Shown: one piece after another, positions 1 through 64,000 of the stretch
Layout of the letters: each line of letters starts with the position of its first letter
Position numbering within the stretch: position 1 is the first letter of the stretch
NCBI RefSeq assembly: GCF_030013205.1
Contig: NZ_CP122648.1
DNA length: 64,000 bases
Source of the DNA: Escherichia coli
GTDB lineage: Bacteria > Pseudomonadota > Gammaproteobacteria > Enterobacterales > Enterobacteriaceae
Direction: 5' to 3' (one strand)
Notes under the pieces: generated by a model
What the model saw: the letters and a program-made list of their open reading frames with translations, nothing else
Told to the model about the DNA's origin: nothing
The model's database searches: none
Program-made: the position numbers and the translations under genes

Positions 1-99
1 CAACGCGGCACGTTGCGGTTCAAAGGCCCAGTCGACTTTATTCTGCGGAATATCGTGAGACTCCGGCAGTGCGTAAGCCTGTAATTTTGGAATAGCCAT
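1..99 (-). CDS. entB: EntB isochorismatase / aryl carrier protein, first 33 codons only (gene runs off the window start)
   Basis: Reverse complement of 1-99 translates MAIPKLQAYALPESHDIPQNKVDWAFEPQRAAL with ATG at 97-99; lies directly downstream of entE as in the entCEBA operon. Confidence 0.85.
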   Translation of the reverse strand, partial: MAIPKLQAYALPESHDIPQNKVDWAFEPQRAAL

Positions 100-112
100 C
101 GTGTTCTCTCCT

Positions 113-1723
113 TCAGGCTGATGCGCGTGACGCCAGCCACTGACGTAATTGTTTTTTCTCGACTTTCCCGACCGCCGTCAGCGGAAGTGAATCCACACAC
201 TCCACGCGATCCGGTAATTTAAATTCGGCAATACCCTGTTCACGCAGGAAACGACGCACCTGCACCGCGCGTAGAGGCTCTTTTACCACCAGATAAGCAC
301 AGCTTTTTTCGCCCATCAGCTCATCTTCCATGCTCACCAGTGCGGCGTAGATCACCGCCGGATGGCGCAGCAGCAGGTTTTCGATCTCTTCGGCAGCGAT
401 CTTCTCGCCGCCACGGTTGATCTGATCTTTCTCGCGCCCCTGCACGGTGATGTACCCCTCTGGATCAATAGAGATCAGATCACCAGAACAGTAAAAACCG
501 TTGGCATCAAAGGCGCTGGCATTGTGCTGCGGGCTTTTGTAATAGCCGCGGAAGGTGTACGGACCGCGCGTCATCAGGCGTCCGACTTCCCCTTGCGGCA
601 GTGGATTTCCTTCGGCATCGGCAACCCACACTTCATCGTCCGGACACATTGGATAGCCCTGGGTATGGATTATTTTCTCCGCGCTATCATCAAGTCGGGT
701 GTAGTTCACCAGTCCTTCCGCCATGCCGAATACCTGCTGTAACTGGCAGCCAATCTCTGCGGGAATACGCGCCGCAAGCGTGGCAGAAAGACGTGCACCA
801 CCGACCTGTAACAGTTTCAGCGAGGCAAGCTGCGCCCGGCTTTCGCCTTCGGTCAGCGCCTGTAACCACAGGCTGACTGCGGGTGGCACCAGCGCGGTGA
901 CGTTCACCTGATGTTTTTCAATCAATGGGAAGCAGAGCGTGGCGCTGGGGTCGGCAGCCAGAACGACAGTGCCGCCAGCGAGAAATACGCCCAGCGATCC
1001 TGGCGAACTCATGGCGTAGTTATGAGCCGCCGGGATCGCGCACAGGTAGCGTGTCTGTTGTGTGAACTGACAAATCTCGACGCTACGACGCACGCTGTAG
1101 TAGTAGTCGTTATGAGTGCGCGGGATCAGTTTCGGTGTGCCGGTGGTGCCGCCGGAAAGCTGGAAATAGGCCACTTCATCAGCAGGTGACGGCGTGGCAG
1201 TAAAATCCTCAGCCGGATGGTTAATCGCATCCTGCAAGTTATGCTCACCGCTGTCGTTGTGCAGTTGCACCACGCGAATGGAGGAATGCTCTGCAACAAA
1301 TGTATTGAGGAAATCATCTCCGCTAAACAGCGCATGCTGGCGATCGGCAATCAGTAACGCCGGTTCAATCTGGCTGGCATAGGCGTTCAGTTCACTACGC
1401 TGATGGCTGAACAGCGCCAGCACCGGCGCAACGCCCAGTTTCAGCAGTGCGAAAAAGGTAATGTAAAGTTCAGCGACGTTACCCAGTTGTACCAGCGCGG
1501 TTTCACCAGGTTTAATGCCCTGACGGCGTAAACTACACGCGAGGTTATCCGCCGCCTGATTCAGCTCTCGGTAACTCAACTGCCGCTCGCCGTCGATAAC
1601 CGCGATGCTGTCACTCGCAGCGTGGCGGGTCAGAATATCGGTCAGTGGCAAATCCTGCCAGTAGCCTTTTTCCCGATAGCGACGGGAAAACTCTTCCGGC
1701 CAGCGGGTGAATGGAATGCTCAT
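113..1723 (-). CDS. entE: 2,3-dihydroxybenzoate-AMP ligase EntE
   Basis: ORF 113..1729; translation from [12 protein letters not shown] recognised as EntE (536 aa, adenylation domain with SGGTTGTPK motif); start taken at the internal ATG. Confidence 0.95.
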
Positions 1724-1732
1724 CCTCACTCC

Positions 1733-2908
<1,176 letters not shown>

Positions 2909-2936
2909 ATCATCCTCCACAAAATGATAAAGGATT

Positions 2937-2957
2937 TAATAATGATTATCATTTATA
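2937..2957. promoter_or_regulatory. Fur box in the divergent entC / fepB promoter region
   Basis: Sequence aataatgattatcatttat closely matches the Fur consensus GATAATGATAATCATTATC; sits between divergent iron-regulated genes. Confidence 0.75.
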
Positions 2958-3096
2958 TTTTCGGTAGCTAACCTAAAAGCAAACGCGCACTATGTCAACT
3001 CTTGAGGTAACGCAATCTGCAACTCGGGGTTGCATCTGGTTGTGGTTACAATGAAAATGAGAAGCATTAACTTCATTAATAACAGGAAGCTGACTT

Positions 3097-4053
3097 GTGA
3101 GACTCGCCCCGCTCTACCGCAACGCCCTTCTATTAACAGGACTTTTGCTTTCAGGAATAGTCGCAGTTCAGGCCGCCGACTGGCCGCGTCAGATTACTGA
3201 CAGCCGGGGCACTCATACCCTGGAAAGCCAGCCGCAGCGTATTGTTTCCACCAGCGTCACCCTGACCGGCTCACTGCTGGCGATTGATGCTCCGGTGATC
3301 GCCAGCGGCGCGACCACGCCAAATAACCGCGTCGCGGATGACCAGGGCTTTTTACGCCAGTGGAGCAAGGTGGCGAAAGAACGCAAACTGCAACGGCTCT
3401 ATATCGGCGAACCGAGTGCAGAAGCCGTTGCCGCGCAAATGCCGGATCTGATTTTAATTAGCGCAACTGGCGGGGATTCGGCGCTGGCGCTGTATGATCA
3501 GCTTTCCACCATAGCCCCGACATTAATCATCAATTACGACGACAAAAGCTGGCAGGCGCTGTTAACGCAACTTGGCGAAATTACCGGGCATGAGAAACAA
3601 GCGGCAGAGCGGATTGCACAGTTTGATAAGCAACTGGCGGCGGCGAAAGAGCAAATCAAATTACCGCCGCAGCCGGTCACTGCCATTGTCTATACCGCCG
3701 CTGCACACAGTGCCAATCTCTGGACGCCGGAATCAGCACAAGGGCAGATGCTGGAACAACTCGGCTTTACGTTGGCGAAATTGCCCGCAGGGTTAAACGC
3801 CAGCCAAAGCCAGGGCAAACGCCATGACATCATTCAGCTTGGTGGAGAAAATCTGGCTGCAGGGTTAAATGGCGAGTCACTATTCCTGTTCGCCGGTGAT
3901 CAGAAAGATGCCGATGCGATTTATGCTAATCCGCTGCTCGCGCACCTGCCTGCAGTACAAAACAAGCAGGTTTATGCGCTGGGAACCGAGACGTTCCGTC
4001 TGGATTACTACAGCGCCATGCAAGTGCTGGAACGGCTTAAGGCGCTGTTTTAA
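3097..4053 (+). CDS. fepB: periplasmic ferric-enterobactin binding protein FepB
   Basis: 318-aa ORF with GTG start at 3097, signal peptide (…[10 protein letters not shown]) and recognised FepB sequence. Confidence 0.95.
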
Positions 4054-4056
4054 GCA

Positions 4057-5307
4057 TTAACTGTCGGACGCTGTCACCTGCGGCGGCGTCTGGCGAAAAC
4101 GCCGCAACTCCACCAGCACCAGCAATAACAACACGCCGATAATCAACAAACCAAAACCGCTCGCGCTTGCGGAAGCAACCGGTGTCATCATCGCGCCCAA
4201 ACCGCCCAGCAGCGCCGCGCCTATGGCATCACCCGTCACGTTTTGTGCCGTCCACAAACCGTTAATCCGCCCTAACATCGCTTCCGGGGTTTGCGTTTGC
4301 AGCATTGTATATTGCAGCAACGAACTAACCGCGCTCAGCCAGCCGAACAGCGCCAGACAAACCACGCCTAAAATCCACATCGGCATCAAGCCAAACAGCC
4401 CAATGGCGAGGAACGATCCCAGCGTGGAGAGCAGCATCAATAACCCTGGTCGCGCGCTATGTGCCAGCTTCCCGCTGGTTAACGCGCCAATAGCCGCGCC
4501 GAGCGGGATCGCCGCATAGAGAAAACCAATCTGTGCCGCCGACATCTGCCAGTTGTCAGCCAGCGCCGGATACAGTACCCGCACCGCGCTCGCCATCGTC
4601 AATAAACCACCCAACAGCGCAATCCCTCCTACCAGCGGGCTGGCGAGCAGAAAACGAAATCCTGCCAGTAATGATTTCAACGGATGCTCACGCGGCTGCG
4701 GTGGCGGTGGCAACGCCGGAAGGCTTAACAACGGTAGCAAGGTAATAAACGTGCCCGCCGCCGCCAGCCCGTAGTTCCAGGCTACGCCGCCAGTCGCCAG
4801 CAGTAAACCACCAATCATAGGCGAAATCACCGATCCCAGGCGCACAGTCAACATGGTGATCGCCCCGGCCTGCATTAAGTTTTCACGCCCTACCAGTGCA
4901 GGTGTCGCCGCCAGTAGCGCCGTAACGCCAAGTGATGCGAAAAAACCATCCCATAAACCAAGTAAATAGATTGCCAACAATGACGGCTCCGGCAGCAGTG
5001 CATTAAGGCACAGTCCAATGAAGCCAATGCCACAGGTGCCGCGCGCCAGCAAAATCACTTTTTTGCGTTCATAGCGATCCGCCAGCACACCGCCGACCAT
5101 CAGGCCAACAAACATCGCGCCGCCGGTCAGCGTCACCGAAAGCCCCACCTGCCAGGTAGAATGCGTCATCATCTGGATCTGCACCGGCACCGCGACGCCG
5201 AGCAAACCCAGAGACACAATTGAGATAAAACGAGCGAGGAATACTGCACGAAACGCCGGGTGCGTTTTCAACAGGCTGAGGTTAAGCAGCCAGGATTGTT
5301 TATTCAT
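4057..5307 (-). CDS. entS: enterobactin exporter EntS (MFS transporter)
   Basis: 416-aa polytopic membrane [30 protein letters not shown]… recognised as EntS/YbdA. Confidence 0.95.
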
Positions 5308-5380
5308 TACAATGCCTTGCCATCAAATATTTTAAATACCTATTTTTAGGCTGCACATGCTAACATATCCAAATAAGATC

Positions 5381-5405
5381 GATAACGATAATTAATTTCA
5401 TTATC
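5381..5405. promoter_or_regulatory. Fur box in the divergent entS / fepD promoter region
   Basis: gataacgataattaatttcattatc contains overlapping GATAAT/ATTATC Fur hexamers. Confidence 0.7.
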
Positions 5406-5417
5406 ATGGAAGTTCGT

Positions 5418-6422
5418 ATGTCTGGTTCTATTGCCGTGACACGCGCCATTGCCGTGCCCGGATTGCTGTTATTACTGATTATCGCGACGGCATTAAGCCT
5501 GCTCATTGGGGCAAAATCACTCCCCGCTTTCGTAGTGCTGGAGGCCCTCTCCGGCACCTGCCAGAGCGCCGACTGCACCATCGTGCTCGACGCGCGACTG
5601 CCGCGCACCCTTGCCGGTTTACTAGCCGGCGGTGCGCTTGGCCTTGCCGGGGCGTTGATGCAAACCCTCACCCGAAACCCACTTGCCGACCCCGGCTTGC
5701 TTGGTGTGAACGCCGGAGCCAGCTTTGCCATTGTGCTGGGTGCGGCGCTGTTTGGTTACTCATCCGCGCAGGAACAACTGGCGATGGCCTTCGCCGGGGC
5801 GCTGGTGGCCTCATTGATTGTTGCCTTTACCGGCAGCCAGGGCGGCGGGCAGTTAAGTCCGGTGCGTTTAACCCTGGCGGGCGTGGCACTGGCGGCGGTG
5901 CTGGAAGGGCTGACCAGCGGCATCGCCCTGCTTAATCCTGACGTCTACGATCAGTTGCGTTTCTGGCAAGCCGGTTCGCTGGATATTCGCAATCTACATA
6001 CCTTAAAAGTGGTGCTGATCCCGGTGCTGATCGCCGGAGCAACCGCACTATTACTGAGCCGCGCGCTGAACAGTTTAAGCCTCGGCAGTGACACCGCGAC
6101 GGCGCTGGGTAGTCGCGTGGCGCGCACACAGTTGATTGGTCTGCTGGCGATTACCGTGCTTTGTGGTAGTGCGACGGCGGTAGTTGGCCCGATTGCCTTT
6201 ATTGGCCTGATGATGCCGCACATGGCGCGCTGGCTGGTAGGTGCCGATCATCGCTGGTCGCTGCCCGTCACGCTACTCGCCACCCCTGCCCTGCTGCTGT
6301 TTGCCGATATCATCGGGCGGGTGATTGTGCCCGGCGAACTGCGCGTTTCTATAGTCAGTGCCTTTATTGGCGCACCGGTGCTGATCTTCCTCGTGCGACG
6401 TAAAACGCGAGGTGGCGCATGA
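5418..6422 (+). CDS. fepD: ferric-enterobactin ABC transporter permease FepD
   Basis: ORF 5406..6422; start chosen at MSGSIAVTR (334 aa); FecCD-family permease sequence. Confidence 0.93.
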   Translation: MSGSIAVTRAIAVPGLLLLLIIATALSLLIGAKSLPAFVVLEALSGTCQSADCTIVLDARLPRTLAGLLAGGALGLAGALMQTLTRNPLADPGLLGVNAGASFAIVLGAALFGYSSAQEQLAMAFAGALVASLIVAFTGSQGGGQLSPVRLTLAGVALAAVLEGLTSGIALLNPDVYDQLRFWQAGSLDIRNLHTLKVVLIPVLIAGATALLLSRALNSLSLGSDTATALGSRVARTQLIGLLAITVLCGSATAVVGPIAFIGLMMPHMARWLVGADHRWSLPVTLLATPALLLFADIIGRVIVPGELRVSIVSAFIGAPVLIFLVRRKTRGGA

Positions 6423-7411
6423 TTTACGTCTCTCGCCGATTAATCATCACCTGTTTGCTGCTAATTACCGCCTGTGTGGTTGCAGGTATCTGGGGATTAC
6501 GCAGCGGTACCGTCACGCTGGAAACCTCGCAGGTATTCGCCGCGCTGATGGGCGATGCGCCGCGCAGTATGACGATGGTGGTCACCGAATGGCGTTTACC
6601 ACGCGTGCTGATGGCGCTGTTGATTGGCGCGGCACTGGGCGTCAGCGGCGCGATTTTTCAGTCGCTGATGCGTAACCCGCTCGGTAGCCCTGACGTAATG
6701 GGCTTTAACACCGGGGCGTGGAGCGGCGTGCTGGTGGCGATGGTGCTGTTTGGTCAGGACCTGACGGCTATCGCGCTGGCAGCAATGGCGGGCGGCATTG
6801 TCACCTCGCTGCTGGTCTGGCTGCTCGCCTGGCGTAACGGCATCGACACCTTTCGGTTGATTATTATTGGTATCGGCGTTCGCGCCATGCTGGTGGCCTT
6901 TAATACCTGGCTGTTGCTGAAAGCGTCTTTAGAAACGGCGCTAACAGCGGGTTTGTGGAATGCCGGATCGCTCAACGGCCTGACGTGGGCAAAAACCTCG
7001 CCCTCCGCACCCATCATTATATTGATGCTCATTGCCGCCGCCTTGCTGGTGCGGCGGATGCGCTTGCTGGAGATGGGTGATGATACCGCATGTGCGCTGG
7101 GCGTCAGCGTCGAACGTTCGCGTCTGTTAATGATGCTGGTTGCAGTGGTGCTTACCGCTGCGGCAACGGCGCTTGCCGGGCCGATTTCTTTTATTGCTTT
7201 AGTCGCGCCGCACATTGCCCGACGCATTAGCGGCACCGTTCGCTGGGGGCTGACCCAGGCGGCGCTGTGCGGGGCGCTGTTACTGCTGGCGGCCGATCTC
7301 TGCGCCCAACAACTGTTTATGCCGTATCAACTTCCGGTTGGCGTCGTTACCGTCAGCCTCGGTGGTATTTACCTTATCGTCTTGTTAATTCAGGAGTCTC
7401 GCATAAAATGA
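6419..7411 (+). CDS. fepG: ferric-enterobactin ABC transporter permease FepG
   Basis: 330-aa ORF MIYVSRRLIITCLLLITACV…; start overlaps the fepD stop by 4 nt. Confidence 0.93.
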   Translation: MIYVSRRLIITCLLLITACVVAGIWGLRSGTVTLETSQVFAALMGDAPRSMTMVVTEWRLPRVLMALLIGAALGVSGAIFQSLMRNPLGSPDVMGFNTGAWSGVLVAMVLFGQDLTAIALAAMAGGIVTSLLVWLLAWRNGIDTFRLIIIGIGVRAMLVAFNTWLLLKASLETALTAGLWNAGSLNGLTWAKTSPSAPIIILMLIAAALLVRRMRLLEMGDDTACALGVSVERSRLLMMLVAVVLTAAATALAGPISFIALVAPHIARRISGTVRWGLTQAALCGALLLLAADLCAQQLFMPYQLPVGVVTVSLGGIYLIVLLIQESRIK

Positions 7412-8223
7412 CCGAATCAGTAGCCCGTTTGCGCGGCGAACAGTTAACCCTCGGATATGGCAAATATACCGTTGCAGAAAATCTGACTGTAGAAATACCT
7501 GATGGTCACTTCACGGCAATTATCGGGCCAAATGGCTGCGGTAAATCCACGTTACTGCGTACCTTAAGCCGCCTGATGACGCCTGCTCACGGGCATGTCT
7601 GGCTGGATGGTGAGCACATTCAACATTACGCCAGTAAAGAAGTTGCCCGGCGGATTGGCCTGTTGGCGCAAAACGCCACCACGCCGGGAGATATCACCGT
7701 GCAGGAGCTGGTGGCGCGTGGGCGTTACCCGCATCAACCGCTGTTTACCCGCTGGCGCAAAGAAGATGAAGAAGCGGTAACGAAAGCGATGCAGGCCACG
7801 GGAATCACTCATCTGGCAGGTCAAAGCGTGGATACCCTTTCTGGCGGACAACGCCAGCGAGCGTGGATCGCGATGGTGCTGGCCCAGGAAACGGCAATTA
7901 TGCTGCTCGATGAACCAACGACCTGGCTGGATATCAGTCATCAGATTGATCTCCTGGAACTGTTAAGCGAACTGAACCGCGAGAAAGGCTATACCCTGGC
8001 GGCGGTGCTGCACGATCTTAATCAGGCCTGTCGTTACGCCAGCCATTTGATTGCATTGCGGGAAGGGAAAATTGTTGCTCAGGGAGCGCCGAAGGAGATT
8101 GTCACTGCTGAATTGATCGAGCGCATTTATGGTCTGCGCTGCATGATTATTGACGTTCCGGTAGCCGGAACTCCGCTCGTGGTGCCGCTCGGACGAACGG
8201 CACCTTCAACTGCCAAGATTTAA
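7408..8223 (+). CDS. fepC: ferric-enterobactin ABC transporter ATPase FepC
   Basis: Start at MTESVARLRGEQ inside ORF 7267..8223 (271 aa); Walker A GPNGCGKST and ABC signature LSGGQRQR present. Confidence 0.95.
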   Translation: MTESVARLRGEQLTLGYGKYTVAENLTVEIPDGHFTAIIGPNGCGKSTLLRTLSRLMTPAHGHVWLDGEHIQHYASKEVARRIGLLAQNATTPGDITVQELVARGRYPHQPLFTRWRKEDEEAVTKAMQATGITHLAGQSVDTLSGGQRQRAWIAMVLAQETAIMLLDEPTTWLDISHQIDLLELLSELNREKGYTLAAVLHDLNQACRYASHLIALREGKIVAQGAPKEIVTAELIERIYGLRCMIIDVPVAGTPLVVPLGRTAPSTAKI

Positions 8224-9353
8224 ACTAAGTGCTCTTCCATCACGGCATCCTGTTTTCTGGATGCCATCGCATGGCGCAACAGCACGCCACCACAAGCCAC
8301 CATCCCGCCGATCATCGCAGAAAGGATCACAATAATCGCCTTACCCGGACCGTCTTTTTTCACTGGCAATGACGGGCTTAACTGATATTTAAACGGCGTA
8401 AAATTCACATCGTTGATATTTGCTTTTGTTAGCTGCTCAACAAGATACTGGCGATTACGTAATTCACCGTTCAGTTCCGCAACGTCAGTAACCGCTTTTT
8501 CAATTTCCAGTTTGCGTTCAATACCGTCTGCGCCGAGAGAAATAGAGAAATCGGGGTCGTCTTTAACAGCCTGACCATTACTGTAAACGGGCTTTTTAAT
8601 TCCTGCCGCGTTAGCAATGTCGAGTGAATAATTGAGGCGCTGAATGTTTGCATCAAGTTGATTTTTCATTTTAATGCGGTCCTGAGCCAGTTTTTCTTTT
8701 TCAAACTGGGTTTTAAGCTCCAGTCTATTGCGCTCATTTTCTATCGACTCTTTCACCACCAGAGCAGAGATATAATCGATATACCCGCTCAAAACGGTTT
8801 GCGCCTCTTCATTGGTTGGCGCGGTAAAACTTAGCGTCCAGGAGGTATAAAGTGACGGTTCATCTTTTTTCTTACTGGCATTGTCATCAACCGCTTTCAT
8901 TTTTTCGCTCAATGCGACAATTGCGCGATGCAAATCCAGTTCGTCGATTTTCGCCTCTTTTAATTGGTCCATCACATAAGGTGTTGAGCGCAGGTACTCT
9001 TCCAGCAAGCTAACCGACTGAAACTTCTTGATAAACAGGTTAAATGCTTCTGTACGATCAATTTTGATATCCAGATCCAGCACTCGAAGCTTAGTGAATG
9101 TTTTCTCCAGCTCTTGCCACTGAACAGGTTCTGGAGGCGTGACAACCGCCGCGCTGGTCCATTTTTGCGGCAGGATGAAAGAGATCAGCAAGCCTGCGCA
9201 GGCAAACGCAAAAATGACCGCCATGACCGTTTTTTTGGCCCGCCATAAAACTGCGATTAGATTAAGTAAATCAATTTCATTATTACTGGGCGACGCCAGA
9301 GGATACTCAGGAAAATGAGCGTCACTTCCCTGTTTAATATTCAGTGATGACAT
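8220..9353 (-). CDS. fepE: polysaccharide co-polymerase FepE (O-antigen chain length regulator, Wzz family)
   Basis: ORF 8220..9404; start chosen at MSSLNIKQGSDAHF (377 aa). Confidence 0.93.
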   Translation of the reverse strand: MSSLNIKQGSDAHFPEYPLASPSNNEIDLLNLIAVLWRAKKTVMAVIFAFACAGLLISFILPQKWTSAAVVTPPEPVQWQELEKTFTKLRVLDLDIKIDRTEAFNLFIKKFQSVSLLEEYLRSTPYVMDQLKEAKIDELDLHRAIVALSEKMKAVDDNASKKKDEPSLYTSWTLSFTAPTNEEAQTVLSGYIDYISALVVKESIENERNRLELKTQFEKEKLAQDRIKMKNQLDANIQRLNYSLDIANAAGIKKPVYSNGQAVKDDPDFSISLGADGIERKLEIEKAVTDVAELNGELRNRQYLVEQLTKANINDVNFTPFKYQLSPSLPVKKDGPGKAIIVILSAMIGGMVACGGVLLRHAMASRKQDAVMEEHLV

Positions 9354-9567
9354 GGGGTATAACCTGAAAATGAGTCCAATAGGGGAAATCTCCACGGCGC
9401 TCACTTTACCAGTTGGTGATAATTATCCGAAGCTGAAGTTTGTAAATTCCTTCCACTGAATGCAACATTCACTCTATTTAAGAGAAATATTCATCAAACC
9501 TATAAATCAAACAAATAAAAAACCCATAATTATTTTCTGTAATTATGGGTTTATAGATAATGTTAAT

Positions 9568-12500
9568 TTATCTGTTTAGCGTTGCGCGAATAATCGGCCC
9601 AATTTTTTCAAATGCCCCTGGAGAGATAATATCCACATGCGCACAATCCTGACGATAGATATCCAGCTCGGCTATCCACGGCGACCAGACGCGTTCGGGA
9701 TTCATACCTTCCTGAAGCGTGCGTTCAGCAACAAACAGCGTCGCTTTACCGTCAAACGGTACGCTATGAGCAGTCGTCAGCAGGCGCACAGCATCAGCGT
9801 AGTTGCCTTCAATGGTGGTAAACAACTCCGTTGAAGTACTTCCCTGCTGTGCCGCCAGGAAGGCCTCGCGCTCGCGGTTAATCTCCGCCAGCACTTCCGG
9901 GTCCAGGCCATTAGCCTCTTTTTCCTGCCAGTTTTGCGTTTCTGGCGGCCAGGTATCCAGCAAGCCAAGAAATGCCACCTGTTCGCCACGGGCACGCAGC
10001 CGCGCCGCAATACCCTGCGCCAGCGTACCGCCCAGCGAATAACCCAGCAGGTAATAAGGGCCGTGCGGTTGATGCTCAAGTAACGTTGCCAGATGCGCTT
10101 CGCAGACTTCATCCAGATTTGCCGCGGTCTGCATGGGGCCATTGGGGCGCGGCGACTGAATGCCGATAATCGACCATTGTGGATCGAGATAACGCGAGAG
10201 CACGCTGAACTGCCAGGCAAAACCGGACGCAGGATGGAAACAAAACAGCGTCGGGCCATTACCTTCACGCAACGGCAGAATGGTTTCGAATCCCATGCGC
10301 CGGGAGCTGTCTTCTTCACCATCAATAATCGTTGCCAGTTTGGCGACAGTTGACGCGACCATCACCTGCCCCGGCGTCACCTGGCGGGTAAACTGCCGAC
10401 TTAACTGCGCAGCCAGTTTCATTGCCAGTAGCGAATGACCGCCAAGCGCGAAGAAATCAGCATCGGCATCCTGCACGTCACAACCCAGCAACGACGAGAA
10501 TGCCGCGGCGATAATCGTTTCACTGCCCGCTTTCGGCGCACGCCCCGGCGCTTGTGCCTTCAGTTCAGGCAACGGTAAGGCTTTGCGATCCAGCTTGCCG
10601 TTGGCGCTAAGCGGCAACTGCGGAAGTTGCAGCAGAACCACGGGCACCATATGCGGTGGCAATGTTTCGCGCAACTGCGCCTGCAATGCAGTGGTATCCA
10701 ACGGCAGGCCTGATTGCGACACCAGATACCCAACCAACTGACGCGCATCGCCTCCCGTTGCGGCAGCCTGGTTAATAACGCAGGCGTGGGTCACGGCCTG
10801 TTCAACGTCCGGCAGCGCCTGCATCACGCGATCGATTTCGCCCAGTTCGATACGCTGCCCGCGAATTTTTAGCTGATCGTCACTGCGCCCGAGGTACTCC
10901 ACCGCGCCGTTATCCAGCCAGCGGGCAACGTCTCCGGTACGGTACATCCGTTCGCCAGGGGCAAAAGGATTGGCAATAAAGCGGCTGGCGGTCAGATCGG
11001 GTCGTCCGAGATAGCCCTGCGCCAGTTGTATGCCAGTGAGATAGAGATCTCCCGCCACACCCGGCGGCACCGGATGCATCATCGCATCAAGAATACGCAG
11101 GCCCGTATTCCACACCGGATAACCAATCGGCACACTGCTGCCGCGCACCTGAGCCAGTTCCTCGCCAAAAGCCGGATACCAGCTGACATCTACCGCCGCT
11201 TCCGTCGGGCCATATAGATTATGCAACGGCACGCCGGTTAACTGTTGCCATTCGCGGCATAAATCAGCCGGTAAGGCCTCACCACTACAGAAAACCTGTT
11301 TTAACGTCGCGCAATTCTGGCGAGCGGTTTGCGGAGTCAGCGATGCAACAAATGCCGCCAGCATCGACGGCACAAAGTGCGTGGTCGTTACGCCATATTC
11401 GGCAAAGAATTGCTGCATAGCGAGCGGGTCGCGGTGCGCTTCCGGTTCAGCCATCACCAGTTTAGCCCCGGCAATAAACGGCCAGAAAAACTCCCACACC
11501 GAGACATCAAAACTGCACGGCGTTTTTTGGGCAACGACATCTTCGCCTGTAAGCGGGTAGTGGTTTTGCATCCAAAGCAGGCGGTTAACGATAGCCGTCT
11601 GCCCGACCATTACCCCTTTCGGCCTGCCGGTGGAGCCAGAGGTAAAGATGATATAAGCCGTGTGGTGCGGTTGTGAAAGTTGCAGCGGCGCACTGCCCTG
11701 CGGTGTAAGCGGGGCGTTATAGCAAAGGCTGGTTAAATCTGGAACATCGGCAAAGCGCGGCAGTTGATCGTCGGTGGTGATTAACAGCGACGGACGCGCA
11801 TCTTCCAGCATCATTTTCAGGCGATCGTCCGGATAGCCGGTATCCAGCGGTAACCAGGCCGCACCTGTTTCAACAATCGCATGTAGCGCCAGAGTCAAAA
11901 ATACCGAGCGCGGTAGCGCCACCGCCACGCTGTCGCCTGGTTTAACGCCGCGCTCACGCAGCAGATTCGCCAGCGCCACCACCTGCTCGCGCATTTCCAG
12001 ATAGCTGAACTGGTAACGCGCATCTGCCAGCGCCGGAGCATCCGGTGTTTTTGCCGCTTGTTCTGCCACCAGCGCGCTCAGCGTGGTTTCTGGAATCTCA
12101 ACCTGAGTGGCGTTGATCTGCGCTAACTGCGCATACTCACCTGGCAGCATAATATCGACATCGCCGCACAACAGCGCAGGATCCGCGGCGAACTGGGCAA
12201 TCAGCATTTTCAGGCGTTCAGCGTGGTGAATTAACGTTGGCTCATCGTAACGCTGTTTATTGGCGAGGATCTCAATACTCAAATCACCGTGTTCATCCGG
12301 GAACAGGGCCAGTTCAAGGTCATTAACCGGACCGGTTGCCAGGGTATGGGTTCGCGTCTGAACACCAGGAATATCCAGTTGGTAATCAAATACCTTGATA
12401 TTGAGTACCGGACCGAACAGCGGTTCCTCTCCTGCCGCTCGCCCGCTGTCACGGACAATTTGTTCGGCATCGTAACGTTGATGACGACGCATTTTTTTCA

Positions 12501-13449
12501 GTTGTGCTGCCAGTCGGGTTGCCAGTTCCGGCAGCGTTTCTTGCGCCTCAATATGAATACCCAACGGCAAAACGTTGAGCACGGGTCCGGTAGCCGTCAG
12601 CGCCGCCGAGCCCAGTCGACGCATAAAGATAAATCCGGCAGCGTAGTCCATGCGATTGCACAATCGCCCCAGCCACAAGGCTGCCAACGCAAGGGCTAAA
12701 TCGGTACGCTGCACACCTGAAAGTTGCGTAGCCAGCTGGCGGAATTCCCCGTCAGTAAATTCCAGTTTCAGGCGAAGAATATCTGCCGAAGCGCTGCGCC
12801 CCGGTAAAGGTGCCGGAGAAAGTGACGCGGGCGGTGGCAGTTGACGACGCTGTTCCGCCCAGAATGCCGCATCACGCTGCCAGGCTTCACTTTCGCGGTA
12901 CTGCTGATACTCTTCCACTACATCAGCGAAAGGCGTAAACGGCGAAGCAGGCGTTGGTTCGCCACGCAGCCATGCGCAGTAAATATTGGCGATCTGGCGG
13001 GTAATGGCCGGGAAACTGAAGCCATCGACCAGCAAATGGTGATAACGCTGATACCAGTACCAGCGGTTATCCGCCACCAGTATCAACTGATGAAAGACCA
13101 GTGGTTTACCGCTATCGACGCGCAGATCTTGTTGCAATTCCGCCTGCATTAATGCCCGCGCAGTACCGTGCGGATCAATGTTGGTTCGCAGGTCGATAAT
13201 TTCTGGCAGTTCGAACGTCAGCGCATCATCGACCCACTGCCAGACTTCGCCGTTATCTTCCGTAAAACGCATCCGCAGCGTATCTGCTTGCGCTAATCCG
13301 GCAACCACCGCGCGGGCCAGTAATGGCGCATCAACCTCTCCGGTTAACTCAACGTAATGCGCCACGCTCCAGGCGGAGGGTAAATCCGACAGTTTTTCTG
13401 CCATCCAGATGCCGGGCTGTGCAGCGACCAAAGGTAAATGCTGGCTCAT
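9568..13449 (-). CDS. entF: enterobactin non-ribosomal peptide synthetase EntF (C-A-PCP-TE)
   Basis: ORF 9568..13587; start chosen at MSQHLPLVAAQPGIWMAEKL (1293 aa); adenylation motif TSGSTGRPKG and thioesterase GYSLGG seen. Confidence 0.95.
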   Translation of the reverse strand: MSQHLPLVAAQPGIWMAEKLSDLPSAWSVAHYVELTGEVDAPLLARAVVAGLAQADTLRMRFTEDNGEVWQWVDDALTFELPEIIDLRTNIDPHGTARALMQAELQQDLRVDSGKPLVFHQLILVADNRWYWYQRYHHLLVDGFSFPAITRQIANIYCAWLRGEPTPASPFTPFADVVEEYQQYRESEAWQRDAAFWAEQRRQLPPPASLSPAPLPGRSASADILRLKLEFTDGEFRQLATQLSGVQRTDLALALAALWLGRLCNRMDYAAGFIFMRRLGSAALTATGPVLNVLPLGIHIEAQETLPELATRLAAQLKKMRRHQRYDAEQIVRDSGRAAGEEPLFGPVLNIKVFDYQLDIPGVQTRTHTLATGPVNDLELALFPDEHGDLSIEILANKQRYDEPTLIHHAERLKMLIAQFAADPALLCGDVDIMLPGEYAQLAQINATQVEIPETTLSALVAEQAAKTPDAPALADARYQFSYLEMREQVVALANLLRERGVKPGDSVAVALPRSVFLTLALHAIVETGAAWLPLDTGYPDDRLKMMLEDARPSLLITTDDQLPRFADVPDLTSLCYNAPLTPQGSAPLQLSQPHHTAYIIFTSGSTGRPKGVMVGQTAIVNRLLWMQNHYPLTGEDVVAQKTPCSFDVSVWEFFWPFIAGAKLVMAEPEAHRDPLAMQQFFAEYGVTTTHFVPSMLAAFVASLTPQTARQNCATLKQVFCSGEALPADLCREWQQLTGVPLHNLYGPTEAAVDVSWYPAFGEELAQVRGSSVPIGYPVWNTGLRILDAMMHPVPPGVAGDLYLTGIQLAQGYLGRPDLTASRFIANPFAPGERMYRTGDVARWLDNGAVEYLGRSDDQLKIRGQRIELGEIDRVMQALPDVEQAVTHACVINQAAATGGDARQLVGYLVSQSGLPLDTTALQAQLRETLPPHMVPVVLLQLPQLPLSANGKLDRKALPLPELKAQAPGRAPKAGSETIIAAAFSSLLGCDVQDADADFFALGGHSLLAMKLAAQLSRQFTRQVTPGQVMVASTVAKLATIIDGEEDSSRRMGFETILPLREGNGPTLFCFHPASGFAWQFSVLSRYLDPQWSIIGIQSPRPNGPMQTAANLDEVCEAHLATLLEHQPHGPYYLLGYSLGGTLAQGIAARLRARGEQVAFLGLLDTWPPETQNWQEKEANGLDPEVLAEINREREAFLAAQQGSTSTELFTTIEGNYADAVRLLTTAHSVPFDGKATLFVAERTLQEGMNPERVWSPWIAELDIYRQDCAHVDIISPGAFEKIGPIIRATLNR

Positions 13450-13664
13450 TGCGCCTCCTGCAACTGGGTGAAATTCGACGGTGTCAGAGTACGCCAGTGG
13501 GCTTCCAGCCACTGCTGGCAGGACGCCTGTGACTGCGGCTGACACACAACGTCCCAGCCTGCCGGTAAGGCGCATTGTTGCGGCCACAGACTGAATTGCC
13601 CCTGCGCATTGCGCAAAATGTAAAACGCTCCCTGCGGATCATCGAAGGGATTACTGAATGCCAT
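13446..13664 (-). CDS. ybdZ: MbtH-like protein YbdZ
   Basis: 72-aa product MAFSNPFDDPQGAFYILRNAQGQFSLWP…; overlaps the entF start by 4 nt. Confidence 0.93.
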   Translation of the reverse strand: MAFSNPFDDPQGAFYILRNAQGQFSLWPQQCALPAGWDVVCQPQSQASCQQWLEAHWRTLTPSNFTQLQEAQ

Positions 13665-13666
13665 AT

Positions 13667-14869
13667 TCAACTCCTGTCATGGAAAAGTGGTTGCCAGAGG
13701 TCGATTAGCCCCTGCATCAAGCCACCGCGCCAACAAAGCGCATCATGTCCGCCGTCAACCTGACGCCAGAAAATGGATTCTTTTATGGGGTGTAATTGCG
13801 CATACAGCGCCTGATTGGCCCGCATGATCATCGGCTCGCGAATACCCGCTTCCAGCACAATGCGCAGACCTTCGGCGCTAACTTCACCAGCTTTAAGTTG
13901 CTCAAGTAACACGCCCTCTTGCTGCCCGCCCCGATGCGGCCACCAGTACGATCCTGACTGGCTTAATACACAGCCAAAGCGTTCAGGCCAGTTTAGTCCG
14001 GCATACAGCGCAGAAAGCCCACCAAAACTCTGCCCGGCGACCACGGTGCGATCGGCGCGATCGCTAAAAGGGGCAATAGCTTTCACCAGGGGTAATAACT
14101 CTTGCTGTACTGCCAGCCAGAAATCCGCATTACACGGCAGTTCGTGGGCGCGGTGCGGGGTGTCGATAGCGTCGATCAACACATACACGGCGGGAGGAAG
14201 TTGCTGACGATGGGTCAGCGAAGTTAGCGCAGGCCAGACGGGCATACTCTGCGCCCAAAATTCGCCATCAAGCAAAACTGCCAGCGGGCGTTCTTCTGCT
14301 GTTGCATCGCCGGTGGTAAAAATCCATACACGGCGTGAATTTTTCAGCCGCTCACTTTTCCAGATAATTTCTTTGACAGGCGTTTCTGGCGCTTGCGGAC
14401 AATCCCATCCCGGTTGCAGAGGCGCTTGCGGCATTTCGAGTGCAGAAACAGCGTGCCCTCGCCCGCCTTTCCAGCTTTGTGGATTCAGCGGATCGGCTAT
14501 CGCCTGGGGTAATAGTTTTCGCCAGCCTTCACGTAATTCGAGGCGATCGGGGGATGGTGCAGAAAAAATGTCATCGCGTTCGGTGGGAATAAAACAGTAG
14601 CTGCCGCGCCAGTTGGCATTAAGTTGTGTCGTCCACTGCCAGACGTTGGTACCTGCAATTCGCTGCATCGACTGGGGCTGGCTGTTCTGATGGTGATCGG
14701 TCACACCAGTGATGTAGACCCATACGCGCTTTATCGTCGAGTATTCTTCAGAACCTTGGGGATCACGCCACCAGAAAGTGACCTCAAACATTTCGTCATT
14801 CAGACGCTGCCATTCCGGGCCATGTTTCGACTGCCACCAGCTCTCACTTCCTACTTTTAACGCCGTCAC
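13667..14869 (-). CDS. fes: enterochelin esterase Fes
   Basis: 400-aa ORF MTALKVGSESWWQSKHGPEWQRLNDEMFEV…; esterase GQSFGG motif. Confidence 0.95.
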   Translation of the reverse strand: MTALKVGSESWWQSKHGPEWQRLNDEMFEVTFWWRDPQGSEEYSTIKRVWVYITGVTDHHQNSQPQSMQRIAGTNVWQWTTQLNANWRGSYCFIPTERDDIFSAPSPDRLELREGWRKLLPQAIADPLNPQSWKGGRGHAVSALEMPQAPLQPGWDCPQAPETPVKEIIWKSERLKNSRRVWIFTTGDATAEERPLAVLLDGEFWAQSMPVWPALTSLTHRQQLPPAVYVLIDAIDTPHRAHELPCNADFWLAVQQELLPLVKAIAPFSDRADRTVVAGQSFGGLSALYAGLNWPERFGCVLSQSGSYWWPHRGGQQEGVLLEQLKAGEVSAEGLRIVLEAGIREPMIMRANQALYAQLHPIKESIFWRQVDGGHDALCWRGGLMQGLIDLWQPLFHDRS

Positions 14870-14914
14870 ACCATAACCCCATGTTTACTGTGCAATTTTT
14901 CATTGATTGCAGAA

Positions 14915-14957
14915 ATATATTGATAATATTATTGATAACTATTTGCATTTGCAATAG
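14915..14957. promoter_or_regulatory. overlapping Fur boxes in the divergent fes / fepA promoter region
   Basis: attgataatattattgataactatttgcatttgcaatag carries tandem GATAAT…ATTATC-like hexamers. Confidence 0.75.
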
Positions 14958-15111
14958 CGTAATGGCGCGCCGTGGGAAGCGCGGACATTAATTAACCAAC
15001 TGCACTACGTGTCTTTCAGGATCAAAGGTTTTCGCGGTAGCGGGATGCGTCGTGTTGATGACGACCATGCCCGACAGTTGCAATTCGTGGCAAAAATGCA
15101 GGAATAAAACA

Positions 15112-17352
15112 ATGAACAAGAAGATTCATTCCCTGGCCTTGTTGGTCAATCTGGGGATTTATGGGGTAGCACAGGCACAAGAGCCAACCGATACTCCTGT
15201 TTCACATGACGATACCATTGTCGTTACCGCCGCCGAGCAGAACTTGCAAGCGCCTGGCGTTTCGACCATCACCGCAGATGAAATCCGCAAAAACCCCGTT
15301 GCCCGCGATGTGTCGGAGATCATCCGTACCATGCCAGGCGTTAACCTGACCGGTAACTCCACCAGTGGTCAGCGTGGGAATAACCGACAGATTGATATTC
15401 GCGGTATGGGTCCGGAAAACACGCTGATTTTGATTGACGGCAAGCCGGTAAGCAGCCGTAACTCGGTGCGCCAGGGCTGGCGTGGCGAGCGCGATACCCG
15501 TGGTGATACCTCCTGGGTGCCACCTGAAATGATTGAACGTATTGAAGTTCTGCGTGGTCCGGCAGCGGCGCGTTATGGCAACGGCGCGGCGGGCGGCGTG
15601 GTTAACATCATCACCAAAAAAGGCAGCGGCGAGTGGCACGGCTCCTGGGACGCATATTTCAATGCGCCAGAACATAAAGAGGAAGGTGCCACCAAACGCA
15701 CTAACTTTAGCCTCACCGGTCCGCTGGGCGACGAATTCAGCTTCCGCTTGTATGGCAACCTCGACAAAACTCAGGCTGACGCGTGGGATATCAACCAGGG
15801 CCATCAGTCCGCGCGTGCCGGAACGTATGCCACGACGTTACCAGCCGGGCGCGAAGGGGTAATTAACAAAGATATTAATGGCGTGGTGCGCTGGGACTTC
15901 GCGCCTCTGCAATCACTCGAACTGGAAGCGGGCTACAGCCGCCAGGGTAACCTGTATGCGGGCGATACCCAGAACACCAACTCTGACTCCTATACCCGCT
16001 CGAAATATGGCGATGAAACCAACCGTCTGTATCGCCAGAACTACTCGCTGACATGGAACGGCGGCTGGGATAACGGCGTGACCACCAGCAACTGGGTGCA
16101 GTACGAACACACCCGTAACTCGCGTATTCCGGAAGGTCTGGCGGGCGGTACCGAAGGGAAATTTAACGAAAAAGCGACACAGGATTTCGTCGATATCGAT
16201 CTCGATGATGTGATGCTGCACAGCGAAGTTAACCTGCCGATTGATTTCCTCGTTAACCAGACGCTGACGCTGGGTACGGAGTGGAATCAGCAACGGATGA
16301 AGGACTTGAGTTCCAATACCCAGGCGCTGACCGGGACGAATACCGGCGGTGCTATTGATGGTGTGAGTGCCACCGACCGTAGCCCGTATTCAAAAGCAGA
16401 AATTTTCTCGCTGTTTGCCGAAAACAACATGGAGCTGACTGACAGCACCATCGTAACGCCGGGGCTGCGTTTCGATCATCACAGCATTGTTGGCAATAAC
16501 TGGAGTCCGGCGCTGAACATCTCGCAAGGTTTAGGCGATGACTTCACTCTGAAAATGGGCATTGCCCGTGCTTATAAAGCGCCGAGTCTGTACCAGACTA
16601 ACCCGAACTACATTCTCTACAGTAAAGGTCAGGGCTGCTATGCCAGCGCGGGCGGCTGCTATCTGCAAGGTAATGATGACCTGAAAGCGGAAACCAGCAT
16701 CAACAAAGAGATTGGTCTGGAGTTCAAACGCGACGGCTGGCTGGCGGGCGTCACCTGGTTCCGTAACGATTATCGCAATAAGATTGAAGCGGGCTATGTG
16801 GCTGTAGGGCAAAACGCAGTCGGCACCGATCTCTATCAGTGGGATAACGTACCGAAAGCGGTGGTTGAAGGTCTGGAAGGATCGTTAAACGTACCGGTTA
16901 GCGAAACGGTGATGTGGACCAATAACATCACTTATATGCTGAAGAGTGAAAACAAAACCACGGGCGACCGTTTGTCGATCATCCCGGAGTATACGTTGAA
17001 CTCAACGCTGAGCTGGCAGGCACGGGAAGATTTGTCGATGCAAACAACCTTCACCTGGTACGGCAAGCAGCAGCCGAAGAAGTACAACTATAAAGGTCAG
17101 CCAGCGGTTGGACCGGAAACCAAAGAAATCAGCCCGTACAGCATTGTTGGCCTGAGCGCGACCTGGGATGTGACGAAGAATGTCAGTCTGACCGGCGGCG
17201 TGGACAACCTGTTCGACAAACGTTTGTGGCGTGCAGGTAATGCCCAGACCACGGGCGATCTGGCAGGAGCCAACTATATCGCCGGTGCCGGGGCGTATAC
17301 CTATAACGAGCCGGGACGTACGTGGTATATGAGCATTAATACTCACTTTTGA
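15112..17352 (+). CDS. fepA: TonB-dependent ferric-enterobactin outer membrane receptor FepA
   Basis: ORF 15052..17352; start chosen at MNKKIHSLALLVNLGIYGVAQA (746 aa); C-terminal aromatic residue (…SINTHF). Confidence 0.95.
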   Translation: MNKKIHSLALLVNLGIYGVAQAQEPTDTPVSHDDTIVVTAAEQNLQAPGVSTITADEIRKNPVARDVSEIIRTMPGVNLTGNSTSGQRGNNRQIDIRGMGPENTLILIDGKPVSSRNSVRQGWRGERDTRGDTSWVPPEMIERIEVLRGPAAARYGNGAAGGVVNIITKKGSGEWHGSWDAYFNAPEHKEEGATKRTNFSLTGPLGDEFSFRLYGNLDKTQADAWDINQGHQSARAGTYATTLPAGREGVINKDINGVVRWDFAPLQSLELEAGYSRQGNLYAGDTQNTNSDSYTRSKYGDETNRLYRQNYSLTWNGGWDNGVTTSNWVQYEHTRNSRIPEGLAGGTEGKFNEKATQDFVDIDLDDVMLHSEVNLPIDFLVNQTLTLGTEWNQQRMKDLSSNTQALTGTNTGGAIDGVSATDRSPYSKAEIFSLFAENNMELTDSTIVTPGLRFDHHSIVGNNWSPALNISQGLGDDFTLKMGIARAYKAPSLYQTNPNYILYSKGQGCYASAGGCYLQGNDDLKAETSINKEIGLEFKRDGWLAGVTWFRNDYRNKIEAGYVAVGQNAVGTDLYQWDNVPKAVVEGLEGSLNVPVSETVMWTNNITYMLKSENKTTGDRLSIIPEYTLNSTLSWQAREDLSMQTTFTWYGKQQPKKYNYKGQPAVGPETKEISPYSIVGLSATWDVTKNVSLTGGVDNLFDKRLWRAGNAQTTGDLAGANYIAGAGAYTYNEPGRTWYMSINTHF

Positions 17353-17390
17353 TGCTAACGTCAGATTGTTGACAAAGTGCGCGTAGTTCA

Positions 17391-17490
17391 TGCCGGATGC
17401 GGCGTGAACGCCTTATCCGGCCTACAAAAATCTTGCCAATTCAATATATTGCAGGACCACGTAGGCCTGATAAGCGTAGCGCATCAGGCA
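17391..17490. repeat. REP / BIME-type extragenic palindromic repeats between fepA and entD
   Basis: tgccggatgcggcgtgaacgccttatccggcctac and inverted gtaggcctgataagcgtagcgcatcaggca are typical REP units. Confidence 0.7.
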
Positions 17491-17526
17491 GTTTTGCGTT
17501 TGTCATCAGTCTCTAATATGGTCGAC

Positions 17527-18147
17527 ATGAAAACTACGCATACCGCCCTCCCCTTTGCCGGACATACGCTGCATTTTGTTAAGTTCGATCCGGCGAGTTT
17601 TTGTGAGCAGGATTTACTCTGGCTGCCACACTACGCGCAACTGCAACACGCTGGACGTAAACGTAAAACAGAGCATTTAGCCGGACGGATCGCTGCAGTT
17701 TATGCGCTGCGGGAATATGGCTATAAATGTGTGCCCGCAATCGGCGAGCTACGCCAACCTGTGTGGCCTGCGGGGGTATACGGCAGCATTAGTCACTGTG
17801 GGACTACGGCATTAGCCGTGGTATCTCGTCAACCAATTGGCATTGATATCGAAGAGATTTTCTCTGTACAAACCGCAAGAGAATTGACAAACAACATTAT
17901 TACACCAGCAGAACACGAGCGACTCGCAGAATGCGGTTTAACCTTTTCTCTGGCGCTGACACTGGCATTTTCCGCCAAAGAGAGCGCATTTAAGGCATCG
18001 GAGAGACAAACTGATGCAGGATTTCTGGATTATCAGATAATTAGCTTGAATAAACAGCAGATCATCATTCGACTAGAGGATGAGCAGTTTGCTGTGCACT
18101 GGCAGATAAAAGAAAAGATAGTCATAACGCTGTGCCAACACGATTAA
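17527..18147 (+). CDS. entD: phosphopantetheinyl transferase EntD
   Basis: ORF 17377..18147; start chosen at MKTTHTALPFAGHTLHFVKF (206 aa); the upstream part of the ORF lies inside the REP repeats; alternative start MVDM at 17518. Confidence 0.9.
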   Translation: MKTTHTALPFAGHTLHFVKFDPASFCEQDLLWLPHYAQLQHAGRKRKTEHLAGRIAAVYALREYGYKCVPAIGELRQPVWPAGVYGSISHCGTTALAVVSRQPIGIDIEEIFSVQTARELTNNIITPAEHERLAECGLTFSLALTLAFSAKESAFKASERQTDAGFLDYQIISLNKQQIIIRLEDEQFAVHWQIKEKIVITLCQHD

Positions 18148-18268
18148 TTGACAATACCCGGAGCGATTCGCCCGCAGCCAATGCTGACTGCGGGCGAAAG
18201 TGTAAAGCAGGTGCCTTACTACTCTGACCTGACAACCGGATATGCGGGGATTACTCCCCGCACAACGG

Positions 18269-18421
18269 CTACTTCTTCGGTTCGTAAGCGAGAACAGCCT
18301 TAAACTCAATATTACGTTCCTTCACCGTAAACTCACACAGCGAGTCTCCGACCAGAAGCGTAAATCCCAGCACCGTTAAACACAGCACTATGACTGCCAC
18401 AAGGGCATATTTCGTCAGCAT
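18269..18421 (-). CDS. hokE: Hok-family type I toxin (HokE-like), copy 1
   Basis: 50-aa product [50 protein letters not shown]. Confidence 0.88.
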
Positions 18422-18566
18422 GTTTATATTGCCTCCATGCGAAGAAGGGACTACCATCCGAGTTGTTGAGGTTCGGAGTGGCAGCCCCAGGATTGATAGA
18501 AATATCTCCTGGGGCTTCATCTTTCCAGACCTCAGAGTTAACCTGAAACCGGAAAGCTTCAGGCAC
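18333..18566 (-). CDS. mok-like overlapping reading frame (modulator of killing), copy 1
   Basis: 77-codon [35 protein letters not shown]… starting upstream of hok and ending inside it in a different frame, as expected for mok. Confidence 0.5.
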
Positions 18567-18600
18567 CCGCTGTTATCTTACCCTTCCTTAGCAAAATAAC
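18530..18600 (+). ncRNA. candidate Sok antisense RNA, copy 1 (position approximate)
   Basis: Inferred from hok/sok architecture only: antisense to the mok translation-initiation region; no promoter or terminator mapped. Confidence 0.25.
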
Positions 18601-18771
18601 TGTTTATTTATACAGCAAGTCCTGTTTCGGACTTCTGTTGGCAACACTCGTTATTGCTCGTAAAACGAAATCGCCCGCAGCCATCACTGACCACGGGCGA
18701 AAGTGTAAAGCAGGTGCCTTACCACCCTGACCTGACAACCGGATATGCGGGGATTACTCCCCGCACAACGG

Positions 18772-18924
18772 CTACTTCTTCGGTTCGTAAGCGAGAACAG
18801 CCTTAAACTCAATATTACGTTCCTTCACCGTAAACTCACACAGCGAGTCTCCGACTAGAAGCGTAAATCCCAGTACCGTCAAACACAGCACTATGACTGC
18901 CACAAGGGCATATTTCGTCAGCAT
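18772..18924 (-). CDS. Hok-family type I toxin, copy 2 (identical protein)
   Basis: Same 50-aa Hok sequence; here the upstream mok frame is fused in frame, giving a 98-codon ORF 18772..19068. Confidence 0.8.
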
Positions 18925-19029
18925 GTTTATATTGCCTCCATGCGAAGAAGGGACTACCATCCAAATTGTCTGGTTTGGAGTGGCAGCCCCAGGGTTGATA
19001 GAAATATCTCCTGGGGCTTCATCTTTCCA

Positions 19030-19100
19030 GACCTCAGAGTTAACCTGAAACCGGAAAGCTTCAGGCACCCGCCGTTATCTTACCCTTCTTCAGCAAAATA
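19030..19100 (+). ncRNA. candidate Sok antisense RNA, copy 2 (position approximate)
   Basis: Inferred by analogy with copy 1. Confidence 0.2.
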
Positions 19101-19355
19101 GCTGTTTATTTATACAGTGAGTCCTGTTTCGGACTTCTCACTCCTCATTTGATCAACTGAAGCTGAACCCGTTTTTTTCTGCATGCCTCAATCGTCAAAA
19201 TTCTTCGCCACCAGTCCGCACTGCCATAACTTGTCATATTGCAAAATGTAGCCAATTTGCTTCAGTCACCATCATCAAAAAAAGAAACATTCCAGAACTT
19301 CCGCATCTCGCCCAGTCGCTCCCACTTCTATACTGAATAGAAAACGCCAACATAA

Positions 19356-20483
<1,128 letters not shown>

Positions 20484-20548
20484 GCCGGGAATTGCCTTAC
20501 AGAAGAATATCCCTGACAATGGTGTTTTAACTTACATTTAACAATGTT

Positions 20549-20797
20549 ATGAAACACCCTTTAGAAACCTTGACCACCGCAGCAGGCATTTTGCTGATGG
20601 CTTTCCTTTCTTGCCTGCTGCTGCCCGCCCCCGCACTGGGGCTGACGCTGGCACAAAAACTGGTGACCATGTTCCATCTGATGGATCTTAGCCAGCTTTA
20701 CACTTTATTGTTTTGTCTGTGGTTTTTAGTGCTGGGCGCTATTGAGTATTTTGTTCTGCGCTTTATCTGGCGACGCTGGTTCTCGCTGGCGGATTAA
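20549..20797 (+). CDS. ybdJ: small inner-membrane protein YbdJ
   Basis: 82-aa ORF with two hydrophobic helices ([28 protein letters not shown]…). Confidence 0.85.
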
Positions 20798-20861
20798 ACG
20801 TCGATTATCGCCGAACTTCGCGGCATACTTTGCTTATTCTCCTTCGCCTAAAGGAACGTTT

Positions 20862-21230
20862 ATGGATAAGCAATCACTGCACGAAACGGCGAAACGCCTG
20901 GCCCTTGAGTTACCCTTTGTCGAGCTTTGCTGGCCTTTTGGCCCGGAGTTCGATGTTTTTAAAATTGGCGGCAAGATTTTTATGCTGTCGTCGGAGCTGC
21001 GCGGCGTCCCCTTTATCAATCTGAAGTCCGATCCACAAAAATCCCTGTTAAATCAGCAGATATACCCGAGCATTAAACCAGGATATCACATGAATAAAAA
21101 GCACTGGATTTCGGTTTATCCCGGCGAGGAAATCTCCGAAGCGTTACTTAGCGATCTGATCAACGATTCGTGGAATCTGGTGGTTGATGGTCTGGCTAAA
21201 CGCGATCAAAAAAGAGTGCGTCCAGGCTAA
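20862..21230 (+). CDS. ybdF: uncharacterized protein YbdF
   Basis: Start chosen at [30 protein letters not shown] (122 aa) inside ORF 20742..21230. Confidence 0.85.
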
Positions 21231-21323
21231 AGCGGAAATCTATAGCGCATTTTTCTCGCTTACCATTTCTCGTTGAACCTTGTAATCTGCTGGCACGCAA
21301 AATTACTTTCACATGGAGTCTTT

Positions 21324-21977
21324 ATGGATATCATTTCTGTCGCCTTAAAGCGTCATTCCACTAAGGCATTTGATGCCAGCAAAAAACTTACCCCGGAACA
21401 GGCCGAGCAGATCAAAACGCTACTGCAATACAGCCCATCCAGCACTAACTCCCAGCCGTGGCATTTTATTGTTGCCAGCACGGAAGAAGGTAAAGCGCGT
21501 GTTGCCAAATCCGCTGCCGGTAATTACGTGTTCAACGAGCGTAAAATACTTGATGCCTCGCACGTCGTGGTGTTCTGTGCAAAAACCGCGATGGACGATG
21601 CCTGGCTGAAGCTGGTTGTTGACCAGGAAGATGCCGATGGCCGCTTTGCCACGCCGGAAGCGAAAGCCGCGAACGATAAAGGTCGCAAGTTCTTCGCCGA
21701 TATGCACCGTAAAGATCTGCATGATGATGCGCAGTGGATGGCAAAACAGGTTTATCTCAACGTCGGTAACTTCCTGCTCGGCGTGGCGGCGCTGGGTCTG
21801 GACGCGGTGCCCATCGAAGGTTTTGACGCCGCCATCCTCGATGAAGAATTTGGTCTGAAAGAGAAAGGCTACACCAGTCTGGTGGTTGTTCCGGTAGGTC
21901 ATCACAGCGTTGAAGATTTTAACGCTACGCTGCCGAAATCTCGTCTGCCGCAAAACATCACCTTAACCGAAGTGTAA
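21324..21977 (+). CDS. nfsB: oxygen-insensitive NAD(P)H nitroreductase NfsB
   Basis: Start chosen at [30 protein letters not shown] (217 aa) inside ORF 21273..21977. Confidence 0.95.
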
Positions 21978-22036
21978 TTCTCTCTTGCCGGGCATCTGCC
22001 CGGCTATTTCCCCTCAGATTCTCCTGATTTGCATAA

Positions 22037-23332
<1,296 letters not shown>

Positions 23333-23341
23333 TTAAAAAAA

Positions 23342-23368
23342 CCGCTCTCATCGAATGGATGAGAGCGG
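23342..23368. terminator. bidirectional intrinsic terminator between mscM and pheP
   Basis: ccgctctcat-cgaatgg-atgagagcgg hairpin (10-bp stem) flanked by an A-run on one side and a T-rich tract on the other. Confidence 0.7.
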
Positions 23369-23399
23369 ACATCGTTTTGTCGGATGTAGCGTGAATGCC

Positions 23400-24776
23400 T
23401 TATTTCCGACGCAGCGTTTTAAATGCCACAAACAGGAATACAATCCACACCGGCAGCAGGATCGCTGACAAGCGCATATCATCCATCGTGCACATCAGCA
23501 GCAAAATCATGCCGAGGAAGGCAATACAAAGATAGTTGCCGAACGGATAAAGCAGCGCCTTAAACTGTGTTTCACGTCCCTGACGTCGCATCGCCGCGCG
23601 AAAACGCAGATGCGCCAGGCAGATCATAATCCAGTTCAACAGCAGCGTTGCTACCACCAGCGCCATCAGCAGACCAAACGCTTTTTGCGGCAGCAGATAG
23701 TTGATTAACACCACCAGCGAAGTGATCGCTCCGGAAAGCATCAGCGAGTTAATCGGCACGCCGCGACGGCTGACGCGAGTCAAAAACTTCGGCGCATTAC
23801 CCTGCACAGAAAGGCCAAACAGCATGCGGCTGTTAGAGTAAACCCCGCTGTTATACACTGACAGCGATGCTACCAGAATGACGAAGTTCAGCGCAGAAGC
23901 TACCACGTTGCTGTCGAGATTATGGAAAATCATCACAAACGGGCTACTGTTGGATTTCACTTCCACCCACGGATAGAGCGCCAGTAAAACTACCAGTGAA
24001 CCGATATAAAACAGCAGGATGCGATACACTACCTGATTTACCGCTTTCGGAATGCTTTTTTCCGGATCGCGCGCTTCAGCGGCAGTAATCCCAATCAGCT
24101 CCAGACCGCCGAAGGAGAACATAATCACCGCCAGCGACAAAATCAGCCCATTCCAGCCGGTGGCAAAGAAACCACCGTAGCGCCAGAGGTTGTCGATACT
24201 GGCTTTCTCGCCGCCGTGCCCAGAAAACAGCAGCCACAGGCCAAAGCCGATCATACCGATGATCGCCAGCACTTTAATCAGCGCAAACCAGAATTCGGTT
24301 TCGCCATATAAGCGCACGTTTACCAGGTTAACGGCGTTGATGATAATAAAGAAGGCGGCAGCCCAAATCCACGTTGGAACATCCGGGAACCAGTACTGCA
24401 TATAGATGCCCGCAGCGGTCAGCTCTGCCATTCCCACCAGCACGAACATCACCCAGTAGTTCCAGCCGGAGAGGAACCCGGCGAACGGTCCCCAGTATTT
24501 ATAGGCAAAGTGGGCAAATGAACCGGATACCGGCTCTTCGACCACCATCTCGCCGAGCTGGCGCATAATCAGGAAAGCGATGATCCCGGCGACGCCGTAG
24601 CCCAGTAATACAGCCGGACCCGCCATCTGAATCGCCGGGCCAATGCCAAGAAACAGACCAGTACCAATTGCGCCACCCAGCGCAATCAGTTGAATATGAC
24701 GGTTATGTAATCCGCGATGAAGCGTCGGCTCTTGATTCGACGCAGTATCTTCCGATACGGTTGACGCGTTTTTCAC
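23400..24776 (-). CDS. pheP: phenylalanine-specific permease PheP
   Basis: ORF 23400..24812; GTG start chosen at V-KNASTVSEDTASNQEPTLHRGLHNRHIQ (458 aa); APC-family transporter. Confidence 0.93.
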   Translation of the reverse strand: MKNASTVSEDTASNQEPTLHRGLHNRHIQLIALGGAIGTGLFLGIGPAIQMAGPAVLLGYGVAGIIAFLIMRQLGEMVVEEPVSGSFAHFAYKYWGPFAGFLSGWNYWVMFVLVGMAELTAAGIYMQYWFPDVPTWIWAAAFFIIINAVNLVNVRLYGETEFWFALIKVLAIIGMIGFGLWLLFSGHGGEKASIDNLWRYGGFFATGWNGLILSLAVIMFSFGGLELIGITAAEARDPEKSIPKAVNQVVYRILLFYIGSLVVLLALYPWVEVKSNSSPFVMIFHNLDSNVVASALNFVILVASLSVYNSGVYSNSRMLFGLSVQGNAPKFLTRVSRRGVPINSLMLSGAITSLVVLINYLLPQKAFGLLMALVVATLLLNWIMICLAHLRFRAAMRRQGRETQFKALLYPFGNYLCIAFLGMILLLMCTMDDMRLSAILLPVWIVFLFVAFKTLRRK

Positions 24777-24877
24777 GCCTTTCCCCTGTGTGTCTTTTTT
24801 GTTGAGGGGCACCTTTTAACATTTAGTGCCCATCGTCGCAAGACACAATCCACACGGTTAAACCGGGTATCCTGCTT

Positions 24878-27800
24878 TTATTTCCGTACCCGATGTCGGT
24901 GTAGCCACATCAGCTTATACGCCGCCGGGATAATAAACAGCGACAGCAAAGGCGCGGTGATCATGCCGCCAATCATCGGCGCGGCAATCCGGCTCATCAC
25001 CTCTGATCCTGCCCCCGTTCCCCACAGAATCGGCAGCAGACCAGCGATAATCACCGCCACCGTCATCGCTTTCGGGCGCACGCGCAGTACCGCGCCGTGA
25101 TACAACGCCTCATCCAGCTTCTGCTCGCTGAATGTTTGCGGATTATTCAACGACGGCTCGGCCTCTATGGCGTGACGTAAATACATCAGCATCACCACGC
25201 CAAATTCGGCGGCAACCCCGGCAAGGGCAATAAAACCGGTGCCCGTCGCCACAGAAAGATGAAAGCCCATCCACCACAGCAACCAGATGCCGCCCACCAG
25301 CGCAAACGGTACGCTGCTGATAATCAGCAACGCTTCGCCCACCCGACGGAACGCCAGATACAACAGCACGAAGATGATCATCAACGTCATCGGCACCATG
25401 AGTTTCAGCTTATGGTTGGCGCGCTCCAGTAGCTCGAACTGCCCGGAGAATGCCACGCTGGTGCCCGGTTTTAACTGCACTTTTTCGGCAATCGCTTTTT
25501 GCAGATCGTGAACCACCGACACCATGTCACGATCGCGGGCATCGATATAAATCCAGCTCGTCGGGCGCGCATTCTCGGTTTTCAGCATCGACGGTCCGGT
25601 AGAGACTTTAACGTCGGCCACGTCTGCTAGGGTGATTTGCTGCTTCATCGGCGTCAGGATCGGCAACTGGCGCAGCGCCTGCGGACTATCGCGCCAGCTT
25701 TGCGGATAACGCAGATTAATTGGATAACGGGCAATCCCTTCCACCGTTTCGCCAACCATCGCCCCGCCCACCGCAGAAGTCACAAACAATTGCACATCCG
25801 CCACCGTCATACCGTAACGCGCGGCTTTTTCACGGTTAATCTCAACGTTGATATAGCGCCCACCTTCCAGACGCTCAGCAAGCGCAGAAGCCACGCCTGG
25901 CACCGTTCGCGCCACTTCTTCAATTTGCTCCGCCATCGCGTCGATATCCGCCAGCACAGTGCCGGAAACTTTAATGCCGATGGGGCTTTTAATGCCGGTT
26001 GAGAGCATATCGATACGGTTACGAATTGGCGGCACCCACAGATTCGCCAGCCCCGGCAGACGCACGGTGTTATCCAGTTCCTCAATGATTTTGTCCATCG
26101 TCATGCCTGGCCGCCACTGATCCTGCGGCTTAAGCTGGATGGTCGTTTCTACCATCTCCAGCGGAGCAGAATCGGTGGCGGTTTCCGCTTTCCCGGTTTT
26201 GCCAAATACCCGCGCCACTTCAGGTACGCTCATAATCAGCTTGTCGGTTTTTTGCAGCATACTCGCCGCCTCTGCTGCGGAAATCCCCGGCAGCGTCGAT
26301 GGCATATACAACAAGTCGCCTTCATTGATCTGCGGTAAAAATTCCCCGCCAACTTTATTGAGCGGCCAGAGAACCGTCAGCACCGAAAGCGCCGCCACCA
26401 GCAGCGTGGTTTTCGGCCAGTGCAGTACTTTCAGCAACAGCGGATGATAAACACGAATCAAAAAGCGATTGAGCGGGTTACTGCTTTCCGGCGGAATTTT
26501 GCCACGGATCCAGTAACCCATCAGGATAGGGATCACTACGATCGCCAGCAGCGCCGCACCCGCCATCGCATACGTTTTGGTGAACGCCAGCGGGCCAAAC
26601 AGACGCCCTTCCTGCCCTTCCAGGGTGAAGATCGGGATAAACGACAACGTGATAATCAGCAGACTGATAAACAGCGCCGGCCCCACTTCAACAGATGCAT
26701 CGGTGATCACCTGCCAGCGCGTTTTATTATCCAGCGTGGCGTCAGGATGCTGGTGCTGCCACTCTTCCAGCCGTTTATGTGCATTCTCGATCATGACGAT
26801 AGCGGCATCGACCATCGCCCCGACGGCAATCGCAATACCGCCCAGCGACATAATATTGGCGTTCAGTCCCTGAAAGTGCATGACAATAAAAGCAATACAC
26901 AACCCCAGCGGCAACGAAATAATCGCCACCAGCGCCGAGCGCACATGCCAGAGAAACAGCGCACAGACTACCGCCACCACAATAAACTCTTCCAGCAACT
27001 TGCCGCTGAGGTTGTCGATGGCGCGGTCAATGAGCTGGCTGCGATCGTATGTTGTAACTATCTCCACGCCTTCCGGCAGACTGCTTTTCAGCGTTTCCAG
27101 TTTGTCTTTCACGGCGGCGATCACTTCTCGGGCGTTTTTGCCGGAGCGCAGGATCACCACCCCGCCCGCCACTTCGCCTTCGCCGTTCAGTTCGGCAATG
27201 CCCCGGCGCATCTCCGGGCCAATCTGGACCTTCGCAACATCGCGCAGATAAACGGGCACGCCATTTTCACTGGCTTTTAAAACGATGTGATTAAAGTCGT
27301 CGAGCGTTTGCAGATAGCCGCTGGCGCGCACCATATATTCCGCTTCCGCCAGTTCGATCGACGAACCGCCCGCTTCCTGGTTTGAAGCATCCAGCGCGCT
27401 TTTTACTTCGGCGAGACTGATGCCATATTGCGCCAGGCGCTGGGGATCGATAACCACCTGATACTCTTTCACCACACCGCCCACCGACGCCACTTCCGCA
27501 ACGTCAGGGATGGTTTTTAGCTCATATTTGAGAAACCAGTCCTGCAATGAGCGTAAATCGGCCAGATCGTGCTTACCGCTGCGATCCACCAGTGCATATT
27601 CATAGATCCAGCCAACACCCGTGGCATCTGGCCCCAGCTCAGCGCTGACTCCCGCAGGCAGCTTACCCTGTACCTGGTTGAGGTACTCCAGCACCCGCGA
27701 GCGCGCCCAGTATGGATCGGTGCCATCTTCGAAAATGACATACACATAAGAGTCGCCAAACTGCGAGAAACCGCGCACAGTCTTCGCGCCAGGCACCGAC

Positions 27801-28021
27801 AACATAGTGGTGGTTAGCGGATAAGTCACCTGATTTTCAACGATTTGCGGTGCCTGACCGGGATAGCTGGTTTTAATAATCACCTGCACATCAGAGAGAT
27901 CCGGCAGTGCATCCACTGGCGTGTTAATGATGGTCCAGGTGCCCCAGATACTCAGAAACAACGCGCCCATCAGCACCAGAAAACGGTTCGCCACCGAGCG
28001 ACGAATAATCCATTCAATCAT
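24878..28021 (-). CDS. cusA: Cu(I)/Ag(I) efflux RND pump CusA
   Basis: 1047-aa [32 protein letters not shown]…. Confidence 0.96.
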
Positions 28022-28032
28022 TGGTTATTCCC

Positions 28033-29256
28033 TCAATGCGCATGGGTAGCACTTTCAGAGCGCATCCGCTCCAGTGCGCCAGAAATATTGGCTTCGGAAT
28101 CAATCAGGAACAGGCCGCTGGAAACCACCTTTTCACCTTCCGCCAGACCAGAGCGTAATGCGGTGACGCCTTGCGATGCCTGGAAAACGGCAACGCGTTT
28201 CGGTACAAAGCGCCCGTCGGCATCAACGGTAATCACCCGCTGTTCGCTGCCGGTATCAATCAGCGCTTGTGACGGAATGAGCAGCATCGGTTCGCTGGCG
28301 GTGTTGAGTTGCAACCAGGCGTTCATTCCCGGCTTTAGCGCCTCGTCGGTGTTGTCGACTTCCAGGCGCAGCTGCAGCGTGCGGGTTGCGGCATCCACGC
28401 CGGGTAGCAGCGTCCATTTGCGGATGGTGAGTGTTTTATCAGGTCGTGCCGGAACGGTGAGCGTAAACTGCGAGGCATCTTTCACCAGCCAGGCGATGGA
28501 CTCCGGGATCGCGGCAGTGATCCACACCGGATCCATACCCTGAATTTTCGCGACCACGTTATCTTTGGCGATATTCATTCCCGCGCGCAGATCAAACGCG
28601 GTGATCACGCCATCAATGGGCGCTTTGAGCGTAAAGCGAGTCTGGATTTTTTGCGTGGCGATCAGGCGGCGAATATCCGCCTCCGGCATTCCCGCCAGTC
28701 TCAGCCGCTCAAGAATGCCTTCAGTCTGGGTCGCCGTACCGCCAGTTTCGCGCAGCAGTAAATACTCACTCTGCGCTTCCACCCAGTCGGGAATGGTCAG
28801 GTCGAGAAGCGGCGCGCCCTTTTGTACTTTATCGCCCACGGTAAGCGGATACACCTTGTCGATAAACCCGGCGGCGCGGGCCTGCACAATGGCATACTGA
28901 TACTCGTTGTAACTGACATTCGCCGGGAAACTTTGGGCAAAAGTCAGCGGCCCGCGCGTGACGGTCGCCGTTTTCACCCCCAGATTCTGCGTCTGAGTCG
29001 GGTCAATGCGCACACCAGACGCAGAACTCTCTTCATCGGCATATTTCGGCACCAGATCCATATCCATAAACGGCGATTTACCTGGTTTATCGAACCGCGT
29101 ATTGGGATACATCGGGTCGTACCAGAATAAGATTTTACGTTCTGCGGTCGACGTTTTTTCTGCGGGCGGTTCCGCCTTTGCAAACCAGGTAAAACCTGCC
29201 GCAGAAATAATACCGCCCGCGATCATGCTGCCGATAATAAGCGCGATTTTTTTCAT
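28033..29256 (-). CDS. cusB: Cu(I)/Ag(I) efflux membrane fusion protein CusB
   Basis: 407-aa ORF MKKIALIIGSMIAGGIISAAGFTWF…. Confidence 0.95.
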   Translation of the reverse strand: MKKIALIIGSMIAGGIISAAGFTWFAKAEPPAEKTSTAERKILFWYDPMYPNTRFDKPGKSPFMDMDLVPKYADEESSASGVRIDPTQTQNLGVKTATVTRGPLTFAQSFPANVSYNEYQYAIVQARAAGFIDKVYPLTVGDKVQKGAPLLDLTIPDWVEAQSEYLLLRETGGTATQTEGILERLRLAGMPEADIRRLIATQKIQTRFTLKAPIDGVITAFDLRAGMNIAKDNVVAKIQGMDPVWITAAIPESIAWLVKDASQFTLTVPARPDKTLTIRKWTLLPGVDAATRTLQLRLEVDNTDEALKPGMNAWLQLNTASEPMLLIPSQALIDTGSEQRVITVDADGRFVPKRVAVFQASQGVTALRSGLAEGEKVVSSGLFLIDSEANISGALERMRSESATHAH

Positions 29257-29271
29257 CTCATTAAACCTGGG

Positions 29272-29604
29272 TTACTGGCTGACTTTAATATCCTGTAATA
29301 AAGAAAGGTTGCCCTGCTGGACAAAATTAAACGCCACTTTGTCGCCGGTTTTTATTTCGCCCATCTTCGTCTGCGGGGTGATGGTAAAGCGCATGGTCAT
29401 CTCCGGCCAGTTCACGGCAGCAATCGGATCGTGATGGATAGTGATTTTTTTGCTTTCCAGATCAATACCTTTTACCACCCCTGTGGCACTAATGACCTGC
29501 GGTTGTGCTTCGCTCATGGTTTCATGATGATGTTCGTTAGCCTGGGCATTAAAGCCAATAACGGTAAACAGACTGAACATTGCGACTTGCAGTGCTTTTT
29601 TCAT
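29272..29604 (-). CDS. cusF: periplasmic copper chaperone CusF
   Basis: 110-aa ORF with signal peptide and NEHHHETM / MTMRF region. Confidence 0.95.
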   Translation of the reverse strand: MKKALQVAMFSLFTVIGFNAQANEHHHETMSEAQPQVISATGVVKGIDLESKKITIHHDPIAAVNWPEMTMRFTITPQTKMGEIKTGDKVAFNFVQQGNLSLLQDIKVSQ

Positions 29605-29627
29605 TTATTCTCTCCTGGAGTTAAAAA

Positions 29628-31010
29628 TTATTGCTGCCAACCGCCACCAAGTGCGGTATATAAAGAAATTTCGTTAACCTGACGGGCATAATTCAGGTCA
29701 AGTAAAGTTTGTCGGGTTGCAAATAAAGAACGTTCGGCATCCAGCACTTCCAGATAACTGACTGCGCCGTGCTGATATAATGCCCGCGCCCGTTGCAAAG
29801 TAATTTGCAGCGATGCCAGATAACGCTGCTGGGCGCTAATTTGATCGTTCAGGCTTTGACGTAATGCCAGCGCATCTGCCACTTCTTTAAAGGCATTCTG
29901 GATTTTCTGTTCATAATTCACCACCGACTGCTGCTGGCGAATTTCGGCGATATCCAGATTGGCCTGGTTGCGTCCGGCATTAAAAATGGGGATCTCAATT
30001 TTGGGAATAAAATTCCACATCCCGCTGCTGGCGTTAAATAAGGACGACAGATCGCTGCTGGCGGTCGATATTCCGCTGGTCAGACTGATAGACGGGAAAA
30101 ATGCCGCGCGTGCAGCGCCAATATTGGCATTAGCCGCCATCAACGCGTGTTCAGCTTCCATAATATCCGGGCGCTGCAATAAGATTTGCGACGACAAGCC
30201 CGCCGGTAATTTAACGCTTTGCAGGCTGTCGCTGTTTACTGTTTGCGCTTGCGGCAGCTTGCCGTAGCTTCCCAGCAACAGTTGCAATGCATTATTCGCC
30301 TGCGCCAGTTCCCCCTGACGTTTAGCGATGTCGCTGCGGGTACTTTCTATCACCCCGCGAGCCTGTTCCAGCGCCAGAACATTGCTGCTACCGGTCAACA
30401 GTTGTTTTTCGACAAACGCATATGACTGCTGATAATTACGCAGCGTTTCTTCGGCTATTTGCAATTGCGCATACGCCAGTTGCTGATTGAAATAGCTTTG
30501 CGCGACATTAGAAACCAGCAGAATATGCACCGCGCGCTGGGCTTCCTCAGTGGCTAAATAATTTTGGCGCTCGGCTTCGCTCATGTTCTTTAAGCGACCG
30601 AAAAAATCGAGATCAAAGCTGGCGTTAAGGCCGGTCGAAAACTCCCGTGTCGTGGCGGTATTCCCTTTAAGATTACCGCTCCAGCTGCCGCTGCCCTCGC
30701 CATTGAGCTGTGGGTAGCGGTCGGCATCGGTCAGACGATATTGCGCCCGTGCCTCCTGCACTTTCAGCGTCGCCATGCGCAAATCCCGGTTATTCACCAG
30801 CGCCTCGCTAATCAGCGTCTTCACCTGATTATCAATAAAAAAGGTGCGCCAGCCCGCGTTCTGGTAGTTATCTGCTGCGTTAACCAGGCCGTTCTGGCTG
30901 AGTGAGAACTGCTTCGGTACGGGCATTGCCGGACGCTGATAATCCGGTGCCAATGAACAACCGGTTAGCGCAAGGGCCACACAAAATGGCAGAAGTTTAC
31001 AAGGAGACAT
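29628..31010 (-). CDS. cusC: Cu(I)/Ag(I) efflux outer membrane factor CusC (lipoprotein)
   Basis: ORF 29628..31016; start chosen at MSPCKLLPFCVALALTGCSLAPDYQRP (lipobox LTGC). Confidence 0.93.
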   Translation of the reverse strand: MSPCKLLPFCVALALTGCSLAPDYQRPAMPVPKQFSLSQNGLVNAADNYQNAGWRTFFIDNQVKTLISEALVNNRDLRMATLKVQEARAQYRLTDADRYPQLNGEGSGSWSGNLKGNTATTREFSTGLNASFDLDFFGRLKNMSEAERQNYLATEEAQRAVHILLVSNVAQSYFNQQLAYAQLQIAEETLRNYQQSYAFVEKQLLTGSSNVLALEQARGVIESTRSDIAKRQGELAQANNALQLLLGSYGKLPQAQTVNSDSLQSVKLPAGLSSQILLQRPDIMEAEHALMAANANIGAARAAFFPSISLTSGISTASSDLSSLFNASSGMWNFIPKIEIPIFNAGRNQANLDIAEIRQQQSVVNYEQKIQNAFKEVADALALRQSLNDQISAQQRYLASLQITLQRARALYQHGAVSYLEVLDAERSLFATRQTLLDLNYARQVNEISLYTALGGGWQQ

Positions 31011-31079
31011 AGGCACATAATTTCTGGTGATTTTATGCCGCCAACTTTACCCGCCAGGCTCTGATTTTCCGGTGACAGG

Positions 31080-31101
31080 AAAATGACAAAATTGTCATTT
31101 T
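31080..31101. promoter_or_regulatory. CusR box (copper box) in the divergent cusC / cusR promoter region
   Basis: Perfect palindrome aaaatgacaaaattgtcatttt between the divergent cus operons. Confidence 0.8.
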
Positions 31102-31166
31102 ACCAATAAGCGATTGCCATCTGATCCCGCTACTCTAGAATTGCCCGGGCAACATGTGGAGGAAAT

Positions 31167-31850
31167 ATGAAACTGTTGATTGTCGAAGATGAAAAGAAAA
31201 CCGGAGAATACTTGACCAAAGGGTTAACCGAAGCCGGTTTTGTGGTCGATTTGGCCGACAACGGGCTGAATGGCTACCATCTGGCGATGACCGGAGATTA
31301 TGATCTGATAATCCTCGATATTATGCTGCCGGACGTGAACGGCTGGGATATCGTGCGCATGTTGCGTTCCGCCAATAAAGGGATGCCGATTCTGTTGCTT
31401 ACCGCGCTTGGTACCATTGAACATCGCGTCAAGGGGCTGGAGTTGGGGGCGGATGACTATCTGGTGAAGCCGTTCGCTTTTGCTGAACTGCTGGCGCGGG
31501 TGCGCACTCTACTGCGGCGCGGGGCGGCGGTAATTATCGAAAGTCAGTTTCAGGTTGCCGATCTGATGGTCGATCTCGTCAGCCGCAAAGTCACCCGCAG
31601 CGGCACGCGCATCACTCTGACCAGTAAAGAATTTACTCTGCTGGAGTTTTTCCTCCGCCATCAAGGCGAAGTGCTGCCCCGCTCGCTTATCGCCTCGCAG
31701 GTGTGGGACATGAATTTCGACAGCGATACCAACGCCATTGATGTGGCAGTGAAGCGGCTGCGCGGCAAAATCGACAACGACTTTGAGCCGAAGCTGATTC
31801 AAACCGTGCGCGGCGTGGGTTACATGCTTGAGGTGCCGGATGGTCAGTAA
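31167..31850 (+). CDS. cusR: copper-responsive response regulator CusR (OmpR family)
   Basis: 227-aa [36 protein letters not shown]…. Confidence 0.96.
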
Positions 31851-33288
31851 GCCATTTCAGCGCCCGTTTTCGCTGGCAACCCGCCTGACCTTTTTTATCA
31901 GCCTGGCCACCATCGCGGCGTTTTTCGCCTTTGCCTGGATCATGATTCACTCGGTAAAAGTGCATTTTGCTGAGCAGGATATTAATGATTTAAAAGAGAT
32001 TAGCGCCACACTCAAGCGCGTTCTTAATCATCCCGAAGAGACACAAGCCCGACGCTTAATGACGCTGGAAGATATCGTCAGTGGTTATTCCAATGTGTTG
32101 ATTTCCCTGGCAGATAGCCAGGGTAAAACGGTGTATCACTCCCCCGGTGCGCCGGATATCCGCGAGTTTACGCGTGACGCCATACCCGATAAAGACACGC
32201 GGGGCGGCGAGGTGTATCTCCTTTCCGGCCCGACGATTATGATGCCGGGCCACGGTCACGGGCATATGGAACACAGCAACTGGCGGATGATTAACTTGCC
32301 GGTTGGCCCGTTGGTGGACGGCAAACCGATTTATACGCTCTACATCGCGCTTTCGATCGATTTTCATCTTCATTACATAAATGATTTGATGAATAAACTT
32401 ATTATGACCGCATCGATCATCAGCATCCTGATCGTCTTTATCGTGCTGTTGGCGGTACATAAAGGTCACGCACCGATCCGCAGCGTCAGCCGTCAAATCC
32501 AGAACATTACCTCGAAAGATCTCGACGTTCGCCTTGACCCGCAGACCGTGCCGATTGAGCTGGAACAGCTGGTACTGTCGTTCAACCATATGATCGAGCG
32601 TATTGAGGATGTCTTTACTCGCCAGTCCAATTTCTCAGCGGATATCGCTCACGAAATTCGTACACCAATTACGAATCTCATAACGCAAACCGAAATCGCC
32701 CTCAGCCAGTCACGCAGCCAGAAGGAGCTGGAAGATGTGCTCTACTCTAATCTCGAAGAGCTGACGCGAATGGCGAAAATGGTCAGCGATATGCTGTTTC
32801 TCGCCCAGGCCGATAACAACCAGCTAATCCCCGAAAAGAAAATGCTCAACCTGGCGGATGAAATCGGCAAAGTGTTCGATTTTTTCGAGGCGCTAGCGGA
32901 AGATCGCGGCGTGGAACTGCGGTTTGTTGGTGACGAGTGTCAGGTTGCGGGCGATCCGCTGATGCTGCGTCGGGCGTTAAGCAACCTGCTTTCGAACGCC
33001 CTGCGTTATACGCCGCCCGGAGAGGCGATTGTAGTGCGCTGCCAGACGGTCGATCACCAGGTGCAAGTTTCCGTCGAAAACCCCGGTACGCCCATTGCGC
33101 CCGAGCACTTACCGCGATTGTTTGACCGTTTCTACCGCGTTGACCCCTCCCGCCAGCGAAAAGGCGAAGGTAGCGGTATTGGGCTGGCGATAGTGAAATC
33201 GATTGTTGTCGCGCATAAAGGCACGGTTGCAGTAACGTCAGATGCTCGGGGGACAAGGTTTGTGATTATGCTGCCGGAGAGAGAGTGA
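31840..33288 (+). CDS. cusS: copper-sensing histidine kinase CusS
   Basis: Start chosen at [19 protein letters not shown] inside ORF 31828..33288, overlapping the cusR stop; HisKA/HATPase motifs. Confidence 0.93.
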
Positions 33289-33644
33289 TTATTAAGTTCA
33301 AATTCAGGGCGTGGTGCATCACCTCCTGGTATTGTTGATCAACAAATTAGAGAAAAACTTATTAAACATATGAAATATCGAAGGCTTTTATTTTTCAAAG
33401 TTTCACGAGATGTTTGTATATGAAACTTAGTTAAATCTGTGTTTCTTCCAATTGTAGATCACAATGCCCTTTCTAAATTTTCATCGTTATAAACAAGCCA
33501 TCTATCATATAAAGCAATGAATAATTTAATCGCGATTAATCATCATTAATTGTTATATTATTCACTCAATCTATTTATCAAGTGAATTTGATAAATTCCT
33601 AATTTAAAATATCCACTATTGAGCCAGTATTTAACAACGTTAAG

Positions 33645-33672
33645 ATGTGCAATGTGCAATGTGCAATGTGCA
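33645..33672. repeat. tandem heptanucleotide repeat (ATGTGCA)x4
   Basis: atgtgcaatgtgcaatgtgcaatgtgca read directly in the AT-rich region upstream of vgrG. Confidence 0.9.
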
Positions 33673-34038
33673 GATCATGTTATCAGGGTGGAGCGGTAGC
33701 ATATATTTCTTATGCAATCATTCATTTTAATAATGTTAATTGGATTATTTATTGCTGTGAATAAAAATATATTATGAATATTGGTTTAACTTTGCGTTTT
33801 TGTTACTCGTTGTGATATGCGTACCTGTCCTGAATAACGCCAAGAAACAAGAGGTTGAGCTTGTGATTATTTTTTTGACTGAACAGACACCCGTTTCTGT
33901 AAAGTAATATTTAAACAAAATTCTCACATAACCATAGCATTTTCTGTTCCTTCCCTAATAACGTCTGAAGTCGTCCCGCTTATCACATTATCCGCAGTTG
34001 TACGGTACGGATCATTATTCATTTTACTGGAGGTTGCT

Positions 34039-35925
34039 ATGTCAACCGGATTACGTTTCACACTGGAAGTGGACGGCCTGCCGCCGGATGCTTTTGCGGT
34101 GGTTTCCTTTCATCTGAACCAGTCACTCTCTTCGCTCTTTTCCCTCGATCTCTCCCTGGTCAGCCAGCAGTTTCTCTCCCTTGAATTTGCGCAGGTGCTG
34201 GACAAAATGGCCTACCTGACGATATGGCAGGGCGATGAAGTACAGCGCCGGGTGAAAGGCGTGGTGACCTGGTTTGAACTCGGGGAGAACGACAAAAACC
34301 AGATGCTGTACAGCATGAAGGTGCACCCGCCGCTGTGGCGTGCCGGTCTGCGCCAGAACTTCCGTATCTTCCAGAACGAGGACATCAAAAGCATCCTCGG
34401 CACGATGTTGCAGGAAAACGGGGTGACCGAATGGAGTCCGCTGTTCAGCGAGCCGCATCCTTCCCGTGAGTTTTGTGTCCAGTACGGTGAGACTGATTAC
34501 GATTTCCTGTGCCGGATGGCGGCGGAGGAAGGCATCTTCTTTTATGAGGAGCATGCTTACAAAAGTACCGACCAGAGCCTGGTGCTGTGCGACACAGTCC
34601 GCCATCTGCCCGAATCTTTTGAAATCCCATGGAACCCGAACACCCGTACCGAGGTGAGCACCCTCTGCATCAGCCAGTTCCGCTACAGCGCACAAATCCG
34701 CCCTTCTTCCGTGGTGACCAAAGACTACACCTTTAAACGCCCCGGCTGGGCCGGACGTTTTGAACAGGAAGGCCAGCACCAGGACTACCAGCGCACGCAG
34801 TATGAAGTGTATGACTACCCCGGACGTTTCAAGGGTGCCCACGGGCAGAACTTTGCCCGCTGGCAGATGGACGGCTGGCGAAACAATGCAGAAACCGCGC
34901 GGGGAATGAGTCGTTCGCCGGAGATATGGCCGGGACGACGAATTGTGCTGACGGGGCATCCGCAGGCGAACCTGAACCGGGAATGGCAGGTGGTGGCAAG
35001 TGAACTGCACGGCGAACAGCCACAGGCGGTGCCAGGACGGCAGGGAGCGGGGACGGCGCTGGAGAACCATTTTGCGGTGATCCCGGCAGACAGAACATGG
35101 CGACCACAGCCGTTGCTGAAACCGCTGGTCGACGGCCCGCAGAGCGCTGTCGTGACAGGACCGGCAGGCGAGGAAATCTTCTGCGACGAACATGGTCGCG
35201 TGCGGGTGAAGTTCAACTGGGACCGTTATAACCCGGCAGACCAAGACAGTTCGTGCTGGATCCGTGTGGCACAGGCGTGGGCAGGCACCGGTTTTGGCCA
35301 CCTGGCGATACCACGTGTGGGTCAGGAAGTCATTGTGGACTTCCTCAACGGCGATCCGGACCAGCCGATCATTATGGGGCGCACCTACCACCAGGAAAAC
35401 CGCCCCCCCGGCAGCCTGCCGGGAACAAAGACGCAGATGACCATCCGCTCCAAAACGTACATGGGCAGCGGATTTAATGAGCTGAAGTTTGATGATGCGA
35501 CAGGGAGAGAACAGGTCTACATCCACGCGCAGAAGAACATGGATACCGAAGTGCTCAACGACCGTACCACCACCGTAAAACACGATCACCGCGAAACCGT
35601 AAAAAATGACCAGACGGTCACGATCCAGGAAGGTAACCGCCTTCTTACGGTGGAAAAAGGCCACAAGATCACCGGAGTACTGAAAGGGTCTTTATCTGAG
35701 GATGTCTTTCAGGACAGAGGCACGATTGCCGGTTCGGTGCATGTTGACGCTGTAAACAATGGTGGCGAAGGCGACGGTATACAGGCTTATACGGCGATTA
35801 AGGAAATTTTGCTGGCCGTGGAGGAAAGCAAAATTGCGCTGACGCCGGATGGCATTCAGCTACAGGTCGGGGAATCGACGGTACCGGATCACAGGTGTCA
35901 GTCACACCGACGGGATCCGGCTTAA
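34039..35925 (+). CDS. vgrG: VgrG (Rhs-element Vgr protein / T6SS spike), 3' end replaced out of frame at a deletion junction near 35880
   Basis: 628-aa ORF with gp27/gp5-like VgrG sequence (…GRVRVKFNWDRYNPADQDSSCWIRVAQAWAG…IALTPDGIQLQVGESTV) ending in an unrelated 15-aa tail PDHRCQSHRRDPA. Confidence 0.8.
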   Translation: MSTGLRFTLEVDGLPPDAFAVVSFHLNQSLSSLFSLDLSLVSQQFLSLEFAQVLDKMAYLTIWQGDEVQRRVKGVVTWFELGENDKNQMLYSMKVHPPLWRAGLRQNFRIFQNEDIKSILGTMLQENGVTEWSPLFSEPHPSREFCVQYGETDYDFLCRMAAEEGIFFYEEHAYKSTDQSLVLCDTVRHLPESFEIPWNPNTRTEVSTLCISQFRYSAQIRPSSVVTKDYTFKRPGWAGRFEQEGQHQDYQRTQYEVYDYPGRFKGAHGQNFARWQMDGWRNNAETARGMSRSPEIWPGRRIVLTGHPQANLNREWQVVASELHGEQPQAVPGRQGAGTALENHFAVIPADRTWRPQPLLKPLVDGPQSAVVTGPAGEEIFCDEHGRVRVKFNWDRYNPADQDSSCWIRVAQAWAGTGFGHLAIPRVGQEVIVDFLNGDPDQPIIMGRTYHQENRPPGSLPGTKTQMTIRSKTYMGSGFNELKFDDATGREQVYIHAQKNMDTEVLNDRTTTVKHDHRETVKNDQTVTIQEGNRLLTVEKGHKITGVLKGSLSEDVFQDRGTIAGSVHVDAVNNGGEGDGIQAYTAIKEILLAVEESKIALTPDGIQLQVGESTVPDHRCQSHRRDPA

Positions 35926-38900
35926 ACTGACGTACCACGCCAGCGGCTACCTGAAAGCCATTCACCGCACGGATAACGGCATACAGACGCTGGCGACCTA
36001 CGAACAGGATGCGCGGGGGCGGCTGACAGAAGCGGATGCGCGGCTGGACTACCACCTGTTTTATGAGTACGACGCTGCGGACCGGATCATCCGCTGGTCC
36101 GATAACGACCAGACGTGGAGCCGTTTCACCTACGATGAACAGGGCCGGTGCGTGAATGTCACCGGGGCGGAGGGCTATTACAACGCCACGCTGGACTATG
36201 GTGACGGCTGCACCACCGTGACGGACGGCAAGGGCATTCACCGTTATTACTATGATCCTGACGGCAATATTCTGCGGGAAGCAGCGCCGGACGGCAGCAC
36301 CACCATGTATGAATGGGATGAATTCCATCACCTGCTGGCCCGTCACTCCCCTGCCGGGCGGGTGGAGAAATTTGAATACAACGCCGCACACGGTCAGTTA
36401 AGCCGTTACACGGCGGCAGACGGCGCGGAGTGGCAGTACCGCTATGATGAGCGCGGCCTGCTCAGCAACATCACCGACCCTGCCGGGCAGACGTGGACAC
36501 AGCAGTGTGATGAACGCGGCCTGCCGGTAAGTCTGGTGTCGCCACAGGGCGAAGAGACCCGGCTGGCATACACCGCTCAGGGGCTGCTGTCGGGAATATT
36601 CCGCCAGGATGAACGGCGTCTGGGCATAGAGTACGACCACCACAACCGGCCGGAAACACTCACCGACGTGATGGGCCGTGAACACCACACCGAATACAGC
36701 GGTCACGACCTGCCGGTGAAGATGCGCGGCCCCGGCGGTCAGTCAGTGCGGTTACAGTGGCAGCAGCACCATAAACTGAGCGGCATTGAACGTGCTGGAA
36801 CCGGCGCGGAAGGATTCCGCTACGACCGCCACGGCAACCTGCTGGCCTGGACGGACGGCAACGGCGTTGTCTGGACAATGGAATACGGCCCGTTTGATTT
36901 GCCGGTGGCGCGAACGGACGGTGAAGGCCACCGCTGGCAGTACCGCTACGATAAAGACACGCTGCAACTGACAGAAGTCATTAACCCGCAGGGTGAGTCA
37001 TATCTTTATGTTCTGGATAACTGCGGCCGGGTGACGGAAGAGCATGACTGGGGCGGCGTGGTCTGGCGTTACCGCTATGACGCCGATGGCCTGTGTACCG
37101 CCAGGGTCAACGGCCTGGAGGAAACCATCCTCTACAGCCGGGACGCCGCAGGCCGCCTGGCAGAAGTCATCACGCCGGAAGGCAAAACGCAGTATGCGTA
37201 TGACAAATCCGGCAGGCTTACGGGTATCTTCAGCCCGGACGGCACATCACAGCGCACCGGCTATGACGAACGCGGGCGGGTGAATGTCACCACTCAGGGC
37301 CGACGGGCCATTGAATACCACCACCCCGATGAACACACCGTCATCCGCTGTATCCTGCCACCGGAAGATGAACGCGACAGACACCCCGGTGAATCCCTGC
37401 TGAAAACCACGTACCGCTACAACGCCGCCGGAGAACTGACGGAGGTTATCCTGCCGGGGGATGAGACGCTGACGTTCAGCCGTGATGAGGCAGGACGTGA
37501 AGTGCTCCGGCACAGTAACCGGGGTTTTGCCTGTGAACAGGGCTGGAATGCAGCCGGCCAGTCTGTCAGCCAGCGCGCCGGATTTTTCCCGGAAGAAGCC
37601 ACATGGGGCGGGCTGGTTCCGTCACTGGCGCGGGAATACCGTTATGACAGCGCGGGCAATGTGTCGGCTGTCACCAGCCGGGAAGATTACGGACGGGAAA
37701 CACGGCGGGAATACCGGCTGGACCGGAACGGCCAGGTCACGGCGGTGACAGCCTCAGGCACCGGGCTGGGCTATGGCGAAGGCGATGAGTCCTATGGCTA
37801 TGACAGCTGCGGCTACCTGAAGGCGCAGTCTGCGGGCTGGCACCGGATAAGTGAAGAGACTGACCAGTATGCCGGAGGCCACCGGCTGAAACAGGCCGGA
37901 AACACGCAGTATGACTATGACGCCGCAGGCCGGATGGTCAGCCGCACCAGACACCGTGACGGCTATCGCCCGGAAACAGAGCGGTTCCGGTGGGACAGCC
38001 GTGACCAGCTGACCGGGTATTGCAGCGCACAGGGTGAGCAGTGGGAATACCGCCACGACGCCAGCGGCAGACGAACAGAGAAACGCTGCGACCGGAAGAA
38101 AATCCGCTTCACGTATCTGTGGGACGGCGACAGTATTGCGGAAATCCGGGAATACCGCGATGATAAACTGTACAGCGTACGGCACCTGGTGTTTAACGGC
38201 TTTGAGCTGATAAGCCAGCAGTTCAGCCGGGTACGGCAGGCGCATCCGTCGGTGGCCCCGCAGTGGGTGACACGGACGAATCATGCGGTGAGCGACCTGA
38301 CGGGCCGTCCGCTGATGCTCTTTAACAGTGAAGGTAAAACCGTCTGGCGACCGGGACAGACCAGCCTGTGGGGGCTGGCACTCAGCCTGCCCGCAGACAC
38401 CGGCTACCCGGACCCGCGCGGGGAACTGGACCCGGAAGCCGACCCCGGCCTGCTGTATGCGGGACAGTGGCAGGATGCAGAATCCGGGCTGTGCTATAAC
38501 CGGTTCCGGTATTACGAGCCGGAAACCGGGATGTACCTGGTGAGTGATCCGCTGGGGTTGCTGGGGGGTGAGCAGACTTACCGGTATGTGCCAAATCCGT
38601 GTGGGTGGGTTGATCCGCTGGGATTGGCTGCAAGTTCTAAAATCAGCAGTTTGATGGACTATATTGGCGATGGTCGTCGTGTTAGTGGGCATACGGGTTT
38701 CCTGGATGGGGTTCGTTTATCACGTAGTCAAATAAACAATATTGCTAAAGAAATGGAGAAGCTAGGAATTAAAGTAATAAGGAAAGCAGATAAATATTTG
38801 CCACCAAATGCTAGGGCAGCTTTTGATTATGGCCTTCGCAATATTTATCTTAGGAAAAATGCCACCTTATATGAGGTGTATCATGAAGTGATTCATGCTA

Positions 38901-39079
38901 AGCAATTTGCGAAAATTGGACGAGAAGCATACGAAGCACTAGGACGTTTATCTAGGGAGGAACACGTTCTAAATGAAATATTAAAAAGTAAAAATTTATT
39001 CAATGAAGCGGAAATAGCTCATGCCATAAAATATGTTGAGGGATTGAGAGAAAAATTCATGATGGGACTAATAAATTGA
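35849..39079 (+). CDS. Rhs protein remnant: YD-repeat core (5'-truncated, no PAAR/N-terminal region) plus a 150-aa variable C-terminal toxin domain
   Basis: 1076-aa ORF rich in YD repeats, core-end motif YVPNPCGWVDPLGL at about 38585-38626, then a low-GC C-terminal tail containing HEVIH; the only ATG is a fortuitous one inside vgrG-derived sequence. Confidence 0.8.
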   Translation: MAFSYRSGNRRYRITGVSHTDGIRLKLTYHASGYLKAIHRTDNGIQTLATYEQDARGRLTEADARLDYHLFYEYDAADRIIRWSDNDQTWSRFTYDEQGRCVNVTGAEGYYNATLDYGDGCTTVTDGKGIHRYYYDPDGNILREAAPDGSTTMYEWDEFHHLLARHSPAGRVEKFEYNAAHGQLSRYTAADGAEWQYRYDERGLLSNITDPAGQTWTQQCDERGLPVSLVSPQGEETRLAYTAQGLLSGIFRQDERRLGIEYDHHNRPETLTDVMGREHHTEYSGHDLPVKMRGPGGQSVRLQWQQHHKLSGIERAGTGAEGFRYDRHGNLLAWTDGNGVVWTMEYGPFDLPVARTDGEGHRWQYRYDKDTLQLTEVINPQGESYLYVLDNCGRVTEEHDWGGVVWRYRYDADGLCTARVNGLEETILYSRDAAGRLAEVITPEGKTQYAYDKSGRLTGIFSPDGTSQRTGYDERGRVNVTTQGRRAIEYHHPDEHTVIRCILPPEDERDRHPGESLLKTTYRYNAAGELTEVILPGDETLTFSRDEAGREVLRHSNRGFACEQGWNAAGQSVSQRAGFFPEEATWGGLVPSLAREYRYDSAGNVSAVTSREDYGRETRREYRLDRNGQVTAVTASGTGLGYGEGDESYGYDSCGYLKAQSAGWHRISEETDQYAGGHRLKQAGNTQYDYDAAGRMVSRTRHRDGYRPETERFRWDSRDQLTGYCSAQGEQWEYRHDASGRRTEKRCDRKKIRFTYLWDGDSIAEIREYRDDKLYSVRHLVFNGFELISQQFSRVRQAHPSVAPQWVTRTNHAVSDLTGRPLMLFNSEGKTVWRPGQTSLWGLALSLPADTGYPDPRGELDPEADPGLLYAGQWQDAESGLCYNRFRYYEPETGMYLVSDPLGLLGGEQTYRYVPNPCGWVDPLGLAASSKISSLMDYIGDGRRVSGHTGFLDGVRLSRSQINNIAKEMEKLGIKVIRKADKYLPPNARAAFDYGLRNIYLRKNATLYEVYHEVIHAKQFAKIGREAYEALGRLSREEHVLNEILKSKNLFNEAEIAHAIKYVEGLREKFMMGLIN

Positions 39080-39327
39080 TAAAACATAACAAAATAACTA
39101 TCGAAATGGCTCTTGACTTGGCTCGGCGTGAGTTAGAGTTAAGGGAAATTCCTTATATTAAAAATAGTCTACATGCCAATTACAGCTATAAATCTATTAG
39201 TATTGGTTCTAAGCAAGGTTGGTTAATTTCAGCGAAATTAAAAGTCCCTGAAACTTTTGAGCCTGATATGATATTTATTGAGATATCTGACCCAGAAGGT
39301 TTTATTAATATTCCTGATGTATTATAA
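39076..39327 (+). CDS. candidate Rhs immunity protein (small acidic protein encoded directly after the rhs CT)
   Basis: 83-codon ORF overlapping the rhs stop (TTGA); low-GC like the CT domain; start ambiguous (TTG at 39076 or ATG at 39106). Confidence 0.55.
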   Translation: MIKHNKITIEMALDLARRELELREIPYIKNSLHANYSYKSISIGSKQGWLISAKLKVPETFEPDMIFIEISDPEGFINIPDVL

Positions 39328-39441
39328 ACTACGTTAGAGGTTTTGTTATAAGGTAATCGGTTTCTTTACAGACCGCTGGCGTACATCGCACAGAGGCTGC
39401 TAACAGGGATATTCCTGCCTGGATGAACGCAAGGCAAGATC

Positions 39442-39753
39442 ATGGAAATAGTGATATACATCACTATTTCCATCCTGATTTTAGCTATCGCATTAATAAA
39501 ACAGCGGATGTTAGCCAATATCGAAACCAGTAACCCGTATCACGCCCAGTACATCCTGCGCCGCCGCGATGATTACCTGGTGCTGTTCGACCGTGATGCC
39601 CTGAGCTGCCGCTTCTTTTATGACGCCTTTCCGGGAATGCGTCTGCGCCACCAGGTGACCGGCGATACCGACGATGACCGCCTGGCACACAGCCCCGCAG
39701 ACCGGATGTATACAGGGAAAGATCATCAGAAGTACACTTTTTGTACTAAATAA
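39442..39753 (+). CDS. hypothetical small protein, possibly a chimeric or orphan fragment
   Basis: 103-codon ORF: hydrophobic AT-rich N-terminus joined to a GC-rich 3' portion (39530-39720) that looks displaced from another gene. Confidence 0.3.
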   Translation: MEIVIYITISILILAIALIKQRMLANIETSNPYHAQYILRRRDDYLVLFDRDALSCRFFYDAFPGMRLRHQVTGDTDDDRLAHSPADRMYTGKDHQKYTFCTK

Positions 39754-39779
39754 TTCACATTTTATGTTTAAAAATTGAG

Positions 39780-41060
39780 ATATTCCTCATTACCTGAAGC
39801 TGTTTTTTATTGCTTATACATGATCAAATACTCCTTACATAATTAAGGAGAACAAAATGGAACTTAAAAAATTGATGGAACATATTTCTATTATTCCCGA
39901 TTACAGACAAGCCTGGAAAGTGGAACATAAATTATCGGATATTCTATTGTTGACTATTTGTGCCGTTATTTCTGGTGCGGAAGATTGGGAAGATATAGAG
40001 GATTTTGGGGAAACACATCTCGATTTTTTGAAGCAATATGGTGATTTTGAAAATGGTATTCCTGTTCACGATACCATTGCCAGAGTTGTATCCTGTATCA
40101 GTCCTGCAAAATTTCACGAGTGCTTTATTAACTGGATGCGTGACTGCCATTCTTCAGATGATAAAGACGTCATTGCAATTGATGGAAAAACGCTCCGGCA
40201 CTCTTATGACAAGAGTCGCCGCAGGGGAGCGATTCATGTCATTAGTGCGTTCTCAACAATGCACAGTCTGGTCATCGGACAGATCAGGACGGATGAGAAA
40301 TCCAATGAGATTACAGCTATCCCAGAACTTCTTAACATGCTGGATATTAAAGGAAAAATCATCACAACTGATGCGATGGGTTGCCAGAAAGATATTGCAG
40401 AGAAGATACAAAAACAGGGAGGTGATTATTTATTCGCGGTAAAAGGAAACCAGGGGCGGCTAAATAAAGCCTTCGAGGAAAAATTTCCGCTGAAAGAATT
40501 AAATAATCCAGAGCATGACAGTTACGCAATGAGTGAAAAGAGTCACGGCAGAGAAGAAATCCGTCTTCACATTGTTTGCGATGTCCCTGATGAACTTATT
40601 GATTTCACGTTTGAATGGAAAGGTCTGAAGAAATTATGCGTGGCAGTCTCCTTTCGGTCAATAATAGCAGAACAAAAGAAAGAGCCAGAAATGACGGTCA
40701 GATATTATATTAGTTCTGCTGATTTAACCGCAGAGAAGTTCGCCACAGCAATCCGAAACCACTGGCACGTGGAGAATAAGCTGCACTGGCGTCTGGACGT
40801 GGTAATGAATGAAGACGACTGCAAAATAAGAAGAGGAAATGCAGCAGAATTATTTTCAGGGATACGGCACATCGCTATTAATATTTTGACGAATGATAAG
40901 GTATTCAAGGCAGGGTTAAGACGTAAGATGCGAAAAGCAGCCATGGACAGAAACTATCTGGCGTCAGTCCTTGCGGGGAGCGGGCTTTCGTAATCTTGCC
41001 CTGCCTGCTCACCTCCTCCAGGCACTTCCACTACATGATGACCTGCTCGGTGCCACCGCT
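39780..41060 (+). mobile_element. H-repeat (ISAs1-family) insertion element; boundaries approximate
   Basis: Contains the 378-aa H-repeat-associated transposase ORF typical of Rhs-linked H-rpt elements; terminal repeats not resolved. Confidence 0.5.
39857..40993 (+). CDS. H-repeat-associated protein / ISAs1-family transposase
   Basis: 378-aa [54 protein letters not shown]… recognised as the YhhI/YdcC/YbfD H-rpt protein family. Confidence 0.85.
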
Positions 41061-41263
41061 CCTTTTCACTATGACGTTAACCTCCCTGTCCCAGGACACC
41101 ATGCTTTTGTCTACATTCTACGCAAACGGCAACTTTTATAACCAGTGTAAAAATAACGTGCCGCAATAGTCATACCTATTAATGGTAAAAAGCTGTCACA
41201 ATTCATAAAAAACCTTAATATACGCCACCCTAAACATAACCAGCGTTAATGTAAGGTTTTTGT

Positions 41264-43501
41264 GTGGACTGGCTTCTTGATGTTTTTGCTACCTGGCTCT
41301 ACGGCTTAAAAGTAATCGCGATAACGTTAGCGGTCATCATGTTCATCAGCGGGCTGGACGATTTTTTTATTGATGTCGTCTACTGGGTACGCCGCATTAA
41401 ACGCAAGTTGAGTGTTTATCGCCGCTACCCGCGAATGAGTTACCGCGAACTGTATAAACCAGATGAAAAACCGTTAGCGATTATGGTTCCGGCGTGGAAT
41501 GAAACGGGCGTCATCGGCAATATGGCCGAGCTGGCGGCGACCACGCTCGACTATGAAAACTATCATATCTTTGTTGGCACCTACCCCAACGACCCCGATA
41601 CTCAGCGTGATGTTGACGAAGTGTGCGCTCGCTTCCCGAATGTGCATAAGGTAGTCTGCGCGCGACCTGGCCCCACCAGCAAAGCCGACTGCCTGAACAA
41701 CGTGCTGGACGCCATCACCCAGTTTGAGCGTAGCGCCAATTTCGCTTTTGCTGGTTTTATTCTGCATGACGCCGAAGATGTGATTTCACCGATGGAATTG
41801 CGTCTGTTCAACTATCTGGTCGAGCGTAAAGATCTGATTCAGATCCCGGTGTATCCGTTCGAACGCGAATGGACGCACTTCACCAGCATGACTTACATTG
41901 ATGAGTTTTCAGAACTGCATGGCAAAGATGTTCCGGTGCGTGAAGCCCTCGCCGGACAAGTGCCCAGCGCAGGCGTCGGTACCTGTTTCAGCCGCCGCGC
42001 CGTGACCGCACTGTTAGCTGACGGTGACGGTATTGCTTTCGACGTGCAGAGTCTTACTGAAGATTACGACATTGGTTTCCGCCTGAAAGAAAAAGGTATG
42101 ACGGAAATTTTTGTCCGTTTTCCGGTGGTGGACGAAGCCAAAGAACGCGAGCAGCGTAAATTTTTACAGCACGCGCGGACGTCAAACATGATCTGCGTGC
42201 GCGAATATTTCCCCGATACCTTTTCGACTGCGGTTCGACAAAAATCTCGCTGGATCATCGGCATTGTTTTCCAGGGCTTTAAAACCCACAAATGGACCTC
42301 CAGCCTGACGCTGAACTACTTTCTCTGGCGCGACCGCAAAGGGGCAATCAGTAACTTTGTCAGCTTCCTCGCGATGCTGGTGATGATCCAGCTTTTGCTG
42401 TTACTGGCGTATGAAAGTTTGTGGCCCGATGCCTGGCATTTCCTTTCTATTTTCAGCGGCAGCGCATGGTTAATGACCCTGCTGTGGCTAAACTTTGGTT
42501 TAATGGTTAACCGCATCGTGCAGCGGGTGATTTTTGTCACTGGCTACTACGGTCTGACGCAGGGGCTGCTATCTGTCCTGCGTCTTTTCTGGGGCAACCT
42601 GATTAACTTCATGGCCAACTGGCGCGCGTTAAAACAGGTACTTCAACACGGCGATCCACGTCGCGTCGCGTGGGATAAAACAACGCATGACTTCCCCAGC
42701 GTGACTGGCGATACCCGCTCGTTGCGTCCGTTAGGTCAAATCCTGCTGGAAAATCAGGTCATCACTGAAGAACAACTCGATACAGCACTGCGTAATCGCG
42801 TCGAAGGTCTACGCCTGGGCGGTTCAATGCTGATGCAGGGGCTGATTAGCGCCGAACAGCTGGCACAGGCGCTGGCAGAGCAAAACAGCGTGGCGTGGGA
42901 GTCGATCGACGCCTGGCAGATCCCTTCATCACTGATTGCCGAAATGCCGGCCTCCGTGGCGCTGCATTATGCAGTGCTGCCGCTGCGTCTGGAAAATGAT
43001 GAGTTAATTGTCGGCAGTGAAGATGGTATTGACCCGGTTTCGCTGGCAGCCCTGACGCGTAAAGTCGGACGCAAAGTGCGTTACGTCATTGTTCTGCGGG
43101 GACAAATTGTCACGGGGTTACGCCACTGGTATGCGCGCCGACGCGGTCACGATCCGCGGGCAATGTTGTACAATGCGGTTCAGCATCAGTGGCTCACGGA
43201 ACAGCAGGCCGGTGAAATCTGGCGGCAATATGTGCCGCATCAGTTCCTGTTCGCCGAAATACTGACCACGCTCGGTCATATTAATCGTTCAGCAATTAAC
43301 GTGTTGTTATTGCGCCATGAACGTAGTTCTCTGCCGCTCGGCAAGTTTTTGGTCACCGAAGGCGTTATCAGCCAGGAAACGTTGGATCGCGTCCTGACAA
43401 TTCAACGCGAATTACAAGTTTCGATGCAATCACTATTACTCAAAGCAGGTTTAAACACAGAACAGGTTGCGCAACTGGAGTCCGAAAATGAAGGAGAATA
43501 A
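41264..43501 (+). CDS. nfrB: NfrB (phage N4 adsorption protein B; family-2 glycosyltransferase with c-di-GMP-binding C-terminal domain)
   Basis: 745-aa ORF with GTG start, MDWLLDVFATWLYGLKVIAITLAVIMF…. Confidence 0.93.
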   Translation: MDWLLDVFATWLYGLKVIAITLAVIMFISGLDDFFIDVVYWVRRIKRKLSVYRRYPRMSYRELYKPDEKPLAIMVPAWNETGVIGNMAELAATTLDYENYHIFVGTYPNDPDTQRDVDEVCARFPNVHKVVCARPGPTSKADCLNNVLDAITQFERSANFAFAGFILHDAEDVISPMELRLFNYLVERKDLIQIPVYPFEREWTHFTSMTYIDEFSELHGKDVPVREALAGQVPSAGVGTCFSRRAVTALLADGDGIAFDVQSLTEDYDIGFRLKEKGMTEIFVRFPVVDEAKEREQRKFLQHARTSNMICVREYFPDTFSTAVRQKSRWIIGIVFQGFKTHKWTSSLTLNYFLWRDRKGAISNFVSFLAMLVMIQLLLLLAYESLWPDAWHFLSIFSGSAWLMTLLWLNFGLMVNRIVQRVIFVTGYYGLTQGLLSVLRLFWGNLINFMANWRALKQVLQHGDPRRVAWDKTTHDFPSVTGDTRSLRPLGQILLENQVITEEQLDTALRNRVEGLRLGGSMLMQGLISAEQLAQALAEQNSVAWESIDAWQIPSSLIAEMPASVALHYAVLPLRLENDELIVGSEDGIDPVSLAALTRKVGRKVRYVIVLRGQIVTGLRHWYARRRGHDPRAMLYNAVQHQWLTEQQAGEIWRQYVPHQFLFAEILTTLGHINRSAINVLLLRHERSSLPLGKFLVTEGVISQETLDRVLTIQRELQVSMQSLLLKAGLNTEQVAQLESENEGE

Positions 43502-53452: not shown

Positions 53453-54018
53453 GCGTTAGTTTCTCCACAACCAGAAGCAATCGACGCCACGACGCCCGGA
53501 GCTGCACACTCGCGGGCGTCATTACTTTCTGAAATGCAAAAAATTTTGTAGACAAGTGCTGCATGCTCCTGCAGCTTCGAAATTGAGAGATACAGCTCGT
53601 CGTTAATTGCTGTCTTCTCATGCGGTTCCACTACACCGTCTTCGATTGCTGAACGAATCTGTTTTGAATAACTGCCGATCTGTTCAATGACTTCCAGCAG
53701 ACGCTGGTTAATATCGGCGTTGTCCACATCCTCGACGTCAGGAAGAGACACAAAGACGCCATTTGCAGACTGCGCCACAGCATCAGCAATGAAGTGAGTG
53801 CCACCAGCACGCTGTAAAACCATTGCCCATCCCAGCGGGAAAATCTGATCGCCATCTGCACGAAGGCGGTTGAATAAAGCGTTTTCTGTTACATCGAGCC
53901 AGTCAGCCGCTTCAGCGTAACCACCCGGCAACGCCGCGATAGTTTTTCTGACAGCTTTCACGTACCACTCAGGCTGTTTTTCTATTTTCCAGTGATGCTT
54001 ACCCACGATTAGCCTCAT
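53449..54018 (-). CDS. phage regulatory protein in the cII position (CII-like, function not verified)
   Basis: 189-codon ORF directly downstream of the cro-like gene on the same strand; assignment by gene order, family not confirmed. Confidence 0.5.
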
Positions 54019-54049
54019 CGTTCTGTGGTTAAAAATTGAAAGTGTTCTG

Positions 54050-54250
54050 CTAATCTTTCGGATAGATATCCGGTCTTAAGTCAGATTTCGTAATTGCACC
54101 TGACGTGCATTGCTCAAGTTTTTTAGCCAGCACAAAACTGGCTTTTTTATAGCCATTGAAAACCAGCCGTAAGTAGCCAGGTGTTGAGCCAACTTTTCCG
54201 GCCAACTCGCCCTGCTGTTCTTTGGTTAAAGAGTCCCAATACGCTTTCAT
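54050..54250 (-). CDS. Cro-like HTH repressor
   Basis: 66-aa product MKAYWDSLTKEQQGELAGKVGSTPGYLRLVFNGYKKASF… with GGAGG 10 nt upstream; divergent from cI across a palindromic operator region. Confidence 0.7.
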   Translation of the reverse strand: MKAYWDSLTKEQQGELAGKVGSTPGYLRLVFNGYKKASFVLAKKLEQCTSGAITKSDLRPDIYPKD

Positions 54251-54340
54251 ACAATATGTACCTCCGATGTACATATCACATGATTAAAATGAACCTTCAA
54301 GATACTTGTACCTTAACGGTACAAGGGTTTTAATTTCGTT
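54251..54340. promoter_or_regulatory. OR-like operator/promoter region between the cro-like gene and cI
   Basis: Two palindromes sharing a TGTACC half-site: atatgtac-ctccgat-gtacatat (54254-54276) and cttgtacc-ttaac-ggtacaag (54306-54326). Confidence 0.65.
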
Positions 54341-55015
54341 ATGAAAACAATCCATGACATCCGGCGGTCTAACGCCAGAAAACTGAGAGATGGTGTTGGC
54401 GGGAATTCTTCCTTTGCCACTATGATTGATCGCGAGCCAACCCAGACCAGCAGGTTTATGGGAGATGGTGCTACTAAAAATATCGGTGACAGCATGGCAC
54501 GACACATCGAAAAATGTTTCGACCTGCCTGTCGGATGGCTCGATCAAGAACACCAGACAACGAACATCACAAAAAAACCTGATGTTTCAATCACTAATAA
54601 ACAAATCACATTAGTCCCTGTCATATCATGGGTACAGGCCGGAGCATGGAAAGAAGTTGGATATTCTGAGGTTGATTTGAGCACAGCAGAAACGTATCCC
54701 TGCCCTGTACCCTGTGGGGAAATGACTTATATCCTGCGGGTGATAGGTGATTCAATGATTGATGAGTACCGCCCGGGAGACATGATTTTTGTCGATCCTG
54801 AAGTACCTGCCTGCCACGGTGACGACGTTATTGCATTGATGCACGATACAGGTGAAACCACCTTCAAAAGGTTGATAGAAGATGGGACACAGCGTTATCT
54901 CAAAGCGTTAAACCCAAACTGGCCTGAGCCTTACATTAAGATCAACGGTAATTGCTCTATAATTGGAACTGTGATTTTCTCAGGAAAACCAAGAAGATAC
55001 AAAATCAAAGCCTAA
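54341..55015 (+). CDS. CI-like phage repressor (N-terminal HTH, C-terminal LexA/S24-type autopeptidase)
   Basis: 224-aa ORF with the S24 serine motif (VIGDSM) and a downstream lysine (TFKRL). Confidence 0.85.
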   Translation: MKTIHDIRRSNARKLRDGVGGNSSFATMIDREPTQTSRFMGDGATKNIGDSMARHIEKCFDLPVGWLDQEHQTTNITKKPDVSITNKQITLVPVISWVQAGAWKEVGYSEVDLSTAETYPCPVPCGEMTYILRVIGDSMIDEYRPGDMIFVDPEVPACHGDDVIALMHDTGETTFKRLIEDGTQRYLKALNPNWPEPYIKINGNCSIIGTVIFSGKPRRYKIKA

Positions 55016-55026
55016 TCAATGTTTAT

Positions 55027-55050
55027 GAACCTGCTTCGGCAGGTTTTTTT
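55027..55050 (+). terminator. intrinsic terminator after cI
   Basis: gaacctgc-ttcg-gcaggtt followed by ttttttt. Confidence 0.75.
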
Positions 55051-55054
55051 ATAC

Positions 55055-55095
55055 TTGACAATGTACCTTTGAGATACATAATGTACCCAAGAGAA
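55055..55095 (+). promoter_or_regulatory. pL-like sigma70 promoter with OL-like operator half-sites
   Basis: TTGACA (55055-55060), 16 bp, CATAAT (55077-55082); two AATGTACC motifs overlap it, matching the TGTACC half-site of the OR palindromes. Confidence 0.55.
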
Positions 55096-55229
55096 ACAAC
55101 AAACAGGCAGGACCCCCACGAAGTATCCGCCTGGGGCATATGAAGTTCAGGATGATTCGTTAGCAACAAAAAAGCGCCCTACAGGACGCTTAGCTCTTTA
55201 ACAATCTGGATATCCACAACAGTAGTAAT

Positions 55230-55721
55230 CTACAGATTGCCGTTAAGTTTTCTGGACAACTCCTCAATGGATGGAGGCGATACGTAATCCGGATTTTTAT
55301 TCATCAGAAACTTATTTTCACAGTGGAGGCACCTGCTTTTATGAAAAAGCTCATCTTCGCTAACCGGGAATGGTTGAAGTATCGATACTATCTTTTGTCC
55401 AAAACATTTTGGGCAAAGATGCATGGTTATGCTGCCACCGTTCACGATTACCTCCTTCGAGTATACAAAAGTACCCGACTCAAGTTGGTTAAGGATATAG
55501 CCTTCCGTCTGAGCCTCAAAGTTTTCGAATTCTGCAATTTTAGCTTTGAGAGAAGCATTTATTTCTTGATAAGAGCCCACCAGTTCAACGAGAGACACGC
55601 ATTCGCGCTGAATAGACGCAAGCTTTGAGTTCAGCTCACCAATAGCCGCATTTACTTCAGCTTGAGTTTTTGCCTCGTTCATTAGTTTTGCAATCTGGGC
55701 TGTTTCACGAATAGCCGTCAT
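55230..55721 (-). CDS. prophage moron: coiled-coil protein with C-terminal C4 zinc ribbon, function unknown
   Basis: 163 aa from MTAIRETAQIAKLMNEAKTQAEVNAAIGELNSKL…; CPKCF…(18 aa)…CLHCE; AT-rich; start uncertain (alternative GTG at about 55754). Confidence 0.55.
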   Translation of the reverse strand: MTAIRETAQIAKLMNEAKTQAEVNAAIGELNSKLASIQRECVSLVELVGSYQEINASLKAKIAEFENFEAQTEGYILNQLESGTFVYSKEVIVNGGSITMHLCPKCFGQKIVSILQPFPVSEDELFHKSRCLHCENKFLMNKNPDYVSPPSIEELSRKLNGNL

Positions 55722-55789
55722 TGCTGCCGTTAATTCAGCGATCACATTGAATACTCTTATTGTTGTTGGGGATATCCAGATTAACCGAA

Positions 55790-56214
55790 TCCTTGTTGTT
55801 GGGGAATAACCAGGTCCACCTCGCCTGATGTGGCTAAAAGCAGGCACATAACAGCTAAGTATTTTCAACCAGAGAGAATCCTTAGCGTTGTGGTGAATGC
55901 GGCTCAGCGCACGCGGGTTAAGGTTGAGGCTGACAGTCGACCTTCTGTGGATACCCACCCGCCTGGTGTGCAACCTTCGCCAGGCACCGGGAGGCACCCG
56001 GCACCACAACTTTATGCTGTGTGTAGTCCTGGCGGTACCAGCTTGTACCCTTGCTTCCGGCTGGTACCGTCCTTTTTACAAAACAGAGAAGAGCATCACC
56101 GGACGACGGGCTCATAACCCAATCCATCCGGGCGGCGGCCACCACAGGTGTTCTTCTCTGTTTTGTGGAGAAACTAATCGGCCTTGCAGGGTCGATATGA
56201 TGAGGAGCAGCAAA
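55790..56214 (+). other. GC-rich, highly structured non-coding region (candidate structured RNA or recombination remnant)
   Basis: Nested inverted repeats: gcctgg/ccaggc, ccggg/cccgg, ggtaccagc/gctggtacc (9 bp), and caaaacagagaaga…tcttctctgttttg (about 15-17 bp); ORFs here lack plausible starts. Confidence 0.4.
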
Positions 56215-56577
56215 ATGGCTAGCGAACGCAGTACTGATGTGCAGGCATTTATCGGGGAGCTGGACGGCGGCGTATTTGAAACCAAAATCGGCGCAGTTCT
56301 CAGTGAAGTCGCTTCCGGTGTGATGAACACGAAAACCAAAGGTAAGGTCTCACTCAACCTGGAAATCGAACCATTTGATGAGAACCGTGTGAAAATCAAA
56401 CACAAACTCTCATATATTCGCCCGACTAACCGCGGGAAAATTTCCGAAGAAGACACCACCGAAACGCCGATGTATGTCAATCGCGGTGGTCGCCTGACTA
56501 TTCTGCAGGAAGACCAGGGACAATTACTGACTCTTGCCGGTGAACCTGACGGAAAACTCCGCGCAGCAGGTCGTTAA
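56215..56577 (+). CDS. yfdP: YfdP-like prophage protein (CPS-53 homologue as I recall)
   Basis: 120-aa product MASERSTDVQAFIGELDGGVFETKIGAVLSEV… with GAGGAG 9 nt upstream of the ATG. Confidence 0.7.
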   Translation: MASERSTDVQAFIGELDGGVFETKIGAVLSEVASGVMNTKTKGKVSLNLEIEPFDENRVKIKHKLSYIRPTNRGKISEEDTTETPMYVNRGGRLTILQEDQGQLLTLAGEPDGKLRAAGR

Positions 56578-56642
56578 TATCGTTCGTAATAAACTGATTA
56601 TTTATCTCATCACTGAATATCTTTATATAGTGAGGACTTATT

Positions 56643-57467
56643 ATGTCTCAGAACTTAGACGCAACCGCAATTAATCAAATCCATGCCCTTATTTCTGCTC
56701 AGGGTGTTAATGAAATTATCAGTAAGATTGGTGCCGATGCTGTGGCATTGCCTGAGAATTTCCGCATTCATGATCTGGAAAAATTTAATTTAAATCGCTT
56801 CCGTTTCCGTGGTGCACTTTCCACTGCCAGCATCGATGATTTTACCCGTTATTCTAAAGATCTTGCAGATGAAGGCACCCGCTGCTTTATCGATGCCGAT
56901 AATATGCGTGCCGTCAGTGTGCTTAACCTGGGTACTATTGATGAGCCAGGTCACGCAGATAACACTGCCACTCTCAAACTGAAAAAGACAGCACCGTTCT
57001 CTGCTCTGTTGTCTGTTAACGGCGAGCGTAACTCCCAGAAGTCACTGGCAGAATGGATCGAAGACTGGGCCGACTACCTTGTGGGCTTTGATGCTAATGG
57101 TGACGCCATTCAAGCAACAAAAGCGGCTGCGGCAGTCCGTAAAATCACGATTGAAGCAAACCAGACCGCTGATTTTGAAGATAATGACTTCAGCGGCAAA
57201 CGCTCCCTGATGGAGTCTGTCGAAGCGAAGACCAAAGACATTATGCCAGTGGCATTTGAATTTAAATGCGTTCCGTTTGAAGGTCTGAAAGAACGTCCGT
57301 TTAAATTACGCCTCAGCATTATCACTGGCGATCGTCCTGTACTGGTTCTGCGCATTATTCAGCTGGAAGCGGTGCAGGAAGAAATGGCTAACGAATTTCG
57401 TGATCTGCTTGTTGAGAAATTCAAAGACAGCAAAGTAGAAACCTTTATTGGTACTTTCACCGCCTGA
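56643..57467 (+). CDS. yfdQ: YfdQ-like prophage protein (unknown function)
   Basis: 274-aa [33 protein letters not shown]…. Confidence 0.7.
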
Positions 57468-57594
57468 TTTCATTACTGCAAATGCCCCTGCGGGGGCATT
57501 TATGGAAACGTAATTAACTCAATAATCACCGGATGGTGAGGGCTTCCTTTTACCAGAATTCAGCGCGGTGCAGTGCATATACGTGGAGAACAAA

Positions 57595-58656
57595 ATGTCA
57601 TTTATTAAAACTTTTTCCGGGAAGCATTTTTATTATGACAAGATAAATAAAGACGACATCGATATTAACGATATCGCGGTTTCCCTTTCAAATATCTGTC
57701 GCTTTGCCGGTCATCTTTCGCACTTCTACAGCGTCGCCCAACATGCGGTTCTTTGCAGCCAGCTGGTGCCGCAGGAATTTGCTTTTGAAGCGTTAATGCA
57801 TGATGCAACAGAAGCGTATTGCCAGGACATTCCCGCACCACTGAAACGCCTTCTTCCTGACTATAAACGGATGGAAGAAAAAATAGACGCCGTAATCCGT
57901 GAGAAATACGGGTTATCAACTCAGACAAAGGCAAAGCATCTTGCCATGATAAAGGCCATTCTCCGTGCTGCAGAACGCGACTGGAAGTGGCTGGAAAAAG
58001 CGCCTGTCATCAAGATACCAGCGGTCAGAAACAAGCGAGTCAGATGGCTGGAAAAGGAGGAAGCAAAACGCCTTATTGATGAGTGCCCCGAACCACTGAA
58101 ATCTGTCGTCAAGTTTGCGCTGGCAACTGGTCTGAGAAAGTCGAACATCATAAATCTGGAATGGCAACAAATCGACATGCAGCGACGAGTTGCCTGGGTG
58201 AATCCAGAAGAGAGCAAATCAAACCGCGCCATTGGTGTGGCGCTGAACGATACCGCCTGTAAAGTGTTGCGTGATCAAATAGGCAAGCATCACAAATGGG
58301 TGTTTGTACATACCAAGGCGGCTAAGCGAGCAGATGGAACATCAACGCCTGCGGTCAGGAAGATGCGCATCGACAGCAAGACATCATGGCTATCAGCTTG
58401 TCGTCGTGCAGGAATTGAAGATTTCCGTTTCCATGACCTCAGACACACCTGGGCAAGCTGGCTGATCCAGTCAGGCGTCCCATTATCTGTGCTTCAGGAA
58501 ATGGGCGGATGGGAGTCCATAGAAATGGTTCGTAGGTATGCTCACCTTGCGCCTAATCATTTGACAGAGCATGCAAGGAAAATAGACGACATTTTTGGTG
58601 ATAATGTCCCAAATATGTCCCACTGTGGAATTATGGAGGATATAAAGAAGGCGTAA
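57595..58656 (+). CDS. chimeric ORF: HD-domain phosphohydrolase N-terminus (YfdR-like) fused in frame to a tyrosine-recombinase catalytic domain (IntD-like)
   Basis: N-terminal 115 aa [15 protein letters not shown]…AGHLSHFY…[14 protein letters not shown] (HD motifs); the rest (…[19 protein letters not shown]…[10 protein letters not shown]…VRRYAHL…) is an integrase C-terminal domain with R/H-x-x-R/Y residues; ends 15 bp from argU. Confidence 0.8.
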
Positions 58657-58671
58657 CTGATTGAATTGTAA

Positions 58672-58748
58672 TGGCGCGCCCTGCAGGATTCGAACCTGCG
58701 GCCCACGACTTAGAAGGTCGTTGCTCTATCCAACTGAGCTAAGGGCGC
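58672..58748 (-). tRNA. argU: tRNA-Arg (anticodon UCU), argU
   Basis: Reverse complement reads GCGCCCTTAGCTCAGTTGGATAGAGCAACGACCTTCTAAGTCGTGGGCCGCAGGTTCGAATCCTGCAGGGCGCGCCA (77 nt, encoded CCA). Confidence 0.95.
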
Positions 58749-58990
58749 GTTGATACCGCAATGCGGTGTAATCGCGTGAATTATACGGTCAACCCTTGCT
58801 GAGTCAATGGCTTTTGATCTGGTTGCTGAACAAGTGAACGACCGCGTCTGATTTTCTGATTTATTTCGCTATAGCGGCAAACAAACGCACATCGCTGCGC
58901 GTCTGAATCAAGAAAACCCGTATTTTCATGTATCAAAGTACAATTTCCCGCCCTAACGGAAAATTGTCCGATCCAATGAGACTGGTAACT

Positions 58991-59623
58991 ATGAAACCAA
59001 CGTCGGTGATCATTATGGATACTCATCCTATCATCAGAATGTCTATTGAAGTTCTGTTGCAAAAAAACAATGAATTGCAAATTGTCCTGAAAACGGATGA
59101 TTATCGCATAACCATCGATTATCTCCGAACCCGTCCTGTTGATTTAATCATTATGGATATAGACTTGCCCGGAACAGACGGTTTTACCTTCCTGAAAAGG
59201 ATCAAACAAATCCAGAGCACAGTGAAAGTATTATTTTTATCATCGAAATCAGAATGCTTTTATGCTGGCAGAGCGATACAAGCTGGTGCTAACGGTTTTG
59301 TCAGTAAATGCAATGATCAAAATGATATTTTTCACGCCGTTCAGATGATCCTCTCCGGATACACTTTTTTCCCCAGCGAAACGCTCAACTATATAAAAAG
59401 CAATAAATGCAGTACGAATAGTTCAACGGTCACGGTGCTATCTAATCGTGAAGTGACCATATTACGTTATCTGGTTAGCGGATTATCCAATAAAGAAATT
59501 GCCGATAAGTTATTACTTAGCAATAAAACAGTTAGTGCGCATAAATCTAATATTTATGGCAAGCTAGGTTTGCATTCAATTGTAGAGCTTATCGACTATG
59601 CCAAATTATATGAATTAATATAA
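58991..59623 (+). CDS. fimZ: LuxR/NarL-family response regulator FimZ
   Basis: Start chosen at MKPTSVIIMDTHPIIRMSIEVLLQKN (210 aa) inside ORF 58928..59623. Confidence 0.93.
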   Translation: MKPTSVIIMDTHPIIRMSIEVLLQKNNELQIVLKTDDYRITIDYLRTRPVDLIIMDIDLPGTDGFTFLKRIKQIQSTVKVLFLSSKSECFYAGRAIQAGANGFVSKCNDQNDIFHAVQMILSGYTFFPSETLNYIKSNKCSTNSSTVTVLSNREVTILRYLVSGLSNKEIADKLLLSNKTVSAHKSNIYGKLGLHSIVELIDYAKLYELI

Positions 59624-59625
59624 TA

Positions 59626-60141
59626 TTAATTATAATTGATCATAAATATCGCATCCGCTTTCGCCACACCTGGCTGAACACCGCTGGCTAACGCTCGATA
59701 ATTGGCAAAAAAGTTTAGTGTGACATTGCCATTTGCATCTACTTCCTCAGTCGGGCTCGCCTCCCCCAGTGCGAGCCGGGAGCGATCGCTATTACGTAAT
59801 TCGATGGCGACGGTTTGTGCCATTGCGGGATCATCCAGAGCCAGCAGGTTGGCATCAGATGCCGGCGTTCCCGTAAATAAAATCGCAACTGAACCCGGAG
59901 GACATCCCTCCAGCCGCAGGCTAAAAGGGACGAGTGCCGTGGTATCGCCAGCGCTCAGTAATTGTGTCGTAGGCCATCTGCCTAAATCTACCGTCTTATC
60001 CTTATCCGCTGTGTTTACGGTACAGGAGAAATCAACAACGTTACCGTGCAAATTGATATTAATCGTTCCTAAAGGGTCAACTGCCCATCCACTGGAACTC
60101 CACAGTAGCCCGCAGAAACAGCTAAAGAGTACTCTTCTCAT
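59626..60141 (-). CDS. sfmF: fimbrial-like protein SfmF
   Basis: Start chosen at MRRVLFSCFCGLLWSSSGWA (171 aa) inside ORF 59626..60336. Confidence 0.9.
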   Translation of the reverse strand: MRRVLFSCFCGLLWSSSGWAVDPLGTININLHGNVVDFSCTVNTADKDKTVDLGRWPTTQLLSAGDTTALVPFSLRLEGCPPGSVAILFTGTPASDANLLALDDPAMAQTVAIELRNSDRSRLALGEASPTEEVDANGNVTLNFFANYRALASGVQPGVAKADAIFMINYN

Positions 60142-60151
60142 TCTCCGTACC

Positions 60152-61159
60152 TCATTGATAATCGACGCGTAAATACCCCAGCGCGCTAAACGGCCCTTCG
60201 GTCGGTTTTTGACCGGTAATACTGATAGGCCAGGCGCGAAGTGTGACATTGGCTGCCGCAGCTGCATCCAGACGGAAAGGAATAACGCTATTGAGATCGT
60301 TAGGCGTGATCGGCGTATCGTTCTGATCGGCCACAATAAAACCTAAATCCTGATTGTCCGACACCATCGCCTGACCAGAAACGGCACTGGCTTCCAGACG
60401 CATTGTTAAATAAGCCTGCGCAGCAACATTCGTACATTTGATCGCAATGCTCTTGGTTTGCGGCATGACACCAGCTGGTCGATTCCCCGGCCCTGCCGCA
60501 CTAAATAACGATGCGCCGATATCACCAAAATCAAATTCAACAATTTGCCCGGCATTTAATTCGCAGTTTTGCGGTACTTCAACCCGGCCACCAAAACTAA
60601 TGGTATAAACAGGTGTAACCAACGGATCGTTAGGCGTTGATGTCACATACACGGTAAACATCACCTGTCTGGGGATCTCCACCATGTTAATAAAGGGACG
60701 AATAACCTTTAAACGAAATATCAAACGAGAATCCATAACCCCGAACGGAAGGTTTTGCGAAACGTTAGGATCTGTTCCCATACGAATATAATTTTGCGGA
60801 GGGAATTGAATATCCATCACGCTATCAACCAGACTCATCGCACCTAATAGATAATCATTTAATTGCATATATTTATAATTATCGATAGTTTCCTGAACAA
60901 TAAAGTTGGTGACATAACTACGGTATGTATAATTCACCAGCGTGCCGGGTGGACAAATTGCTGACACACCTACCCAGCCGGATTTTTCCGGTAAAACAAC
61001 AATCTGCCCTGGCTGGTTATTGGTGCTATTAAAGACATTTGAGAGATCATAGTGTTCATCTTCTGCTACGCCAGTACTATTTGCACAAACAGTAGCCCAG
61101 GATATGTTTGCCAGACACAAACATGCCATTGCCAATAATAATCTGCAGATTATCTTCAT
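60152..61159 (-). CDS. sfmH: fimbrial adhesin-like protein SfmH
   Basis: 335-codon ORF MKIICRLLLAMACLCLANISWA…; the true start may be a few codons downstream. Confidence 0.88.
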   Translation of the reverse strand: MKIICRLLLAMACLCLANISWATVCANSTGVAEDEHYDLSNVFNSTNNQPGQIVVLPEKSGWVGVSAICPPGTLVNYTYRSYVTNFIVQETIDNYKYMQLNDYLLGAMSLVDSVMDIQFPPQNYIRMGTDPNVSQNLPFGVMDSRLIFRLKVIRPFINMVEIPRQVMFTVYVTSTPNDPLVTPVYTISFGGRVEVPQNCELNAGQIVEFDFGDIGASLFSAAGPGNRPAGVMPQTKSIAIKCTNVAAQAYLTMRLEASAVSGQAMVSDNQDLGFIVADQNDTPITPNDLNSVIPFRLDAAAAANVTLRAWPISITGQKPTEGPFSALGYLRVDYQ

Positions 61160-61171
61160 TGATAATTTCCT

Positions 61172-64000: not shown

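Follow-up and report, generated by a model that had tools for sequence, protein, structure and literature searches.

The toxin tail of the truncated rhs gene and the small gene that overlaps its stop form a toxin-immunity pair that is already known: the toxin family has had a name since 2012, the E. coli pair was reported in 2017 and it was later re-described in silico. With high confidence, we read the locus in the window (the whole stretch of 64,000 nucleotides that was analysed) as a vgrG-eagR-rhs island carrying a known Tox-MPTase4 tip (Rhs-CT1) and its cognate immunity gene CTI1, in which delivery of the toxin has probably been lost and immunity probably remains. The finding is real but ordinary and has small value as a discovery. 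The features of the locus are listed below by window coordinates and strand.

34039..35883, + strand: vgrG (tssI) remnant without its 3′ end; the ORF continues out of frame to 35925
35849-39079, + strand: rhs ORF from the ORF list; the remnant has 1076 codons
35881..35883, no strand: deletion junction, 3 nt common to both flanks, from BLAST against the intact O104:H4 locus (L009)
35884..38626, + strand: rhs core (YD-repeat shell) remnant, frame open, GC 0.616, with the demarcation motif …PNPCGWVDPLGL at its end
38627..39079, + strand: C-terminal toxin domain and stop, Tox-MPTase4 (PF15640) by Pfam and the published Rhs-CT1 by identity to O104:H4
38822..38857, + strand: F66-D67 (38822-38827) and R76-K77 (38852-38857), the Tox-MPTase4 signatures F[DN] and [RK] (PMC3482391)
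38882-38896, + strand: HEVIH (H86, E87, H90; tail residues 86-90, in frame), predicted zinc-binding/catalytic motif
38954..38965, + strand: R110-E111-E112-H113, of which R110, E111 and H113 are invariant in an alignment of 13 homologues
39076..39327, + strand: immunity gene of 83 codons (published CTI1), TTG start, with TTGA common to it and the rhs stop
39442..39473, + strand: hairpin with a perfect 14-bp stem and then a T-rich tail, 3′ of the immunity gene; terminator-like by sequence
39531..39710, + strand: rhs fragment of 180 nt, 91.7% identical to the rhs 5′ part lost from the main copy
39857..40993, + strand: ISEc1 (ISAs1-family, 'H-repeat') transposase at the end of the rhs island, before nfrB

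A known toxin family at the Rhs tip

The rhs core ends with …YVPNPCGWVDPLGL, encoded at 38585-38626, and the tail begins right after WVDPLGL at 38626 (the Rhs PxxxxDPxGL demarcation), a C-terminal placement as in polymorphic toxins. Exactly 150 codons follow (38627-39076) before the stop TGA at 39077-39079. The whole window has a GC content of 0.509; the core remnant lies above this at 0.616, the tail (0.366) and the small ORF (0.313) below it. HEVIH is the sole HExxH within the tail. Reading the sequence at these coordinates confirmed what the original prediction had said of the core-end motif (about 38585-38626), the collapse in GC content after the core (measured here as 0.62 to 0.37), the tail of 150 residues and the position of HEVIH at 38882-38896. 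Two long minus-strand ORFs, 37754-38692 within rhs and 34123-35664 within vgrG, were rejected as shadows of the GC-rich coding sequence on the other strand.

The tail matched the Pfam model Tox-MPTase4 (PF15640) over its full length (E = 8.2e-34, 116.8 bits, model positions 1-132 of 132, tail residues 15-143). This is polymorphic toxin metallopeptidase family 4, which Zhang et al. 2012 (PMC3482391) defined and classed with the zincin-like metallopeptidases, listing the motifs F[DN], [RK] and HExxH; the definition already cited an E. coli Rhs, and an association with the T6SS was stated for E. coli. With a full-length HMM match, all three motifs and a position C-terminal to RHS repeats, the tail is a typical member that differs in nothing substantive from the family. 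NCBI already names the product 'zincin-like metallopeptidase toxin domain-containing protein'. On this sequence evidence, the earlier functional reading, an Rhs whose C-terminal toxin was swapped for one of HExxH metallopeptidase type, appears to have been right. The sole NCBIfam match of the tail was a chance-level hit to leucyl aminopeptidase (E = 0.04, far under the curated cut-off), and searches of the PDB by sequence, with single sequences and profiles of both proteins, returned chance matches (E at least 0.07) and no solved relative.

Word-indexed protein searches yielded mainly E. coli fragments, and a profile search brought seven further distant toxins. Conservation of the HExxH motif had been proposed as a check, and H86, E87 and H90 proved invariant in the 13 aligned homologues, at identities down to 37%; in the same alignment F66 was invariant and R76 was conserved in at least 90%. 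E111 lies 21 residues past H90, matching the classical gluzincin spacing (a conserved Glu some 20 or more residues beyond the second His), which makes it the likely third zinc ligand, with H113 likewise invariant. The AF2 model of the tail (pLDDT 86.6) was compared by Foldseek. Minimal zincins (Wss1/SprT/ArdC-type and the minigluzincins selecase and abylysin), which are likewise small and carry, downstream of an HExxH helix, an acidic or His ligand, were the only enzyme families that recurred among its weak structural matches; a distant relation of Tox-MPTase4 to Wss1 was already remarked on by Zhang et al. 2012 (PMC3482391).

The immunity gene and the published pair

The toxin tail is identical to the intact O104:H4 copy at 149 of 150 residues and the immunity protein at all 83. 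Rhs-CT1/CTI1 of E. coli STEC004 was reportedly presented as a T6SS antibacterial effector–immunity pair by Ma et al. in 2017, in Environ Microbiol 19:345. Reviews describe T6SS-dependent antibacterial activity of Rhs-CT1, toxicity of its tail and neutralisation by CTI1 (PMC6730261, PMC6099711), and a preprint (10.1101/2024.03.05.583533) equates the O104:H4 proteins with STEC004 Rhs-CT1/CTI1 and calls them already characterised. Our identity to Rhs-CT1/CTI1 was thus measured against the O104:H4 copy, and the step to STEC004 (AOM81335) is made through this preprint. At the same chromosomal site, O104:H4 carries vgrG, DcrB/EagR, a 1620-aa PAAR-Rhs and the immunity gene (AAF13_16115/16120, WP_001289062.1/WP_001299578.1); the site between cusS and nfrB, the downstream rhs fragment and ISEc1 are shared with the window.

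We confirmed from the sequence the predicted ORF of 83 codons at 39076-39327, which overlaps the rhs stop by TTGA. Its description as acidic holds only mildly (pI 5.6; 12 D+E against 10 K+R). Other starts have been called, namely ATG 39106 (73 aa) and, by NCBI, TTG 39118 (69 aa). The first 10 residues are conserved among homologues of 83-85 aa, position 11 is not Met in one homologue, and a diverged locus (L003) keeps the TTG/TTGA overlap between rhs and immunity ORF. These homologues support the 83-codon TTG model, coupled to the rhs stop, better than the 69-codon call.

The assignment as cognate immunity gene, made originally from its position, agrees with its linkage to the toxin across relatives and with the deposited name of the exact 83-aa sequence, 'Immunity protein of metallopeptidase 4 toxin'. 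In L003, whose pair is 63-66% identical, a PAAR-Rhs-MPTase4 protein is followed by an 83-aa ORF, and immunity homologues at 42-44% identity lie directly 3′ of MPTase4 domains with HEMTH or HEVTH. The order of toxin and small ORF therefore recurs in pairs diverged to 42-66% identity, and together with the invariant HExxH in 13 homologues this argues that the feature is not due to chance. CTI1-type proteins are a small family (about a dozen 50%-identity clusters, 78-85 aa) with no curated model, for which reason over a thousand genomes have the gene annotated as 'hypothetical protein'. A 1509-aa repeat protein (P0030) with eight stretches matching the immunity query was set aside as a low-complexity chance match to a eukaryote-like protein.

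Neither Pfam nor NCBIfam contained a match to the immunity protein, alone or as a 15-member alignment. Its AF2 model (pLDDT 88.9) may resemble PepSY, a fold in which a helix packs on an antiparallel sheet; the PepSY HMM (PF03413) matched neither the protein nor any of the 15 aligned homologues, and the profile of the immunity protein found no PepSY chain in the PDB. The fold to which the model is likened comprises M4 peptidase propeptide inhibitors, YpeB, YpmB and FoxB. PepSY-containing propeptides restrain thermolysin-family proteases. We tentatively propose, as a minority possibility, that CTI1-type immunity proteins may inhibit a minimal gluzincin toxin in PepSY-like fashion, by closing off its active-site cleft. 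If true, a protease-prodomain fold would have been reused for interbacterial immunity in a way that has gone unrecognised; in the literature searched, we found no paper linking PepSY to T6SS immunity against metallopeptidases.

Loss of the delivery parts

BLAST against the intact O104:H4 locus aligned window positions 33001-35883 with L009 1157-4025 and 35881-41500 with L009 6255-11872. Compared to O104:H4, 2229 bp are absent, comprising the vgrG 3′ end, eagR/DcrB and the first ~1.66 kb (~555 codons) of rhs including PAAR, which bears out the original prediction that the rhs 5′ end is deleted. Strain K_EC180 is 100% identical, and there vgrG bears the NCBI annotation 'TssI/VgrG, missing C-terminus'; NCBI treats vgrG and rhs as partial pseudogenes. 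The 180-nt rhs fragment downstream is also an NCBI partial pseudogene, and its translation matches the Rhs of L003.

From an intact locus, the EagR chaperone would load PAAR-Rhs onto VgrG and the T6SS would fire the complex, after which the toxin would be cut off behind DPLGL and act in the recipient cell. There it would most likely work as a small zinc endopeptidase, with H86 and H90 holding the metal, E87 as catalytic base and E111 as the likely third ligand. Its target is most likely cytoplasmic, because the immunity protein has no signal peptide (nor a hydrophobic segment; maximum KD19 0.85). The immunity protein is expected to bind the toxin, and sibling cells would be protected by this binding. 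Loading on the T6SS requires PAAR with an upstream vgrG and eagR (DUF1795/DcrB). The O104:H4 locus and L003 have all three, whereas in the window all are deleted or truncated, so that the copy lacks the T6SS-deliverable features of Rhs-CT1. With the VgrG C-terminus, EagR and the PAAR/N-terminal part of Rhs gone, the toxin can probably be neither mounted nor delivered. The original description of the module as intact accordingly holds for the tail and the immunity gene and does not extend to the delivery parts. As judged from its sequence, the window copy is the remnant of a deliverable effector and not a functional one. The immunity gene is probably the sole functional remainder and would protect the strain from the many E. 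coli with an intact copy.

Other displaced copies have been described in silico. Both rhsG (z0702) of O157:H7 EDL933, previously assigned to PF15640, and the orphan Rhs-MPTase4 of STEC O22:H8 (Ec154_03866/67) carry the same module on an rhs without PAAR. The O157 module was pushed downstream by another Rhs tail, whereas that in the window was truncated by an internal vgrG-rhs deletion.

Competing readings and retention in E. coli

The original prediction had held that the proteins were not assignable to a named family and that the pair may be undescribed. This would agree with the failure of the immunity protein to match a Pfam or NCBIfam model, with the finding that only 12 representative clusters among the 1.84 billion searched match it, and with the fact that Zhang et al. 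2012 (PMC3482391) gave no immunity family for Tox-MPTase4. However, the HMM search, which had been set beforehand as the refutation test, placed the tail in PF15640 end to end, and the claim of novelty therefore fails; the pair is named Rhs-CT1/CTI1 in the literature, and the immunity sequence has an exact database entry that bears a functional name. The reading is already refuted for the toxin and, with only a curated HMM still absent for the immunity protein, has practically no probability left. An alternative explanation of the HExxH domain is that it is not a protease at all but hydrolyses a non-protein substrate in a metal-dependent manner, or binds and blocks its target. We found no report of a substrate or of proteolytic activity of MPTase4 in the accessible literature, the fold matches to zincins were weak, and the best aligned of them, ArdC and Spartan SprT, are DNA-associated enzymes. 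We nevertheless consider this unlikely, given that the HExxH residues are invariant and are followed by an invariant Glu at gluzincin spacing, that the family was placed among the zincin-like metallopeptidases (Zhang et al. 2012, PMC3482391), and that the recognisable enzyme families among the highest-ranking Foldseek matches are all zinc peptidases, weak as the individual matches are. The MPTase4 family is a reasonable target for biochemical work on substrate and structure.

It is also conceivable that translation from an internal start, e.g. ATG 35849, still yields a truncated Rhs and that the pair serves as an intracellular addiction (toxin-antitoxin-like) module stabilising the island. The 1076-codon remnant is free of frameshifts and stops, the toxin tail is undamaged with its motifs intact, and the translationally coupled TTGA overlap is retained, all of which would fit such a role. 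A promoter scan of the + strand over 35500-39900, however, found no promoter-like site, including ahead of the immunity gene (counts were not above those of shuffled sequence), the remnant is a pseudogene according to NCBI and the N-terminal part of Rhs is absent. Moreover, other lineages carry the same module after rhs fragments that are frameshifted or are 444-aa orphans, in keeping with passive retention of displaced modules. Only 26 of the 5426 complete E. coli genomes have the junction as one contiguous stretch, so that the deletion may simply be recent. Taken together, we regard an addiction role as very unlikely and prefer the reading of a remnant effector with a retained immunity gene.

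Overall, the module was found in 1152 of the 5426 complete E. coli genomes at ~99% identity or more, and the cassette of toxin, immunity gene and spacer (1.2 kb) is nearly invariant. Separately from the possible mode of inhibition, and just as tentatively, recombination may recently have spread the cassette through E. coli, with the immunity gene as the main reason for its retention. This gene had no substitutions in five diverse genomes, whatever the state of rhs; the 444-aa orphan copy of O157:H7 SS52, for example, is followed by an identical immunity gene. Roughly one in five complete E. coli genomes retains an identical immunity gene whether or not the toxin is deliverable, which bears on who kills whom in gut competition.

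Identity of the toxin-immunity pair

The locus in the window is a degraded copy of an already known module, in which a 5'-truncated rhs gene ends in a 150-aa toxin tail (residues numbered within the tail) and is directly followed by a small immunity gene. We confirmed that the core end, tail, HEVIH motif and small ORF lie exactly where the original prediction had placed them.

Features of the locus (window positions and strand)
35849-39079, +: rhs ORF, encoding the Rhs core, the C-terminal 150 codons and a TGA stop
35881-35883 (context 34039-39079): deletion junction, truncated vgrG joined to 5'-truncated rhs, with eagR and the PAAR region gone
38585-38626, +: motif ending the Rhs core (…YRYVPNPCGWVDPLGL), read from the sequence
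38882-38896, +: HEVIH, the sole HExxH of the tail
39076-39327, +: immunity gene, 83 codons, TTG start; TTGA common to the rhs stop
39442-39473, +: palindrome ATGGAAATAGTGATATACATCACTATTTCCAT, perfect 14-bp stem, 4-nt loop and T-rich tail, about 115 nt past the immunity stop
39531-39710, +: rhs fragment of 180 nt, 91.7% identity to the rhs 5' region deleted from the main copy
39857-40993, +: ISEc1 (ISAs1-family 'H-repeat') transposase, just 3' of the 180-nt rhs fragment

The core remnant has a GC content of 0.616, against 0.366 for the tail, 0.313 for the next ORF and 0.509 for the window as a whole. Two antisense ORFs, 37754-38692 (-; 312 aa) within rhs and 34123-35664 (-; 513 aa) within vgrG, were rejected as genes, being shadow ORFs of the kind common in GC-rich coding regions.

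The toxin tail matched the complete Pfam model Tox-MPTase4 (PF15640; positions 1-132 of 132, E = 8.2e-34), and the NCBI pipeline names the rhs product 'zincin-like metallopeptidase toxin domain-containing protein'. The family was defined by Zhang et al. 2012 with the signature F[DN], [RK], HExxH, and includes an E. coli Rhs member for which T6SS delivery was considered probable (PMC3482391). Across 13 toxin homologues, with identity down to 37%, F66, H86, E87, H90, R110, E111 and H113 were invariant and R76 was kept in at least 90%. Since E111 lies 21 residues C-terminal of H90, the classical gluzincin spacing, it is likely the third metal ligand. An AlphaFold2 model built from the same alignment was confident (pLDDT 86.6, pTM 0.82); in it, three long helices come after a small sheet, and the HExxH lies on helix 81-97.

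At the same site (cusS-nfrB), the O104:H4 genome carries an intact locus comprising vgrG, a DcrB-related (EagR) gene, a 1620-aa Rhs (WP_001289062.1), a small gene (WP_001299578.1), an rhs fragment and ISEc1. The window toxin tail differs from that Rhs at one residue (I149T), while the immunity protein is identical (83/83 residues). A 2024 preprint groups the O104:H4 genes AAF13_16115/16120 with AOM81335 and cti1 of strain STEC004 as an Rhs-MPTase4 effector with an 'already characterized' immunity protein (10.1101/2024.03.05.583533), and the preprint also describes a truncated copy of Rhs-MPTase4 in another STEC strain. According to two reviews that cover Ma et al. 2017, Rhs-CT1 has an MPTase4 domain, T6SS-dependent antibacterial activity and CTI1 as its partner (PMC6730261, PMC6099711). 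The window pair would thus correspond to STEC004 Rhs-CT1/CTI1, an indirect identification reached through the O104:H4 proteins and the preprint. Another paper assigns EDL933 rhsG (z0702) to PF15640, without PAAR (PMC7216683). The original prediction was right to interpret the tail as an HExxH metallopeptidase-type toxin with an immunity gene; its suggestion that the pair might be undescribed, which by its own criterion would fall on a match to a characterised family, is refuted by the Tox-MPTase4 assignment and the published Rhs-CT1/CTI1 pair.

The immunity gene and its diverged relatives

The start of the immunity gene has been called at TTG 39118 by NCBI (WP_001299578.1; 69 aa) and at ATG 39106 by other callers (73 aa). 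The 83-codon model from TTG 39076 is the best supported, because homologues of 83-85 aa keep the N-terminal ten residues and position 11 is Ile, not Met, in one homologue. This corrected start is worth recording, as is an immunity family without any curated model: no Pfam or NCBIfam model matched the protein, and when 1.84 billion representatives were scanned exhaustively with HMMER, only 12 clusters reached E <= 0.001, nearly all of 78-85 aa. RefSeq labels the protein 'hypothetical', UniRef holds a functional name, and the exact 83-aa sequence is publicly deposited as 'Immunity protein of metallopeptidase 4 toxin'. The ORF had been described as acidic, which was overstated (pI 5.6, 12 acidic and 10 basic residues). 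No hydrophobic segment was found in its sequence, which points to the toxin acting in the cytoplasm. Its fold is tentatively PepSY-like, which we treat as a lead only. The similarity list for its model has fungalysin and vibriolysin propeptides lower down and cystatin-like folds at similar scores, and family-model and profile searches gave no PepSY affinity at the sequence level.

The linkage of toxin and immunity gene is conserved across divergence. Locus L003 carries a vgrG fragment, a DcrB/EagR gene, a 1614-aa PAAR-Rhs-Tox-MPTase4 gene and an 83-aa immunity homologue with the TTG start and TTGA overlap seen in the window (66% identity between immunity proteins, 63% between toxin tails). Immunity homologues at 42-44% identity sit a few bases 3' of Tox-MPTase4 domains with HEMTH or HEVTH. 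In L005 (1-801), L006 (3-740) and L004 (2-670), such domains follow N-terminal regions without the Rhs demarcation motif, each with an immunity homologue behind it, so other delivery scaffolds carry the pair as well.

Two further loci were observed. Positions 6500-15300 of L002 (metagenome contig ERZ27238671 k111_6418) hold about 15 small ORFs arrayed on one strand with no toxin gene among them, including two diverged immunity paralogues (8001-8252, TTG start; 8485-8736), which looks like an orphan poly-immunity island. In L007 (307-924), the gene 5' of a 29%-identity immunity homologue opens like Tox-MPTase4 (…GARPVSGSTGYLNGARMSKSEL…) and loses its frame before the HExxH region, probably a decayed toxin next to a retained immunity gene.

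Possible cassette spread and the truncated locus

We compared the low-GC cassette of toxin, immunity gene and spacer (38627-39856) with five other E. coli genomes (L009-L013).

Differences between the window and the five genomes
nfrB, 2238 nt: 42-44 differences (about 2%)
rhs core: 2-6% difference
toxin tail, 450 nt: 0-2 differences
immunity gene, 252 nt: 0 differences
non-coding spacer, 529 nt: 1-2 differences, in 4/5 genomes

The rhs copy was intact in one genome, frameshifted at full length in another, an orphan fragment of about 444 aa in two (in one of these it follows another main Rhs tail) and, in the fifth, a frameshifted orphan that closes an rhs array; the encoded immunity protein is the same in all five. 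The uniformity extends to silent and non-coding sites, which suggests that the cassette spread recently by horizontal recombination and was not kept constant by purifying selection alone. In L010 (E. coli O157:H7 SS52; 1176-8201) and L013 (1-8201), the same locus holds a main Rhs with another tail and, after it, the displaced and orphaned MPTase4 module, a layout that illustrates C-terminal displacement, the MPTase4 pair always being last before ISEc1.

Compared with O104:H4, the window lacks 2229 bp, namely the last ~57 nt of vgrG, the entire eagR and ~1.66 kb from the 5' end of rhs, and NCBI annotates both vgrG and rhs as partial. The toxin-immunity module occurs in 1152 of 5426 complete E. 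coli genomes, nearly always at 99% identity or above. Only 26 of the 5426 have a contiguous junction, which among the matches listed occurred only in swine strains (K_EC180, O139:H1 W13-16). The window is chromosomal E. coli DNA, and over positions 38500-39500 it matches strains of swine ETEC and O139:H1, K_EC180 among them, at 100% identity.

At intact loci, EagR would load PAAR-Rhs onto VgrG before the T6SS fires, and the tail, freed after DPLGL, would act as a small zinc endopeptidase on a putative substrate, probably cytoplasmic, unless neutralised by binding of the immunity protein. The window strain probably can no longer deliver the toxin, and its locus would most likely serve as a putative immunity gene against Rhs-CT1-armed E. 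coli. A less likely alternative is that the remnant rhs and immunity gene may keep a residual intracellular toxin-antitoxin-like role, since the remnant ORF remains open; a scan of 35500-39900 found no promoter-like site on the + strand. Downstream of this putative immunity gene, the palindrome lies where the low-GC spacer meets the GC-rich rhs fragment; it is a candidate terminator or recombination boundary. The arrangement of rhs fragment and ISEc1 is shared with 4/5 of the other genomes sampled.

What the first reader, a model, noticed from the sequence alone, without database searches (positions are those of the whole stretch)
39442..39753. Small chimeric ORF between the rhs immunity gene and the H-repeat element
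This 103-codon ORF starts in AT-rich DNA with a hydrophobic N-terminus and continues into a GC-rich stretch (about 39530-39720) whose composition matches neither flank. It looks like a displaced gene fragment, possibly an orphan Rhs-associated fragment joined to immunity-like sequence. Rhs loci commonly accumulate such orphan modules next to H-repeat elements.
Basis: inference. Interest (0 to 1): 0.3.

Follow-up and report, generated by a model that had tools for sequence, protein, structure and literature searches.

The report
Accidental ORF across Rhs/IS debris
The 103-codon reading frame is real but is almost certainly not a gene: it runs by accident across the stub of an old insertion sequence, a 182-bp scrap of an Rhs toxin-carrier gene and the first bases of an intact ISEc1 element, which is ordinary debris for an E. 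coli Rhs locus.

Summary
An ATG-to-stop frame of 103 codons lies at 39442-39753. Its GC content steps from 37.5% to 61% to 28%.

The GC-rich part (39531-39712) is an Rhs fragment, 92-95% identical to intact rhs genes at this same cusS-nfrB locus in other strains. It is read in the native Rhs frame. It is an internal piece (residues 476-535), with no toxin tip and no immunity gene, so it is not an orphan module.

The AT-rich, hydrophobic N-terminus is not immunity-like. It starts inside the terminal repeat and hairpin of a decayed second H-repeat (ISAs1-family, K-12 yncI-type) element. The same frame stops after 5 codons in the K-12 and STEC005 copies.

The last 13 codons and the stop lie inside the left inverted repeat of ISEc1 (39713-41003, 1291 bp).

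The start codon and the only Shine-Dalgarno-like bases are buried in a -26 kcal/mol terminator-like hairpin. There are no Pfam, NCBIfam, PDB or Rfam matches. RefSeq marks only the Rhs piece, as a partial pseudogene. The arrangement is in 821 of 5426 complete E. coli genomes.

Verdict: junk ORF made by serial IS insertion and deletion. Low interest.

The parts
39076..39327 (+). Presumed immunity gene of the Tox-MPTase4 Rhs toxin. RefSeq calls 39118-39327 as WP_001299578.1, hypothetical protein. It is context only, not part of the ORF.
   Evidence: It lies directly after the rhs stop, and the rhs C-terminus matches Pfam Tox-MPTase4. The immunity role is inferred from position only.
39366..39429 (+). 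Rhs core fragment A. This decayed ~64-bp scrap corresponds to core nt ~2339-2399 (native peptide LAYTAQGLLSGIF, from about residue 783). Its frame is now broken.
   Evidence: It is 82-85% identical to intact rhs cores (L005 6001-6061, L006 1286-1346). O157:H7 carries the same scrap, cut earlier (after 39397) by its own IS copy.
39430..39483 (+). Relic left end of a second, divergent H-repeat/ISAs1-family element (K-12 yncI type). It has the terminal repeat CAAGGCAAGATCA followed by a 14-bp perfect hairpin. The ORF's ATG (39442) and first 14 codons lie here.
   Evidence: It is 84-85% identical to the left end of the yncI-type element in K-12 (L007 3470-3515) and STEC005 (L004 4001-4055), which sits 63-80 bp upstream of the pseudogenised transposase. 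The terminal motif CA[GA]GG[AC]AAGATCA is shared by all seven H-rpt left ends aligned.
39442..39473 (.). Perfect 14-bp inverted repeat with a 4-nt loop, followed by CCTGATTTTA. It is terminator-like on the + strand. It puts an ATG on both strands and sequesters the ORF's start codon.
   Evidence: The RNA fold is -26.2 kcal/mol, z = -5.3, with 0 of 200 shuffles as stable. The stem is kept in K-12/STEC005 through one compensatory change (G-C to A-T) and one wobble.
39484..39530 (+). AT-rich 47 bp of untraced origin, encoding codons 15-30. It may be the diverged continuation of the relic IS leader.
   Evidence: No homologue was found outside this same arrangement in E. coli genomes or plasmids. 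The genome contigs pattern scan gave only chance hits.
39531..39712 (+). Rhs core fragment B. This internal 182-bp piece (core nt 1425-1606, Rhs residues 476-535) is read by the ORF in the native Rhs frame (codons 31-90).
   Evidence: It is 95% identical to L002 7001-7180, 91.7% to L001 4312-4491 and 92.8% to L006 399-578, all inside intact rhs CDSs of the cusS-nfrB locus. Frame and junctions were checked. RefSeq annotates exactly this stretch as a partial pseudogene. It carries five private amino-acid changes, while four native cores are otherwise invariant here apart from one A-to-N change in L001.
39713..41003 (+). Intact ISEc1 (H-repeat element), 1291 bp. The transposase is at 39857-40993. 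The left inverted repeat CAGGGAAAGATCATCAG supplies the ORF's last 13 codons and its stop codon (39751-39753).
   Evidence: It is 97.5% identical to K-12 H-rptE/ydcC over 39712-41003. Homology with L002 and L006 begins at 39713. Pfam finds DDE_Tnp_1 and DDE_Tnp_1_assoc. RefSeq calls it an ISAs1-like element ISEc1 family transposase.
39442..39753 (+). The 103-codon ORF of the finding. It is a fortuitous read-through of the three unrelated pieces above.
   Evidence: with the dissection. No family or structure match.
39369..39473 (-). Opposite-strand 35-codon ORF (MEIVMYITISMILPC...). It starts in the same palindrome and reads outward from the relic IS end. Its first ~13 residues match K-12 YncO.
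   Evidence: The similarity ends exactly at the relic IS terminus (39430). YncO was detected as a protein in K-12 (PMC6001520).

Best explanation
The ORF is a non-functional by-product of how this Rhs locus was assembled.

The order of pieces downstream of the toxin/immunity pair is:
1. a 64-bp scrap of rhs core (fragment A);
2. the first ~55-100 bp of a yncI-type H-repeat element;
3. an internal 182-bp scrap of another rhs core copy (fragment B);
4. an intact ISEc1.

The simplest history is as follows. Displaced rhs core copies lay downstream of the active gene, as the C-terminal-displacement model predicts. A yncI-type element inserted into one of them at about core nt 2399. ISEc1 inserted into another at nt 1606. 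A later deletion joined the leader of the first element to core nt 1425 of the second copy.

Fragment B retains its native open frame. The AT-rich IS leader upstream happens to hold an ATG (made by the element's terminal palindrome) and no stop in that frame. The frame then runs 13 codons into the ISEc1 inverted repeat before a stop. The result is a 103-codon ORF.

What is shown: the identity, frame and boundaries of each piece, apart from the untraced 47 bp at 39484-39530; the hairpin over the start site; and the lack of conservation of the N-terminal frame in related elements.

What is inferred: the order of events, and that the ORF is not expressed as a functional protein.
For: - Fragment B matches intact rhs cores at 91.7-95%, at the same core position and in the same frame.
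- ISEc1's boundaries are 39713-41003. Three independent comparisons put the left boundary at 39713 and the K-12 ydcC alignment fixes the right end. So the ORF's C-terminus and stop are IS sequence.
- The ORF's start lies in a relic IS end. It is 84-85% identical to the yncI-type left end and has the family's terminal motif.
- In K-12 and STEC005 the same frame reads MKIV[M/I]-stop. The hydrophobic N-terminus is therefore not a conserved coding sequence.
- The ATG and the AAGG upstream are paired in a -26.2 kcal/mol hairpin that scores as terminator-like.
- No sigma-70-like promoter was found upstream on the + strand.
- There are no Pfam, NCBIfam, PDB or Rfam matches.
- RefSeq/PGAP calls only 39532-39711, as 'incomplete; missing N-terminus and C-terminus'.
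- Fragment B carries 5 private amino-acid changes where four native cores are otherwise invariant apart from one A-to-N change in L001: 6 nonsynonymous and 3 synonymous differences against its closest relative, compared with 1 and 5 between native cores.
- Database variants of the ORF include a 3-aa deletion, a 29-aa deletion, frameshifts, a truncation by insertion and a replaced N-terminus. The commonest allele puts Asp in the middle of the only hydrophobic stretch (A15D).
- Strains with the same toxin/immunity pair lack the ORF. O157:H7 has its IS directly after 39397, and MB98 has an IS1 at 39540.
Against: - The arrangement is nearly identical (99% or more) in 821-836 genomes. Most copies of the ORF are therefore intact, and the data cannot distinguish recent common descent from weak selection.
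- A 34-codon stop-free upstream extension with an early ATG is somewhat lucky: 1.4% of shuffles, tested post hoc.
- The related IS end does support translation of an outward-reading small protein in K-12 (YncO). This kind of IS stub is therefore not translationally dead in principle.
- The 47 bp at 39484-39530 could not be traced.
- No expression data were available.
- The dN/dS contrast rests on very few substitutions and is only suggestive.
Confidence: 0.87

Rival explanations
1. It is a genuine small gene. A single-pass membrane peptide (N-terminal helix MEIVIYITISILILAIALI) would be fused to a 60-residue Rhs-derived domain, made from a promoter in the relic IS leader.
For: The frame is intact in most of the 821 genomes. 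It has a hydrophobic N-terminus. A weak AAGG lies 7 nt before the ATG. IS leaders normally carry a rightward transposase promoter (general IS biology). A neighbouring IS-junction ORF, YncO, is expressed in K-12.
Against: The N-terminal frame is closed after 5 codons in related elements. The majority allele has Asp in the helix, and indel and frameshift variants exist. The start site is buried in a -26 kcal/mol hairpin. No promoter-like site was found. There is no family match. The 60-residue Rhs piece is a slice lying between DUF6531 and the RHS repeats, not a matched Pfam domain; whether it could fold on its own was not tested. The C-terminus is IS inverted-repeat sequence. PGAP does not call it.
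Confidence: 0.05
2. It is a functional orphan Rhs module. In this reading the stored core fragment can recombine with the main rhs gene to swap or re-arm the toxin, as shown for orphan rhs-CT/immunity pairs.
For: [quoted passage not shown] The C-terminal-displacement model expects core fragments downstream of rhs genes (PMC2935791).
Against: There is no toxin tip, no core-end motif and no immunity gene after the fragment, because ISEc1 follows immediately. Recombination with the main core would only delete two thirds of rhs together with the toxin and immunity genes. In this window the matching part of the main rhs (nt 1-1664) is itself deleted, so no partner exists.
Confidence: 0.03
3. The coding potential is irrelevant, but the relic IS hairpin (39442-39473 plus a T-run) has been co-opted as the transcription terminator or insulator at the end of the rhs-immunity operon. 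It would shield ISEc1 from read-through.
For: The consensus scan calls it terminator-like. The fold is very stable. The stem is conserved with a compensatory change between the window and K-12/STEC005. It lies 115 bp after the immunity stop. In K-12 it lies just after ydcD, in the same relative position.
Against: The T-run is short (4 T in CCTGATTTTA). Conservation of the stem is equally explained by its being an IS-end feature inherited from the element. O157:H7 does without it. There are no transcript data.
Confidence: 0.15

Closest known systems
Dissociated rhs core fragments / 'C-terminal tips' downstream of rhs genes (Jackson et al. 2009, PMC2935791; E. coli W rhsW3 at b0570-b0569, PMC3032704)
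   Same: It is at the same locus (cusS-nfrB), comes from the same rhs clade as the resident gene, and lies downstream in direct orientation. It is a product of rearrangement at an Rhs element.
   Different: Tips consist of the 3' end of the core plus a variable toxin and an immunity gene. This is an internal 182-bp slice (residues 476-535), cut on both sides, with nothing attached.
K-12 yrhC (b4552), the pseudogene between yhhH and H-rptB (yhhI) in RhsB
   Same: It occupies the same position: a gene scrap wedged between the Rhs-associated downstream ORF and the left end of an ISEc1/H-rpt copy, and truncated by that IS.
   Different: yrhC is an AT-rich gene scrap (I read it as yibA/HEAT-like by eye; that was not tested) with no similarity to rhsB or the other rhs loci in the local database, and there is no sequence similarity to this ORF.
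K-12 RhsE downstream region: ydcD - yncO - yncI (decayed H-rpt) - ydcC (ISEc1)
   Same: It has the same two kinds of H-repeat element in the same order and orientation. It has the same terminal repeat and hairpin at the yncI-type left end. A small ORF initiates in that palindrome.
   Different: In K-12 the yncI-type element is nearly full length and abuts ISEc1 directly. Here only its first ~55-100 bp survive, and an rhs scrap separates it from ISEc1. In K-12 the expressed ORF (YncO) reads outward on the other strand, and the + strand frame is closed.
ISEc1 / H-rpt (ISAs1 family), 1291 bp (Zhao et al. 1993, recalled from memory)
   Same: 39713-41003 is a standard intact copy, 97.5% identical to K-12 H-rptE. 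It has terminal inverted repeats and a 378-aa DDE transposase.
   Different: Nothing notable. There is no target duplication, and its left flank differs among strains while the IS and right flank are collinear. This suggests recombination rather than fresh transposition.

Membership tests
Rhs core-derived sequence | Nucleotide homology to intact rhs core genes, collinear and in the native reading frame | tested here: met
   39531-39710/12 is 91.7-95% identical to rhs CDSs in L001, L002, L005 and L006 at core nt 1425-1606. The codon phase is identical.
Orphan Rhs module / C-terminal tip | The fragment includes the 3' end of the core (the hyperconserved core end that precedes the toxin) | tested here: not met
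   The fragment ends at core nt 1606 of ~4500-4860, at residue 535, far from the core end. ISEc1 follows directly.
Orphan Rhs module / C-terminal tip | A variable C-terminal toxin domain | tested here: not met
   The ORF has no Pfam or NCBIfam domain. Its C-terminal 13 residues are encoded by the ISEc1 inverted repeat.
Orphan Rhs module / C-terminal tip | A cognate immunity gene immediately downstream | tested here: not met
   The next gene is the ISEc1 transposase at 39857.
Rhs immunity protein (for the AT-rich N-terminal part) | Sequence relationship to a gene found directly after an Rhs toxin domain | tested here: not met
   The only homologues of 39429-39483 are left ends of yncI-type ISAs1 elements. 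The protein search found no protein sharing the N-terminus other than copies of this ORF.
ISAs1-family insertion sequence (ISEc1/H-rpt), for 39713-41003 | Length of about 1.3 kb, terminal inverted repeats and a single DDE transposase | tested here: met
   1291 bp. IRL is CAGGGAAAGATCATCAG and IRR (reverse complement) is CAGGGCAAGATTACGAAA. DDE_Tnp_1 scores E 6e-31. It is 97.5% identical to K-12 ydcC.
ISAs1-family insertion sequence, for the relic at 39430-39483 | The family's terminal repeat at the end, and homology to a known element's left end | tested here: met
   CAAGGCAAGATCA aligns with the invariant terminal motif of six other H-rpt left ends. It is 84-85% identical to the yncI-type left end, hairpin included.
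ISAs1-family insertion sequence, for the relic at 39430-39483 | Transposase gene and right end present (a complete element) | tested here: not met
   Similarity stops by 39483. From 39531 the sequence is rhs core, and no transposase remnant is present.
YncO small protein | Full-length similarity to the 61-aa K-12 protein | tested here: not met
   Only the first ~13 residues are shared, and only by the opposite-strand ORF 39473-39369. The similarity ends at the IS terminus.

The most novel reading that the evidence does not exclude
The stub of the yncI-type H-repeat element may not be inert. Its conserved terminal hairpin, with start codons on both strands, could be a small bidirectional expression or termination module. 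It would end the rhs-immunity transcript and launch short, lineage-specific peptides from whatever DNA it abuts: YncO in K-12, and the 103-aa (+) and 35-aa (-) ORFs here. At least one of these peptides would have a role, for example a membrane-anchored peptide affecting Rhs toxin/immunity function.
Probability: 0.04. Interest if true: 0.35.

Novelty: already known. Interest (0 to 1): 0.08.

Why it matters
It matters little for biology. The result shows that a plausible-looking 103-codon ORF next to an rhs toxin/immunity pair is assembly debris, and that older annotations naming it 'type IV secretion protein Rhs' should not be propagated.

It has three modest uses:
- It gives an exact, base-level dissection of the junk between the immunity gene and ISEc1 at the cusS-nfrB Rhs island, which is present in about 46% of complete E. 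coli genomes. This specific arrangement is in about 15%.
- It documents three different junctions between an H-repeat left end and rhs core sequence in the same few hundred bases (after core nt ~2399 and nt 1606 in this window, and a third inside fragment A in O157:H7). This is consistent with displaced cores being repeatedly hit by, or recombined with, these elements.
- It shows that the K-12 small protein YncO takes its N-terminus from an IS terminal palindrome, which suggests that YncO is also a junction accident.

Tried and rejected
- **Tracing 39484-39530 and an intact copy of the relic element.** A degenerate pattern over the terminal repeat and hairpin (AAGATCATGNAAATNGTGAT) was scanned against 100,044 species genomes. 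It gave 23 hits in unrelated taxa and no Enterobacteriaceae, about the number I estimated by hand for chance matches (not a tool output). A plasmid search found only the same 55-bp similarity. The origin of these 47 bp remains unknown.
- **A shared target motif for H-rpt insertion.** GGATGWAC precedes both IS ends in the window, and a similar string precedes the IS in L002. I rejected this because the K-12 H-rptB, H-rptE and yncI left flanks and the O157 junction lack it.
- **Whether L002's IS left flank is a remnant of fragment A.** The alignment was too weak to claim this.
- **Whether fragment B came from the 2.23-kb deletion in this strain's own rhs.** The deletion ends only 58 bp downstream of fragment B's core coordinates. 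I rejected the link because strains with a full-length rhs carry the identical fragment, and the fragment is only 91.7% identical to the cognate core.
- **Whether the right flank of ISEc1 (41004-41121) continues the rhs core.** It has no similarity to the rhs cores examined. It is single-copy and locus-specific.
- **Family and structure searches.** Pfam, NCBIfam, PDB sequence and Rfam searches on the ORF or region found nothing.
- **Whether K-12 yrhC is a sequence homologue.** It is not; it is analogous only in position.

Full report
**Setting**

The window is E. coli. K-12 homology runs up to 33266 (the end of cusS) and resumes at 41122 (upstream of nfrB). The 7.9 kb in between is an island that K-12 lacks.

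The island holds:
- vgrG;
- an rhs gene whose C-terminus is a Tox-MPTase4 metallopeptidase toxin;
- a small presumed immunity gene (39076/39118-39327);
- the ORF of the finding;
- an ISEc1 (H-repeat) element.

The cusS-nfrB (b0570-b0569) site is a recognised Rhs site, for example rhsW3 of E. coli W (PMC3032704). The island's right-end sequence is present once per genome in 2476 of 5426 complete E. coli genomes.

**Observation**

The ORF exists at 39442-39753, with 103 codons. GC content is 0.375 for 39427-39530, 0.61 for 39531-39712 and 0.28 for 39713-39856. The resident rhs core is 0.61.

**Dissection**

*The GC-rich part is rhs core.*
- Segment 39531-39710 matches the inside of intact 'RHS repeat-associated core domain' genes at 91.7-95% identity. 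The match occurs once per genome, and the matching copies examined (L001, L002, L005, L006) all lie at this locus.
- It corresponds to core nt 1425-1606, or residues 476-535 of the 1620-aa protein of strain CFSAN061763. That is just after the DUF6531 domain (393-455) and before the RHS repeats.
- The codon phase is the same in the ORF and in the native gene, so codons 31-90 are simply the old Rhs frame.
- RefSeq annotates exactly this stretch as a partial pseudogene 'missing N-terminus and C-terminus'.

*The right junction is the left end of ISEc1.*
- Homology with other strains' IS copies and with K-12 H-rptE (ydcC, 97.5%) begins at 39712/39713 and ends at 41003. That gives 1291 bp, with IRL CAGGGAAAGATCATCAG and IRR CAGGGCAAGATTACGAAA.
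- Native core sequence continues ...GGATGTACATGCTGGG, whereas the window reads ...GGATGTATA|CAGGGAAAG.
- The ORF's last 13 codons and its stop are therefore IS inverted-repeat sequence.

*The AT-rich 5' part begins inside a second, relic IS end.*
- At 39430 the sequence CAAGGCAAGATCA aligns with the terminal motif CA[GA]GG[AC]AAGATCA shared by all seven aligned H-rpt left ends.
- Segment 39429-39483 is 84-85% identical to the left end of the decayed yncI-type ISAs1 element of K-12 RhsE and of STEC005. That sequence lies 63-80 bp upstream of the pseudogenised transposase.
- The transposase of that element is only 67.5% identical in DNA to that of ISEc1, so it is a separate lineage.
- The ATG of the ORF is the first triplet of a perfect 14-bp palindrome (39442-39473) that belongs to this IS end. 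In K-12 and STEC005 the same frame reads MKIV[M/I]-stop, so the hydrophobic N-terminus is not a conserved coding region.
- The remaining 47 bp (39484-39530) could not be traced.

*A further rhs scrap lies immediately left of the relic end.*
- Fragment A (about 39366-39429) is a decayed 64-bp piece of rhs core, nt ~2339-2399. The native peptide is LAYTAQGLLSGIF and here it reads LAYIAQRLLTGIF. Identity is 82-85%.
- The order is therefore: immunity gene, 38 bp, core(~2339-2399) | relic IS end, 47 bp of unknown origin, core(1425-1606) | ISEc1.

**Is it a gene?**

Evidence against:
- The N-terminal frame is not conserved in related elements.
- The start codon and the AAGG upstream of it are paired in a stem-loop of -26.2 kcal/mol. 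This gives z = -5.3, with 0 of 200 shuffles as stable, and the structure scores as terminator-like.
- No promoter-like site lies upstream on the + strand.
- There are no Pfam, NCBIfam, PDB-sequence or Rfam matches.
- The protein search returned only E. coli copies of this ORF and rhs fragments. Some carry the legacy name 'type IV secretion protein Rhs'.
- The variants include a 3-aa deletion (a 165-member cluster), a 29-aa deletion, frameshifts, a truncation by insertion and a replaced N-terminus. The commonest allele has Asp at position 15, in the middle of the only hydrophobic segment.
- Fragment B carries five amino-acid changes that are private to it. The four native cores examined are otherwise invariant across these 59 codons, apart from one A-to-N change in L001. 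That is 6 nonsynonymous and 3 synonymous differences against its nearest relative, compared with 1 and 5 between native cores. The numbers are few and only suggestive.
- Strains with the same toxin/immunity pair do without the ORF. O157:H7 has its IS directly after 39397. Strain MB98 has an IS1 at 39540.

The ORF's length needs no special explanation. Sixty codons are open by descent, and a stop-free 34-codon upstream extension occurs in 8.5% of shuffles.

Evidence for: the arrangement is at least 99% identical in 821-836 genomes. Intactness in most of them therefore reflects recent common descent and says little either way.

**Likely history (inferred)**

Displaced rhs core copies accumulate downstream of active rhs genes (C-terminal displacement model, PMC2935791). 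A yncI-type element inserted into one such copy, and ISEc1 inserted into another at nt 1606. A deletion then joined the first element's leader to nt 1425 of the second copy.

ISEc1 has no target duplication. ISEc1 and its right flank are collinear among strains (96.8-98.1%), whereas the left flank differs: the window, L002 and O157 each have a different junction. This suggests that the IS has served as a recombination anchor rather than having transposed recently.

**Comparison with known features**

This is the familiar litter of Rhs elements. The closest analogue in kind is K-12 yrhC, a gene scrap between yhhH and H-rptB that is cut by the IS. The closest in sequence is the ydcD-yncO-yncI-ydcC region of K-12 RhsE.

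It fails every test for an orphan rhs toxin module: there is no core end, no toxin and no immunity gene.

**Verdict**

The feature is ordinary, of a known kind, and of low interest.

Noticed in passing
window 35881-35883 (junction); vgrG 34039-35925, rhs ORF 35849-39079: This strain's own vgrG-rhs pair carries a 2.23-kb deletion relative to CFSAN061763. It removes the last 57 nt of vgrG, the DcrB-related (Eag-like) gene and rhs nt 1-1664 (prePAAR, PAAR, DUF6531), with 3 bp of microhomology at the junction. The toxin and immunity parts are intact but the delivery part is gone. The junction occurs in only 14 of 5426 genomes; the 12 listed are all porcine ETEC or O139:H1 isolates.
   Followed up: yes
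window 39473-39369 (- strand); K-12 L007 3320-3505: The opposite strand of the same palindrome starts a 35-codon ORF (MEIVMYITISMILPC...). Its first ~13 residues match K-12 YncO, a small protein detected by epitope tagging (PMC6001520). The similarity ends exactly at the relic IS terminus. YncO's N-terminus is therefore encoded by an H-repeat terminal repeat and hairpin read outward, and YncO itself looks like an IS-junction ORF.
   Followed up: partly
window 39442-39473; L007 3483-3514; L004 4014-4045: The 14-bp terminal hairpin of the yncI-type element is kept between this window and K-12/STEC005 through one compensatory change (G-C to A-T) and one wobble. It is followed by a short T-run on the inward strand. 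It may be an IS-end terminator against read-through. ISEc1 has only a 6-bp stem at the same place, and the O157 variant has none.
   Followed up: partly
L006 6001-6075 (O157:H7 TR01) vs window 39328-39397: In O157:H7 the same Tox-MPTase4 toxin/immunity pair is an orphan downstream of a different main rhs. A variant ISAs1 element sits directly after 39397, inside fragment A, so the 315 bp at 39398-39712 are absent. This is a third independent IS/rhs-core junction at this spot.
   Followed up: partly
L003 7041-7057 (strain MB98) vs window 39540: In strain MB98 an IS1 interrupts the ORF region at window position 39540, and the DNA beyond it through most of nfrB is missing.
   Followed up: no
window 41004-41121: A 118-bp GC-rich stretch (about 0.58) lies between the ISEc1 right end and the point where K-12 homology resumes. 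It is single-copy, is present in 2476 of 5426 genomes, and has no similarity to the rhs cores examined. Its origin is unknown, and it forms the island's right edge.
   Followed up: partly
L032 5888-6235 (K-12 RhsB): By eye, K-12 pseudogene yrhC reads as the 5' part of a yibA-like (HEAT-repeat) gene. The frame resumes after the annotated stop and runs up to the H-rptB left end at 6235, so the IS truncated it.
   Followed up: partly
window 39484-39486 (codon 15): There is an A15D polymorphism. This window has Ala, whereas the largest database clusters of the ORF (331 and 165 members) have Asp in the middle of the hydrophobic stretch.
   Followed up: no

What the first reader, a model, noticed from the sequence alone, without database searches (positions are those of the whole stretch)
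54251..55095. Intact-looking immunity region: cro-like and cI genes with palindromic operators and a pL-like promoter
Divergent cro-like (54050-54250) and cI (54341-55015) genes flank two palindromes sharing a TGTACC half-site. Two further AATGTACC motifs overlap a strong promoter-like sequence (TTGACA, 16 bp, CATAAT) just after the cI terminator, resembling OL/pL. The S24 autopeptidase motifs in CI look intact, so the remnant may still be repressor-controlled and SOS-inducible for transcription even though it cannot excise.
Basis: seen in the sequence. Interest (0 to 1): 0.35.

Follow-up and report, generated by a model that had tools for sequence, protein, structure and literature searches.

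The report
e14/SfV-type prophage immunity switch remnant
This is the well-known repressor/anti-repressor control region of an e14/SfV-type lambda-like prophage, left behind in a 7-kb remnant next to the argU tRNA gene; it is ordinary, although its left-hand promoter feeds into a conserved structured RNA that no database or genome record I could search names.

Summary
Divergent croE/ymfT (54050-54250, -) and cohE/ymfK (54341-55015, +) flank two exact TGTAC-N7-GTACA palindromes. A terminator, a TTGACA-16-CATAAT promoter and two more sites follow cohE. The region is 98.3% identical to K-12 prophage e14. Its repressor protein is 100% identical to the CI of UV-inducible Shigella phage SfIV, with the Ala-Gly site, Ser138 and Lys176 invariant. 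About 165 related loci give a clean footprint: half-sites and promoter hexamers are fixed and operator spacers vary freely. A heteroimmune relative replaces repressor and motifs together. So this is a lambda-style immunity switch that is already annotated and known. Three refinements apply. A weak third OR site exists. The cI mRNA is probably leaderless. PR carries a -11 A-to-G change found in only 7 of 5426 E. coli genomes, so "intact" is overstated for the rightward arm. Just outside the finding, the pL transcript starts with a about 62-nt RNA element (55099-55160). It has a 23-nt invariant core and two covarying helices, is absent from Rfam and is not detectably related to HK022 put. A boxA follows it. 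This element is the only potentially novel item.

The parts
54341..55015 (+). cohE/ymfK: CI-type repressor, 224 aa. N-terminal DNA-binding part is residues 1-about 75. C-terminal S24 autopeptidase domain has cleavage site A100-G101, Ser138 and Lys176.
   Evidence: Pfam Peptidase_S24, E 1.5e-26. Alignment to lambda CI C-terminal domain. A100, G101, S138 and K176 are invariant in 49 distinct homologues. Same RefSeq protein (WP_000848748.1) as K-12 YmfK. 100% identical to SfIV CI.
54050..54250 (-). croE/ymfT: Cro-like 66-aa helix-turn-helix protein, first gene of the rightward (PR) operon.
   Evidence: Annotated ymfT in the identical K_EC180 record. PHROG 35, E 3e-15. Protein identical to SfIV Cro.
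54256..54274 (.). OR-a operator, ATGTACCTCCGATGTACAT. It covers the PR -10 edge, the start site and the croE Shine-Dalgarno sequence (GGAGG on the - strand).
   Evidence: Exact TGTAC-N7-GTACA match. Matrix score 17.4. Half-sites carry about 2 bits across 69 distinct relatives.
54289..54307 (.). OR-m, a weak middle site, ATGAACCTTCAAGATACTT. The left half, ATGAACC, is invariant. It overlaps the PR -35.
   Evidence: Fifth-best matrix hit in the window, 11.2. ATGAACC carries 2.0 bits, and some relatives have ATGTACC instead. Its role is inferred.
54306..54324 (.). OR-b operator, TTGTACCTTAACGGTACAA, a perfect palindrome. It overlaps the PRM -35 and spacer.
   Evidence: Exact match. Matrix score 25.8. 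Half-sites carry 2.0 bits and the 5-bp centre 0.4-0.8 bits.
54273..54300 (-). PR promoter: -35 TTGAAG (54295-54300), 16-nt spacer, -10 TGATAT (54273-54278). Relatives have TAATAT or CATAAT, so the window carries -11 A-to-G (C at 54277 on the + strand).
   Evidence: Read from the sequence and the alignment of relatives. Variant counts are 7 genomes against 110+956. The promoter assignment is inferred; the consensus scan did not list it.
54306..54341 (+). PRM promoter: -35 TTGTAC (54306-54311), 17-nt spacer, -10 TTTAAT (54329-54334). The predicted start is at the A of the cohE ATG (54341), giving a leaderless mRNA.
   Evidence: A -10-like hexamer is conserved (1.7-2.0 bits) at a fixed 6-7 nt before the ATG in 84 distinct upstream regions, with variable sequence on either side and no Shine-Dalgarno sequence. 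Inferred, by analogy with lambda PRM.
55027..55053 (+). Intrinsic terminator of cohE: GAACCTGCTTCGGCAGGTT followed by a T-run.
   Evidence: Terminator scan. Conserved in relatives directly before the pL -35.
55055..55082 (+). pL promoter, TTGACA-16-CATAAT. Predicted start at about 55089.
   Evidence: 11 of 12 consensus positions. Conserved with few exceptions across about 100 distinct downstream regions.
55061..55079 (.). OL1 operator, ATGTACCTTTGAGATACAT, in the pL spacer and overlapping the -10.
   Evidence: One-mismatch match. Matrix score 25.9. Half-sites are fixed and the centre is variable in relatives.
55081..55099 (.). OL2 operator, ATGTACCCAAGAGAAACAA, over the pL start site. The right half is degenerate.
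   Evidence: Matrix score 15.1. The left half is conserved; the right half is G-N-A/T-A-C in relatives and GATACA in phage EPP-1.
55099..55160 (+). Structured RNA element at the 5' end of the pL transcript. Closing helix P1 is 55099-55103 with 55156-55160. The core is 55106-55128. Hairpin P2 is 55128-55134 with 55147-55154.
   Evidence: Covariation: 98.9% of cells paired, 9 of 15 pairs changed on both sides, score 0.471 against 0.006-0.113 for slid controls. One copy per phage and none in the HK022 immunity/put region. No Rfam match. The window copy has G-to-C at 55114 and G-to-T at 55126 in the core.
55172..55204 (+). Hairpin (55172-55191), which on the - strand is the terminator of the convergent 171-aa gene. 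It is followed on the + strand by boxA, GCTCTTTAACAA (55193-55204).
   Evidence: Terminator scan, - strand. Perfect match to the boxA consensus GYTCTTTAANA (consensus from PMC5725501). The cassette recurs in relatives.

Best explanation
The region is the immunity (lysis/lysogeny) switch of an e14/SfV/SfIV-type lambdoid prophage. It survives in a roughly 7-kb remnant at the argU tRNA-Arg gene of a porcine E. coli lineage.

Proposed mechanism (inferred unless stated):
- CohE (YmfK), a CI-type repressor, binds as a dimer to 17-19-bp operators with consensus ATGTACC-N5-GGTACAT.
- At OR, the site OR-a blocks PR (croE-ymfL-ymfM).
- The site OR-b overlaps the -35 and spacer of PRM and gives negative autoregulation of a probably leaderless cohE mRNA.
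- A weak middle site lies over the PR -35.
- At OL, two sites cover the spacer, the -10 and the start of a near-consensus pL promoter placed directly after the cohE terminator.
- DNA damage would activate RecA, which would stimulate CohE self-cleavage at Ala100-Gly101 by Ser138/Lys176 and release both promoters.

State of this copy (shown): repressor, Cro, PRM, pL and all operators match functional phages.

State of this copy (inferred): PR has lost the key -11 adenine, so rightward induction is probably weak.

The leftward transcript runs through a slightly mutated conserved leader RNA, a boxA, the antisense of a convergent 171-aa gene, then yfdP, yfdQ and a truncated integrase.
For: Identity:
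- 98.3% DNA identity to K-12 e14 over window 53900-55164; annotated ymfK/ymfT/ymfL.
- The repressor is 100% identical to the CI of SfIV, Ayreon and PhiR49, and 99.6% identical to that of SfV.
- SfIV is UV-induced, forms plaques and gives immune lysogens (PMC3851460).

Cleavage apparatus:
- S24 domain.
- AG site, Ser and Lys align with lambda CI and are invariant in 49 homologues.

Operators:
- Two exact palindromes lie in 90 bp.
- The five best matrix hits in 64 kb all lie here.
- Footprint across about 165 loci with 73-100% identical CI: half-sites and promoter hexamers carry about 2 bits, operator centres 0.4-0.8 bits.
- Heteroimmune strain EC29 keeps ymfL and the pL leader but swaps the repressor, Cro and all TGTACC sites for ACTAAG-type repeats at the same places.

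Expression in K-12:
- Both arms (ymfT-ymfL-ymfM... and ymfJ-ymfH-xisE-intE) form one co-regulated 'YmfT' iModulon. It is most active in fur mutants and under peroxide stress (PMC10602906).
- The gene group a later study chose under that heading (PMC12133099) also lists sulA and recN.
- YmfK is listed as an SOS-sensitive repressor (PMC8249747).
- The e14 division inhibitor is SOS-inducible but not LexA-controlled (bioRxiv 10.1101/2020.11.19.390815).
Against: - No binding, cleavage or transcription data exist for this copy.
- The N-terminal domain has no Pfam match. It has only weak similarity to the phage SPC32H Rep N-terminal domain (E 4.7e-4).
- The AlphaFold model was unusable, with mean pLDDT 38.
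- PR and PRM were assigned by conservation and geometry. The consensus promoter scan found only pL.
- OR-m abuts OR-b (17 bp centre to centre), which is unlike lambda. Its role is uncertain.
- The PR -11 change may make the rightward arm non-inducible.
Confidence: 0.85

Rival explanations
1. The module is a silent relic in this strain. The repressor may still be made, but induction no longer produces meaningful transcription. PR has lost its -11 adenine, and the leftward transcript is stopped because its leader RNA is damaged and most early genes are deleted.
For: The C at 54277 turns TAATAT into TGATAT at a column that carries 1.9 bits in relatives. The variant occurs in only 7 porcine isolates, against 1066 genomes with T. 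There are two substitutions in the otherwise invariant leader core. The surroundings include a truncated integrase, a frameshifted gene and tail-fibre fragments.
Against: pL, OL1, OL2, PRM, the repressor and Cro are unchanged relative to functional phages. The effect of the PR change is predicted, not measured. The ymfL and ymfM reading frames are still open.
Confidence: 0.25
2. CohE is not inactivated by RecA-stimulated self-cleavage. Instead, an antirepressor inactivates it, as reported for the Rep repressor of Salmonella phage SPC32H, the closest solved relative of its N-terminal domain.
For: The best structural-database match for residues 1-75 is SPC32H Rep, 5d50. That Rep is controlled by an antirepressor is my recollection of the literature, not something tested here.
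Against: The Ala-Gly site, Ser138 and Lys176 are invariant in all 49 homologues, which would not be expected if cleavage were irrelevant. No antirepressor-like gene is annotated in the remnant. SfIV is UV-inducible and the e14 functions are SOS-inducible without LexA control.
Confidence: 0.08
3. The palindromes are RNA hairpins or terminators, or chance repeats, rather than protein-binding operators.
For: The scan lists 54305-54325 as a terminator-like hairpin followed by GGTTTTAATT. An invariant stem with a variable loop is also what a hairpin would show.
Against: The same half-site recurs at imperfect palindromes that cannot form good hairpins: OR-a, OL1 (GATACA) and OL2. All of them sit on promoter elements. 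The stems never covary; they are invariant. The motif is replaced wholesale when the repressor type changes. Two exact 10-specified-base matches within 90 bp are far beyond chance.
Confidence: 0.03

Closest known systems
Immunity region of E. coli K-12 cryptic prophage e14 (cohE/ymfK, croE/ymfT, ymfL, ymfM)
   Same: 98.3% DNA identity over window 53900-55164. Identical repressor protein. Same operators, PRM, pL and leader RNA.
   Different: e14 sits at icd and continues from the pL leader straight into ymfJ-ymfH-xisE-intE. Here the module sits at argU. Downstream of pL it has a convergent 171-aa gene, a boxA, yfdP and yfdQ, as in SfIV/SfV. The K-12 PR -10 is TAATAT; here it is TGATAT.
cI/cro region of Shigella serotype-converting phages SfIV and SfV (functional, UV-inducible)
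   Same: CI is 100% (SfIV) or 99.6% (SfV) identical and SfIV Cro is identical. Same gene order: cro, cI, convergent gene, yfdP-like, yfdQ-like.
   Different: These are complete phages with replication, lysis, morphogenesis, xis and int genes. The window keeps only about 7 kb. The OL1 centre differs (TTT against CAC), as do two OR positions, 54267 and 54277.
Phage lambda OR/OL switch (CI, Cro, PR, PRM, pL)
   Same: Divergent cI/cro. 17-bp two-fold symmetric operators on the promoters at both OR and OL. S24 repressor with Ala-Gly, Ser and Lys. Probable leaderless cI mRNA from PRM. The cI-proximal site is placed like OR3 and the cro-proximal site like OR1.
   Different: No detectable sequence similarity in the DNA-binding domain or the operators. 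OR has two strong sites 50 bp apart plus a weak site abutting OR-b, rather than three sites about 24 bp apart. OL has two sites. No N gene has been reported for this phage group (PMC3851460).
HK022 put antiterminator RNA (putL/putR)
   Same: The leader element lies at the very 5' end of the pL transcript of lambdoid phages that lack N, and it is of similar size, about 62 nt against about 70 nt.
   Different: A covariance-model search of the HK022 immunity and put region gives no hit, and blastn of the phage collection lists no HK022 record. The architecture differs: one closing helix, a large invariant internal loop and one hairpin, rather than two side-by-side stem-loops. It has no -10-like NANNAT motif. 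Only one copy exists per phage, and none was found in the PR operon.

Membership tests
LexA/CI-type S24 self-cleaving repressor | C-terminal Peptidase S24 domain | tested here: met
   PF00717, E 1.5e-26, residues 93-212.
LexA/CI-type S24 self-cleaving repressor | Ser/Lys catalytic dyad and Ala-Gly cleavage site | tested here: met
   VQA100-G101, GDS138M and TFK176RL align with lambda CI A111-G112, the GNSM serine motif and K192 (the position altered in 2ho0, cI101-229DM-K192A) (lambda residue numbers other than K192 are from my own knowledge). All are invariant in 49 distinct homologues.
LexA/CI-type S24 self-cleaving repressor | N-terminal helix-turn-helix DNA-binding domain | tested here: inconclusive
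   No Pfam match even at E 10. Weak matches to the SPC32H Rep N-terminal domain (E 4.7e-4) and to a phage CI N-terminal domain, 7nkv (E 0.05). PHROG repressor families match residues 1-92. The AlphaFold model predicts five helices but has pLDDT 38.
LexA/CI-type S24 self-cleaving repressor | RecA-stimulated cleavage on DNA damage | not testable with these tools
   Indirect only. The identical protein is the CI of UV-induced SfIV. e14 genes are SOS-inducible without LexA control.
Lambdoid immunity region (OR/OL switch) | Divergent repressor and cro genes separated by a short region with repeated symmetric operators overlapping two promoters | tested here: met
   90-bp spacer with two exact palindromes and one weak site. 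Conserved -35 and -10 elements for both directions.
Lambdoid immunity region (OR/OL switch) | Second operator cluster on an outward early promoter (OL/pL) beyond the repressor gene | tested here: met
   TTGACA-16-CATAAT with OL1 in the spacer and OL2 at the start site, conserved in about 100 distinct sequences.
Lambdoid immunity region (OR/OL switch) | Operator sequence specific to the repressor type (heteroimmunity) | tested here: met
   EC29 has a different LexA-family repressor and Cro, with ACTAAG-type repeats at OR and OL in place of TGTACC, between the same flanks.
Lambdoid immunity region (OR/OL switch) | Repressor actually binds these sites and controls the promoters | not testable with these tools
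   No binding data were found in the papers I could read. Mehta et al. 2004 was not held; the SfV genome paper was not looked up.
e14/SfV immunity type | Near-identity of cohE, croE and the operators to the type elements | tested here: met
   98.3% identity to K-12 e14. CI is identical to K-12 and SfIV.
HK022 put RNA | Sequence and structure similarity to putL/putR (two stem-loops, conserved 5' duplex, U28, G35) | tested here: not met
   Model R1 finds nothing in the HK022 immunity and put region. blastn of the phage collection finds no HK022 record. The helices shown by covariation differ from the put architecture described in PMC9378689.
HK022 put RNA | Promotes read-through of terminators in cis via RNA polymerase | not testable with these tools
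Only the position at the pL 5' end in N-less phages is suggestive.
boxA (Nus factor recruitment site) | Match to the consensus GYTCTTTAANA on the transcribed strand | tested here: met
   GCTCTTTAACA at 55193-55203 (+). The only other window match lies inside a 1076-aa ORF. Consensus from PMC5725501.
boxA (Nus factor recruitment site) | NusB/NusE binding and suppression of Rho termination | not testable with these tools
   Not tested.

The most novel reading that the evidence does not exclude
The about 62-nt element at the start of the pL transcript (window 55099-55160) is an undescribed cis-acting RNA of N-less lambdoid phages (e14, SfV, SfII, ST64B, ZF40, YeP1-3, mEp237 and others).

It has a 23-nt invariant core inside two covarying helices. 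The proposal is that it modifies the transcription elongation complex, as HK022 put does, or recruits a host factor. This would let early-left transcription pass terminators and Rho-sensitive untranslated stretches. In SfV-type phages it would be helped by the boxA that follows the convergent-gene cassette.
Probability: 0.3. Interest if true: 0.6.

Novelty: already known. Interest (0 to 1): 0.27.

Why it matters
The immunity region itself adds nothing new. It is the annotated cohE/croE module of e14/SfV-type phages, present in roughly a quarter of complete E. coli genomes.

It matters locally for three reasons.
- The remnant keeps a repressor that should confer immunity against SfV/SfIV/e14-type phages.
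- It keeps a possibly SOS-responsive promoter pair next to the division-inhibitor gene ymfM.
- The lineage-specific loss of the PR -11 adenine is a plausible example of a remnant being disarmed.

The wider value is in the by-product. The comparison gives a clean operator and promoter map for this immunity type. It also reveals a strongly covarying, unannotated leader RNA at pL, shared by many phages that have no N protein. This offers a testable lead on how such phages achieve early antitermination.

Tried and rejected
- **AlphaFold2 model of CohE.** Built from 49 homologues, it gave mean pLDDT 38. It was too poor for a fold search, so the N-terminal fold stays unconfirmed.
- **Pfam on residues 1-91.** Nothing was found even at E 10.
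- **Rfam at E up to 1 over 52500-58800.** Nothing fell on the immunity region or the leader.
- **Relation of the leader RNA to HK022 put.** I reconstructed putL from the HK022 sequence, and its numbering matches PMC9378689. The shared CAGGAUGA string lies in a loop in put and in a stem here. The covariance model finds no HK022 hit. Homology was therefore rejected.
- **Thermodynamic fold of the window's own leader.** It is unremarkable, z = 0.05. The evidence for structure comes only from covariation.
- **A short ORF in the leader (MKSRMIR).** It was rejected because neither the start nor the stop is conserved.
- **PADLOC on the neighbouring proteins.** Nothing above noise.
- **The second boxA match, at 38317.** It lies inside a long ORF and is taken as chance.
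- **Papers not held.** Mehta et al. 2004 (e14 analysis) and King et al. 2011 (new put RNAs) could not be read. I therefore could not check whether the operators or the leader RNA were already described there.
- **TGTACC alone.** It is not enriched enough to mean anything.
Full report
**1. What is in the sequence**

- croE/ymfT is 54050-54250 on the minus strand (66 aa).
- cohE/ymfK is 54341-55015 on the plus strand (224 aa).
- The 90-bp spacer holds two exact copies of TGTAC-N7-GTACA, at 54257-54273 and 54307-54323. These are the only exact copies in 64 kb.
- A one-mismatch copy at 55062-55078 sits in the spacer of the promoter-like sequence TTGACA-16-CATAAT (55055-55082, 11 of 12 consensus positions). 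That sequence follows a hairpin plus T-run at 55027-55046.
- The bare hexamer TGTACC is not informative: 26 found against 17.8 expected.

**2. Identity**

Window 53900-55300 is 100% identical to E. coli K_EC180. Over 53900-55164 it is 98.3% identical to K-12 prophage e14, where the genes are annotated ymfK, ymfT and ymfL. Window 41900-64000 differs from K_EC180 at one base, so that annotation can be transferred.

The element is a remnant of about 7 kb lying between an alpha/beta-hydrolase gene downstream of ompT and tRNA-Arg(TCT) at 58672-58748. It contains:
- tail-fibre-assembly fragments and a methyltransferase;
- a DUF4222 gene, then ymfL, ymfT and ymfK;
- a convergent 171-aa gene and a frameshifted gene;
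- yfdP, yfdQ and an integrase lacking its N-terminus.

Downstream of cohE the layout follows Shigella phages SfIV/SfV rather than K-12 e14.

**3. The repressor**

- CohE has a Peptidase_S24 domain, E 1.5e-26.
- It aligns with the lambda CI C-terminal domain so that VQA100-G101, S138 and K176 correspond to the lambda cleavage site and catalytic dyad.
- These four residues are invariant in 49 distinct homologues.
- The protein is 100% identical to the CI of SfIV, Ayreon and PhiR49/PhiR29. It is 99.6% identical to that of SfV and 2H10, and 98.7-99.1% identical to cdtI and Stx2c phages.
- SfIV was isolated by UV induction, forms plaques and gives lysogens resistant to SfIV (PMC3851460). The protein is therefore that of working, inducible phages.
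- The N-terminal domain is poorly characterised. It has no Pfam match, only weak similarity to the SPC32H Rep N-terminal domain, and an unusable AlphaFold model.

**4. Operators and promoters by comparison**

I collected about 165 loci encoding CI proteins 73-100% identical to CohE. In these loci the OR geometry is fixed in most loci (69 of 84 distinct upstream regions align without any shift).

Per-column information over 69 distinct OR sequences:
- About 2 bits for TGTACC/(G)TACA of OR-a.
- About 2 bits for CTTGTACC and GGTACA of OR-b.
- About 2 bits for ATGAACC and CAAG, where CAAG is the PR -35 read on the other strand.
- 1.7-2.0 bits for TTTAAT, 6 nt before the cohE ATG.
- Only 0.4-0.8 bits for the 5-bp centre of OR-b and for the sequence flanking TTTAAT.

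At OL, about 100 distinct sequences share one layout: T-run / TTGACA / ATGTACC-N5-G(A/G)TACATAAT / GTA(C/T)C-N5-G.(A/T)AC. The centres are again free to vary.

A matrix trained on OR-b and OL1 of the relatives ranks five window positions above everything else: 55061, 54306, 54256, 55081 and 54289.

A heteroimmune strain, EC29, keeps ymfL on one side and the pL leader on the other. It has a different LexA-family repressor and a different Cro. ACTAAG-type repeats replace every TGTACC site. This natural swap ties the motif to the repressor type.

**5. Proposed wiring (inferred)**

- **PR** (minus strand): -35 TTGAAG at 54295-54300 and -10 at 54273-54278, with the start near 54266. OR-a covers the -10 edge, the start and the croE ribosome-binding site.
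- **PRM** (plus strand): -35 TTGTAC at 54306-54311 and -10 TTTAAT at 54329-54334, with the start at the A of the ATG. This would give a leaderless mRNA, as for lambda cI.
- **OR-b** lies across the PRM -35 and spacer. It should act like lambda OR3, giving negative autoregulation and serving as the target for Cro.
- **The weak middle site** (54289-54307) overlaps the PR -35 and abuts OR-b. Its role is open.
- **pL** is covered by OL1 (spacer and -10) and OL2 (start site).

K-12 data fit a single repressor controlling both arms. The 'YmfT' iModulon holds 12 e14 genes and is most active in fur mutants and under peroxide stress (PMC10602906). The gene group a later study lists under that name spans both arms (ymfT-ymfL-ymfM... 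and ymfJ-ymfH-xisE-intE) and also includes sulA and recN (PMC12133099). The e14 division inhibitor is SOS-inducible but not LexA-controlled.

**6. How intact is this copy?**

Relative to SfIV and K-12, the OR region differs at two positions, both specific to the window: 54267 and 54277. The second turns the PR -10 from TAATAT into TGATAT, which removes the -11 adenine. From general knowledge of sigma-70 promoters, that base nucleates DNA opening.

The column is almost invariant in relatives, at 1.9 bits. The window's 32-mer occurs in 7 of 5426 complete E. coli genomes, all of them porcine isolates. The two T-containing versions occur in 110 and 956 genomes.

The rightward arm, which includes the division inhibitor ymfM, is therefore probably weakened. 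PRM, pL, the operators, CI and Cro are unchanged.

**7. Beyond the finding: the pL transcript**

The sequence from about 55099 to 55160 is conserved whatever gene follows it. It also occurs in phages of other immunity types: SfII, ST64B, ZF40, YeP1-3, mEp237, SPN3UB, phiNP and 118970_sal3. It is unannotated in nearly all of these records; a few mark a hypothetical-protein CDS over it.

An exact 23-nt core, GGCAGGACGCCCACGAAGTAGCC, retrieved at least 120 viral contigs, with one copy in each.

On 91 distinct sequences, a closing helix (columns 8-12 with 65-69) and a hairpin (columns 37-43 with 56-63) show the following:
- 98.9% of cells are paired.
- 9 of 15 pairs have changes on both sides.
- Whole-helix swaps occur, such as ACGAA/UUCGU to CCACC/GGUGG to UCAUC/GAUGA.
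- The covariation score is 0.471, against 0.006-0.113 when the partners are slid.

One caveat applies. That set was selected by the exact core, so core invariance there is by construction. In the earlier, more loosely selected set of 54 sequences, the core was still at least 90% conserved.

The element is not in Rfam. A covariance model built from it finds nothing in the HK022 immunity and put region. Its architecture differs from the put structure described in PMC9378689. The window's copy has two substitutions in the core, at 55114 and 55126.

About 30 nt further on, a hairpin at 55172-55191 serves on the minus strand as the terminator of the convergent 171-aa gene. It is followed on the plus strand by GCTCTTTAACAA, a perfect boxA.

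My reading is an inference. These phages are reported to lack an N protein, and the leader RNA and boxA may help pL transcription to cross terminators and the untranslated antisense stretch.

**8. Verdict**

The finding is real and correctly interpreted in outline. It is the already annotated and named immunity module of e14/SfV-type phages, so its novelty is nil and its interest is low.

The refinements are:
- a full operator and promoter map;
- a probable leaderless cI mRNA;
- a lineage-specific PR-down mutation.

The conserved pL leader RNA is the one item that may be new. I could not read the two papers most likely to have described it.

Noticed in passing
window 55099-55160 (+): A conserved structured RNA at the 5' end of the pL transcript. 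It has a 23-nt invariant core and two helices with extensive compensatory changes. It is present once per phage in many N-less lambdoid phages of different immunity types. It is absent from Rfam and is not detectably related to HK022 put. The window copy has two core substitutions.
   Followed up: yes
window 55172-55204: A two-way element. On the minus strand the hairpin plus T-run terminates the convergent 171-aa gene. On the plus strand the same hairpin is followed by a perfect boxA, GCTCTTTAACAA. This may protect pL transcripts from Rho while they cross the antisense of that gene. The cassette recurs in relatives that carry the convergent gene.
   Followed up: partly
window 54277: The PR -10 hexamer reads TGATAT instead of TAATAT (-11 A to G on the transcribed sense). 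The variant is found in only 7 of 5426 complete E. coli genomes, all porcine isolates, against 1066 with the usual base.
   Followed up: yes
window 55230-55745 (-): A convergent 171-aa gene between pL and the early-left genes, in the position of a lysogen-expressed 'moron'. It matches PHROG 1244 (unknown function) and has C-terminal CxxC pairs. It has no PADLOC or significant Pfam match.
   Followed up: partly
L169 (E. coli EC29) 700-1830, compared with window 53990-55165: A heteroimmune relative. Repressor, Cro, operators and promoters are replaced as one cassette. The boundaries lie near the end of ymfL and near the first bases of the pL transcript, and the leader RNA is retained.
   Followed up: partly
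window 53114-53452 (-) and 53094-53273 (-): The ymfM reading frame (112 aa; the SOS-inducible division inhibitor of e14) is open. It overlaps the annotated DUF4222 gene in another frame by 160 nt. ymfM is not annotated in either RefSeq record consulted.
   Followed up: no
window 52745-52944 (-): Rfam family IS009 (RF02111) matches at 133.7 bits, above its gathering score of 117. The match lies among the tail-fibre-assembly and helix-turn-helix pseudogene fragments.
   Followed up: no
window 55857-56080 (+): A sub-threshold Rfam match to sRNA STnc100: 42.4 bits against a gathering score of 47. It lies on the pL-transcribed strand and overlaps the frameshifted hypothetical gene upstream of yfdP.
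   Followed up: no
window 51700-51718 and 52749-52767: Two near-identical 19-mers, ATGTATCAACACG(A/G)TTCA, score next after the five operator sites with the operator matrix. They lie in the duplicated tail-fibre-assembly fragments that flank the methyltransferase gene, and are probably chance.
   Followed up: no
L167 (phage HK022) about 1620-1700 and 800-880: The HK022 OR and OL regions contain repeats with half-sites TGAAC/TGTAC, for example TGAACCATAAGTTCA. These resemble the TGTACC and ATGAACC half-sites here but have a shorter spacing.
   Followed up: no
window 38317-38327 (+): A second perfect match to the boxA consensus lies inside a 1076-aa ORF (35849-39079). It is taken as chance.
   Followed up: partly

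What the first reader, a model, noticed from the sequence alone, without database searches (positions are those of the whole stretch)
55230..55721. Uncharacterised prophage moron: coiled-coil plus C4 zinc-ribbon protein antisense to the early-left transcript
Between cI and the early-left genes, on the opposite strand, lies a low-GC ORF encoding about 163 aa with an N-terminal heptad-rich coiled coil and a C-terminal CPKC…(18 aa)…CLHC zinc ribbon. It sits where lambdoid phages carry exclusion or defence morons (the rexAB / sieB position), and is flanked by a terminator-like hairpin and a pair of TTGTTGTTGGGGA direct repeats (55756-55800) in its upstream region. I could not assign it to a known family.
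Basis: partly seen in the sequence, partly recalled or inferred. Interest (0 to 1): 0.6.

Follow-up and report, generated by a model that had tools for sequence, protein, structure and literature searches.

The report
Rip1-like prophage anti-phage defence gene
A small gene in a decayed E. coli prophage encodes a distant relative of Rip1, a recently described phage-defence protein that binds the ring-shaped small terminase of an invading phage; it is an ordinary new family member, but it sits in a swappable cassette shared with two uncharacterised gene families.

Summary
The ORF is real and is the coding strand. Its true start is the GTG at 55745 (171 aa), not the ATG at 55721. All four cysteines are invariant across homologues. 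The protein belongs to phrog_1244 and to the Rip1 ("ring interacting pore 1") family. A family profile matches PDB 9oox (phage HK446 Rip1 bound to phage T6 small terminase) at E = 4.9e-27, and an AlphaFold model (pLDDT 89.8) finds only that entry in the PDB. The founding Rip1, HK620/HK630 HkaP, JBD30 gp30 and this gene all lie antisense to their neighbours in early or late phage operons. Here the gene lies inside the pL operon of a roughly 7-kb prophage remnant at tRNA-Arg beside fimZ. The most likely function is sensing an invader's small-terminase ring and stopping the infection, probably through a templated pore; the sensing and pore steps are inferred from homology.

The parts
55230..55745 (-). 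Rip1-family gene, 171 aa, GTG start; N-terminal helices (residues 2-23, 28-79) plus a C-terminal beta/zinc-ribbon domain (C111, C114, C139, C142)
   Evidence: PGAP coordinates; phrog_1244, 2.4e-58; invariant Cys; homology to PDB 9oox Rip1; model, pLDDT 89.8; codon-position substitution pattern
55754..55758 (-). Shine-Dalgarno-like AAGAG, 8 nt upstream of the GTG start
   Evidence: Read from the sequence; GAG or GGA is conserved at this position in the aligned leaders
55746..55855 (-). Conserved ~110-nt leader of the cassette.
   Evidence: near-identical in loci whose proteins are 61-75% identical; 1422 E. coli genomes; shared with other cargo; chance estimate; pair counts
55172..55191 (-). Intrinsic terminator of the Rip1-like gene
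   Evidence: conserved in 3 of 4 orthologous loci
55192..55204 (+). boxA-type sequence AGCTCTTTAACAA on the early-left (pL) strand, about 100 nt downstream of pL; it forms the conserved 3' flank of the cassette
   Evidence: the same motif lies inside the annotated nutL and nutR of HK620, and on the opposite strand just after the stop codon in L007, L009 and L010. One search shows it is conserved
55203..55228 (.). Left arm of a 26-nt inverted repeat (85% complementary) that brackets the ORF; the right arm is 55757-55782
   Evidence: I1; both arms are conserved in orthologous loci
55757..55782 (.). Right arm of the inverted repeat, inside the leader
   Evidence: I1
55055..55098 (+). Candidate early-left promoter pL (TTGACA-16-CATAAT, 55055-55082), overlapped by two operator-like repeats (55060-55078, 55080-55098) related to those between cI and cro
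   Evidence: (family D1)
54341..55015 (+). cI-type repressor (ymfK, LexA/S24 family), convergent with the Rip1-like gene; its terminator is at 55027-55046
55323..55628 (+). Overlapping antisense ORF (101 aa); judged not to be a gene
   Evidence: substitutions run position 3 > 1 > 2 in the minus frame in 11 of 11 comparisons. The antisense product is less conserved and is interrupted by 2-6 stops in orthologues

Best explanation
The gene encodes a Rip1-family anti-phage defence protein carried as a moron by a lambdoid (CPS-53/e14-like) prophage remnant.

Proposed mechanism:
1. In the lysogen, cI keeps pL silent. The gene is transcribed from its own leader, antisense to the early-left operon, and yields a soluble 171-aa protein with no transmembrane segment.
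2. A foreign tailed phage reaches its late phase and assembles its small-terminase (TerS) ring. The C-terminal zinc-ribbon/beta domains of about a dozen protomers dock on that ring.
3. This brings the N-terminal helices together into a pore-like assembly, which collapses the membrane barrier or otherwise blocks packaging. The infection aborts before progeny are released.
4. The hypervariable insert between the two zinc knuckles, and the C-terminal tail, probably set which terminases are recognised.

Shown here: family membership, fold, invariant cysteines, coding strand, and the moron/antisense layout.
Taken from others' work on the HK446 homologue: TerS sensing, the 12-on-11 stoichiometry and the pore idea.
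Inferred: that this 27%-identical allele does the same; its target range; silencing by convergent pL transcription during induction.
For: - **Family libraries:** phrog_1244 hit over the full length at 2.4e-58.
- **Sequence homology to Rip1:** a profile of 23 homologues matches PDB 9oox chain L, 'ring interacting pore 1 (Rip1)', at E = 4.9e-27 over profile positions 4-155, including both CxxC pairs. The single sequence gives E = 2.7e-7. BLASTP gives 27% identity over 148 aa.
- **Fold:** the AlphaFold2 model has pLDDT 89.8. Its only significant PDB matches are 9oox_L and 9oox_M, 'HK446 Rip1 in complex with phage T6 small terminase' (probability 1.00, TM 0.55/0.71); the next hit has E = 0.2.
- **Hallmark residues:** Q46, L66, V94, Y95, C111, C114, I122, L123, C139 and C142 are invariant, including in HK446 Rip1.
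- **Layout:** HK446 Rip1, HK620/HK630 HkaP, JBD30 gp30 and three enterobacterial orthologues all lie antisense to their neighbours.
[quoted passage not shown] Rip1 senses the small terminase subunit (bioRxiv 10.64898/2026.04.30.721860).
- **No TM segment:** the family has a mildly hydrophobic N-terminal helix rich in small residues, so any pore would need oligomerisation.
- **Variation:** it is concentrated in the inter-knuckle insert and the C-terminal tail.
- **Retention:** the gene is present in 649 of 5426 complete E. coli genomes, 644 of them with at least 80% of the ORF. In the identical locus it is called as an intact CDS among several pseudogenes.
Against: - Identity to the one characterised member is only 27%, so target specificity and even the effector step could differ.
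- I could not read the primary Rip1 paper. The pore mechanism reaches me only through a PDB molecule name and a conference summary that says 'suggesting'.
- There is no hit in PADLOC 2.0, Pfam or NCBIfam, so no curated model supports the assignment.
- No sigma-70 promoter passes the scan on the minus strand, so expression in the lysogen is assumed, not shown.
- No multimer modelling or terminase docking was possible with these tools.
Confidence: 0.75

Rival explanations
1. It has the Rip1 fold and binds the terminase ring, but it protects by sequestering or capping TerS and so blocking DNA packaging. No membrane pore forms and the host cell does not die.
For: No transmembrane segment in any of the four family members analysed. 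Other prophage systems, such as TerI, block packaging by targeting terminase (listing).
Against: The depositors named the molecule 'ring interacting pore', which implies experimental support I could not read. The conserved N-terminal helix rich in small residues has no obvious role in simple capping.
Confidence: 0.15
2. It is a SieB-type or Rex-type superinfection exclusion membrane protein, as the HK620 annotation of HkaP ('putative superinfection exclusion protein') implies.
For: It occupies the slot between N and cIII, antisense to them, in HK620, HK630 and HK446. From my own knowledge, not checked here, this is where lambda and P22 carry sieB. The HK620 record's note says so.
Against: No Pfam hit at all, so none to the SieB, RexA or RexB families. 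No transmembrane segment. The only solved homologue is a soluble cap on a terminase ring.
Confidence: 0.04
3. It is a zinc-ribbon nucleic-acid-binding regulator of the prophage (for example of pL or of the nut site next to it), not a defence protein.
For: Zinc ribbons often bind nucleic acids. The gene is bracketed by a conserved inverted repeat with a GGATATCC core and abuts a boxA.
Against: The same flanks surround unrelated cargo genes, so they are not sites specific to this protein. The homologue's solved partner is a protein ring. Homologues occur in Mu-like Pseudomonas phages in a quite different position, next to the terminase genes.
Confidence: 0.04
4. The plus-strand ORF 55323-55628 is the real gene and the minus-strand ORF is a shadow.
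For: The antisense frame stays open for 93-165 codons in all homologues examined.
Against: Substitutions run position 3 > 1 > 2 in the minus frame in 11 of 11 comparisons. The antisense product is always less conserved (0.28-0.65 against 0.43-0.75) and carries 2-6 stops. The minus-strand product has 3546 family clusters and a solved homologue.
Confidence: 0.01

Closest known systems
Rip1 (ring interacting pore 1) of Escherichia phage HK446, gene HK446_037, PDB 9oox
   Same: About the same length (164 vs 171 aa). Same architecture: N-terminal helices plus a beta/zinc-ribbon domain. The four Cys, the VY motif and the ILQ motif are shared. The folds match. It is a prophage moron lying antisense inside the pL operon.
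   Different: Only 27% identical. The inter-knuckle insert and C-terminal tail differ. HK446 Rip1 has a longer Gly/Ala-rich N-terminus. HK446 Rip1 follows an N gene, whereas here there is no N between pL and the gene. The leader and flank module found here is absent from HK446, HK620 and JBD30. The target range of this allele is unknown.
HkaP of phages HK620, HK630 and HK629; gp30 of JBD30; orf25 of D3112 and MP38; homologues in DMS3-like phages
   Same: Same family (28-30% identity). All lie on the strand opposite to their neighbours.
   Different: None is annotated with a tested function. In the Pseudomonas Mu-like phages the gene sits between a DNA-binding protein gene and the large terminase gene, not in the immunity region.
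SieB (lambda, P22) and RexAB (lambda)
   Same: Genomic niche: prophage-expressed exclusion genes next to the immunity region. By my recollection sieB is also antisense to pL. All abort a superinfecting phage.
   Different: No sequence or domain similarity. SieB and RexB are integral membrane proteins, whereas this protein has no TM segment.
Other terminase-sensing defences: TerI (small terminase complex), Avs1-3 (large terminase)
   Same: They use a conserved packaging protein as the infection signal.
   Different: Unrelated proteins. Avs are large STAND NTPases with separate effector domains. This is a single 171-aa protein in which the sensor and the presumed effector are one small polypeptide.

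Membership tests
Rip1 family (phrog_1244) | Significant full-length sequence similarity to HK446 Rip1 and its relatives | tested here: met
   phrog_1244 at 2.4e-58; profile vs 9oox_L E = 4.9e-27; single sequence E = 2.7e-7; BLASTP 27% identity over 148 aa
Rip1 family (phrog_1244) | Fold: long N-terminal helices followed by a small beta domain with a C4 zinc ribbon | tested here: met
   AF2 model pLDDT 89.8; Foldseek vs PDB top hits 9oox_L/M, probability 1.00, TM up to 0.55/0.71, and no other hit below E = 0.2
Rip1 family (phrog_1244) | Four invariant cysteines (two CxxC knuckles) plus the VY and ILQ motifs | tested here: met
   Invariant in 23 homologues and in the alignment that includes HK446 Rip1
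Rip1 family (phrog_1244) | Carried by temperate phages or prophages as a stand-alone gene opposed to the flanking operon | tested here: met
Rip1 family (phrog_1244) | Binds the small-terminase ring of an invading phage as a ~12-mer | not testable with these tools
   Known for HK446 Rip1 with T6 TerS only. No multimer prediction or binding assay is available here
Rip1 family (phrog_1244) | Protects against phage, by pore formation or abortive infection | not testable with these tools
   Reported for the founding member only at second hand. No TM segment is predicted, so a pore would have to be assembly-dependent
SieB superinfection exclusion family | Homology to SieB; integral membrane protein | tested here: not met
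   No Pfam family reached E <= 0.001. The highest 18-residue Kyte-Doolittle mean is about 0.8, with no TM segment
RexA/RexB | Two-gene system co-transcribed with cI; RexB is a polytopic membrane protein | tested here: not met
   Single gene on the strand opposite to cI; no Pfam or PADLOC hit
Known defence systems in PADLOC-DB 2.0 | Match to any model of a catalogued defence protein | tested here: not met
   Only a spurious 8.7-bit hit. The library dates from 2023, before Rip1 was described

The most novel reading that the evidence does not exclude
The Rip1-like gene occupies one slot of a previously unrecognised, exchangeable prophage cassette.

The cassette has a ~110-nt leader that is nearly invariant over most of its length. 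It contains two CCCCAACAACAA elements and two interleaved helices. It also has a 3' module made of an inverted-repeat arm, a boxA on the opposing strand, and a terminator.

In different prophages the same leader drives three unrelated cargos:
- Rip1-like genes.
- A phrog_5286-type protein of ~145 aa.
- A Pro-rich micropeptide plus a 2-TM protein (phrog_6315).

If so, the two other cargos are new single-gene or two-gene anti-phage systems. The leader would be a regulatory RNA or promoter module that ties their expression to the lysogenic state, for example through silencing by antitermination-competent convergent transcription from pL or pR.
Probability: 0.3. Interest if true: 0.6.

Novelty: new member of a known kind. 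Interest (0 to 1): 0.4.

Why it matters
It gives a functional assignment to a gene labelled 'hypothetical protein' in every record I inspected. About 12% of complete E. coli genomes carry it, including O157:H7. The wider family is very large, with 3546 clusters at 50% identity.

It shows that a defence gene is still called as an intact CDS in a ~7-kb prophage remnant where several neighbouring genes are pseudogenes and no packaging gene is annotated. That fits domestication by the host.

The allelic series behind one constant leader, 41 alleles with variation focused between the zinc knuckles, is a ready-made resource for mapping how Rip1 proteins recognise different terminase rings. The same leader also points to two further uncharacterised candidate defence gene families.

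Tried and rejected
- **Curated libraries:** Pfam, PADLOC and NCBIfam gave nothing significant.
- **Literature:** searches for HkaP, 'ring interacting pore', 'ring-interacting', HK446, and Rip1 combined with other terms did not find the primary Rip1 paper. Only two secondary mentions turned up. The 'Rip1' of PMC12557735 is a name collision ('Random Inhibitors of Phage infection', 51-aa random peptides) and is unrelated.
- **Promoter for the minus strand:** the consensus scan found none. By eye I found only a conserved ..TAAT.. that becomes TATAAT in the Rac/Qin-type leader variant. The promoter is left unresolved.
- **5'-3' pairing of the inverted repeat as an RNA structure:** the diverged E. 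coli locus L009 changes one arm without compensation. Not supported.
- **boxB hairpin after boxA:** the pL leader folds no better than shuffles, z = -0.61.
- **Leader helices:** 99% of cells pair, but only two compensatory changes exist and both are in one locus. RNAalifold recovers only one of the two helices. Suggestive, not established.
- **Rfam:** nothing on the leader itself.
- **Plus-strand ORF:** rejected.

Full report
**1. The observation**

The window holds a minus-strand ORF ending at 55230. Three lines of evidence place the true start at the GTG at 55745, giving 171 aa:
- RefSeq/PGAP annotates the identical locus in E. coli K_EC180 with exactly those bounds (WP_000559922.1).
- The phrog_1244 profile match starts at profile position 9, which implies eight missing residues.
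- The N-terminus MIAELTAAM is conserved in homologues down to 41% identity.

An AAGAG Shine-Dalgarno sequence lies 8 nt upstream. The zinc knuckles are CPKC and CLHC, separated by 24 residues rather than 18. The 13-nt direct repeat is exact and occurs twice, at 55760-55772 and 55793-55805, against 0.07 expected by chance. The terminator-like hairpin is at 55172-55191 on the minus strand. GC content is 42.8% against 50.9% for the window.

**2. Which strand codes**

Openness alone therefore cannot decide the question. Codon-aligned comparisons of the window gene with 11 diverged alleles can. Substitutions always run position 3 > position 1 > position 2 in the minus-strand frame. The antisense product is always less conserved than the sense product and carries 2-6 stops. 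The minus strand is the gene. My inference is that the open antisense frame is a by-product of the sense strand using few TTA, CTA and TCA codons.

**3. Setting**

The region is a remnant of a CPS-53/e14-like lambdoid prophage, about 7 kb long, inserted at tRNA-Arg next to fimZ (all except where stated):
- Truncated integrase at 57910-58656, and tRNA-Arg at about 58672-58748.
- yfdQ and yfdP on the plus strand.
- cI (ymfK, 54341-55015, +), cro (ymfT, -) and ymfL (-).
- Beyond these, only fragments of replication and tail-fibre-assembly genes.

No packaging gene is annotated in the remnant. A strong promoter-like site, TTGACA-16-CATAAT, lies at 55055-55082 (+), just after the cI terminator. It is overlapped by two 19-nt repeats related to those in the cI-cro intergenic region. 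This is the likely pL/OL. The ORF therefore lies inside the early-left transcription unit, antisense to it and convergent with cI.

**4. What the protein is**

Pfam, PADLOC (2023) and NCBIfam give nothing significant. PHROGs gives a full-length match to phrog_1244, a family of unknown function, at 2.4e-58.

Homologues are very numerous: 3546 clusters at 50% identity with E <= 0.001, nearly all matching over their full length of 145-180 aa. All named ones are 'hypothetical protein'. In isolated phages they include:
- HK620, HK630 and HK629 HkaP.
- Klebsiella phages.
- ECOR prophages PhiR49_1 and PhiR29_2, which are 100% identical.
- The Mu-like Pseudomonas phages DMS3, JBD30 (gp30), D3112 and MP38 (orf25).

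Across 23 sequences reaching 28% identity, the invariant residues are the four cysteines (C111, C114, C139, C142), G91, V94, Y95, L123 and P125.

A profile of this alignment matches one solved structure: PDB 9oox, molecule name 'ring interacting pore 1 (Rip1)'. The match is E = 4.9e-27 over nearly the whole length. The single sequence also reaches it at E = 2.7e-7, and BLASTP gives 27% identity over 148 aa. An AlphaFold2 model built on the alignment has mean pLDDT 89.8, with helices at 2-23 and 28-79 followed by six strands. Searched against the PDB, the model finds only 9oox chains L and M (probability 1.00); the next hit has E = 0.2. The entry is titled 'Cryo-EM structure of the Escherichia phage HK446 Rip1 in complex with the Enterobacteria phage T6 small terminase', released 2026-02-04. 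A direct alignment that includes HK446 Rip1 keeps Q46, L66, V94, Y95, the four Cys, I122 and L123 invariant.

**5. What is known about Rip1**

I could not find the primary paper in the library. Two secondary sources agree with the PDB record:
[quoted passage not shown] - A 2026 preprint lists Rip1 among the defences that sense the small terminase subunit (10.64898/2026.04.30.721860).

A different 'Rip1' in PMC12557735 is an unrelated name collision.

**6. Layout across the family**

The founding Rip1 (HK446_037) lies between N and the cIII side of the pL operon, on the opposite strand. Its record describes it as similar to HK620 hkaP. HkaP has the same position in HK620, where the record's note reads 'putative superinfection exclusion protein', and in HK630. 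JBD30 gp30 lies antisense between a DNA-binding protein gene and the large terminase gene.

Enterobacterial orthologues occupy other early-operon slots, always antisense to their neighbours:
- Between xis and cI in Citrobacter.
- Between cro and the replication genes in Salmonella.
- Next to dicB in a Rac/Qin-like E. coli prophage.

From memory, lambda and P22 sieB occupy the same slot and orientation. There is no homology to SieB or Rex, and no transmembrane segment.

**7. Mechanism proposed**

- **Shown here:** family membership, fold, invariant zinc ligands, coding strand and moron layout.
- **Taken from the homologue:** sensing of the small-terminase ring by a dodecameric cap, and a pore-type effector.
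- **Inferred for this allele:** the soluble protein is made in the lysogen. When an invading phage assembles its TerS ring, the C-terminal zinc-ribbon domains dock on it and the N-terminal helices are gathered into a pore or cap that aborts the infection.

Two features fit this. No family member has a classical TM segment, but all have a mildly hydrophobic N-terminal helix rich in small residues, so a pore would need templated oligomerisation. Sequence variation is concentrated in the insert between the knuckles (residues 127-138) and in the C-terminal tail, while the N-terminal helix and the knuckles are the most conserved parts. That is the pattern expected if the C-terminal domain sets target specificity in an arms race.

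The main rival is that the cap blocks packaging without forming a pore. I cannot exclude it.

The annotated remnant has no packaging genes, so self-triggering by this element is not an issue. In intact relatives, convergent pL transcription on induction might silence the gene; that is speculation.

**8.

Aligning four loci chosen by protein homology shows that the non-coding flanks are better conserved than the gene. About 110 nt upstream (window 55746-55855) and about 45 nt downstream are nearly identical, while the proteins are 61-75% identical and the wider contexts are unrelated.

The upstream block contains both CCCCAACAACAA repeats. The downstream block contains one arm of a 26-nt inverted repeat (55203-55228, paired with 55757-55782), then GTTAAAGAGC, then the terminator.

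Read on the pL strand, GCTCTTTAACAA (55192-55204) is a boxA. The same motif lies inside the annotated nutL and nutR of HK620, and in all three orthologous loci it sits on the opposing strand just after the stop codon. The conservation of the 3' flank is therefore explained at least partly by a nut-type site of the early operon. No convincing boxB hairpin follows it.

The leader occurs in 1422 of 5426 complete E. coli genomes, against 649 for the ORF at >=90% nucleotide identity. Among roughly 145 IMG/VR prophage loci that carry the leader, the cargo is:
- A Rip1-like gene in about 84 loci (41 distinct alleles, down to about 43% identity).
- A ~145-aa protein of the phrog_5286 type in about 40 loci.
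- A two-gene unit in about 24 loci: a 26-37-aa Pro-rich peptide plus a ~150-aa protein with two hydrophobic segments (phrog_6315; a weak PADLOC '2TM effector' hit).

Neither alternative cargo has a solved homologue by sequence.

The leader also holds two interleaved helices, GCCTG/CAGGC and CCAC/GTGG, with a loop of variable length (13-17 nt). They pair in 99% of cells, but only two compensatory changes exist and both are in one locus. This is suggestive only. I could not locate the promoter.

**9. Verdict**

The gene can now be assigned to the Rip1 family, so it is a new and diverged member of a known kind rather than something new. The cassette architecture and its alternative cargos are the part that may be new.

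Noticed in passing
window 55746-55855 (-); loci L013, L014, L016, L038, L046, L057, L080-L088 and others: The ~110-nt leader in front of the Rip1-like gene also precedes two unrelated cargos in other prophages. One is a ~145-aa phrog_5286-type protein. The other is a 26-37-aa Pro-rich micropeptide followed by a ~150-aa protein with two hydrophobic segments (phrog_6315). In the loci inspected in detail these cassettes sit next to and convergent with a cI-type repressor gene. Both are candidate uncharacterised defence or exclusion genes.
   Followed up: partly
window 55192-55204 (+), with pL at 55055-55082: A boxA-type sequence (AGCTCTTTAACAA) lies about 100 nt downstream of the candidate pL. 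It is identical in core to the boxA inside HK620's annotated nutL and nutR. No N gene lies between pL and the Rip1-like gene, and no clear boxB hairpin follows (fold z = -0.61). How this phage type antiterminates is open.
   Followed up: partly
window 55816-55845 (sense on the minus strand): Two interleaved helices, GCCTG/CAGGC and CCAC/GTGG, with pseudoknot topology and a loop of 13-17 nt, lie in the conserved leader. They pair in 99% of 24 distinct leaders. One locus (L092) has compensatory changes in both helices. The evidence is too thin to call this a structure, and it is unknown which strand's RNA would use it.
   Followed up: partly
window 55857-56080 (+) and hairpin 56078-56166: A near-threshold Rfam match to sRNA STnc100 (42.4 bits, gathering score 47, E about 1e-7) lies in the GC-rich (55%) stretch between the cassette and yfdP. 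It is followed by an 18-bp near-perfect inverted repeat. PGAP calls a frameshifted hypothetical pseudogene here (55890-56200). It may be a structured leader RNA of the early-left operon rather than a dead gene.
   Followed up: partly
window 51696-51899 (-) and 52745-52944 (-): Two Rfam IS009 matches (108 and 134 bits) lie around a class I SAM-dependent methyltransferase gene (51979-52647). They overlap the stretches annotated as tail-fibre-assembly pseudogene fragments.
   Followed up: no
window 57568-58656 (+): One long ORF fuses an HD-domain (YfdR-like) N-terminus to the C-terminal part of a site-specific integrase. PGAP annotates only a truncated integrase (57910-58656). This is a deletion scar, and it shows the prophage is a non-excisable remnant at tRNA-Arg beside fimZ.
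   Followed up: no
L003 (Pseudomonas phage JBD30) 3971-4465: In Mu-like Pseudomonas phages the Rip1 homologue (gp30; orf25 in D3112 and MP38) sits antisense between a 'DNA binding protein' gene (gp29, possibly the small terminase) and the large terminase gene. A terminase-sensing protein encoded right beside the phage's own terminase genes raises the question of how self-triggering is avoided.
   Followed up: no
window 55230-55745 and homologous loci: The frame antisense to the Rip1-like gene is open for 93-165 codons in all seven loci checked, including the Pseudomonas one, although it is not under coding selection. This is a trap for ORF-based annotation of this family.
   Followed up: yes

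Follow-up and report, generated by a model that had tools for sequence, protein, structure and literature searches.

The 425-nt tract upstream of yfdP is composed of two RNA modules, conserved in phages and folding independently of each other, on the plus strand of the window (the whole 64,000-nt stretch of Escherichia coli DNA analysed here), module A at positions 55887-56077 and module B at 56078-56174. The tract is probably the non-coding leader of the early-left (pL-side) operon of a prophage, combining a terminated small RNA of the STnc100 type with module B as the 5'-UTR for yfdP. Judged by its sequence, module A is a divergent, sub-threshold relative of the Rfam STnc100/PasD family. The features of the tract and its surroundings are as follows.

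55055-55082, plus strand: pL-like sigma-70 promoter (TTGACA, 16 nt, CATAAT; 11/12 consensus matches)
55816-55852, plus strand: upstream backbone piece CCACCUCGCCUGAUGUGGCUAAAAGCAGGCACAUAAC, conserved irrespective of the cassette (e14, Cronobacter phage phiES15, many viral contigs)
55854-55886, plus strand: hairpin X, GCUAAGUAUUUUC / GAGAAUCCUUAGC, directly 5' of module A (inverted repeat, folding)
55887-56010, plus strand: STnc100-like core of module A (Rfam match, compensatory changes, folding)
55887-95/56002-10, plus strand: closing stem P1 of module A, followed by AAU
55898-901/55908-11, plus strand: helix H1 of module A
55913-18/55957-62, plus strand: helix H2 of module A
55920-26 with 55971-77, plus strand: pseudoknot of module A, AAGGUUG with CAACCUU
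55963-68/55978-83, plus strand: helix H4 of module A
55987-91/55997-56001, plus strand: helix H5 of module A, CCGGG/CCCGG with loop AGGCA
56011-56030, plus strand: single-stranded linker UUUAUGCUGUGUGUAGUCCU (conservation of GCUGUGUGUAGUC)
56031-56077, plus strand: terminator-like hairpin, perfect 10-bp stem 56033-42/56060-69, then UCCUUUUU
56078-56166, plus strand: module B (folding, covariation, model R1)
56078-97/56147-66, plus strand: outer stem S1 of module B, 20 bp
56099-103/56127-31, plus strand: S2 of module B, CCGGA/UCCGG
56108-20, plus strand: tip of module B, GGG-CUCAUAA-CCC
56132-45, plus strand: variable hairpin H3 of module B
56167-56174, plus strand: single-stranded GGAGAAAC, directly 3' of module B (conservation)
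56179-56194, plus strand: hairpin Y, CGGCC UUGCAG GGUCG, between module B and the yfdP ribosome-binding site (by eye)
56202-07 and 56215-17, plus strand: yfdP Shine-Dalgarno sequence GAGGAG and ATG start (sequence; RefSeq annotation of the identical sequence in strain 94-3024)

The first-pass annotation had described the tract as GC-rich, in agreement with a GC content of 0.54-0.585 over 55800-56300 versus 0.36-0.45 in the flanks, and each of the four hairpins it had listed was found at its place. Of these, gcctgg/ccaggc (55961-66/55980-85) is helix H4 and ccggg/cccgg is helix H5 of module A. The ggtaccagc/gctggtacc stem is the perfect 10-bp repeat of the terminator-like hairpin, followed by TCCTTTTT, and the long stem, put at 15-17 bp, measured 18 nt with 94% complementarity (56078-95/56149-66), or 20 bp with U.G pairs. 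RNA folding of the tract, which had been proposed as a check, revealed a structure more stable than shuffles and more so on the plus strand (-179.4 kcal/mol versus a shuffle mean of -144.6; z -5.61; 0/100 shuffles as good) than on the minus strand (z -2.04). For the individual parts, z values versus shuffles were -3.1 for the module A core, -3.5 for the terminator hairpin and -5.4 for module B. The single-sequence MFE fold of the whole tract is not a reliable guide to the conserved structure, since it pairs GUUGUG with upstream CACAUAAC and selects a local hairpin instead of the conserved pseudoknot.

Of 5426 complete E. coli genomes, 3090 carry part of the tract and 1156 carry at least 80% of it. 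The comparison with K-12 CPS-53 that had been suggested was of no use; there, the yfdO replication-origin iterons are joined about 25 nt before yfdP and the tract is deleted.

The Rfam covariance search aligned module A with RF02076 over the full length of the model (1-206; window 55857-56080) with 42.4 bits and an E-value of 8.5e-7, missing the gathering score of 47. Scores for other copies were 207.7 bits for Stx2 phage 86, 81 for a Klebsiella phage, 52.6 for HK639, 41.9 for SJ46, 40.6 for phiES15, 35.1 for ST64B, 33.4 for P1 and 29.2 for e14; relatives of the window subtype fall at 29-42 bits and canonical copies at 52-208. The conserved core of STnc100 was found in the window as GGUGAAU (55892-98) and CACCGGGAGGCACCCGGCACC (55985-56005), together with the shared secondary structure, i.e., the closing stem, H1, H4, H5 and a pseudoknot between the post-H1 segment and the H4 loop. 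The isolated module A core folds into P1, H4 and H5. The 21-nt core CACCGGGARGCACCCGGCACC was found at more than 120 loci in many Enterobacterales genera, and 125 distinct cores revealed compensatory changes in P1, H1 and the pseudoknot. The two closing-stem pairs beside GGUG:CACC are 96-97% paired, occurring as UA/CG/UG and GC/AU/GU, and H1 is represented by 17 distinct stems.

A first pseudoknot test, using broad regions and duplex energies, was confounded by H2 of the window subtype; the test that replaced it looked at the H4 loop only. Between the post-H1 segment and this loop, the longest Watson-Crick run had a mean of 5.2 when both came from one sequence and of 3.4 when the partners were unrelated (p 5e-33; about 70 distinct strings). 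The partners are AAGGUUG:CAACCUU in the window, AAGGCUG:CAGCCUU in phiES15, UGGUUAU:AUAACCA in P1 and AGACUGACAAA:UUUGUCAGUCU in Pantoea. From the 117 sequences used here, we infer a pseudoknot that, going by the printed structure line, would lie outside the Rfam consensus. The pseudoknot has a competitor in the window, the local hairpin AAGGUUGA/UCGACCUU. An antiterminator pairing of CGCCAGG (55978-84) with CCUGGCG (56029-35) was also considered and was dropped, as it is not conserved in ST64B.

In the linker 3' of the core, GCUGUGUGUAGUC was found with at most 2 mismatches in 40 of 87 distinct related segments comprising several cassette types, making the linker a candidate seed or Hfq-contact region. 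The hairpin at 56031-56077 (13 bp and -25.7 kcal/mol in the MFE fold) aligns with the 3' terminator hairpin of the STnc100 model, and its G+C-rich stem of 10-13 bp followed by UCCUUUUU has the make-up of the intrinsic terminator in which STnc100 RNAs end, so that termination at 56077 is predicted.

The pL-like promoter had been placed upstream of the tract in the first-pass annotation. It is present, directly past the repressor gene and that gene's terminator and with repeated operator-like words, AATGTACC, beside it (sequence inspection), but it lies about 800 nt away, with an opposite-strand 171-aa gene (55230-55745) in between. Directly upstream of module A, no promoter was found at the level of the sigma-70 consensus. 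Since no closer consensus promoter was found, transcripts most likely start at 55055, and this promoter probably supplies the RNA that runs into the tract. On its way, a pL transcript would have to traverse 500 nt in antisense to another gene and get past the hairpin of that gene at 55172-55191; the pL-proximal RNA (55088-55200) folded no better than shuffles (z -0.8). The window shares with e14, ST64B and phiES15 the order of repressor, promoter, RNA modules, early-left genes, integrase and tRNA-Arg attachment site, and the tRNA-Arg at 58672-58748 is the sole tRNA called by ARAGORN. The location of the tract, with the immunity region on one side and the first early-left gene on the other, fits the earlier suggestion of a leader or processing element, just as the kinship with STnc100 and the compensatory changes in both modules fit that of a structured non-coding RNA.

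The upstream backbone piece could form a CCAC/GUGG and GCCUG/CAGGC pseudoknot, as seen by eye, and its segment CACAUAAC (55845-52) is able to pair with GUUGUG (55887-92), the alternative pairing seen in MFE folds. In phage P1, a module-B-like hairpin occupies the position of hairpin X.

In module B, a three-way junction sits on top of a 20-bp stem. The tip of the module, CGGGCUCAUAACCC (56107-56120), agrees in 14/14 nt with the E. coli initiator tRNA anticodon arm, including the three G-C pairs. Model R1 scored module B with 111.9 bits on the plus strand versus 37.8 on the minus strand, and 95.8% of cells were paired versus 39-53% with the partners slid. Nine pairs had changed on both sides, and the covariation score was attained by 0/500 shuffles, these counts being made on an alignment fitted to the model. 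No Rfam family matched module B at E-values up to 1, nor the other cassettes. Single-stranded GGAGAAAC is retained in nearly all of 86 distinct related sequences, though the sequence downstream of it differs. At the position of hairpin Y, relatives carry a hairpin built from other sequences (CGACC..GGUCG, GGCGGUGGCAGCCGCC, CCGCCCCUACGGGGGC; by eye). The product of yfdP, which follows, matches PHROG 204. As a side observation, 5-6 nt of the CUCAUAA loop can pair with the downstream start codon region (AUGAG, UAUGAG), which is partly explained by Met-Ser codons and is speculative as an interaction.

Following removal of the repressor, transcripts from upstream, most likely from 55055, would partly end at 56077, yielding a structured small RNA of roughly 200 nt or more. 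In read-through transcripts, module B would form the 5'-UTR of yfdP-yfdQ-yfdR. RNase III cuts duplexes of the kind of the perfect 20-bp stem, and as the module B stem is a duplex of this type, the best guess is that it serves to part the small RNA from the mRNA and to define the 5' end of the latter; the initiator-tRNA-like tip may give module B a second role. PasD and STnc100 have been reported as prophage small RNAs, PasD via Hfq RIL-seq and northern blot (bioRxiv 10.64898/2026.05.13.724894), and by analogy, the released small RNA would bind Hfq and act by base pairing.

Several points count against this leader and small-RNA reading. The Rfam score is below the gathering score, the nearest sigma-70 consensus promoter is distant with an antisense stretch and a hairpin on the way, and canonical STnc100/PasD copies are found in a different context, the late region from Q to the lysis genes, where the copy in at least one Klebsiella phage has an apparent promoter of its own just upstream (by eye). 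Moreover, the fold is unusually elaborate and conserved for a plain base-pairing small RNA, and some STnc100-type relatives lie within tRNA arrays without a terminator of their own, hinting at another function. Finally, the local hairpin rivals the pseudoknot in the window, and the covariation of module B was counted on a model-fitted alignment.

A slot between GUUGUGGUG and CACCACAAC was found to hold about 12 unrelated inserts in different phages, one of them with tRNA-like D and T arms. A tentative reading, which we consider rather unlikely, is that module B and the slot cassettes constitute an undescribed class of modular, tRNA-operon-compatible phage RNAs built of repeated hairpin-plus-cassette units, of which the P1 ban operon would have four, phages of the SfV/ST64B/e14 type one or two, and the tRNA-array ends of Klebsiella phages one each. 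On this reading, module B would imitate the anticodon arm of initiator tRNA and thereby decoy or recruit a host factor (e.g., a VapC-type initiator-tRNA nuclease or the 30S P site), and the tertiary structure of the STnc100-type fold would itself be functional, beyond acting as a seed scaffold. If so, the K-12 'gene' ymfH would act as RNA.

It is unlikely that the RNAs act in cis on RNA polymerase like the HK022 put RNAs, with module A on the nascent early-left transcript causing read-through of the next and further terminators and the variable cassettes being alternative antiterminators. Consistent with such a role, the pL transcript has a structured RNA at or close to its start, directly followed by a terminator that polymerase must pass to reach yfdP and later genes, and no N-like antiterminator gene is annotated between the promoter and yfdP. 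In the related contig L090, the cassette starts right at the pL-type promoter, as does putL (PMC9378689). A boxA-like UGCUCUU precedes many cassettes (by eye), but the word takes part in base pairing, and the window has an altered form of it (GUUCUUC). Neither the annotated putL-like RNA of HK639 nor HK022 revealed any sequence similarity, and put RNAs are V shapes of two stems and about 70 nt, in contrast to the five-helix pseudoknotted fold found here. Canonical STnc100 copies, furthermore, stand alone in the late operon, where Q already antiterminates, or lie in tRNA arrays.

Improbable, too, is a trans-acting tRNA mimic, according to which module B and perhaps module A would be freed by tRNA-type processing and would protect translation in infection, for instance as a decoy for a factor recognising the initiator anticodon arm (a VapC-type nuclease, the 30S P site or a synthetase). 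The identity of the tip with the initiator arm argues for it, as does the CAU triplet of the tip: the live phages P1 and ST64B have retained it, and the decayed copy in e14 alone has lost it. Relatives of module B are found at the end of Klebsiella phage tRNA arrays, where they have tRNA-like spacing and a 6-bp acceptor-like stem followed by RCCA, and four are present in the P1 ban operon, one unit beginning directly after tRNA-Thr; in Citrobacter braakii, STnc100 cores are located 6-8 nt before tRNA genes. The window copy, by contrast, has no CCA end, its 20-bp stem being followed by GGAGAAAC, and is buried in that stem within an mRNA leader. Module B does not form the cloverleaf of D arm, anticodon arm, T arm and acceptor stem that a tRNA finder detects: ARAGORN, tried also in its permissive mitochondrial mode, called nothing in module B or its relatives at default settings and gave calls at noise level only at the 80% threshold, and the Rfam tRNA model did not match module B. 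The resemblance may simply stem from an origin in a tRNA gene fragment. The analysis identified no partner protein, and searching the literature for a prophage RNA that imitates this anticodon arm yielded nothing relevant.

That the tract is a functionless scar of tRNA-gene leftovers, attachment sites and recombination joints at a lambdoid mosaic boundary is very improbable. The slot with its unrelated inserts, the insert with D and T arms, tRNA T-arm fragments upstream in some contigs and contig L129, which has no cassette, would suit this explanation; both modules, however, are conserved with compensatory changes across genera and are kept in the active phages SfV, SfIV, ST64B, P1 and PhiR29_1, the defective prophage e14 having the only clearly degraded copy. 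The relic of a recombination site envisaged in the first-pass annotation is not supported as such, yet a slot with conserved flanks does hold differing RNA cassettes.

The first-pass annotation had also stated that the tract has no ORF with a plausible start. Two ORFs do exist, a 95-aa ORF with a GTG start (55830-56117) and a 226-aa ORF with an ATG start (55897-56577) that runs in frame into yfdP, but neither is conserved. From the conserved AUG, the ORF has 7 codons in ST64B, 27 in P1, 41 in phiES15, 42 in e14 and 226 in the window, and ymfH of e14 is in another frame owing to a 1-nt deletion. Substitutions are spread evenly over the codon positions (9/12/8 and 17/18/21), with indels of 1 and 20 nt. 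No NCBIfam family matched, and no gene is annotated at this place in ST64B, phiES15 or P1. A frameshifted protein gene spanning the region, named beforehand as evidence against an RNA, is indeed annotated, as a RefSeq 'frameshifted hypothetical protein' on the identical sequence of strain 94-3024 and as K-12 e14 'ymfH' on homologous DNA, but this annotation fails the conservation tests. Based on NCBIfam, PHROGs, ORF conservation and the codon-position test, the protein explanation was rejected; a conserved ORF under coding constraint, as expected of a YmfH family, was not found, and the annotated ymfH-like protein gene is almost certainly spurious. The reading of the tract as a decayed, frameshifted YmfH-family gene with incidental hairpins could draw on the PGAP and e14 calls, on a 62-residue PHROG that matches YmfH residues 60-96, and on a ymfH clone with a phenotype in a retron-Sen2 trigger screen, in which ymfH overexpression was reported to trigger the retron toxin (bioRxiv 10.1101/2020.06.22.160242). 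This reading is already largely refuted and extremely improbable, as the conservation is explained by compensatory RNA changes and an RNA could equally cause the retron phenotype.

The e14 ymfH and 'frameshifted hypothetical protein' calls probably represent a false gene to be replaced by RNA features, which bears on screens employing ymfH clones, such as that for retron-Sen2 triggers. The STnc100/PasD family gains a second subtype in a different operon, and the conservation of its pseudoknotted fold across Enterobacterales exceeds the need of a base-pairing small RNA. Module B is a widespread phage RNA motif outside Rfam that contains an exact copy of the initiator tRNA anticodon arm and recurs in tRNA arrays and early operons of the much-studied phages P1, SfV and ST64B. 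It raises the question of whether partial tRNA mimics, besides whole tRNAs, are directed against host tRNA-targeting factors.

Among known systems, DicF is a small RNA released from the polycistronic transcript of the dicB operon of the Qin prophage. The RNA of the window resembles it as a small RNA inside a repressor-controlled early-left operon of a lambdoid prophage with a terminator hairpin of the GGCGGUA.C type, but DicF is without a structured 5' domain and has another seed sequence. DicF (RF00039) had no match in the window at E-values up to 1; the e14 copy matched it weakly (28.5 bits, gathering score 48), and in P1 a 'dicF-like region' lies in the operon that holds its copies.

RNase III processing hairpins are known from the early region of T7, the lambda N leader and lambda sib. 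Module B, a predicted substrate, shares with them a long, near-perfect duplex, roughly two helical turns in length, that lies between functional units of a phage early transcript, but the known sites lack its conserved three-way junction and tRNA-like tip. The likeness to the initiator tRNA (tRNA-fMet) and phage tRNA arrays lies in the 14-nt tip and in the array-borne relatives with an acceptor-like stem and CCA; module B differs by having no D arm and no T arm, and its tip in the window sits on a 20-bp stem without CCA.

The put RNAs of HK022 and HK639 are likewise structured RNAs at the start of the pL transcript and before terminators, in phages without an obvious N (PMC9378689; HK639 annotation). 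No similarity in sequence or architecture was found when the HK639 putL-like RNA and the whole HK022 genome were compared, the putL paper (PMC9378689) giving no sequence for comparison.

With STnc100, PasD1 and PasD2, module A shares the GGUGAAU motif, the 22-nt CACCGGGAGGCACCCGGCACC(A), the covarying pseudoknot, the same succession of elements (closing stem, H1, variable arm, H4, H5, then a terminator), and carriage by prophages in Enterobacterales. It differs in H1, which is CCCCC/GGGG in STnc100 and UGCG/CGCA with loop GCUCAG in the window, and in the additional H2. STnc100 is located between Q and lysis or stx genes, whereas the window copy, which scores below the gathering threshold and has no promoter of its own detected, belongs to an early-left operon leader and is followed by module B, a companion absent from the canonical copies.

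The GC-rich tract at 55790-56214, upstream of yfdP, contains two RNA modules, designated A and B. It belongs to an SfV/ST64B/e14-like prophage inserted at a tRNA-Arg gene and lies in the pL-side half of this prophage.

Features of the prophage region, in order read rightwards on the + strand
54341-55015: gene of a LexA-family, cI-like repressor
55027-55046: terminator of the repressor gene
55055-55082 (+): near-consensus, pL-like promoter (11/12 consensus matches)
55230-55745 (-): opposite-strand gene (171 aa) with its own terminator
55887-56077 (+): module A, STnc100-related
56078-56174 (+): module B, a three-way junction with the long inverted repeat as its outer stem
56215 (+): ATG of yfdP, followed by yfdQ and then a yfdR/integrase-like ORF
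58672-58748 (-): tRNA-Arg gene (ARAGORN), the integration site

The inverted repeats listed in the first-pass annotation were all found at their positions, and the GC content of the tract climbs to 0.54-0.585. The structured RNA suggested there was supported by folding, in which the advantage of the tract over shuffled sequence was far larger for the + strand (z -5.61) than for the - strand (z -2.04), and by an Rfam scan, revealing a full-length match to STnc100 (RF02076; model positions 1-206) at 55857-56080 with E 8.5e-7 and 42.4 bits, slightly below the gathering score of 47. Since the scores of its relatives form a graded series, from 207.7 bits for the copy that follows stx2B in Stx2 phage 86 through 81 bits for a Klebsiella phage copy and 52.6 bits for the HK639 copy to 29-42 bits for the subtype of the window, SJ46, phiES15, ST64B, P1 and e14, a chance match is excluded and module A is, judged from its sequence, a divergent subtype of STnc100. 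Both the subtype and its genomic context are new, whereas the parent family is known, though functionally uncharacterised.

Scanning the invariant 21-mer CACCGGGARGCACCCGGCACC against one genome per species revealed more than 120 loci, often several copies per genome, in Citrobacter, Enterobacter, Pantoea, Erwinia, Rahnella, Klebsiella, Salmonella, Kosakonia, Buttiauxella and other genera; together with the phage loci, these yielded 125 distinct cores. Their common layout, from 5′ to 3′, is a closing stem (…GGUG/CACC…), AAU, hairpin H1, a variable arm, hairpin H4, CA, hairpin H5 and the closing-stem 3′ strand. Across the cores, H5 is an invariant hairpin (CCGGG-AGGCA-CCCGG), the H1 stem occurs in 17 different versions, and in the closing stem the two pairs that lie outside GGUG:CACC are formed in 96-97%, as UA/CG/UG and GC/AU/GU. 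In the window, the closing stem is followed by a single-stranded linker, a G+C-rich hairpin of 10-13 bp, which aligns to the terminator of the Rfam STnc100 model, and UCCUUUUU.

The segment directly 3′ of H1 is complementary to the H4 loop in almost every core, although the sequences vary: AAGGUUG:CAACCUU in the window, AAGGCUG:CAGCCUU in phiES15, UGGUUAU:AUAACCA in P1, AGACUGACAAA:UUUGUCAGUCU in a Pantoea copy, and CCAGU:ACUGG and many others in canonical copies. In an alignment-free test, the longest Watson-Crick run averaged 5.2 within a sequence versus 3.4 with unrelated partners (Mann-Whitney p 5e-33). We conclude that segment and loop constitute a predicted pseudoknot, with which a local hairpin competes in the folding prediction for the window.

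In Stx2 phage 86 (L008 1316-1575), canonical STnc100 (1316-1521, +) lies downstream of stx2B and adjoins the anti-sRNA AsxR (1523-1575, -) on the opposite strand. Citrobacter braakii ATCC 51113 (L162 10180-11270) carries three STnc100-type cores inside 1 kb; 8 nt on from the second is a tRNA-Arg(UCU)-like sequence, seen by eye and not called by ARAGORN, and ~6 nt on from the third a tRNA with anticodon CAU. These cores seem to belong to a tRNA array and to have no individual terminators.

A frameshifted protein gene, which would have counted against the first-pass reading, is indeed annotated by RefSeq: strain 94-3024, whose sequence is identical here, carries a 'frameshifted hypothetical protein', and the e14 homologue carries 'ymfH', but ORF conservation and substitution pattern speak against coding. 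The ORF from the conserved AUG (inside GGUGAAUGCGG) has 7 codons in ST64B, 27 in P1, 41 in phiES15 and 42 in e14; in the window it has 226, as by chance it continues in frame into yfdP. A 1-nt deletion in H5 puts e14 ymfH in a different frame. Substitutions are even over codon positions (9/12/8 for window versus e14, 17/18/21 for window versus ST64B), and indels of 1 and 20 nt occur in these comparisons. For YmfH there is no NCBIfam model, and its sole PHROGs match is a 62-residue PHROG, covering residues 60-96. We conclude that the tract is real, conserved and wrongly annotated as protein.

In K-12 e14, the DNA under the ymfH ORF (L002 4076-4387) is a degraded version of both modules, with the H5 deletion and an anticodon-like loop altered to UUAAUAA. 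As a ymfH clone was reported to trigger the Salmonella retron-Sen2 toxin (bioRxiv 10.1101/2020.06.22.160242), this effect may come from the RNA and not the protein. The comparison with K-12 CPS-53, proposed earlier, offered no counterpart: CPS-53 has lost its immunity region, module A and module B, and iteron-like repeats (GATTTTGACGGGTCAGATTTTGATGCGTCAG; L254 5400-5520) from the yfdO replication-origin region stand in place of the yfdP leader.

Module B is a second, unclassified RNA, matching no Rfam family. Its outer stem S1 has 20 bp, S2 (CCGGA/UCCGG) is interrupted by an internal loop and capped by the tip GGG-CUCAUAA-CCC, and H3 is a variable hairpin. A scan of viral contigs for the tip motif gave 120 loci with 86 distinct sequences, and a covariance model built from nine of the latter scored the window at 111.9 bits (+) versus 37.8 bits (-). 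Among 30 distinct sequences, 95.8% of cells were paired versus 39-53% with partners slid, 9 pairs were changed on both sides, and the covariation score was reached by 0 of 500 shuffles, these counts leaning towards structure because the alignment was fitted to the model. Independent S2 variants outside that alignment are CUGAU/AUCAG (Klebsiella phages), CCUGUA/UACAGG (P1) and, in other contigs, CUACCU/GGGUAG and CUGUCU/GGGCAG.

At the tip, a 14-nt stretch (56107-56120, CGGGCUCAUAACCC) matches the anticodon arm of E. coli initiator tRNA at every position; among 5426 E. coli genomes, 5425 contain the reference sequence of this tRNA at 100% identity, annotated tRNA-Met and in four copies per genome. 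P1 and ST64B retain the CAU triplet, and the decayed e14 copy is the only one to have lost it. Module B was not called as a tRNA by ARAGORN or Rfam, and a literature search for an initiator-anticodon-arm-like phage motif found nothing.

Klebsiella phages carry a short form of module B at the end of tRNA arrays, 6 nt past the CCA of the preceding tRNA, with a 6-bp acceptor-like stem and then RCCA, which suggests tRNA-type processing. The P1 ban operon (L005 1487-2630; NC_005856 ~69060-70210) has, on the + strand, four module-B-like hairpins in tandem among which tRNA-Asn and tRNA-Thr are interspersed, one hairpin beginning directly after tRNA-Thr. GUUGYG and a cassette come after every hairpin, the last cassette being an STnc100-like core. 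This region overlaps the annotated plp and upl (opposite strand).

Related contigs share constant flanks (upstream piece, hairpin, GUUGUGGUG … CACCACAAC, terminator, module B) around an insert between the closing-stem halves that varies among at least 12 types and is absent from one contig. GUUGUG is also able to pair, in folds, with upstream CACA(U)AAC, lengthening the preceding hairpin, so that the closing stem competes with the stem before it. In the mEp460-type cassette, which occupies the GUUGUGGUG/CACCACAAC slot in contigs L020, L021, L026, L090 and L106 and has no Rfam match, the first and last hairpin loops are complementary and covary (GCUGAU:AUCAGC versus GCCGAU:AUCGGC), a pairing that resembles the tRNA elbow; D and T arms like those of a tRNA occur in another cassette type. 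In L090, the cassette starts immediately at a promoter of the pL type, with operator-like palindromes on either side of the promoter. In viral contigs L013 and L019, the place of module A upstream of module B is taken by an apparently structured, unclassified element (UUCGGGAGGGGUUGCGG...GGAGUGACUACC...CCCGCCCGAA) without Rfam match.

Elsewhere in the prophage, the 362-aa ORF at 57568-58656 starts YfdR-like (5′-deoxynucleotidase) and ends tyrosine integrase-like; as yfdR, two further genes, yfdT and intD are all separate in strain 94-3024, an internal deletion appears to have joined yfdR to the integrase gene. About the first 80 nt of the presumed pL transcript (55088-55170, ACAGGCAGGACCCCCACGAAGUAUCCGCCUGGGGC...) recur as an altered copy in L013 and, alone, fold no better than shuffles (z -0.8). 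The opposite-strand gene starts at 55745, and between this start and the RNA tract are direct repeats of TTGTTGTTGGGGA (55754-55771 and 55787-55804, spacing 33 bp), which may serve that gene as a promoter element or as a site for protein binding. At other places in the window, Rfam matches exceeding the gathering score are IS009 (52745-52944, -, 133.7 bits), two sok antitoxin RNAs (18413-18568 and 18916-19070, both -, ~82 bits each) and ES036 (17427-17468, +).

What was observed is the two structures with their conservation and position, and the relationship of module A to STnc100; from these we infer the following mechanism as a whole. The promoter at 55055 would fire upon induction, as expected from a LexA-family repressor. 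Transcripts arriving at module A would partly end at 56077, freeing a structured STnc100-type RNA; a member of that family, PasD, is bound by Hfq in RIL-seq and was validated by northern blot (bioRxiv 10.64898/2026.05.13.724894), and published functions of STnc100 are speculative only (PMC12370729). Read-through transcripts would bear module B, the conserved GGAGAAAC, a hairpin designated Y and the ribosome-binding site of yfdP.

A put-like cis antiterminator RNA would agree with the position and with the terminator that comes next, but sequence and architectural support for it is absent. A trans-acting tRNA decoy would account for the initiator-like tip and the tRNA-array relatives, yet is at odds with the form of module B in the window; such tRNA mimicry, if true, would raise the interest of the tract from moderate to high. 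A pseudogene or functionless scar is contradicted by the covariation.

Within the mechanism proposed above, our best guess for the module B stem is processing, and the invariant initiator-like tip needs an explanation beyond it. The stem would act as an RNase III-type site between small RNA and mRNA, as proposed from its likeness to known phage sites: the RNase III sites in T7 and lambda early transcripts resemble this perfect 20-bp duplex.

Follow-up and report, generated by a model that had tools for sequence, protein, structure and literature searches.

Recent truncation and selection in the phage pool explain an intact yfdP-yfdQ pair in an Escherichia coli prophage remnant

The closest described relatives of the genes studied here are yfdP and yfdQ of the cryptic prophage CPS-53 (KpLE1) of E. 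coli K-12 and homologous pairs in complete phages. Multicopy expression of the K-12 genes inhibits initiation at oriC, an effect that needs yfdQ together with yfdR and either yfdS or yfdT, and for which yfdP is dispensable (PMC4776307). In the same study, YfdR bound domain I of DnaA, pull-downs revealed no strong affinity of YfdQ for either YfdR or DnaA, and the authors conceded that the overexpression effect may be an artifact (PMC4776307). Deletion of yfdQ is reported, in work cited in PMC4776307, to sensitize cells to H2O2 and MMS, and deletion of yfdQRST is reported to leave initiation and hydroxyurea resistance unaffected. Among phages, a homologous pair heads the early-left operon, between the repressor and xis/int, in SfV (orf32/orf31), ST64B (sb37/sb36), phiNP (046/047), LLS (gp39/gp38), Kati, PhiR29_2, and Stx2c phages; phages that have a recombination module and phages that lack one both carry the pair, and the growth of LLS is enhanced by RecBCD (PMC12315714).

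The locus analyzed here lies in a window of 64,000 nucleotides, the whole stretch of E. coli DNA under study. Like CPS-53, it carries the same two families in the same order with the same 65-nt spacing, followed by yfdR, and the two genes share 98.5 to 98.6% nucleotide identity with their K-12 counterparts, with 2 to 3 amino acid differences per protein. YfdQ of the window is 100% identical in amino acid sequence to YfdQ of Kati, PhiR29_2, and the Stx2c phages and 59% identical to that of phiNP. The window copy sits at argU next to fimZ/sfm (the DLP12 position), whereas the K-12 copy occupies the CPS-53 site next to dsdC; cI, cro, PL, and the leader survive in the window, whereas the K-12 yfdP directly adjoins a truncated yfdO; and, unlike in CPS-53, yfdR of the window has been destroyed by fusion to intD. 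In contrast to SfV, ST64B, phiNP, LLS, Kati, and the other complete phages, the window holds only a prophage remnant of about 7 kb.

The gene for YfdP (120 amino acids) occupies positions 56215 to 56577 and that for YfdQ (274 amino acids; DUF2303) positions 56643 to 57467, both on the plus strand. A sequence-only reading of this DNA had called the two genes yfdP-like and yfdQ-like, with intact open reading frames and a good ribosome-binding site for yfdP, and all of this proved right. Both frames are intact, a Shine-Dalgarno sequence GAGGAG (56202 to 56207) lies 7 nt 5' of the yfdP ATG, yfdQ also has a GAGGA 6 nt 5' of its ATG, and Pfam, PHROGs, and RefSeq agree on the identification. In strain K_EC180, whose sequence matches the window at 100% identity, RefSeq places "protein YfdP" (WP_001546523.1) and "YfdQ family protein" (WP_000081287.1) at the same coordinates. 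YfdQ matched Pfam DUF2303 (PF10065) over positions 2 to 269 of the 269-position profile (E value of 2e-92; 309.7 bits against a gathering score of 26.6) and phrog_210 (E value of 2.6e-120), and its length is typical of the family (267 to 285 amino acids for homologues in the alignments). YfdP matched phrog_204 (E value of 5e-49) and had no Pfam match in the copy searched, which did not hold the PF27127 model; that model, named "YfdP," is found on database cluster representatives 98 to 100% identical to YfdP. An HMM that we built from 98 YfdP homologues recovered all YfdQ partners. Judged by these profile matches, homology is far above chance for both proteins, and the window genes are genuine, already catalogued prophage genes that add no new entity. 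A longer in-frame reading frame from 55897 (226 amino acids) is probably not the real yfdP, because homologues align from M1 at 56215, the ribosome-binding site is located there, and RNA hairpins and a terminator lie upstream.

The pair is located inside an SfV-like prophage remnant whose right end and attachment site are the tRNA-Arg gene argU (58675 to 58748, minus strand; Rfam tRNA, 72 bits; tRNA-Arg in RefSeq). A cro-like gene (54050 to 54274, minus strand) and a cI-type repressor gene (54341 to 55015, plus strand; ymfK-like, LexA/S24; Peptidase_S24 E value of 1.5e-26; "LexA family protein" ymfK in RefSeq) are both intact, and two 17-bp palindromes of the form TGTACC-N6-RTACA, resembling OR operators, lie between them (54257 to 54273 and 54307 to 54323). 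This motif occurs 9 times on the two strands, where 1.05 matches are expected, every perfect match falls either here or at PL, and the SfV annotation has a "putative operator region" in the corresponding place. The repressor gene is followed by a terminator (55027 to 55046, plus strand) and a PL-like promoter (TTGACA-16-CATAAT; 55055 to 55082, plus strand) that matches the consensus at 11 of 12 positions and is overlapped by two further copies of the operator motif (55062 to 55078 and 55082 to 55098). From the consensus matches and the common motif, we infer that these elements function as PL and its operators.

Several elements separate this promoter from yfdP. An intact antisense "moron" open reading frame of 171 amino acids (55230 to 55745, minus strand; phrog_1244; WP_000559922.1) is flanked by 26-nt inverted repeats (55203 to 55228 and 55757 to 55782). 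Beyond it, the segment from 55857 to 56080 on the plus strand resembles the STnc100/PasD small RNA (Rfam RF02076), aligning with the full-length model (positions 1 to 206) at 42.4 bits (E value of 7e-8 in a 601-nt search). This falls short of the gathering score of 47, and the segment is probably a divergent variant of that type. It ends in a terminator-like hairpin with a U-run (56031 to 56071; dG of -26.3, z of -4.3). RefSeq has a "frameshifted hypothetical protein" pseudogene that coincides with this segment. The yfdP leader then forms a long hairpin on the plus strand (56073 to 56171; stem of about 25 bp, inverted repeat 94% complementary), with a predicted dG of -46.5 kcal/mol and a z score of -6.1; none of 200 shuffled sequences folded as well. 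Directly 3' of the yfdQ stop codon, a GC-rich plus-strand hairpin with a weak U-run (57480 to 57501; dG of -17.5, z of -2.2), which the terminator scan did not detect, is possibly a partial terminator or a stabilizer. The gene order of cI, terminator, PL-like promoter with operators, leader, yfdP, yfdQ, yfdR, (xis), and int is found both here and in the functional phage SfV. The pair, which sits here in a repressor-controlled PL operon, is a module of the early-left (PL) operon of SfV/ST64B-type lambdoid phages and many other proteobacterial phages.

The integration and replication genes around the pair had been described as truncated or fused, and this was confirmed. Immediately downstream lies an in-frame yfdR'::'intD fusion (57595 to 58656, plus strand; junction at 57914/57915), for which RefSeq gives the yfdR start at 57595 within a frame open from 57568. 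In it, the first 107 codons of yfdR, which encodes an HD-domain 5'-deoxynucleotidase, run into the catalytic C-terminal portion of intD, the gene for the integrase, and the product matches the Pfam YfbR-like/HD family at residues 50 to 113 and Phage_integrase at residues 159 to 330. Additionally, a replication-protein gene (52862 to 53104) and the tail-fiber-assembly genes are present as fragments. Alignment with strain E14, which still has yfdR, a yfdS-like gene, yfdT, xis, and intD, showed that the fusion arose by a deletion of 1,521 bp. Since yfdP and yfdQ are 100% identical to E14 at the nucleotide level and the flanks differ at only 4 of 2,818 and 5 of 1,087 positions, the deletion is too recent for decay to be expected.

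The two genes are inseparable across the phages that carry them. All loci from an initial IMG/VR scan were of the E. coli type, with 99 to 100% identity, and single-protein scans added 22 loci. A YfdP homologue was found directly upstream of a YfdQ homologue on the same strand in every one of the 128 loci fetched, representing 23 YfdQ lineages at 90% identity and including lytic phages of Vibrio, Xanthomonas, and Acinetobacter, whereas no further neighbor was universal. Order, pairing, and length are kept at 25 to 40% identity across gammaproteobacterial phages. Three lineages have an overlap of 1 to 8 nt between the genes, suggestive of translational coupling; in six distant phages, they are separated by a spacer of 53 to 65 nt that showed no conserved sequence or structure. 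Overall, yfdPQ is among the most strongly conserved gene sets in the early-left operon of many phages.

Conservation and dN/dS had been proposed as the check on whether intactness reflects selection. Since IMG/VR alleles picked by protein identity are biased for the dN/dS of yfdQ, the ratios were recomputed on alleles sampled by nucleotide identity, and the pooled values were 0.047 for yfdQ and 0.099 for yfdP (about 0.05 and 0.10); one sampled allele differed by 18 synonymous and 0 nonsynonymous changes. As for inactivating mutations, none of 89 E. coli-type loci was disrupted; truncated copies of yfdQ exist in other E. coli, where the gene has matches in 2,721 genomes and is full-length in only 2,495, with O157:H7 strains, for example, having only its 3' third. 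The dN/dS values and the undisrupted E. coli-type loci support the conclusion that both genes are under strong purifying selection and are functional in the phage pool. Because functional phages such as Kati, PhiR29_2, and the Stx2c phages carry identical alleles, the low dN/dS reflects phage-level selection, which dominates the family-wide value.

The suggestion that retention in a degraded prophage hints at selection is not supported at this locus. As the pair is 100% identical to the undeleted form in E14, decay has not had time to set in; other parts of the remnant, namely, the cI-like, cro-like, ymfL, and DUF4222 genes and the antisense frame, are equally intact; and truncated yfdQ copies exist in other E. 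coli. The intact repressor and the operators over the PL-like promoter imply that the genes are normally silent. On the branch after the deletion there are zero substitutions, and hence no power for a test of host retention. Thus, yfdPQ is intact here as a result of recent truncation and strong purifying selection in the circulating phage pool, and its intactness is not demonstrably due to bacterial need.

The proteins themselves were compared with sequence and structure collections. A PDB relative is entry 9o7m, "YfdQ Protein," from a Xanthomonas CP2/MET23-P3-like phage, which matched YfdQ residues 16 to 273 at about 39% identity (E value of 1.2e-44). It comprises 36 chains of the YfdQ homologue plus chains A and B and contains no YfdP; no 9o7m chain matched the YfdP homologue encoded directly upstream of YfdQ in the source-type phage, a downstream 471-amino-acid protein, or a 2,063-amino-acid concatenate of the early operon. 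Full-text searches found no paper on it. The AF2 model of YfdP (pLDDT of 91.4) has one long helix and a three-stranded sheet. The YfdQ model has a pLDDT of 77.6, and its N-terminal 55 residues are conserved, yet of low confidence in the monomer model. YfdQ is acidic (pI of about 5, net charge of about -10), and few invariant polar residues are left across distant members. No fold relative of either protein was found in the structure libraries searched (entries to 2026-04-08, 9o7m not among them), PDB sequence and profile searches with YfdP returned nothing, and relaxed-E-value Pfam scans of all alignment members gave only scattered noise. A profile-profile comparison indicated that YfdP and YfdQ are unrelated (probability of 0.1%).

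The neighborhood of the pair points to DNA metabolism. In 10 of the 23 lineages, which form about four independent groups, an ERF/RecT annealing protein, a YqaJ/lambda-type or RNase T-type exonuclease, or an SSB is encoded on the same strand within 3.5 kb. YfdR-like genes adjoin the pair in only 3 of the 23 lineages, and lytic phages carry it without YfdR, so the DnaA link cannot be the core function. The oriC assay does not explain the obligate pairing, as yfdP is dispensable there.

For the pair in this recently truncated prophage, we tentatively favor an early module acting in DNA replication or repair, with YfdQ as an oligomeric scaffold. The intact cI-type repressor would keep the pair silent until SOS-induced cleavage of the repressor allows transcription from PL, and transcripts toward yfdP would have to read through the sRNA-like element, its terminator, and the long hairpin. 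YfdQ, acidic and of an unrelated fold, would assemble into a large homo-oligomer. Together with the small YfdP, produced in an amount linked to its own, it would form a nonenzymatic scaffold that acts at an early stage in DNA replication or repair. In E. coli phages, this scaffold may cooperate with the adjacent YfdR, a binder of DnaA domain I, and with YfdS/T in holding down DnaA-dependent initiation at oriC, which would amount to a takeover of host replication. The earlier suggestion of a host takeover activity finds some published support in the multicopy inhibition of oriC. We hold the scaffold mechanism with moderate to low certainty. Set against it are the acidity of YfdQ, which disfavors simple DNA binding, the lack of any sequence or fold relative giving a clue to biochemical activity, and the fact that the neighborhood of recombination genes is also where anti-defense genes cluster, with a Tad2-like domain gene near the pair of a Vibrio phage. 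A bolder form of the reading, possible but doubtful, is that YfdP-YfdQ is a two-component phage machine of new fold that had gone unrecognized, in which YfdP would load or cap the large YfdQ oligomer. Soon after infection, the complex would engage the host replisome or intermediates of replication or repair, and its conservation would span temperate phages of enterobacteria and lytic phages of Vibrio, Xanthomonas, and Acinetobacter. If true, phage factors for DNA transactions or for control of host replication would gain a new class, neither an anti-defense gene nor a known recombination protein.

An anti-defense activity, also raised by the sequence-only reading, is the strongest competitor, although we consider it unlikely. 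YfdQ with YfdP would neutralize bacterial immunity as an oligomeric sponge, decoy, or inhibitor and would be the first product made from PL. In SfV-type phages, the coding part of the PL operon opens with this pair, a typical position for counter-defense genes, several sponges and DNA mimics are likewise acidic and form large homo-oligomers, YfdQ has no enzymatic signature, the Tad2-like domain gene of Vibrio phage 34E29.1 is only 0.9 kb downstream, and presence of the pair irrespective of a recombination module (PMC12315714) fits as well. However, the idea gained no support in what was a weak test: neither protein matched a named anti-defense or defense family in Pfam, PHROGs, NCBIfam, or PADLOC, none of which is a dedicated anti-defense library, and the null result in PADLOC, a collection of defense proteins, bears only on the pair as a defense system. 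The very low dN/dS and the conserved order, pairing, and length resemble a housekeeping phage function more than an arms-race gene, and the K-12 phenotypes concern replication initiation and DNA damage tolerance rather than phage resistance.

Less probable again is domestication, in which the bacterium would keep yfdPQ in cryptic prophages for survival of oxidative or alkylation damage or replication stress. The long-degraded CPS-53 of K-12 also retains yfdP to yfdT intact, a full-length pair is present in about 46% of complete E. coli genomes, SOS derepression would time expression to DNA damage, and the yfdQ deletion is reported, in work cited in PMC4776307, to raise H2O2 and MMS sensitivity. 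Against these stand the absence of time for selection at this locus, the identity of its alleles to those of functional phages, the truncated yfdQ copies, and the reported lack of effect of the yfdQRST deletion on initiation and hydroxyurea resistance.

That the pair is an unrecognized strand-annealing protein or RecBCD inhibitor replacing the Rec module of SfV/ST64B/LLS-type phages is largely refuted and very improbable. Its position in phages without exo, bet, and gam is that of the Rec module, it adjoins ERF or RecT, exonuclease, and SSB genes in several other phages, and annealing proteins also form large oligomers. Nevertheless, TL-2011c encodes Gam, RecT, Exo, and SSB as well as the pair, ERF and YqaJ accompany it in MET23-P3 and the Vibrio phages, and ArgO145, as cited in PMC12315714, combines it with a complete Rec module. 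Neither a match to family HMMs of single-strand annealing proteins (Rad52/Redbeta/ERF/RecT) nor, in the fold search, a Rad52-like beta-beta-beta-alpha core was found, the proteins have no homology to the RecBCD inhibitors Gam and Abc2, and the enhancement of LLS growth by RecBCD means that the pair is not a RecBCD inhibitor. Finally, that the genes are functionless passengers not yet hit by mutation is scarcely credible and refuted for the family by purifying selection and conservation across distant phages, even though the deletion is recent, other remnant genes are equally intact, and the window copy may never be expressed.

What is new here is the obligate pairing, the estimates of purifying selection, the null result of the fold searches, the PDB relative, and the placement in the PL operon behind RNA elements. 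Knowing the activity of yfdPQ would close a gap in the understanding of how replication of host and phage DNA is managed by lambdoid phages that lack a recombination module and would explain the published DnaA/oriC and DNA damage phenotypes of CPS-53. As a point of method, intact frames in a truncated prophage are evidence of host selection only if, at the given mutation rate, the truncation dates far enough back.

Two groups of known systems bear on the preferred replication/repair reading. Lambda P and Bacillus subtilis SirA are phage or developmental proteins that block DnaA-dependent initiation, as the overexpressed YfdQRST set does; however, the direct DnaA binder of the Yfd set is YfdR rather than YfdQ or YfdP, and there is no homology to lambda P or SirA. 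The lambda exo-xis genes (ea22, ea8.5, and orf60a-63), which have no sequence or fold similarity to yfdPQ, occupy the same place in the PL operon with the same timing, and the likeness is one of analogy only. These accessory genes affect the replication and cell cycle of the host and the balance between lysis and lysogeny, and PMC10834534 cites the YfdQRST study in that context.

The window carries yfdP (56215-56577, + strand, 120 amino acids) and yfdQ (56643-57467, + strand, 274 amino acids), which RefSeq annotates at exactly these coordinates as "protein YfdP" and "YfdQ family protein." YfdQ matched Pfam DUF2303 (E value, 2e-92) and phrog_210 (2.6e-120), while YfdP matched phrog_204 (5e-49), and its database cluster bears PF27127, named "YfdP." Ribosome-binding sites were found 7 nt upstream of the yfdP ATG (GAGGAG) and 6 nt upstream of the yfdQ ATG (GAGGA). 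Thus, the sequence-only reading had recognised the genes correctly, and what it had observed, a yfdP-like and a yfdQ-like gene with intact open reading frames and a good yfdP ribosome-binding site, holds in every detail; the pair is already catalogued.

YfdP and YfdQ form an obligate pair. YfdP was present in all 128 fetched loci encoding YfdQ (23 YfdQ lineages at 90% identity), and clustering of the neighbouring open reading frames in these loci gave no other universal neighbour. The DUF2303 gene is immediately preceded by a YfdP homologue in the Vibrio podophage 34E29.1 (39% identity), Xanthomonas phages Tabio and MET23-P3 (39%), TL-2011c (58%), Halomonas phage H4907, Citrobacter phage phiNP, Acinetobacter phage Mystique (HMM E value, 1.5e-21), and several metagenomic contigs. 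A full-database search returned 438 YfdP clusters at 50% identity. The MET23-P3 homologue (28717-29091 of locus L091) is called a "translation elongation factor" in GenBank, an evident mis-annotation, and that of H4907 is labelled "DUF2303," as is its neighbour. An overlap of 1 to 8 nt between the genes of the pair in three lineages suggests that their translation is coupled. The spacer is 53 to 65 nt long in the window (56578-56642) and in the fetched loci L003 (Vibrio phage 34E29.1), L004, L005, L088, L089, and L090, seven distant phages of E. coli, Vibrio, Xanthomonas, Acinetobacter, Halomonas, and Citrobacter; in other lineages, the genes overlap or are at most 35 nt apart. Comparison of the seven long spacers revealed no common sequence or obvious structure, and several were C/A-rich.

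The pair is clearly functional in the phage pool, where it is under strong purifying selection. A first scan found both open reading frames intact in 82 of 82 loci that had been picked by protein identity. We then compared the window with eight alleles chosen by nucleotide identity (E. coli strain E14, the K-12-type cryptic prophage CPS-53, phage SfV, and five other E. coli strains), all of which were intact. Nei-Gojobori dN/dS values ranged from 0 to 0.08 for yfdQ (pooled, 0.047) and from 0.085 to 0.62 for yfdP (pooled, 0.099), with one yfdQ allele showing 18 synonymous and zero non-synonymous differences.

The AF2 model of YfdP (98-sequence alignment; pLDDT, 91.4) consists of a 30-residue helix on three long strands and a flexible tail. 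That of YfdQ (pLDDT, 77.6) has a confident alpha/beta core starting at residue 58; model confidence is low for the N-terminal 55 residues, although A9, I10, P37, E46, R52, and R56 within them are invariant. The proteins show no relationship to each other, and neither model had meaningful fold relatives among PDB entries released up to 2026-04-08, a library that did not hold 9o7m (best Foldseek E value for YfdQ, 0.06). By sequence, YfdQ matched 9o7m (E value, 1.2e-44), an entry entitled "YfdQ Protein" with 36 chains that is 98.8% identical to the YfdQ of MET23-P3; chains A and B are also present. The YfdP homologue and other early proteins of MET23-P3-type phage had no PDB match, and a literature search found no publication on 9o7m. 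YfdQ is acidic (pI of about 5 and net charge of about -10). Few polar residues are invariant across its most distant members, a pattern that favours a role in scaffolding or binding over an enzymatic one.

In published work, multicopy yfdQ and yfdR together with yfdS or yfdT suppressed over-initiation and inhibited initiation at oriC; the inhibition required yfdQ, yfdP was dispensable, and YfdR bound DnaA domain I (Noguchi and Katayama, PMC4776307). For YfdQ, YfdS, and YfdT, the same authors write that the roles "remain unclear," and they regard an overexpression artefact as conceivable; reports cited there describe increased sensitivity of a yfdQ deletion to H2O2 and MMS. According to a 2018 preprint, producing YfdQ triggers plaque formation by another phage. 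Zheng et al. (2025, PMC12315714) say of the two genes that they "have no known function." Our preferred reading is that YfdQ would be an oligomeric, non-enzymatic scaffold with YfdP as its partner, that the two may act soon after induction on transactions of DNA replication or repair, and that in enterobacterial phages YfdQ might cooperate with YfdR/S/T in restraining DnaA-dependent initiation. We put this package forward tentatively, as a possibility. An anti-defence function, which the sequence-only reading had offered as an example, appears unlikely: Pfam, PHROGs, and NCBIfam gave no match to a named family of this kind, and the gene evolves unusually slowly for such a role.

Domestication to the benefit of the host is a somewhat more doubtful proposal, and this locus carries no power for it. 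Positions 51000 to 59000 are 100% identical to the porcine E. coli strain K_EC180. The prophage remnant (about 7 kb) is flanked on one side by an alpha/beta-hydrolase gene adjoining ompT and on the other by tRNA-Arg (argU) and fimZ; in K-12, DLP12 sits at the same argU site. As had been noticed from the sequence, neighbouring genes are truncated or fused: the replication and tail-fibre-assembly genes survive only as fragments, and 57595-58656 (+ strand) is an in-frame yfdR::intD chimera joining the first 107 codons of yfdR, which encodes an HD 5'-deoxynucleotidase, to the catalytic part of intD (junction, 57914/57915). Its product of 354 amino acids (362 if an upstream GTG is used) combines half an HD domain with the integrase catalytic domain. 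Alignment with E14 traced the fusion to a 1,521-bp deletion; E14 retains yfdR, a yfdS-like gene, yfdT, an xis-like fragment, and intD. Many porcine ETEC and related strains share the junction at 99.9 to 100% identity, which marks a recent, clone-specific event. The duplicated tail-fibre-assembly fragments (repeats 89% identical) flank a class I SAM-methyltransferase gene (51979-52647) and contain two Rfam IS009 matches on the - strand (51696-51899 and 52745-52944), one scoring 133.7 bits (gathering score, 117) and the other 108.4 bits.

The claim that intactness hints at selection for retention finds no support at this locus. Both genes are 100% identical in nucleotide sequence to those of the undeleted E14, with 4 differences in 2,818 positions and 5 in 1,087 in the flanks; essentially no substitutions have accumulated after the deletion, and unbroken reading frames are what the null hypothesis predicts. 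Other genes of the remnant are in the same state, namely those resembling cI and cro, ymfL, the DUF4222 gene, and an antisense open reading frame. Kati, PhiR29_2, and several Stx2c phages, all of them functional, encode an identical YfdQ protein. In other E. coli, the pair does decay: 2,721 of 5,426 complete genomes had a match, full length in only 2,495, and in some O157:H7 strains only the 3' third of yfdQ is left, adjoining tail genes. Given the recent deletion, the intact neighbours, and the decay elsewhere, the window locus gives no evidence of host selection.

A core recombination or anti-RecBCD function is very unlikely, although recombination genes lie close by in several phages. The gene order is Gam, RecT, Exo, SSB, YfdP, YfdQ in TL-2011c; YfdP, YfdQ, a weakly DUF1351-like protein, x, ERF, x, YqaJ exonuclease, SSB in MET23-P3; and ERF, YqaJ exonuclease, RNase T-type exonuclease, YfdP, YfdQ, SSB in Vibrio phage 34E29.1. 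In the same operon of the latter, 0.9 kb downstream of yfdQ-ssb, a protein with a Tad2-like (Thoeris anti-defence) domain is encoded (L003, 6712-7221; E value, 4e-22). An annealing protein, exonuclease, or SSB occurs within 3.5 kb on the same strand in 10 of the 23 lineages, about four independent groups, and YfdR-like genes stand beside the pair in only 3. SfV, ST64B, phiNP, the Halomonas phage, and other temperate phages carry the pair between repressor and integrase, without recombination genes. Growth of phage LLS, which carries the pair, is enhanced by RecBCD (PMC12315714); this excludes a RecBCD inhibitor, makes a core recombinase unlikely, and largely refutes the proposal. A functionless passenger is refuted for the family and scarcely credible. 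Overall, the family would repay experimental work.

The pair occupies an early-left position. An intact cI-type repressor gene (54341-55015, Peptidase_S24) lies next to an equally intact divergent cro-like gene. Two 17-bp palindromes (TGTACC-N6-RTACA) fall in the cI/cro intergenic region (54257-54323), and two more (55062-55098) overlie a near-consensus promoter directly downstream of the cI terminator (55055-55082, TTGACA-16-CATAAT); counting both strands, the motif occurred 9 times, whereas chance would give 1.05. On the strength of these consensus matches, the palindromes probably represent the operators OR and OL for this immunity type, and the promoter PL. An antisense open reading frame of 171 amino acids (55230-55745; phrog_1244), with a coiled-coil N terminus and a CxxC...CxxC C terminus, has 26-nt inverted repeats on either side (55203-55228 and 55757-55782, 85% complementary) and resembles a "moron" cassette that was inserted between PL and yfdP. 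Next comes an STnc100/PasD-like element (55857-56080, + strand) that matches STnc100, a family of prophage sRNAs, over its full length but scores 42.4 bits, short of the gathering score (47); it has a strongly conserved CACCGGGAGGCACCCGGCACCA core and a 3' terminator-like hairpin (56031-56071) with a U-run. STnc100 has been tied to the PasD sRNAs of Stx phages (2026 preprint); in several strains, RefSeq labels this stretch "frameshifted hypothetical protein," probably a mis-annotated RNA locus. A very stable leader hairpin (56073-56171, + strand; about 25 bp in the stem; dG, -46.5 kcal/mol; z, -6.1) separates the sRNA-like terminator from the yfdP ribosome-binding site and could serve in processing, antitermination, or translational control; positions 56030-56214 are 94 to 96% conserved in many lambdoid phages carrying yfdP. 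The order predicted downstream of PL is antisense open reading frame, STnc100-like element, stem of about 25 bp, yfdP, yfdQ, GC hairpin, and yfdR'. In the functional phage SfV, a different gene, orf33, takes the place of the antisense open reading frame, but the order matches: cI, terminator, orf33, terminator, orf32 (YfdP), orf31 (YfdQ), orf30 (YfdR), orf29, orf28, xis, int. With this order shared by the window and SfV, yfdP and yfdQ lead the conserved coding genes of an early-left operon that is probably controlled by the repressor.
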